Shown one piece after another: positions 1-6,788 of a stretch of 6,788 bases of DNA. The stretch spans positions 1 through 6,788 of the forward strand of contig JADFSZ010000096.1 in NCBI GenBank assembly GCA_022560555.1, given 5' to 3'. The notes below the pieces were generated by a model, which saw only the letters and a program-made list of their open reading frames with translations, was not told the DNA's origin and did not search any database. The stretch comes from PVC group bacterium. Its GTDB lineage: Bacteria > GCA-001730085 > JADFSZ01. The translations under genes were made by a program, and so were the position numbers. Each line of letters begins with the position of its first letter. Position 1 is the stretch's first letter.

Positions 1-1
1 T

Positions 2-517
2 TTAGCGAATAATCGTAATGTTGTTTTGTTCCCTGAGAAGATTCAAGGGAAATATCTTGCCCTGCATCGACCTTTTGGTCATGGGTGGAGCGAAGGTGAC
101 ATTTGGATGGCGACCTCTCCTGATCTTCTTCATTGGGGCGAGTACAAAATTTTGATGGGGCCGCGTCCCGGATTTTGGGATCATTCTAAGATTGGAGCCG
201 GAGCTCCTCCGTTCAAAACAGAGCACGGATGGATTTTGATTTATCATGGAGTTGATGATTCTGAAAAATATGCCTTAGGGATTGTTGTGCTGGATTTGGA
301 GAACCCCTTGAAAATATTAGGACGATCACAGGAGGCTCTTTTGCAGCCGGAAACATTGTATGAGCGAGAAGGTTTTTTTGGAAATGTTGTATTTACCTGC
401 GGAGCGATCCAAAGAGATCATAATCAAATCGATATCTACTATGGTGCATCGGATGAGGCTCTTTGCCTCGCTTCATTGAGTGAGAAGGAGTTGATGGAAC
501 ATGTCAAAAAGCATTAA
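2..517 (+). CDS. GH130 family (DUF377) beta-mannoside phosphorylase/glycosidase-like protein, 5'-truncated by the window edge (C-terminal ~171 aa present)
   Basis: The frame is open from nt 2 (LANNRNVVLFPEKIQGKY...), so the ATG at 26 is internal and the gene starts upstream of the window. Family hallmarks are present: NRN-x2-LFPEK, HRP, GFWD, GxGxPP, GWILIYHGV, LDLENP, VVFTCGA, YYGASD. It is clearly paralogous to the two complete GH130 ORFs downstream. Stop TAA is at 515-517. Confidence 0.85.
   Translation, partial: LANNRNVVLFPEKIQGKYLALHRPFGHGWSEGDIWMATSPDLLHWGEYKILMGPRPGFWDHSKIGAGAPPFKTEHGWILIYHGVDDSEKYALGIVVLDLENPLKILGRSQEALLQPETLYEREGFFGNVVFTCGAIQRDHNQIDIYYGASDEALCLASLSEKELMEHVKKH
485..490 (+). 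promoter_or_regulatory. Shine-Dalgarno (AAGGAG) for the GT4-fusion gene, embedded in the 3' end of the upstream GH130 gene
   Basis: AAGGAG lies 10 nt upstream of ATG 501. The ATG lies 17 nt inside the upstream CDS, a geometry typical of translational coupling. Confidence 0.6.
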
Positions 518-2756
518 ACGGTCTATTGCCTTTCTGGGTAATTATCTTCCCCGAAAATGCGGCATCGCGACATTTACAAAAGATATTTGTGAAGCGGTTT
601 CTAGAGAGGTAAGCAAAAACTGCAATGTGTATGCCATTGCTATGACCAATCGCTCTGAAGGTTATGATTATCCCGAAAGGGTTAAATTTGATATTCGGGA
701 TCAAATCGTTTCTGATTATGAGAAAGCCGCCGACCTTGTTAATACCAGCAAGGTAGATGTTGTGTGTGTTCAACATGAATATGGAATTTATGGAGGAGAA
801 TGGGGGGAATACCTTCATGTGTTTCTCCGGCAGGTGAAAGTTCCGGTTGTAACGACCCTTCATACGGTTCTTGAAAAATCTATGGACGAAACCCATGAAA
901 AAGTTTTTCGTGAACTGATAGCAAGAAGCGATCGCTTGATTGTTCTGGCCGAAAAAGCCATCCCGATGTTGAAGAATCGAGGGGTTCCTGAAGAAAAATT
1001 AATTTATATCCCGCACGGGATTCCGGATTTCTCACGATCTGATTCAAAAAAACTTAAGGAAAATCTGGATTTATCCGGCAAGACCATGATTTTGACTTTT
1101 GGACTTTTGGGGCCGGATAAAGGTATTGAATATATGATTGAAGCGATGGGGGCTCTTGTAGAGCGTTATCCCGATCTTGTTTATATTGTTTTAGGCGCGA
1201 CTCATCCGGAAATTATTAAACACTATGGAGAGGAATACCGTCACAAACTCATGCGGCAAATTGAGAGTCTGGGTTTGCAAAAACATGTTTTTTTGTATGA
1301 TCGTTTTGTTGAGTTAGAAGAGCTTTGCGAATATATTCATGCGGCTGATTTTTATGTTATCCCTTATTTGAATCGCGAACAAATAGTTTCCGGAACCTTG
1401 TGTTATGCTTTGGGAGCCGGAAAGGCGGTGATCTCGACGCCCAGTCTGTGCGCGGAAGAACTTCTTCGGGATCAAAGAGGTGTTTTAGTTCCTTTTAAAA
1501 ACGCGAACGCGTTGGCAAAAGCGCTAGAAAATTTATTTCAAGATGCAGATGCTTGCGAGGTGATGCGGGATAAGTCTTATAAATTCGGGATGAAAATGAG
1601 ATGGCCGAATGTGGCAAAAGAATATCTTGACGTATTCCGTTCGGTTCAAAAAGAACGCCCATTGATTGTTTCGGAACGAAAAAAGGCAAAAGAGCCGATC
1701 CTCTTATCCTCTAAATTTCCGTTTCCAAAATTAGATCATATCATGACATTGACAGACGATTTTGCGATGTTGCAGCATGCTCGTTATACCATTCCGAACT
1801 ATGATCATGGATATTGTGTTGATGATAACGCGCGGGCCATTGTTGTCGCGACAAAATTTTACCGGATTTTTAATGAAGGATCTGCCCTGTCTCTTCTGAA
1901 TAAATATCTTGCGTTTGTTTTTTATGCTCAAAGAGAGGATGGCTTGTTTCGGAATTTTTATGATATGAGAAAGCAGCCCCTTGATGAAATCGGATCCGAT
2001 GATTGCCAGGGCCGGTGTCTTTGGGGATTAGGGTATGTTATGGCTTATGGGCCTGCTCGTTTTGGAATGGCAGCAAAATCTTGTTTTAAAAAAGTGCTGC
2101 CTCATACCCAAAAATTTGAAATAAGAGGAATCGCTTTTTCAATTCTAGGACTTTATTATTACTTGCTCCGCTTTCCGGATGATGAGCAGATTAAGTCTCT
2201 CATGACGATCTTAGCCGAGAGCCTAGTCCGATCTTATCAAGAAACTTCCGATGAAAAATGGTTTTGGTTTGAAAATTCGTTAACCTATGCCAATGGCTTG
2301 TTGCCCGTGGCTTTGTGGGTCGCTTCTTACTCGCTTAAGCAAAAGAAATATCAAGACGTGGCGCAAAAGGCCACGGTCTTTTTGCGTCAGCAGTCCGTAA
2401 GAAACGGACATCTTTCGTTGATTGGGTGTAAAGGATGGCATTCTAAAGAGAACCAGAAAAAAGCGCAGTATGATCAACAGGCCATTGACGCGCTATGGAT
2501 GGTGGAACTCAGTAAATTTGCCTATCGATATACAAATGATGAGAATTATTTGAGTTTAATGAAAACATCCGTTGATTGGTTTCTCGGAGAAAATGACCTT
2601 TCGGTTGCGCTTTATGATCGGGTGACAGGAGGTTGTTATGACGGTTTAACATCTAGAGGAGCGAACCTTAACCAAGGGGCGGAGAGCACCCTCAGTGCTG
2701 TGATCGCACTTTTATCCATTGCGGAAATGGCTTATCAGCAGTCAGAGATGAAATGA
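501..2756 (+). CDS. Two-domain protein: N-terminal GT4 (Glycos_transf_1, GT-B fold) glycosyltransferase fused to an uncharacterised helix-rich C-terminal domain (possible alpha/alpha-barrel, six-hairpin-like)
   Basis: 751-aa ORF with an SD site. The N-terminus IAFLGNYLPRKCGIATFTKDI matches the 'PPRxCGIATFT' start I recognise from a GT4 subfamily. A GT-B C-lobe follows (ILTFGLLGPDKGIEY...YIVLGATHP...ADFYVIPYLNREQIVSGTLCYALGAGKAVISTP...AEELL). Residues ~409-745 form a second domain with no GT motifs. Confidence 0.85.
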   Translation: MSKSIKRSIAFLGNYLPRKCGIATFTKDICEAVSREVSKNCNVYAIAMTNRSEGYDYPERVKFDIRDQIVSDYEKAADLVNTSKVDVVCVQHEYGIYGGEWGEYLHVFLRQVKVPVVTTLHTVLEKSMDETHEKVFRELIARSDRLIVLAEKAIPMLKNRGVPEEKLIYIPHGIPDFSRSDSKKLKENLDLSGKTMILTFGLLGPDKGIEYMIEAMGALVERYPDLVYIVLGATHPEIIKHYGEEYRHKLMRQIESLGLQKHVFLYDRFVELEELCEYIHAADFYVIPYLNREQIVSGTLCYALGAGKAVISTPSLCAEELLRDQRGVLVPFKNANALAKALENLFQDADACEVMRDKSYKFGMKMRWPNVAKEYLDVFRSVQKERPLIVSERKKAKEPILLSSKFPFPKLDHIMTLTDDFAMLQHARYTIPNYDHGYCVDDNARAIVVATKFYRIFNEGSALSLLNKYLAFVFYAQREDGLFRNFYDMRKQPLDEIGSDDCQGRCLWGLGYVMAYGPARFGMAAKSCFKKVLPHTQKFEIRGIAFSILGLYYYLLRFPDDEQIKSLMTILAESLVRSYQETSDEKWFWFENSLTYANGLLPVALWVASYSLKQKKYQDVAQKATVFLRQQSVRNGHLSLIGCKGWHSKENQKKAQYDQQAIDALWMVELSKFAYRYTNDENYLSLMKTSVDWFLGENDLSVALYDRVTGGCYDGLTSRGANLNQGAESTLSAVIALLSIAEMAYQQSEMK
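519..1649 (+). other. GT4 glycosyltransferase domain (approx. residues 7-383 of the fusion protein)
   Basis: Boundaries were judged by eye from the motif content listed for the parent CDS. The domain ends at ...WPNVAKEYLDVFRSV, a typical GT-B C-terminal helix. Confidence 0.7.
1725..2735 (+). other. Unassigned C-terminal domain (approx. residues 409-745), preceded by a Lys-rich linker (nt ~1650-1724, ERPLIVSERKKAKEPILLSSKFPFPK)
   Basis: Repeated helix-like segments rich in aromatic residues, with conserved-looking acidic or polar motifs: GYCVDDNARA, WFWFENSLTYANG, YDQQAIDALW, NLNQGAESTLSAV. The fold assignment is inference only. Confidence 0.45.
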
Positions 2757-2759
2757 AAT

Positions 2760-2765
2760 AAGGAG
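2760..2765 (+). promoter_or_regulatory. Shine-Dalgarno (AAGGAG) for GH130 paralog 2
   Basis: AAGGAG lies 3 nt before ATG 2769 and 6 nt before ATG 2772. The spacing favours 2772 slightly, so the start is ambiguous by one codon. Confidence 0.6.
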
Positions 2766-2768
2766 TTC

Positions 2769-3719
2769 ATGATGCGTCAGACTTCAGGGCGGGATCTTGT
2801 TCATCGATTTGAGAAAAACCCTATTATTGAATTGGAGGATCTTAGTTTCAGCTGCCTTAATATTATGAATGCAGGGGCCGTTAAGGCCGGAAATCAATAC
2901 ATTCTTCTTGTCCGCATAGAAACAATGAGAGGTCACTCAGTTATTTTCGTCGCAAGAAGTACGAATGGCATGAATTTTGTTTTGGACAAAGAACCCATTC
3001 TGGGCCCTGCGACGGAAGGTGAGTTTCAAAAATATGAAGGACATGGTGTGGCGGACCCGCGCATTACCTATTTGGACGGAGTTTATTATATCGTCTATAC
3101 AGCTTTGTCTCGGAATGGAAAACGCTTGGTTTTAGCAAAGACAAGTGATTTTCAGACGATCGAAAAACTTGGCCTCATTTCAGAGCCCGATAATCATAAC
3201 GGGGCTTTATTCTCGAGAAAAATTAATGATTGTTATGTAAGGCTTGAGAGACCGTTCGAGGGAGGCAATATTTGGATTTCTTATTCTAAAGATTTATATT
3301 ATTGGGGCCGGTCTTCTGTTGTGATGTCTCCGCGGGGACCCGGGTTTTGGGATGAGAGTCGTGTGGGGTGTGCTGTTCCTCCGCTTGAAGTGGAAGAAGG
3401 GTGGCTTCTCATTTATTATGGGGTCAAAGAAACGTCGGGAGGTCCTCTCTTTCGTCTGGGAGTAGCCATGTTAGACAAAGAGGATCCTTCCCGGTTGATT
3501 GGACGGGCCTCTTTCCCGATTCTCTCTCCCCGGGAATCTTACGAACGGGTTGGAGATCATGGGAATATGGTATTTTCCTGCGGCGCGATTGTCGAGAATA
3601 AGGAAATCATGCTCTACTATGGAGGTGCTGATATGGGGATTAACTTGGGGACCGTGTTGCTGTCAGAGTTAGTGGAGGAATGTTTAGGTGAGGAGGGGCG
3701 TGAGAATGGTTCGTTTTAG
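2769..3719 (+). CDS. GH130 family (DUF377) beta-mannoside phosphorylase/glycosidase-like protein, paralog 2 (divergent at several family-conserved positions)
   Basis: 316-aa ORF with a strong SD and full-length GH130-like layout: FEKNPII...GHSVIF...GVADPRITYLDGVYYIVYTA...LFSRKI...RLERP...NIWISYSKDL..WG...GFWD...VPP...GWLLIYYGV...FRLGVAMLD...PILSP...YE..G...NMVFSCGAI...YYGGAD. No signal peptide is evident. Confidence 0.88.
   Translation: MMRQTSGRDLVHRFEKNPIIELEDLSFSCLNIMNAGAVKAGNQYILLVRIETMRGHSVIFVARSTNGMNFVLDKEPILGPATEGEFQKYEGHGVADPRITYLDGVYYIVYTALSRNGKRLVLAKTSDFQTIEKLGLISEPDNHNGALFSRKINDCYVRLERPFEGGNIWISYSKDLYYWGRSSVVMSPRGPGFWDESRVGCAVPPLEVEEGWLLIYYGVKETSGGPLFRLGVAMLDKEDPSRLIGRASFPILSPRESYERVGDHGNMVFSCGAIVENKEIMLYYGGADMGINLGTVLLSELVEECLGEEGRENGSF
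3691..3696 (+). promoter_or_regulatory. Shine-Dalgarno (AGGAGG) for GH130 paralog 3, inside the 3' end of paralog 2
   Basis: AGGAGG lies 9 nt upstream of ATG 3706. A second SD-like GGAGGA at 3673-3678 lies 9 nt upstream of the alternative GTG at 3688, so the start is not fully resolved. Confidence 0.5.
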
Positions 3720-4644
3720 AAGAGACATTCTGAAAAGGTGGGAGAGAAACCCTATTATTAAATTAGAGGATATTCCTTTTCGCTGTAATACCGTATTCAA
3801 TGGGGCTGCTACAAAATTTAACGATCAATATATTTTTCTGCTCCGGGTTGAAGATCTGAAAGGTCATTCCGTCATTTTAAAAGCTCATAGTGAAGATGGA
3901 TATCATTTTACTGTCGGGAAGGAACCCTGTATGTATCCTTGCGATATCGAGCCGTACAAAACCTACGAGGAACGAGGCGTTGAGGACCCCCGGATCATTT
4001 ATCTCGAGGGCATTTATTACATTATGTATACAGCCTATTCCCGGTACGGAGCTCGTATTGCTCTGGCTAAGACAGAAGATTTTGAGCATTACGAGAGAAT
4101 CGCGATAGTCTCTGAGCCGGGCAACAAAGATGGGCTGCTTTTTCCAAGAAAAATCAATGGCCGGTATGTCCGGCTCGATCGTCCGATTTCCGGTGGGATT
4201 GGCAATATTTGGATCTCTTATTCTAAAGATTTGATTTTTTGGGGACATTCAAAACTTGTTGCTGAGATTCGCCGTGATTTTTGGGACTCCTACCGTATCG
4301 GAGGTTCGGTTCCTCCTATTGAAACCGAGCAAGGTTGGCTTGAGATTTATCACGGTGTTAAAATGACCAATTCCGGACCCATTTACCGCTTGGGGGTATT
4401 TCTTTTGGACTTAGAAAATCCGGAAAAAATGCTTGGGCAATCCGATATCCCGATTCTTTCTCCGCGGGAACCCTACGAGCGTATCGGGGATGTGAATAAT
4501 GTTGTTTTTTCTTGCGGAGCGATTGTCGAGGAGAATGGTGATATCAAGGTTTACTATGGCGCTGCCGATACCTGTATTTGTGTGGCGGAAGGGACCGTGA
4601 AAGAGCTGGTTGAATTTTGTTTGGAGGAAAAGAGTCTTTTTTGA
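3706..4644 (+). CDS. GH130 family (DUF377) beta-mannoside phosphorylase/glycosidase-like protein, paralog 3
   Basis: The ORF track starts at GTG 3688. I prefer ATG 3706 (MVRFRRDILKRWERNPII...) because it has an AGGAGG SD and its N-terminal length matches paralog 2 (MMRQTSGRDLVHRFEKNPII...). Motifs include GVEDPRIIYLEGIYYIMYTA, LFPRKI, RLDRP, NIWISYSKDL, GWLEIYHGV, YRLGVFLLDLENP, VVFSCGAI and YYGAAD. Roughly half the residues match paralog 2 by eye. The start overlaps the paralog 2 stop by 14 nt, or by 32 nt if GTG is used. Confidence 0.88.
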   Translation: MVRFRRDILKRWERNPIIKLEDIPFRCNTVFNGAATKFNDQYIFLLRVEDLKGHSVILKAHSEDGYHFTVGKEPCMYPCDIEPYKTYEERGVEDPRIIYLEGIYYIMYTAYSRYGARIALAKTEDFEHYERIAIVSEPGNKDGLLFPRKINGRYVRLDRPISGGIGNIWISYSKDLIFWGHSKLVAEIRRDFWDSYRIGGSVPPIETEQGWLEIYHGVKMTNSGPIYRLGVFLLDLENPEKMLGQSDIPILSPREPYERIGDVNNVVFSCGAIVEENGDIKVYYGAADTCICVAEGTVKELVEFCLEEKSLF

Positions 4645-4655
4645 GCTTTTAAGTA

Positions 4656-4664
4656 TGATATAAT
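4656..4664 (+). promoter_or_regulatory. Candidate sigma70-type extended -10 promoter element (TGaTATAAT) for the radical SAM / glutaredoxin-like unit
   Basis: This is a perfect TGnTATAAT match in the only sizeable intergenic region (4645-4753). There is no good -35 at 17-nt spacing: CTTTTT sits at 4636-4641, and TTGAGC at 4641-4646 is only 12 nt away. Extended -10 promoters can work without a -35. It would give a leader of roughly 80 nt. Confidence 0.35.
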
Positions 4665-4743
4665 CGTAGTAACTGGCTAATAGAAGAGACGCGAAAAAGC
4701 CAAGAAGAAGATAAAAACGTTTATTTGGAAATTTATAACAAAC

Positions 4744-4748
4744 AAGGA
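4744..4748 (+). promoter_or_regulatory. Shine-Dalgarno (AAGGA) for the radical SAM gene
   Basis: AAGGA overlaps the first ATG (4748) and lies 5 nt upstream of the second ATG (4754), which favours 4754 as the start. Confidence 0.5.
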
Positions 4749-4753
4749 TGGAA

Positions 4754-6316
4754 ATGAAACGCCTGAAAATATGTCTGATTAATCCAAAATTTGAGCCTTC
4801 CTATTGGGGCTTCGAATATGCATTGCCGCTTTATCCGGGGAAAAGGACATGCACGATGATCACGGGAGCCTTGCCCTATCTCGCGGGTCTTACTCCGGAT
4901 CACGAGGTTTATCTTCTTGATGAAAACGTGGAGGAGATTGACTTCGCGTCTCTCAAGGACTTTGATATCGTCGGTGTAACCGGCATGGTAGTCCAAAAGA
5001 AGCGCATGATGGAAATTCTGCGAAAGGTGCGTGAAATGAAGATCTTTACCATCGTTGGCGGTGCCTACGCTTCGGTTGATGAGAAACACTTCGACGGTTA
5101 CTGTGACGTCCTCTTTTCTGGTGAGGCTGATGAGACCTGGCCGGAGTTTATTGAATGTTTCGCATCAGGAAAAGAGTACAAGAAGTTTTACGAACAAGAA
5201 AATCGTACAGATATGACGACGGTTCCGAGTCCCCGATTTGATCTGCTTAAGGTTGACCGCTACGCTTCAGGAGCTATTCAGTTCTCTCGTGGTTGTCCCT
5301 TTCAGTGTGAATTCTGTGACATCATTATCACCTTTGGCCGCCGTCCAAGAACCAAGAAACCGGAGCAGCTTATTGACGAGCTCGATGACATGCGCAAGGC
5401 AGGCTTCTTCTCCTGCTTTATCGTTGATGATAATTTTATTGGAAACAAAAAGGCTGCGAAAGAGCTGCTTCGGCTCATGATTCCTTGGCAAAAGAAACAT
5501 AATTATCCGTTACGGATGTCGACCGAGGCAAGTATCAACTTGGCCGACGATGCTGAATTGCTTGATTTGATGTATCATGCGAATTTTCGGGCCGTCTTTA
5601 TCGGCATTGAGACGCCAAAGATGGAATCGCTAAAGGAGACAAAGAAATTTCAGAATATAGCAGGTGACTCCATGGAAGCTAAGTTAGATCGCATCTATAA
5701 AGCCGGTATAAATGTAAGGGCCGGATTTATTGTCGGATTTGATAATGATGACAAGAATATTTTTGAAGAGCAATACCAGTTTATTCAGAACAATGGAATT
5801 CTTATGGCCATGGTTGGTACTCTCATTGCGATACCGAAAACCCCGCTCTATAAACGCATGGAGAAGGAAGGGCGCCTCAGACTCGATGATCCAAATTGTA
5901 ATATCGCACCCAAACAAATGACACCGGACGAACTCCAGCAGGGTTACTGGGAACTCCTCAAGCGGCTCTACACACCGCAAGCCTTTATGGACAGGTATTT
6001 TAAAACTTTTCGATTTCCGGAATTCCGGCATAAACGGGCGGAAATATGTGACAAAGCCAACGAAGGAAAAATGATTCCGACTCTTGGATTTGGCTTGGTT
6101 TTGTTGTGGAATCTGTTTTGGACGCTGTTCAAAGACCGTAGTTTAAGAAAGGTGGGGGATGTTTACATTCGTAATTTTTTCAAGAACAGTCTGCGTTATC
6201 GACGAGACGTTATAGGCTTTGCGCAATTCATGAATGCATGTGTCACTCATTGGCATTTCTACAAATTTACACGAGAAGGCACAGAAGGCAGACTGCGTCT
6301 TTTCAATTCAGGCTAA
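4754..6316 (+). CDS. B12-binding domain-containing radical SAM protein (class B rSAM architecture) with DUF4070-type C-terminal region; substrate unknown
   Basis: The N-terminal Rossmann-like B12-binding-type region reads KICLINPKF...EVYLLDENVEE...DIVGVTGMV...FTIVGGAYAS. The radical SAM cluster motif is FSRGCPFQCEFCD (Cys codons at 5294, 5306, 5315), followed by core strands FIVDDNF, FIGIETP and GFIVGFDND. The C-terminal ~120 aa resemble the DUF4070 tail found in HpnP-like and many orphan B12-rSAMs. The alternative start at ATG 4748 adds only 2 aa. Confidence 0.85.
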   Translation: MKRLKICLINPKFEPSYWGFEYALPLYPGKRTCTMITGALPYLAGLTPDHEVYLLDENVEEIDFASLKDFDIVGVTGMVVQKKRMMEILRKVREMKIFTIVGGAYASVDEKHFDGYCDVLFSGEADETWPEFIECFASGKEYKKFYEQENRTDMTTVPSPRFDLLKVDRYASGAIQFSRGCPFQCEFCDIIITFGRRPRTKKPEQLIDELDDMRKAGFFSCFIVDDNFIGNKKAAKELLRLMIPWQKKHNYPLRMSTEASINLADDAELLDLMYHANFRAVFIGIETPKMESLKETKKFQNIAGDSMEAKLDRIYKAGINVRAGFIVGFDNDDKNIFEEQYQFIQNNGILMAMVGTLIAIPKTPLYKRMEKEGRLRLDDPNCNIAPKQMTPDELQQGYWELLKRLYTPQAFMDRYFKTFRFPEFRHKRAEICDKANEGKMIPTLGFGLVLLWNLFWTLFKDRSLRKVGDVYIRNFFKNSLRYRRDVIGFAQFMNACVTHWHFYKFTREGTEGRLRLFNSG

Positions 6317-6330
6317 CTTCACATTTAACT

Positions 6331-6337
6331 AAGGGGA
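6331..6337 (+). promoter_or_regulatory. Shine-Dalgarno-like AAGGGGA for the glutaredoxin-like gene
   Basis: The purine-rich SD ends 3-4 nt before ATG 6341. There is only a 24-nt gap after the rSAM stop, consistent with co-transcription. Confidence 0.5.
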
Positions 6338-6340
6338 ATT

Positions 6341-6697
6341 ATGAAATATATTCGAAAAATATTAGGCGCCCTTGTTGTATTCTTTGATGCCATAACGCGT
6401 CCAAAGCCGATCGAGAGATCCGTTGATGCTCAAAGCGATGTGGACCGCCGATCAAAGAATTTATCTTTGTATCAGTTTCATGCCTGTCCGTTTTGTGTCA
6501 AAGTGCGCCGGGCGCTTCACAAGTTGAATGTCAACATTGAACTAAGGGACGCCAAAACCGACATAATCGGAAATGAATTATTGAAAGAAGGCGGCAAACG
6601 TAAAGTGCCGTGCCTGCGTATCGAGCAAGACGGTGGGGTTCAATGGATGTATGATTCAAACAGCATCATTCAGTATCTTCAAACGGCTTTTAATTAA
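6341..6697 (+). CDS. Glutaredoxin-family thiol-disulfide oxidoreductase-like protein (CPFC active site) with a ~40-aa N-terminal extension containing a hydrophobic segment
   Basis: The thioredoxin-fold signature is LSLYQFHACPFCVKVRRAL (CPFC at nt 6485-6496), GGKRKVPCL (cis-Pro VP motif) and WMYDSNSIIQYL. The N-terminal KILGALVVFFDAITRPKP extension is conserved in a bacterial glutaredoxin-like subfamily as I recall it. Confidence 0.8.
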   Translation: MKYIRKILGALVVFFDAITRPKPIERSVDAQSDVDRRSKNLSLYQFHACPFCVKVRRALHKLNVNIELRDAKTDIIGNELLKEGGKRKVPCLRIEQDGGVQWMYDSNSIIQYLQTAFN

Positions 6698-6788
6698 TAA
6701 GTCCGAACTTGGCTCAGCCAGCGACTCCTTATCTTTTCCTCAAAATCAAAGGCTTCCAGCTGTGAATAAACCGCTCGTTTGCATCGCA

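Follow-up and report, generated by a model that had tools for sequence, protein, structure and literature searches.

A GT4–barrel fusion gene linked to GH130 genes in a PVC group bacterium: a candidate cytoplasmic module of mannoside metabolism

Introduction

Tandem GH130 genes accompanied by a GT4 gene have been characterized in the Teth514_1786–1789 cluster of Thermoanaerobacter (PMC4264767). Within this cluster, the Teth514_1788/1789 pair is accompanied by a Man-1-P guanylyltransferase and an α-mannosyltransferase of family GT4, an arrangement interpreted as salvage feeding GDP-Man use (PMC4264767). GH130 phosphorylases of known biology are catabolic (PMC7660257). The β-1,2 GH130 phosphorylases tested all make β-1,2-mannosides from Man-1-P and show weak GDP-Man transferase activity (PMC4264767; PMC12814180), and some β-1,3 GH130 phosphorylases also transfer from GDP-Man; this glycosyltransferase activity is weak, and its discoverers question whether it matters physiologically (PMC12814180).

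The locus described here occupies most of a 6,788-nucleotide stretch of a contig (hereafter, the window). A first-pass annotation knew of no characterized example of its exact gene combination, which holds only in part: the cassette and the Thermoanaerobacter cluster share tandem GH130s with a GT4. However, the Thermoanaerobacter cluster also contains an ABC importer and a GH5, and the importer is absent from the window, from the syntenic cassette of Ca. Aadella gelida, and from the recurrent families of 243 flanking genes. We found no paper on a module joining the long GT4 protein (GT4-long) to GH130.

Results

Gene layout

Positions 2–4644 hold an operon-like, tightly packed, transporter-free cassette of four same-strand genes. 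The features of the window are as follows:

2..517, + strand: GH130a, partial ORF running off the 5′ edge of the window
482–490, + strand: Shine–Dalgarno-like GAGAAGGAG for GT4-long, inside GH130a
501..2756, + strand: GT4-long ORF, 751 aa, a GT4 fusion
501..1670, + strand: GT-B glycosyltransferase domain of GT4-long, about residues 1–390 (Pfam, AF2, Foldseek)
1683..2756, + strand: (α/α)6 barrel domain of GT4-long, YPO2471 family (AF2, Foldseek, profile)
2760–2765, + strand: Shine–Dalgarno AAGGAG for GH130b
2769..3719, + strand: GH130b ORF, PF04041 match
3690–3698, + strand: Shine–Dalgarno-like GAGGAGGGG for GH130c, inside GH130b
3706..4644, + strand: GH130c ORF, PF04041 match
4748..6316: B12/radical-SAM DUF4070 protein, outside the cassette
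6341..6697: glutaredoxin-like protein, outside the cassette

The ATG of GT4-long (501) overlaps the TAA stop of GH130a (515–517) by 17 nt, GH130b follows GT4-long after a gap of 12 nt (2757–2768), and the ATG of GH130c (3706) overlaps the TAG stop of GH130b (3717–3719) by 14 nt. The Shine–Dalgarno elements were read directly from the sequence; this re-reading confirmed the junctions of −17, +12, and −14 nt, each start with its own Shine–Dalgarno, given in the first-pass annotation. GTG codons at 3700 and 3688 are alternative starts for GH130c. The N-termini of the cassette proteins are polar and the maximum Kyte–Doolittle 19-residue mean is ≤1.32 in all four; the proteins therefore lack transmembrane helices and signal peptides, as had been claimed for the three complete ones, and are cytoplasmic. 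The reported absence of transporters and regulators is likewise borne out: Pfam and NCBIfam identified neither in the window, where the only non-cassette genes encode the DUF4070 and glutaredoxin-like proteins.

GH130 paralogues

All three GH130 proteins match PF04041 in Pfam (GH130a, E = 9e−44; GH130b, E = 3e−51; GH130c, E = 3e−59), though their sequences assign them to three different lineages rather than to three similar enzymes. Linkage classes were read from the residue rules in Table 2 of PMC7660257, which are correlative. GH130c carries the signature R59, E103, D104, K150, R168, H231, D304; an E/K pair predicts β-1,2 phosphorylases (PMC7660257), and GH130c is accordingly predicted to be a cytoplasmic inverting phosphorylase with a β-1,2-type mannoside signature. 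GH130c and at least 55 partner GH130s retain this E/K pair together with the proton-donor Asp and the Arg/His that bind phosphate. Scores stay below the thresholds of the NCBIfam equivalog models for β-1,2-mannobiose phosphorylase. In overall sequence, GH130c is closest to the GH130_2 enzymes TM1225 and UhgbMP.

GH130a is represented in the window by the C-terminal 171 aa of a ~348-aa protein, matching NF050092 with 216 bits over 166 aa and including the key residues R(150), N, R(168), H(231), and D(304). A full-length orthologue (L085:6638-7687; 81% identical) matches Lin0857 (5b0p; E = 5e−92) and Uhgb_MS (E = 3e−82). The residue signature is an E/R pair, and by the published rules GH130a is predicted to be a Lin0857/Uhgb_MS-like (GH130_4-like) mannoside phosphorylase with the β-1,3 pair. 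In a deposited contig 98.8% identical to the window (L082), the GH130a ORF is interrupted in frame by a TAG codon at a position occupied by Lys in relatives. The gene may be disrupted there, and the organism may therefore lack a third intact GH130.

GH130b is an atypical paralogue, with the signature RADHNRYD as compared with REDKDRHD in GH130c. Its catalytic Asp is preceded by Ala, K/R150 is exchanged for His, and His231, which binds phosphate, for Tyr; aligned to Teth514_1788, 7fip, and Lin0857, it reads ADPR/NHN/YYG where these have EDPR/NKD/YHG. The atypical residues are conserved, as the 71% identical Aadella orthologue carries the matching pattern RADHNRYN. In the favored reading, the +1 subsite of GH130b is changed.

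GT4-long

Residues 34–361 of GT4-long match the GT4 families PF00534 (70.9 bits), PF13692, and PF13439 in Pfam, with weak NCBIfam matches to EPS and PEP-CTERM glycosyltransferases. The AF2 model of this domain, with residues mostly at pLDDT ≥85, has Foldseek matches to MshA, PimB′, HepE, SPS, BshA, and PimA. The EX7E donor-binding motif is degenerate: in alignment, PimA E274 corresponds to position 293 (Glu in 50 of 73 sequences) and PimA E282 to Tyr302, invariant in all 73. This degeneracy makes use of GDP-Man uncertain.

No Pfam family matches the C-terminal ~360 residues. Modeling (pLDDT 96.6, pTM 0.94) predicts with high confidence that this "long" part is a distinct (α/α)6 barrel; its top Foldseek match is the uncharacterized YPO2471 (PDB 7tem; E = 2.5e−15, TM 0.80), with AGE-superfamily epimerases next (TM ~0.7), and its sequence profile matches 7tem only (E = 1.1e−17). 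Across 43 barrel sequences, 32 residues are invariant, and conserved motifs (DDNAR, GSxD..GR, W.W.E..Y.N, DQQ, N.NQGAES) cluster at the N-termini of every second helix, a pattern that would be expected of a pocket with a catalytic or specific binding role. In three loci (L170–L172), the barrel is encoded by a separate gene directly after the GT4 gene.

Conservation and linkage

Linkage between GT4-long and GH130 genes was recovered in both directions and across phyla, a positive outcome for the synteny test proposed in the first-pass annotation. A same-strand GH130 lies within 4 kb in 56/80 GT4-long loci, and in 41 of the 53 whose flanks both reach at least 2.5 kb; these loci span more than 20 phyla, including two MAGs labeled archaeal. 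Conversely, of the 35 metagenome loci of GH130c type that extend at least 3 kb in each direction, 30 contain GT4-long (29 on the same strand), and the GH130c type adjoins GT4-long in at least 33 genome loci. The exact order GH130/GT4-long/GH130/GH130 is also found twice elsewhere, in the Omnitrophota MAG Ca. Aadella gelida (L083/L084) and on a metagenome contig (L088); compared position by position, orthologues share 53%, 61%, 71%, and 74% identity.

About a quarter of GT4-long loci, such as that of Rhodothermus profundi, have no nearby GH130, and some of these (Brocadiaceae, Pirellulales) carry another GT4-like or an EEP-family gene instead; the GH130b–GH130c pair also occurs with no GT4-long nearby (L102, L103, L105). 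The best explanation is that GT4-long and GH130c form an ancestral core pair, to which GH130a and GH130b would have been added in this lineage.

Flanking genes are not conserved between loci, whereas the cassette is. Among 243 flanking genes, even the commonest family accounts for five, and the 25 most recurrent families listed per half include no ABC, MFS, SBP, TonB, SusC/D, Wzx/Wzy, export, or polysaccharide-utilization-locus families. The cassettes thus do not appear embedded in polysaccharide-utilization loci, the context against which the first-pass interpretation had been set.

Several cassettes are tied to mannose by genes within or next to them. A short GT4 is fused to a PF01050 PMI cupin in four loci (L005, L070, L110, L111); ManC lies beside the GT4-long/GH130 pair in L163 and L071; ManC and PMM directly follow GT4-long in L024; and PMM directly precedes the split GT4 and barrel pair in L171. 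One cassette, that of L005, contains as many as three GT4 genes.

Discussion

These data suggest, at somewhat better than even probability, that the cassette is a self-contained cytoplasmic module metabolizing a mannose-containing oligosaccharide or glycoside. The GT4 domain would supply a primer or cap in α-glycosidic linkage, with GDP-mannose the most probable donor, though its sugar could be other than mannose. The GH130 paralogues would attach β-mannosyl units by reverse phosphorolysis with α-Man-1-P as donor, GDP-Man being a weaker source, and would detach them again with phosphate, so that Man-1-P re-enters the GDP-mannose pool at no ATP cost, while the barrel may bind or trim the same glycan. 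The linkage, the lack of a recurrent transporter family, the mannose genes, and the β-1,2 signature of GH130c agree with the internal build-and-phosphorolyse cycle proposed at first pass; that both activities act on one internal glycan goes beyond these observations. As a retaining GT4 cannot make the β-linkages that GH130 cleaves, "build" and "phosphorolyse" may concern different bonds.

Salvage, as proposed for Thermoanaerobacter, is an unlikely but substantive alternative. Phosphorolysis by the GH130s of imported β-mannosides (β-1,2/β-1,3 mannosides of fungal or bacterial origin, fragments of N-glycans) would yield Man-1-P and thence GDP-Man, which GT4-long would spend on an unrelated glycoconjugate, coupling degradation to activated-sugar supply with no one-glycan cycle. 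The catabolic roles of known GH130 phosphorylases and the ManC and PMM genes beside some cassettes are consistent with such a scheme. However, the importer of the Thermoanaerobacter cluster, which also has a GH5, has no counterpart in the window, in the Aadella cassette, or among the recurrent flanking families; GH130c is linked far more tightly to GT4-long (30/35) than to ManC (a handful of loci); and, more tentatively, many hosts belong to oligotrophic or sediment lineages for which a β-1,2-mannan source is not obvious.

Slightly less probable still is a purely anabolic role in envelope or glycoconjugate synthesis, in which the short GT4s and GT4-long, likened to the peripheral-membrane PimA/PimB, would assemble an α-mannosylated glycolipid, lipoglycan, or protein glycan on the inner side of the membrane, the GH130s serving as β-mannosyltransferases (from GDP-Man or Man-1-P) rather than degradative phosphorylases. 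PimA, PimB′, HepE, and PglA, among the closest GT4 structures, have lipid-linked or envelope acceptors; equally close structures (MshA, BshA, SPS, TreT), however, use small soluble ones. The multiple GT4 genes of L005, the weak EPS and PEP-CTERM matches, and the GDP-Man transfer by β-1,2 and some β-1,3 GH130 phosphorylases (PMC12814180) fit this role, but that transfer is the weak activity doubted by its discoverers, and the phosphate-binding Arg/His pair, kept in nearly all partner GH130s, argues for real phosphate/Man-1-P use. Nor are flippase, polymerase, polyprenyl-phosphate transferase, or export families among the 25 most recurrent listed per half beside the cassette.

A lineage-specific accident packing unrelated carbohydrate genes together is very improbable: the contig is MAG-derived and only about 7 kb, and the overlaps of 17 and 14 nt are not the classic 1 or 4 nt, but the two-way, cross-phylum linkage (41/53; 30/35) and the four-gene order, recurring in a genome with just 61% identity in GT4-long, effectively refute it. 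The occurrence of GT4 and barrel both fused and as adjacent genes, and a cassette conserved amid unconserved flanks, also speak against it.

Within the proposed internal module, the barrel probably matters as much for the mechanism as the GT4 domain does. GT4-long and GH130c form a previously undescribed core pair, linked in more than 20 phyla, and the cassette built around it is probably an intracellular system for making and recycling a sugar that contains mannose.

Organization and genomic setting of the cassette

Six genes lie on the forward strand of the window, the first four of which make up the cassette:

2..517, +, GH130a, a 5′-truncated GH130 with 171 aa present
501..2756, +, GT4-long, 751 aa
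2769..3719, +, GH130b, 316 aa
3706..4644, +, GH130c, 312 aa
4748-6316, +, B12-binding radical-SAM protein with DUF4070, 522 aa, after a 103-nt spacer
6341-6697, +, glutaredoxin-like protein with a hydrophobic N-terminus, downstream of the radical-SAM gene

The first and second open reading frames of the cassette overlap by 17 nt, the second and third are separated by 12 nt, and the third and fourth overlap by 14 nt; a Shine-Dalgarno-like purine-rich stretch lies 6-10 nt 5′ of each start, and the three GH130 genes match PF04041 at 150.1, 174.9, and 201.1 bits (Pfam cut-off, 26). The layout and junctions described in the first-pass annotation, which was made from the sequence alone, are correct as written, as is its observation that signal peptides and transmembrane helices are absent: none of the four cassette proteins contains a hydrophobic stretch compatible with either.

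The window aligns to a deposited contig, JADFRM010000044.1 (L082; PVC group bacterium MAG GCA_022561295.1), at 98.8% identity over positions 1-4690 and 96.3% over 4694-6728. The drop in identity begins exactly at the end of the cassette, and L082 carries approximately 34 additional nucleotides in the spacer between GH130c and the radical-SAM gene (window 4691-4693 against L082:4986-5022). The radical-SAM and glutaredoxin genes were considered as cassette members and rejected, as both are absent from the syntenic loci of Ca. Aadella gelida and of the related cassette loci L085, L086, and L088. Homologs of the radical-SAM gene occur near GT4-long in 3 of 80 genome loci; those in L021, L026, and L048 are 34-43% identical, lie on the same strand, and fall within approximately 4 kb upstream of GT4-long. 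DUF4070 was seen twice among the flanking genes of GT4-long loci. The association of the radical-SAM gene with GT4-long is possibly weak or due to chance. Scanning the 103-nt spacer for promoters and terminators gave no informative result, Rfam returned no match in the window, and direct repeats in the window reflect GH130 paralogy only. Every 500-nt interval shows positive GC skew, and cumulative skew climbs monotonically across 1-6788, consistent with six genes all on one strand, perhaps the leading one.

Conservation of the GT4-long/GH130 linkage

GT4-long belongs to a large and widespread family. All 8,000 of the 8,000 scored candidates matched at E ≤ 1e-10, and the 120 matches listed cover at least 95% of the query; hosts include Omnitrophota, Planctomycetota, Armatimonadota, Chloroflexota, Desulfobacterota, and Rhodothermus, among others. 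At least 590 loci were confirmed in a pattern scan that took one genome from each GTDB species; the best 80 of these were kept and represent more than 20 phyla, two MAGs labeled archaeal among them. A same-strand GH130 gene lies within 4 kb of GT4-long in 56 of the 80 loci, and in 41 of the 53 that have at least 2.5 kb of sequence on both sides. The linkage was also approached from the GH130 side, by scanning a GH130c-type protein profile against metagenome contigs: GT4-long is present in 30 of the 35 GH130c-type loci that have 3 kb or more of sequence to each side, in 29 of them on the same strand. The comparison of synteny across phyla proposed at first reading therefore recovers the linkage from both sides, and a two-gene core of GT4-long and GH130 is conserved across more than 20 phyla.

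The exact order GH130a-type/GT4-long/GH130b-type/GH130c-type is found again in Ca. Aadella gelida (L083/L084) and in a metagenome contig (L088). Position-wise orthologs in this recurring order are 53%, 61%, 71%, and 74% identical, and the flanking genes are wholly different between the loci that share it. Locus L085, with a GT4-long of 76% identity, contains these parts in a different arrangement together with an additional short GT4; a DUF559/MTES_1575 gene (Vsr-like endonuclease-type; L085:6229-6582) lies between two GH130 genes there, with an integrase gene (rve) upstream. The two archaeal-labeled loci derive from Methanosarcinales (L061) and "archaeon ARS1414" (L078), and both have GH130 on the same contig: L061 contains GH130 and two further GT4 genes, and L078 a GH130 gene approximately 2.9 kb downstream. 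These loci could reflect horizontal transfer or binning error. In Rhodothermus profundi, a host in culture, GT4-long has no adjoining GH130, and this organism is thus no simple model for the pair. The adjacent pair is carried by the cultured Geothrix fermentans DSM 14018 (L054) and Rhodopirellula sp. SWK7 (L066), and in Leptospira biflexa (L013) it comes from a MAG.

Cassette architectures and mannose-activation genes

When ORFs from the 80 genome loci were clustered and annotated with Pfam, several components recurred. Besides GT4-long itself, these are GH130s of two size classes, short (~313-330 aa) and "long" (~485-490 aa), a short GT4 present in 13 loci (~340 aa), and a further GT4-like protein present in 8 (~408 aa). 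GT4L-GH130 and GT4L-GH130long are the arrangements seen most often, in 25 and 8 loci, respectively, and larger sets such as GT4L-GT4s-GH130-GH130long are also found. In the long GH130, an N-terminal region of ~250 aa that Pfam leaves unannotated precedes a GH130 part with the signature REDKG..RHD. This protein occurs as the partner of GT4-long at L017:14271-15749, L054:12283-13737, and about 25 other loci, in Verrucomicrobiota, Acidobacteriota, Desulfobacterota, and other hosts.

Genes of mannose activation are found in or beside several cassettes. In L005, L070, L110, and L111 the short GT4 forms a fusion with a mannose-6-phosphate-isomerase cupin (PF01050); a bifunctional ManC adjoins the pair in L163 and L071; ManC and phosphomannomutase (PMM) directly follow GT4-long in L024; and a PMM gene directly precedes the GT4 and barrel genes in L171, where these are split. 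Together these provide independent indications that the sugar is mannose and that a Man-1-P/GDP-Man pool is involved. A different neighbor is seen in the GH130-less Pirellulales and Sedimentisphaerales loci L007, L008, L023, and L051, where a gene of ~256 aa from the PF03372 endonuclease/exonuclease/phosphatase family lies downstream of GT4-long, directly so in L007 and L008 (e.g., L008:12465-13235); its product could be a sugar- or inositol-phosphate phosphatase partner.

The three GH130 paralogs

In GH130 enzymes (UhgbMP numbering), D104 is the proton donor, and R168 and H231 bind phosphate (PMC7660257, Table 2). The residues at positions 103 and 150 predict linkage, with Y103/R150 indicating β-1,4, E/K β-1,2, and E/R β-1,3; phosphorylases are recognized by Asp104, Arg168/His231, the lack of a second carboxylate base, and the lack of a signal peptide (PMC7660257). 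Judged by these residues, the three paralogs are of three different types.

GH130c has the signature R-E-D-K-D-R-H-D, which is common to 33 short partner GH130s and recurs in 22 long ones with KG in place of KD; the E/K pair is present in GH130c and in at least 55 partner GH130s. The protein retains the D, R, and H expected of a phosphorylase, has no signal peptide, and is closest overall in sequence to the GH130_2 enzymes TM1225 and UhgbMP. On the basis of its E/K pair, GH130c is predicted to be a β-1,2-mannoside phosphorylase (EC 2.4.1.339/340).

GH130a likewise has the residues of a phosphorylase, with R and H present in the window and E-D in contig L082, and no signal peptide. Through an ortholog, the GH130a type can be aligned from end to end with the dual-activity GH130_4 enzymes Lin0857 (5b0p, E 5e-92) and Uhgb_MS (9eqq, 3e-82), and it includes the N-terminal insertion of their subfamily. 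At the R150-equivalent position GH130a has Arg where Lin0857 and Uhgb_MS have Lys, giving an E/R pair and, by the published rule, β-1,3 specificity. In L082 a TAG codon interrupts the GH130a frame (L082:39-41; RIVRT*EKIYL) at a position where an 81%-identical ortholog has Lys (RIVKTKEKIYL), so that the gene is called as 237 aa and not ~348 aa; this may represent either real pseudogenization or an error at the contig end.

GH130b retains the catalytic Asp and the phosphate-binding Arg, and has Ala before the catalytic Asp, His for K/R150, and Tyr for the phosphate-binding His231; its A/H pair fits neither the β-1,2 nor the β-1,3 rule. A His-to-Tyr variant has been reported in the GH130 meta-node UC3 (PMC7660257). 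The same pattern is kept in the 71%-identical Aadella ortholog, and thus represents a conserved property of this type and not decay. All three GH130s fall below the cut-offs of the NCBIfam β-1,2-mannobiose phosphorylase equivalogs NF050092 and NF052550, GH130c scoring 265.6 against 550 and 221.7 against 450 bits, and GH130b 218 and 191 bits.

The two domains of GT4-long

Residues ~34-361 of GT4-long match the GT4 models PF00534 (70.9 bits, cut-off 26.4) and PF13439 (32.0 bits, cut-off 28.5), as well as PF13692. AlphaFold2 modeling and Foldseek place this N-terminal domain in the GT-B fold, with MshA, PimB′, HepE, SPS, and PimA matching at E 1e-16 to 1e-13 and BshA and TreT also close. The EX7E motif is degenerate: the position of PimA E282 is Tyr302 in 73 of 73 sequences, and that of PimA E274 is Glu in 50 of 73. 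Lys207 (PimA K202, phosphate-binding) and His121 (PimA H118, acceptor-side) are invariant in the family.

The last ~360 residues have no Pfam match. They are modeled with high confidence as an (α/α)6 barrel (pLDDT 96.6, pTM 0.94; 73-sequence alignment), the best structural match of which is YPO2471 of Y. pestis (7tem; E 2.5e-15, TM 0.80). A search of the whole PDB with the barrel sequence profile (hmmsearch) also returned 7tem and no other entry (E 1.1e-17; profile positions 49-141 and 206-360), and the motifs DDxARA, FxNF, RALWAL, WFxxN, TGxxxDG, and NxNxGAEST are common to the barrel and YPO2471. The latter is a stand-alone, uncharacterized protein annotated as "putative exported protein," whereas the barrel described here is cytoplasmic and fused to a GT4; as YPO2471 has no known function, none can be transferred to the barrel.

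The next Foldseek matches are members of the AGE superfamily (cellobiose and glucose 2-epimerases, mannose isomerase, YihS) at TM ~0.7 and E 1e-9 to 1e-7, followed by GH9. Assignment of the barrel as an AGE-type epimerase was rejected: no AGE protein is recovered with the profile at E values up to 10, nor does Pfam match the domain to the GlcNAc 2-epimerase family, so that the resemblance is at the level of fold only. Conserved residues of the barrel pocket, as inspected in sequence, are mostly Asp, Glu, Asn, Gln, and Trp, which differs from the catalytic His/His/Glu set of AGE enzymes. Thirty-two barrel residues are invariant in 43 sequences from many phyla, and most of these fall where every other helix begins, the pattern expected if one end of the barrel forms a pocket.

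The barrel family comprises 4,019 representative clusters at 50% identity, and many of its members are stand-alone proteins of ~350-360 aa. In the neighborhoods of stand-alone barrels (P0128 and P0139; the P0124 contigs were too short), the barrel gene directly follows a ~415-aa GT4 gene in all three informative loci (L170-L172). GT4 and barrel are adjacent in these loci and fused elsewhere, and thus make up a functional unit in either arrangement. Foldseek found the two domains together in no solved structure. The full-length model of GT4-long has a pTM of 0.62, and the relative orientation of its domains was left out of the interpretation.

A proposed cycle of synthesis and phosphorolysis

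On balance, we favor the view that the cassette serves in the cytoplasm as a module for making a mannose-containing oligosaccharide or glycoside and recycling it by phosphorolysis. GT4-long would supply an α-linked primer or cap, the barrel may bind or trim glycan, and the GH130 paralogs would add and remove β-mannosyl residues via Man-1-P; we infer the product, the donor, and that synthesis and phosphorolysis act on the same molecule. The first-pass annotation had proposed an intracellular β-mannoside build-and-phosphorolyse cycle. That proposal finds partial support: linkage, cytoplasmic location, transporter independence, and mannose involvement are supported, and the cycle itself is plausible.

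Transporter independence was assessed against an internal control, consisting of the two nearest non-cassette genes on each side of 78 loci (243 proteins, Pfam). The commonest flanking family accounts for only 5 of the 243 proteins, and ABC, MFS, solute-binding, TonB-dependent, SusD, Wzx/Wzy, and polysaccharide-export families are all missing from the 25 most recurrent families listed per half of this set. With no recurrent transporter or export family listed for its flanks, the module is self-contained. Within the window itself, Pfam and NCBIfam detect no SusC/D pair, solute-binding protein, ABC or MFS importer, extracellular glycoside hydrolase, or regulator of the kind found in foraging loci, which bears out the lack of a transporter seen at first reading. 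Consistent embedding in utilization or transport loci, named in advance as evidence against the cycle, was not observed among the recurrent families listed for the 243 flanking genes of the 78 loci. The Aadella cassette is flanked by an ABC-2 exporter-type pair and an amino-acid permease, neither of which is conserved elsewhere.

The nearest characterized gene cluster is Teth514_1785-1796 of Thermoanaerobacter sp. X-514, which encodes two adjacent cytoplasmic GH130 β-1,2-mannoside phosphorylases of different specificities (Chiku et al., 2014, PMC4264767). It is unidirectional, includes a GT4 annotated as a GDP-Man-dependent α-mannosyltransferase, a Man-1-P guanylyltransferase, a five-gene ABC importer, and a GH5, and has been read as a system for salvage of external β-1,2-mannan (PMC4264767). 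The likeness lies in the GH130 pair and the GT4, and ManC also stands beside some of the present cassettes. However, the present cassette has no importer, its GT4 has a degenerate EX7E motif and a barrel of a kind not described for the Teth514 cluster, and the lineage of GH130c and GH130b differs from that of Teth514_1788/1789, the best PDB sequence matches of GH130c and GH130b being TM1225 and UhgbMP. The earlier statement that no characterized example of this exact gene combination is known must therefore be softened, as two GH130s, a GT4, and a Man-1-P guanylyltransferase do occur together in Thermoanaerobacter, though linked to an importer and with no barrel described. A salvage scheme of the type proposed for that organism, which this likeness would favor, is unlikely for the present cassettes and is weakened by the absence of importers.

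Slightly less likely again is a purely anabolic pathway for an envelope component or glycoconjugate, with the GH130 enzymes serving as transferases. All tested β-1,2 GH130 phosphorylases and some β-1,3 ones, including members of the Lin0857/Uhgb_MS subfamily, do transfer mannose weakly from GDP-Man (PMC12814180); however, the absence of lipid-carrier and export genes and the conserved phosphate site both weaken this explanation. Chance juxtaposition of the genes is excluded by the linkage data and retains a negligible probability.

The closest functional analogy to the proposed mechanism is the mannogen cycle of Leishmania, in which tandem GT108 paralogs with a GH130-type five-bladed β-propeller fold act on cytosolic β-1,2-mannan, some synthesizing and some phosphorolyzing it, with the bond energy kept as Man-1-P (Sernee et al., 2019, via PMC10913872 and PMC12814180). 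The Leishmania system is eukaryotic, has a known product and no GT4 or barrel partner, and its GT108 enzymes are not PF04041 proteins, whereas the present proteins match PF04041 strongly. By analogy only, the cassette also shares a design logic with cyclic β-1,2-glucan synthase (Cgs), which combines GT84, (α/α)6 cyclase, and inverting GH94 phosphorylase domains and in which phosphorolysis sets chain length; the families of Cgs are all different, and it is a membrane protein with an inverting glycosyltransferase that acts on glucose. GT81 is the glucosyl-3-phosphoglycerate synthase family. A few GH130-GT81 fusion proteins are present in CAZy (PMC7660257), another hint that some GH130s act on internal glycosides and not on foraged glycans. 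Cellobiose 2-epimerase partners a GH130 mannosylglucose phosphorylase in mannan catabolism (Senoura et al., 2011, cited in PMC7660257); this pairing resembles the present one in joining an AGE fold with GH130, but the partner GH130 here has a β-1,2-type signature and not the β-1,4 type (Y/R). A link to the mannosylglucosylglycerate pathway was also considered and no connection was found, MggA being an ordinary GT4 of ~398 aa (PMC3736172). Literature searches found nothing on the GT4-barrel/GH130 module, the barrel family, or YPO2471, an absence that is no proof of novelty. The catalytic families are all known except for the barrel, whose family is uncharacterized, and cycles of synthesis and phosphorolysis are a known design.

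More speculatively, GT4-long and its GH130 partners may form, in bacteria and archaea of more than 20 phyla, a counterpart to the mannogen rheostat of Leishmania. We hold this extension of the proposed cycle only tentatively. The product would be a cytoplasmic mannose-based oligosaccharide or glycoside serving as a reserve or stress solute, primed by a non-canonical GT4 that lacks EX7E and may use a sugar-1-phosphate in place of an NDP-sugar; β-mannosyl units would be added and removed by the GH130 paralogs via Man-1-P, and a new (α/α)6 family active on glycosides, with YPO2471 (7tem) as its sole member of solved structure, would size or trim the glycan. Such a counterpart would provide a natural substrate for uncharacterized environmental GH130 clades, and the barrel would constitute a new CAZy-type family.

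Significance

What β-1,2- and β-1,3-type GH130 phosphorylases act on, and what they do, in organisms other than gut foragers is a recognized gap in knowledge. Thermoanaerobacter has no known source of β-1,2-mannan (PMC4264767); the meta-nodes UC2, UC5, UC8, and UC9, which consist mostly or wholly of CAZy-database sequences, are uncharacterized (PMC7660257); and it is undecided how relevant the transfer of mannose from GDP-Man by GH130 enzymes is (PMC12814180). The two-gene core, sometimes accompanied by mannose-activation genes and with no recurrent transporter family in its flanks, offers a concrete genetic handle on these roles. It also introduces two new biochemical objects, a very large two-domain GT4 family with a non-canonical donor motif and the barrel family. 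If the proposed cycle is correct, the enzymes would be a source for nucleotide-free mannoside synthesis, and the cytoplasmic mannoside pool would represent a previously unrecognized carbon-reserve or stress-solute system in many uncultured lineages.

Follow-up and report, generated by a model that had tools for sequence, protein, structure and literature searches.

β-1,2-Mannoside phosphorylases of the bacterial GH130 family have been biochemically characterised. In Thermoanaerobacter, the genes Teth514_1786 and Teth514_1785 are co-transcribed (PMC3751872), and no source of 1,2-β-oligomannan is known for this genus according to the authors of the study describing the X-514 cluster (PMC4264767). 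Two further described systems, cyclic glucan synthase, which combines GT84, GH189 and GH94, and the mycobacterial ManT/MmpH pair, offer precedents for the locus analyzed here (PMC9883506, PMC10834661). ManT is a GT4 α-1,4-mannosyltransferase and MmpH an (α/α)6 endo-α-mannosidase, whose cleavage products prime new chains of methylmannose polysaccharide (PMC9883506).

The stretch of DNA under study (6,788 nt, contig JADFSZ010000096.1 of a PVC group bacterium; hereafter, the window) carries all of its features described below on the forward strand. The fusion gene (501..2756) is a single uninterrupted frame encoding a 751-aa bifunctional GT4/six-hairpin protein, 100% identical to MCH7589788.1, which is annotated as 'glycosyltransferase family 4 protein [PVC group bacterium]'. 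This protein has neither a signal peptide nor a hydrophobic N-terminus and is therefore presumed to be cytoplasmic. An earlier note on this DNA had described an extra region of ~340 aa on the C-terminus of the GT4 glycosyltransferase, after a Lys-rich linker; the extension is real, lies in one frame and measures ~350 aa, and every one of the six motifs quoted for it (HGYCVDDNARAIVVA, GRCLWGLGY, WFWFENSLTYANGLLP, AQYDQQAIDALWMV, GGCYDGL and ANLNQGAESTLSAVIAL) is found in the ORF. Nucleotide 1650 corresponds to codon 384, in frame, and the junction around this codon reads ...WPNVAKEYLDVFRSV-QKERPLIVSERKKAKEPILLSS... The Lys/Arg-rich inter-domain linker (aa 384-402, 1650..1706; QKERPLIVSERKKAKEPIL) shows pLDDT below 50-70 in both AF2 models, and the ordered domain begins after it in the AF2 prediction, at about aa 403 (nt ~1707). 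Three GH130 genes surround the fusion gene. The first is represented by its 3' part (2..517; Pfam GH130 E 6e-43, profile positions 160-319 of 320), with a frame open from nt 2 and cut by the window start; its last 17 nt run into the fusion gene. The second (2769..3719, 316 aa; Pfam GH130 E 2.7e-51) begins 12 nt past the fusion gene and is overlapped at its 3' end by the third (3688..4644, 318 aa; Pfam GH130 E 2.8e-59). These two complete paralogues share 54% identity with each other; between the second and the Thermoanaerobacter homologues of the β-1,2-mannoside phosphorylases, identity is 33-36%, and its nearest NCBIfam models are β-mannobiose phosphorylases, all under cut-off.

The two halves of the fusion occur in the Thermoanaerobacter locus analyzed here (L001) as adjacent separate genes, which match the published Teth514_1786 (GT4) and Teth514_1785 (six-hairpin), and the gene order of L001 is the same as that of the published X-514 cluster (PMC4264767). 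With 40% identity between the Thermoanaerobacter GT4 and the window GT4 half, and 39% between the stand-alone six-hairpin protein (P0091) and the window domain, the pair are orthologue-level relatives of the fusion halves. In L001, the pair adjoins two GH130 genes matching the characterised phosphorylases Teth514_1788/1789. The arrangements differ beyond the fusion itself: the Thermoanaerobacter cluster adds an ABC importer, a GH5 gene, a mannose-1-phosphate guanylyltransferase and an ATP-grasp gene, none of which is in the window, whereas GH130 paralogues number three in the window, compared with two GH130 genes in Thermoanaerobacter, and a B12 radical SAM gene is present there too.

The N-terminal half of the protein (aa 1-383, 501..1649) is identified as a retaining-type GT4 by its GT-B fold and its profile matches, with Pfam Glycos_transf_1, Glyco_trans_1_4 and Glyco_transf_4 all above cut-off and the domains spanning aa 34-361 (Glycos_transf_1 E 1.2e-19, Glyco_transf_4 E 1.6e-07). 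Among sequences with solved structures, PimA and PimB' come closest (E 2e-8), and Foldseek matches this half to MshA, PimB', SPS, HepE and PimA. It is an atypical GT4, since E-X8-Y stands where the E-X7-E motif is expected: in the alignment to PimA, E274 corresponds to E293, which is kept, and E282 to Tyr302, which replaces the second Glu. This Tyr302 is invariant in the 65 fusions, and a Tyr is also present in the Thermoanaerobacter GT4. In E-X7-E proteins, the second Glu binds the nucleotide ribose, as do E282 of PimA and E321 of ManT (PMC9883506).

The C-terminal domain (aa 403-751, 1707..2753) is a predicted six-hairpin (α/α) barrel, delineated by AF2, Foldseek and profile comparison with the PDB. 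The AF2 model of this domain (pLDDT 93.4, pTM 0.92) contains 11 long helices, arranged as five hairpins plus a final inner helix; a sixth outer helix seems to be absent from it, or to have the N-terminal β segment in its place; the barrel is the end of the protein, with no domain after it. The top 50 Foldseek matches in the PDB are all six-hairpin proteins (TM 0.61-0.74), the best being 7TEM (E 1e-15, TM 0.74), followed by cellobiose 2-epimerase/AGE enzymes, GH9 and GH76. The predicted helix toroid thus places the domain in the six-hairpin, or (α/α)6 barrel, superfamily. The earlier note had proposed an (α/α)6 six-hairpin carbohydrate-active fold from the letters alone, a proposal supported by the confident barrel, by the structural matches, by Pfam signals that are all weak and all to families of the six-hairpin group, and by conservation at one end of the barrel. 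It had also been unable to name a family and had suggested a profile search; run with Pfam and NCBIfam, this search returned no match above threshold, and no model in either collection covers the domain. In the full-length AF2 model, pTM falls to 0.60 versus 0.92 for the domain alone, and no confident inter-domain interface is predicted between the GT4 and the six-hairpin domain.

Homologues of the domain are abundant. A word-indexed search recovered 2340 of them at E<=1e-3, and an exhaustive search yielded 6213, 4324 and 1609 clusters of 50% identity at E<=1e-3, 1e-10 and 1e-30, respectively, with members that are either stand-alone or fused. The family is uncharacterised, comprising thousands of sequences lacking a Pfam or NCBIfam model, and we know of no demonstrated activity for any of its members. 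Across 80 species loci, the fusion is a single ORF in 70 and an adjacent GT4 is found in four more, for a total of 74/80, while GH130 genes lie within 10 kb in 53 loci and within 3 kb in 49. An Omnitrophota relative displays the same GH130-fusion-GH130-GH130 order as the window. The 27 loci with no GH130 in up to 10 kb on each side, some on contigs much shorter than this, include the closest Brocadiaceae relatives and Rhodothermus. The linkage to GH130 is seen in two independent branches of the family, whose function would be bound up with one GT4 subfamily in particular and, across most lineages, with GH130 β-mannoside phosphorylases as well.

The only solved homologue is 7TEM (profile-versus-PDB E 1.4e-21), a structural-genomics entry for YPO2471 of Yersinia pestis, described as a 'putative exported protein', and a local HMM search matched the Serratia orthologue of YPO2471 at E 9e-26. 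Although identity between YPO2471 and the window domain is only ~17%, sequence, structure and motifs relate the latter to the YPO2471/7TEM-like family: DDxAR, RxxW, WxxxxxxYxN, WxxxxN, xDGx and NxNxGAEST are common to both, and the exported YPO2471-like homologues share with the window domain D441, D442, R445, R505, Y596, N598, N698, D714, N724 and E728. YPO2471 carries a signal peptide and is exported and stand-alone, whereas the window domain is fused to a GT4; moreover, YPO2471 lacks the N-terminal TDDxGxxQH, D501, Q660 and C712 of the GT4-associated branch, with Ala in place of Cys712 throughout the YPO2471 branch. The genomic setting differs as well, since YPO2471 occurs in import/catabolic loci with GH13, GH130 and DUF1861, in place of the GT4 partner of the window branch. 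GH130 was present in all three of the exported-branch loci examined; one YPO2471-branch locus has a DUF1861 (GT108-like) gene as well, and another a gene with GH2 β-mannosidase-type Pfam domains. Placement in the periplasm would be expected for a depolymerase, but not for an epimerase of cytoplasmic type or for an accessory domain of a GT.

Conservation within the domain is polarised. Residues singled out in the earlier note hold up in the 65 full-length fusions, where D442 and E728 are invariant and D441, E591 and D658/Q659/Q660 are conserved in at least 90%. The DDNAR motif (D441, D442 and R445; 1821..1835), at the N-terminus of inner helix 1, has these three residues invariant in alignment A1 and in common with 7TEM and the Serratia homologue (IDDVARA); they are candidates for catalysis or substrate binding. 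The second block, C712-x-D714-G ... N724-Q-G-A-E728-S-T (2634..2690), consists of a Cys/Asp loop and, after it, the N-terminal end of the last inner helix; alignments A1 and A3 show no variation at its C, D, N, G, A and E, and 7TEM and the Serratia homologue keep it as FDGI...NKNSGAEST, with the Cys not retained. Within this block, the candidate catalytic carboxylates are D714 and E728. Polar or charged residues make up 28 of the positions conserved at 90% or above; 16 of these 28 fall within -6 to +5 of the N-terminus of one of the six odd-numbered helices, and none at the N-termini of the even-numbered ones; taking all 67 conserved positions, the proportions are 25/72 at odd-helix versus 2/60 at even-helix N-termini (Fisher's exact test, odd-helix N-termini versus all other positions, p = 1.4e-4). 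This clustering of polar conservation at the six inner-helix N-termini indicates a pocket at one end of the modeled barrel. Tyr, Arg, Asn and His also figure in the conserved set, and these could suit a chemistry other than hydrolysis.

Because a GT4 is nearly always present and GH130 genes are usually alongside, the domain is probably the missing sugar-cutting enzyme of a mannoside pathway that is widespread but undescribed. Our best reading is tentative: the domain could quite possibly be a catalytically competent glycan-cleaving hydrolase or transglycosylase, acting as partner of its own GT4 and of the GH130 phosphorylases. Here we infer that it is an enzyme, its class as hydrolase or transglycosylase, which sugar and linkage are involved, and what donor the GT4 uses. 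The GT4 half would attach an α-linked hexose to an acceptor or primer in the cytoplasm, with mannose given by GDP-mannose as the likeliest case, while the GH130 paralogues would reversibly add and remove β-mannosyl units via α-mannose 1-phosphate. The six-hairpin domain would cleave or transglycosylate the same oligo- or polysaccharide through the putative pocket carboxylates D441/D442, D714 and E728, so that primers would be regenerated, chain length set, or the product released or rearranged. Since the GT4 is of the retaining type, giving an α product, and GH130 enzymes act on β-mannosides, the three activities cannot all fall on the same linkage. This weighs against the reading, as do the lack of any member with known activity, the 27 loci with no GH130 seen nearby, the absence of a confident interface in the full-length AF2 model and the epimerases and isomerases among the nearest structures.

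The combination of synthesis with trimming, length control or priming that had been envisaged in the earlier note, with the flanking GH130 enzymes taking part, is consistent with the strong gene linkage and may be set beside the two precedents. Cyclic glucan synthase likewise joins a transferase, a transglycosylating GH-type accessory domain and a length-adjusting phosphorylase around a 1,2-β-linked homopolymer, but its families are entirely different from the GT4, new six-hairpin family and GH130 of the window; its sugar is glucose, whereas that of the window system would be mannose, and, unlike in that system, the phosphorylases of the window are separate genes and the retaining GT4 cannot itself make the β-linkage. 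The β-1,2-glucan enzymes of GH189, GH144 and GH162 were absent from the PDB profile matches at E<=1 and from the Foldseek top 50, which thus show no sequence or close structural likeness of the window domain to SGL or the CGS cyclisation domain; what the two systems have in common is confined to their logic. In the mycobacterial case, a cytoplasmic GT4 mannosyltransferase and a six-hairpin hydrolase are again encoded in one gene cluster, but ManT and MmpH are unfused, lack GH130 and are accompanied by methyltransferases; neither was among the PDB sequence-search matches, with no detectable sequence relationship to the window halves, and the structural neighbours of MmpH are GH15 and GH125, whereas those of the window domain are 7TEM and AGE enzymes.

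As the closest characterised structural neighbours in Foldseek are epimerases and isomerases, and not hydrolases, a role as an epimerase or isomerase of the AGE, cellobiose 2-epimerase or mannose isomerase type has to be weighed. Such an enzyme would act on a reducing end, turning Glc into Man or Man into Fru and back, and would thereby prepare the GT4 acceptor or dispose of mannose set free when GH130 enzymes carry out phosphorolysis. After 7TEM, the best matches are indeed cellobiose 2-epimerases, glucose 2-epimerase, mannose isomerase, AGE and YihS (TM 0.63-0.72, E 1e-9 to 1e-6), and cellobiose 2-epimerase is a known upstream partner of GH130 mannosylglucose phosphorylase in the mannan catabolism of Bacteroides fragilis and Ruminococcus albus. 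Against this role, their identity to the window domain is 9-15%. AGE-superfamily enzymes carry two catalytic His on inner helices (H248/H383 in YihS, H259/H390 in RmCE); the domain has no conserved His on these helices, its conserved His being confined to C-domain positions 30 and 43 (His43 = H426), before helix 1 and the barrel. In a Pfam scan of 67 family members, GlcNAc_2-epim (PF07221) matched only one (E 0.0058), and the homologous YPO2471 branch is exported, which is unusual for AGE-type enzymes. We therefore regard this role as unlikely.

It is similarly improbable that the domain is non-catalytic, binding an acceptor or glycan, or acting as an oligomerisation scaffold, in the service of the GT4 site or of GH130 recruitment. 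The dominance of the GT fusion (70/80 loci), the lack of any member with known activity, and the conserved aromatics W587, W589, W693 and Y596, typical of sugar-binding platforms, would suit such a role. However, the invariant D441, D442, R445, D501, R505, Q660, N698, D714, N724 and E728 exceed a usual binding site, and the conserved polar residues are laid out as in six-hairpin enzymes. The family is also common as stand-alone proteins and, in catabolic loci, as exported ones, a setting in which scaffolding a cytoplasmic GT would be pointless; this too argues against it, as does the lack of a fixed GT4 interface in the AF2 prediction.

Profile matches to named families were fragmentary, and the domain lacks the features that define AGE, GH127, C5-epimerase and GH88 enzymes. 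On aa 384-751, Pfam gave only a sub-threshold GH88 signal (E 0.033) and NCBIfam nothing; this PF07470 match scored 13.6 bits against a cut-off of 26.6, over profile positions 20-109 of 352, and partial matches in 31/67 members were restricted to the first ~110 profile positions. GH76 α-1,6-mannanases possess an adjacent catalytic Asp-Asp pair (D124/D125 in BcGH76), and the family has the invariant adjacent D441/D442 as well as a Foldseek TM of 0.64 to GH76; in the 4/67 members with PF03663 matches, profile positions 153-206 align elsewhere than D441/D442. GH127 enzymes such as HypBA1 use a Cys nucleophile in a Cys3-Glu zinc site and have C-terminal β-sandwich domains; the window domain lacks a PF07944 match, has a lone invariant Cys and ends the protein with its barrel, and partial matches near cut-off occur in 9/67 members. 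The D-glucuronyl C5-epimerase profile (PF06662) has no match in the window domain, and its matches in members cover only profile positions ~28-85 of 188, on hairpins that differ by member (residues 47-94, 191-245 or 270-298). Lyase or polymer-level C5-epimerase-like action on a uronic-acid glycan, by a Tyr/His base with Arg/Asn charge neutralisation, or GH127-/LanC-like thiol chemistry via Cys712, is highly improbable, because the sub-threshold Pfam matches that favour it (C5-epim_C in 38/67, GH127 in 9/67 and LANC_like in 1/67 members) are single hairpins of 30-50 residues that vary by member, uronic-acid genes do not recur in the neighbourhoods, Cys712 is replaced in the YPO2471 branch and there is no GH127-like Cys-Cys/Glu zinc site or LanC-like Cys2-His site, despite the invariance of Y438, Y596, R445, R505 and C712 and the NCBI name of the Thermoanaerobacter homologues, 'beta-L-arabinofuranosidase domain-containing protein'.

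Extending the hydrolase or transglycosylase reading, we consider it conceivable, albeit doubtful, that these genes encode an endogenous cytoplasmic mannoside cycle, widespread among bacteria and present in some archaea, as a prokaryotic parallel to the metabolism of mannogen in Leishmania or of MMP in mycobacteria. In such a cycle, the atypical GT4 would prime or cap a chain, the GH130 paralogues would build and phosphorolyse its β-mannosyl stretches, and the six-hairpin domain would found a new glycoside hydrolase/transglycosylase family, endo-mannanase-like or cyclising, while its exported cousins (YPO2471) would be depolymerases with which other bacteria use this glycan as food. A GT4 lacking the ribose-binding Glu might even take α-mannose 1-phosphate directly from GH130, and not GDP-mannose. 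The fusion protein, the stand-alone Thermoanaerobacter homologue matching Teth514_1785, and YPO2471, with its crystal structure, are clonable targets for asking which glycan the GH130 phosphorylases really act on and whether bacteria have a mannogen-like reserve of their own. A positive activity would very likely define a new CAZy family and would set right misleading database labels, among them 'beta-L-arabinofuranosidase domain-containing', 'YyaL/SSP411', 'sugar phosphotransferase' and the bare 'GT4 family protein'.

Downstream of the GH130 genes, the window encodes a B12-binding radical SAM protein with DUF4070 (4748..6316), identified by Pfam matches. This protein may be associated with the GT4/six-hairpin/GH130 module: 8/80 loci have a homologue no more than 10 kb from the fusion gene, which in Bacteroidales operons, for instance, is located directly upstream.

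The six-hairpin domain forms the C-terminal part of a 751-aa protein encoded by a single open reading frame at 501..2756 on the forward strand, in which residues 34-361 match Pfam GT4 glycosyltransferase models with scores over the cut-offs. This protein contains, as written, the linker and each of the six motifs given in the earlier note. The fusion gene stands in a string of six co-directional genes that also comprises three GH130 genes on the forward strand, namely no. 1 (2..517, its 5' end cut by the window), no. 2 (2769..3719) and no. 3 (3688..4644), together with a B12-binding radical SAM/DUF4070 gene (4748..6316) and, from Pfam and NCBIfam scans, a gene for a 118-aa glutaredoxin or GST-N-like protein that bears a CPFC motif and whose N-terminus is hydrophobic (6341..6697). 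Spacing between the genes is tight, with a 17-nt overlap between GH130 no. 1 and the fusion gene, a 12-nt gap from the latter to GH130 no. 2, and an overlap between nos. 2 and 3. The protein corresponds to MCH7589788.1 (100% identity), for which the sole annotation is 'glycosyltransferase family 4 protein [PVC group bacterium]', and its closest kin, at 60-76% identity, come from MAGs of Omnitrophota and Planctomycetota.

The domain almost certainly folds as a six-hairpin barrel. The AlphaFold2 model, calculated from the domain aligned with 66 homologues, reached a mean pLDDT of 93.4 and a pTM of 0.92, with a short beta-rich N-terminal segment followed by eleven long helices arranged as hairpins. 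The top 50 Foldseek matches in the PDB were six-hairpin proteins only, led by 7TEM (YPO2471, a putative exported protein of Yersinia pestis; E 1e-15, TM 0.74) and followed by cellobiose 2-epimerases, glucose 2-epimerase, mannose isomerase, AGE and YihS (TM 0.63-0.72), and then by GH9 and GH76. Searching PDB sequences with a profile likewise retrieved 7TEM (E 1.4e-21), with the DDxAR, RxxW, xDGx and NxNxGAEST motifs aligned. There are 28 polar or charged positions conserved at ≥90%; the N-termini of the six odd-numbered helices hold 16 of them and those of the even-numbered helices none, a pattern that, on the predicted structure, is characteristic of a functional pocket at one barrel mouth. 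The residues singled out in the earlier note (D441/D442, E591, D658-Q660 and E728) are invariant or nearly so in stand-alone and fused homologues. The model, the Foldseek matches, the 7TEM profile match and the polarized conservation thus support the (alpha/alpha)6 fold that had been proposed there.

No Pfam or NCBIfam model matched residues 384-751 over threshold, in agreement with the previous statement that the domain could not be assigned to a named family. An AGE-type epimerase is kept as a rival, since the structural likeness is real (the Foldseek TM range of 0.63-0.72) and the nearest characterized structures are epimerases; however, the pair of catalytic histidines of AGE-type enzymes is absent, the sole conserved histidines preceding the barrel, and we give this assignment little weight. 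The name GH127, applied by NCBI to the Thermoanaerobacter homologues, finds no support in a Cys/zinc site or in extra beta-sandwich domains. Sub-threshold Pfam votes over 67 homologues went to C5-epim_C (38), GH88 (31), GH127 (9) and GH76 (4); these are 30-50-residue matches to single hairpins, located on differing hairpins between members; they mirror the repeat architecture and were rejected as evidence of family membership. A link to mannosylglycerate or mannosylglucosylglycerate through a GH63-like hydrolase was dropped because neither sequence nor literature evidence supported it. Given the absence of a Pfam or NCBIfam model, of the AGE histidines and of the GH127 features, we therefore consider the domain to represent a distinct six-hairpin family lacking a curated model, of which 7TEM is the one solved member, distant and undescribed. 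Our literature search found no characterized member, Teth514_1785 (a hypothetical protein of Thermoanaerobacter X-514) and YPO2471/7TEM included.

An exhaustive profile search yielded 6213 clusters at 50% identity with E≤1e-3 and 1609 with E≤1e-30. Among them are stand-alone members, 340-400 aa long, and members of about 750 aa in which the domain occupies residues ~390-750. When relatives of the full-length protein were ranked, the best 120 were all fusions of 727-822 aa (42-76% identical, the window's own sequence excepted). Rare proteins carry the domain at the N-terminus, fused in one case to a GFO/IDH/MocA sugar oxidoreductase and in another to a BD-FAE alpha-beta-hydrolase esterase (P0344 and P0371 in our representative library); such cases are too scarce for interpretation.

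When one genome per species was scanned, at least 600 species matched; the 80 loci retained represent Planctomycetota, Bacteroidota, Spirochaetota, Acidobacteriota, Chloroflexota, Armatimonadota, Desulfobacterota, Bacillota and Bathyarchaeota; because these loci stand closest to the query alignment, the fractions that follow describe the GT4-linked branch and not the whole family. The six-hairpin domain is fused to a GT4 in 70 loci, lies immediately beside a GT4 gene in four and has neither in six, and a GH130 gene occurs within 10 kb in 53/80 loci and within 3 kb in 49/80. A functional linkage of the domain to GT4 and GH130 is, in our judgment, highly probable. In 'Candidatus Aadella gelida' (Omnitrophota) the order GH130-fusion-GH130-GH130 is exactly that of the window. 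The fusion gene of Rhodothermus profundi has neither a GH130 nor a GT neighbor, and the GH130 linkage is therefore frequent and not obligatory. A second GT4 of 336 aa recurs in 31/80 loci, and the B12 radical SAM/DUF4070 gene, whose product may modify the glycan or its primer, is found near the fusion in eight of the 80 (L004, L025, L031, L035, L036, L039, L052 and L060). Unbiased clustering of all ORFs in the 80 loci revealed no other widely recurring neighbor family, and the glutaredoxin-like gene was not seen to recur beside the fusion in the other loci. Bacteroidales operons show the order AraC-rSAM-cupin-fusion-GH130-GT4. In L024, L031, L039 and about 35 other Bacteroidota loci, the neighboring GH130 genes encode proteins of ~490 aa (e.g. 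L031:14203-15666), often on the strand opposite to the fusion gene; Pfam matches are limited to their C-terminal ~230 residues, the first ~250 having none.

The two halves of the window protein exist in Thermoanaerobacter as separate adjacent genes, 40% (GT4) and 39% (six-hairpin) identical to it, and the protein is therefore a Rosetta-stone fusion of this gene pair. The pair lies near the end of a cluster ordered ABC transporter-GH5-GH130-GH130-mannose-1-phosphate guanylyltransferase-GT4-six-hairpin-ATP-grasp. The locus read belongs to a relative of X-514, and its equivalence to Teth514_1785/1786 is based on gene order and genus, not on a direct sequence match; transcriptomics assigned 1785-1786 to one sub-operon (PMC3751872). 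Ethanol acts as an inducer of this sub-operon. In each of the three Thermoanaerobacter loci examined, the gene immediately 3' of the stand-alone six-hairpin gene encodes a D-Ala-D-Ala-ligase-like ATP-grasp protein (L001:11104-12081 in one of them).

YPO2471-like proteins, which NCBI names 'sugar phosphotransferase', were retrieved with a 7TEM fragment as query, and three loci were inspected. In Serratia (locus L087:2527-8657) the homologue has a signal peptide, and its gene comes after those for an ABC importer, GH13, GH130, a protein with DUF1861 and an outer-membrane beta-barrel; in Flavobacterium franklandianum it is part of a SusC/SusD locus that also contains GH130 and GH13; and on the third contig an ABC importer and two GH130 genes precede the homologue, while downstream are a gene combining Pfam domains of GH2 and beta-mannosidase type and one with a weak match to GH94. 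The presence of GH130 in the loci of both branches indicates that cytoplasmic GT4-linked and exported six-hairpin members alike travel with beta-mannoside phosphorylase-type enzymes. The three loci (L087, L089 and L090) suggest an undescribed uptake pathway for a glycan with alpha-glucosyl and beta-mannosyl units. On chromosome 10 of Leishmania, genes in a tandem array encode DUF1861 (PMC3836990); we infer that this array is the one described elsewhere for the GT108 mannogen transferase/phosphorylase (PMC10913872). The two branches share D441, D442, R445, R505, W508, W589, Y596, N598, W693, N698, D714, N724 and E728, whereas D501, Q660, C712 and the N-terminal TDDxGxxQH motif distinguish them. 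The six-hairpin gene is divided between two frames in L089 and L090, which points to either a frameshift or an assembly error.

The exported member in these import loci is most simply a depolymerase giving oligosaccharides for uptake and phosphorolysis. Carried to the fused cytoplasmic member, such chemistry would join a transferase to a glycan-cutting or transglycosylating domain, and on the basis of this depolymerase-like branch and of two characterized analogous systems we propose the following scheme. The GT4 half would place an alpha-linked sugar on a primer, probably from a mannose donor, since PimA and PimB' are its nearest solved relatives and a guanylyltransferase gene lies next door in Thermoanaerobacter; the GH130 paralogues would add or remove beta-mannosyl units via Man1P; and the six-hairpin domain, tentatively a hydrolase or transglycosylase, would cleave or rearrange the chain, leading to primer regeneration, length control or release. 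The scheme joins these inferred elements (catalysis, substrate, linkage and donor) to the documented fold, conservation pattern, homology and gene linkage. A comparable pairing of a GT4 with a six-hairpin cutter is known from mycobacteria, where the partner of ManT is MmpH, an (alpha/alpha)6 endomannosidase, and new chains are primed by the products of MmpH (PMC9883506); neither protein is detectable as a homologue by sequence, and the analogy is functional only. Four points weaken the model: a retaining GT4 and an inverting GH130 cannot both act on one linkage; no GH130 is seen nearby in a third of the loci; the nearest characterized structures are epimerases; and confident inter-domain geometry is absent, the full-length AlphaFold2 model, considered for an interface or channel between the active sites, combining a pLDDT of 91.9 with a pTM of only 0.60, and Foldseek finding no PDB entry that spans both halves (maximum TM normalized to the query, 0.42).

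The window fusion would act in the manner of the accessory six-hairpin domains found in glycan synthases, while belonging neither to their families nor to any named family tested, and the module is best described as GT + six-hairpin + phosphorylase, assembled from GT4, GH130 and a six-hairpin family that has no name. Unknown modules on glycosyltransferases are common, and the fusion will therefore not surprise a CAZyme specialist; its value lies in a six-hairpin family that is large, entirely uncharacterized and misnamed in databases, and that adjoins enzymes with an acknowledged question over their physiological substrate, which becomes directly testable. We found in the literature no characterized member of either a GT4 fused to a six-hairpin glycosidase or a GH130, GT4 and six-hairpin combination, and recent GH130 papers do not discuss GT4 neighbors.

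Site variation was observed in both the GT4 half and the GH130 paralogues. The second Glu of the E-X7-E motif is absent from the GT4 half (1365..1421, aa 289-307): in the alignment with PimA, E274 corresponds to E293 and the ribose-binding E282 to Tyr302, a residue that does not vary across 65 fusion proteins and that the Thermoanaerobacter GT4 shares. In place of PimA R196 stands an invariant Leu202, with K207 and G21 retained, and donor binding may, judging from these substitutions, differ from that of classical GT4 enzymes. GH130 no. 2 carries NHN and IYYGV, versus NKD and IYHGV in paralogue 3 and the Thermoanaerobacter enzymes; its phosphate or donor site may consequently be altered, making it possibly a hydrolase, a transferase or a phosphorylase of other specificity. 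GH130 no. 1 carries NRN and IYHGV.
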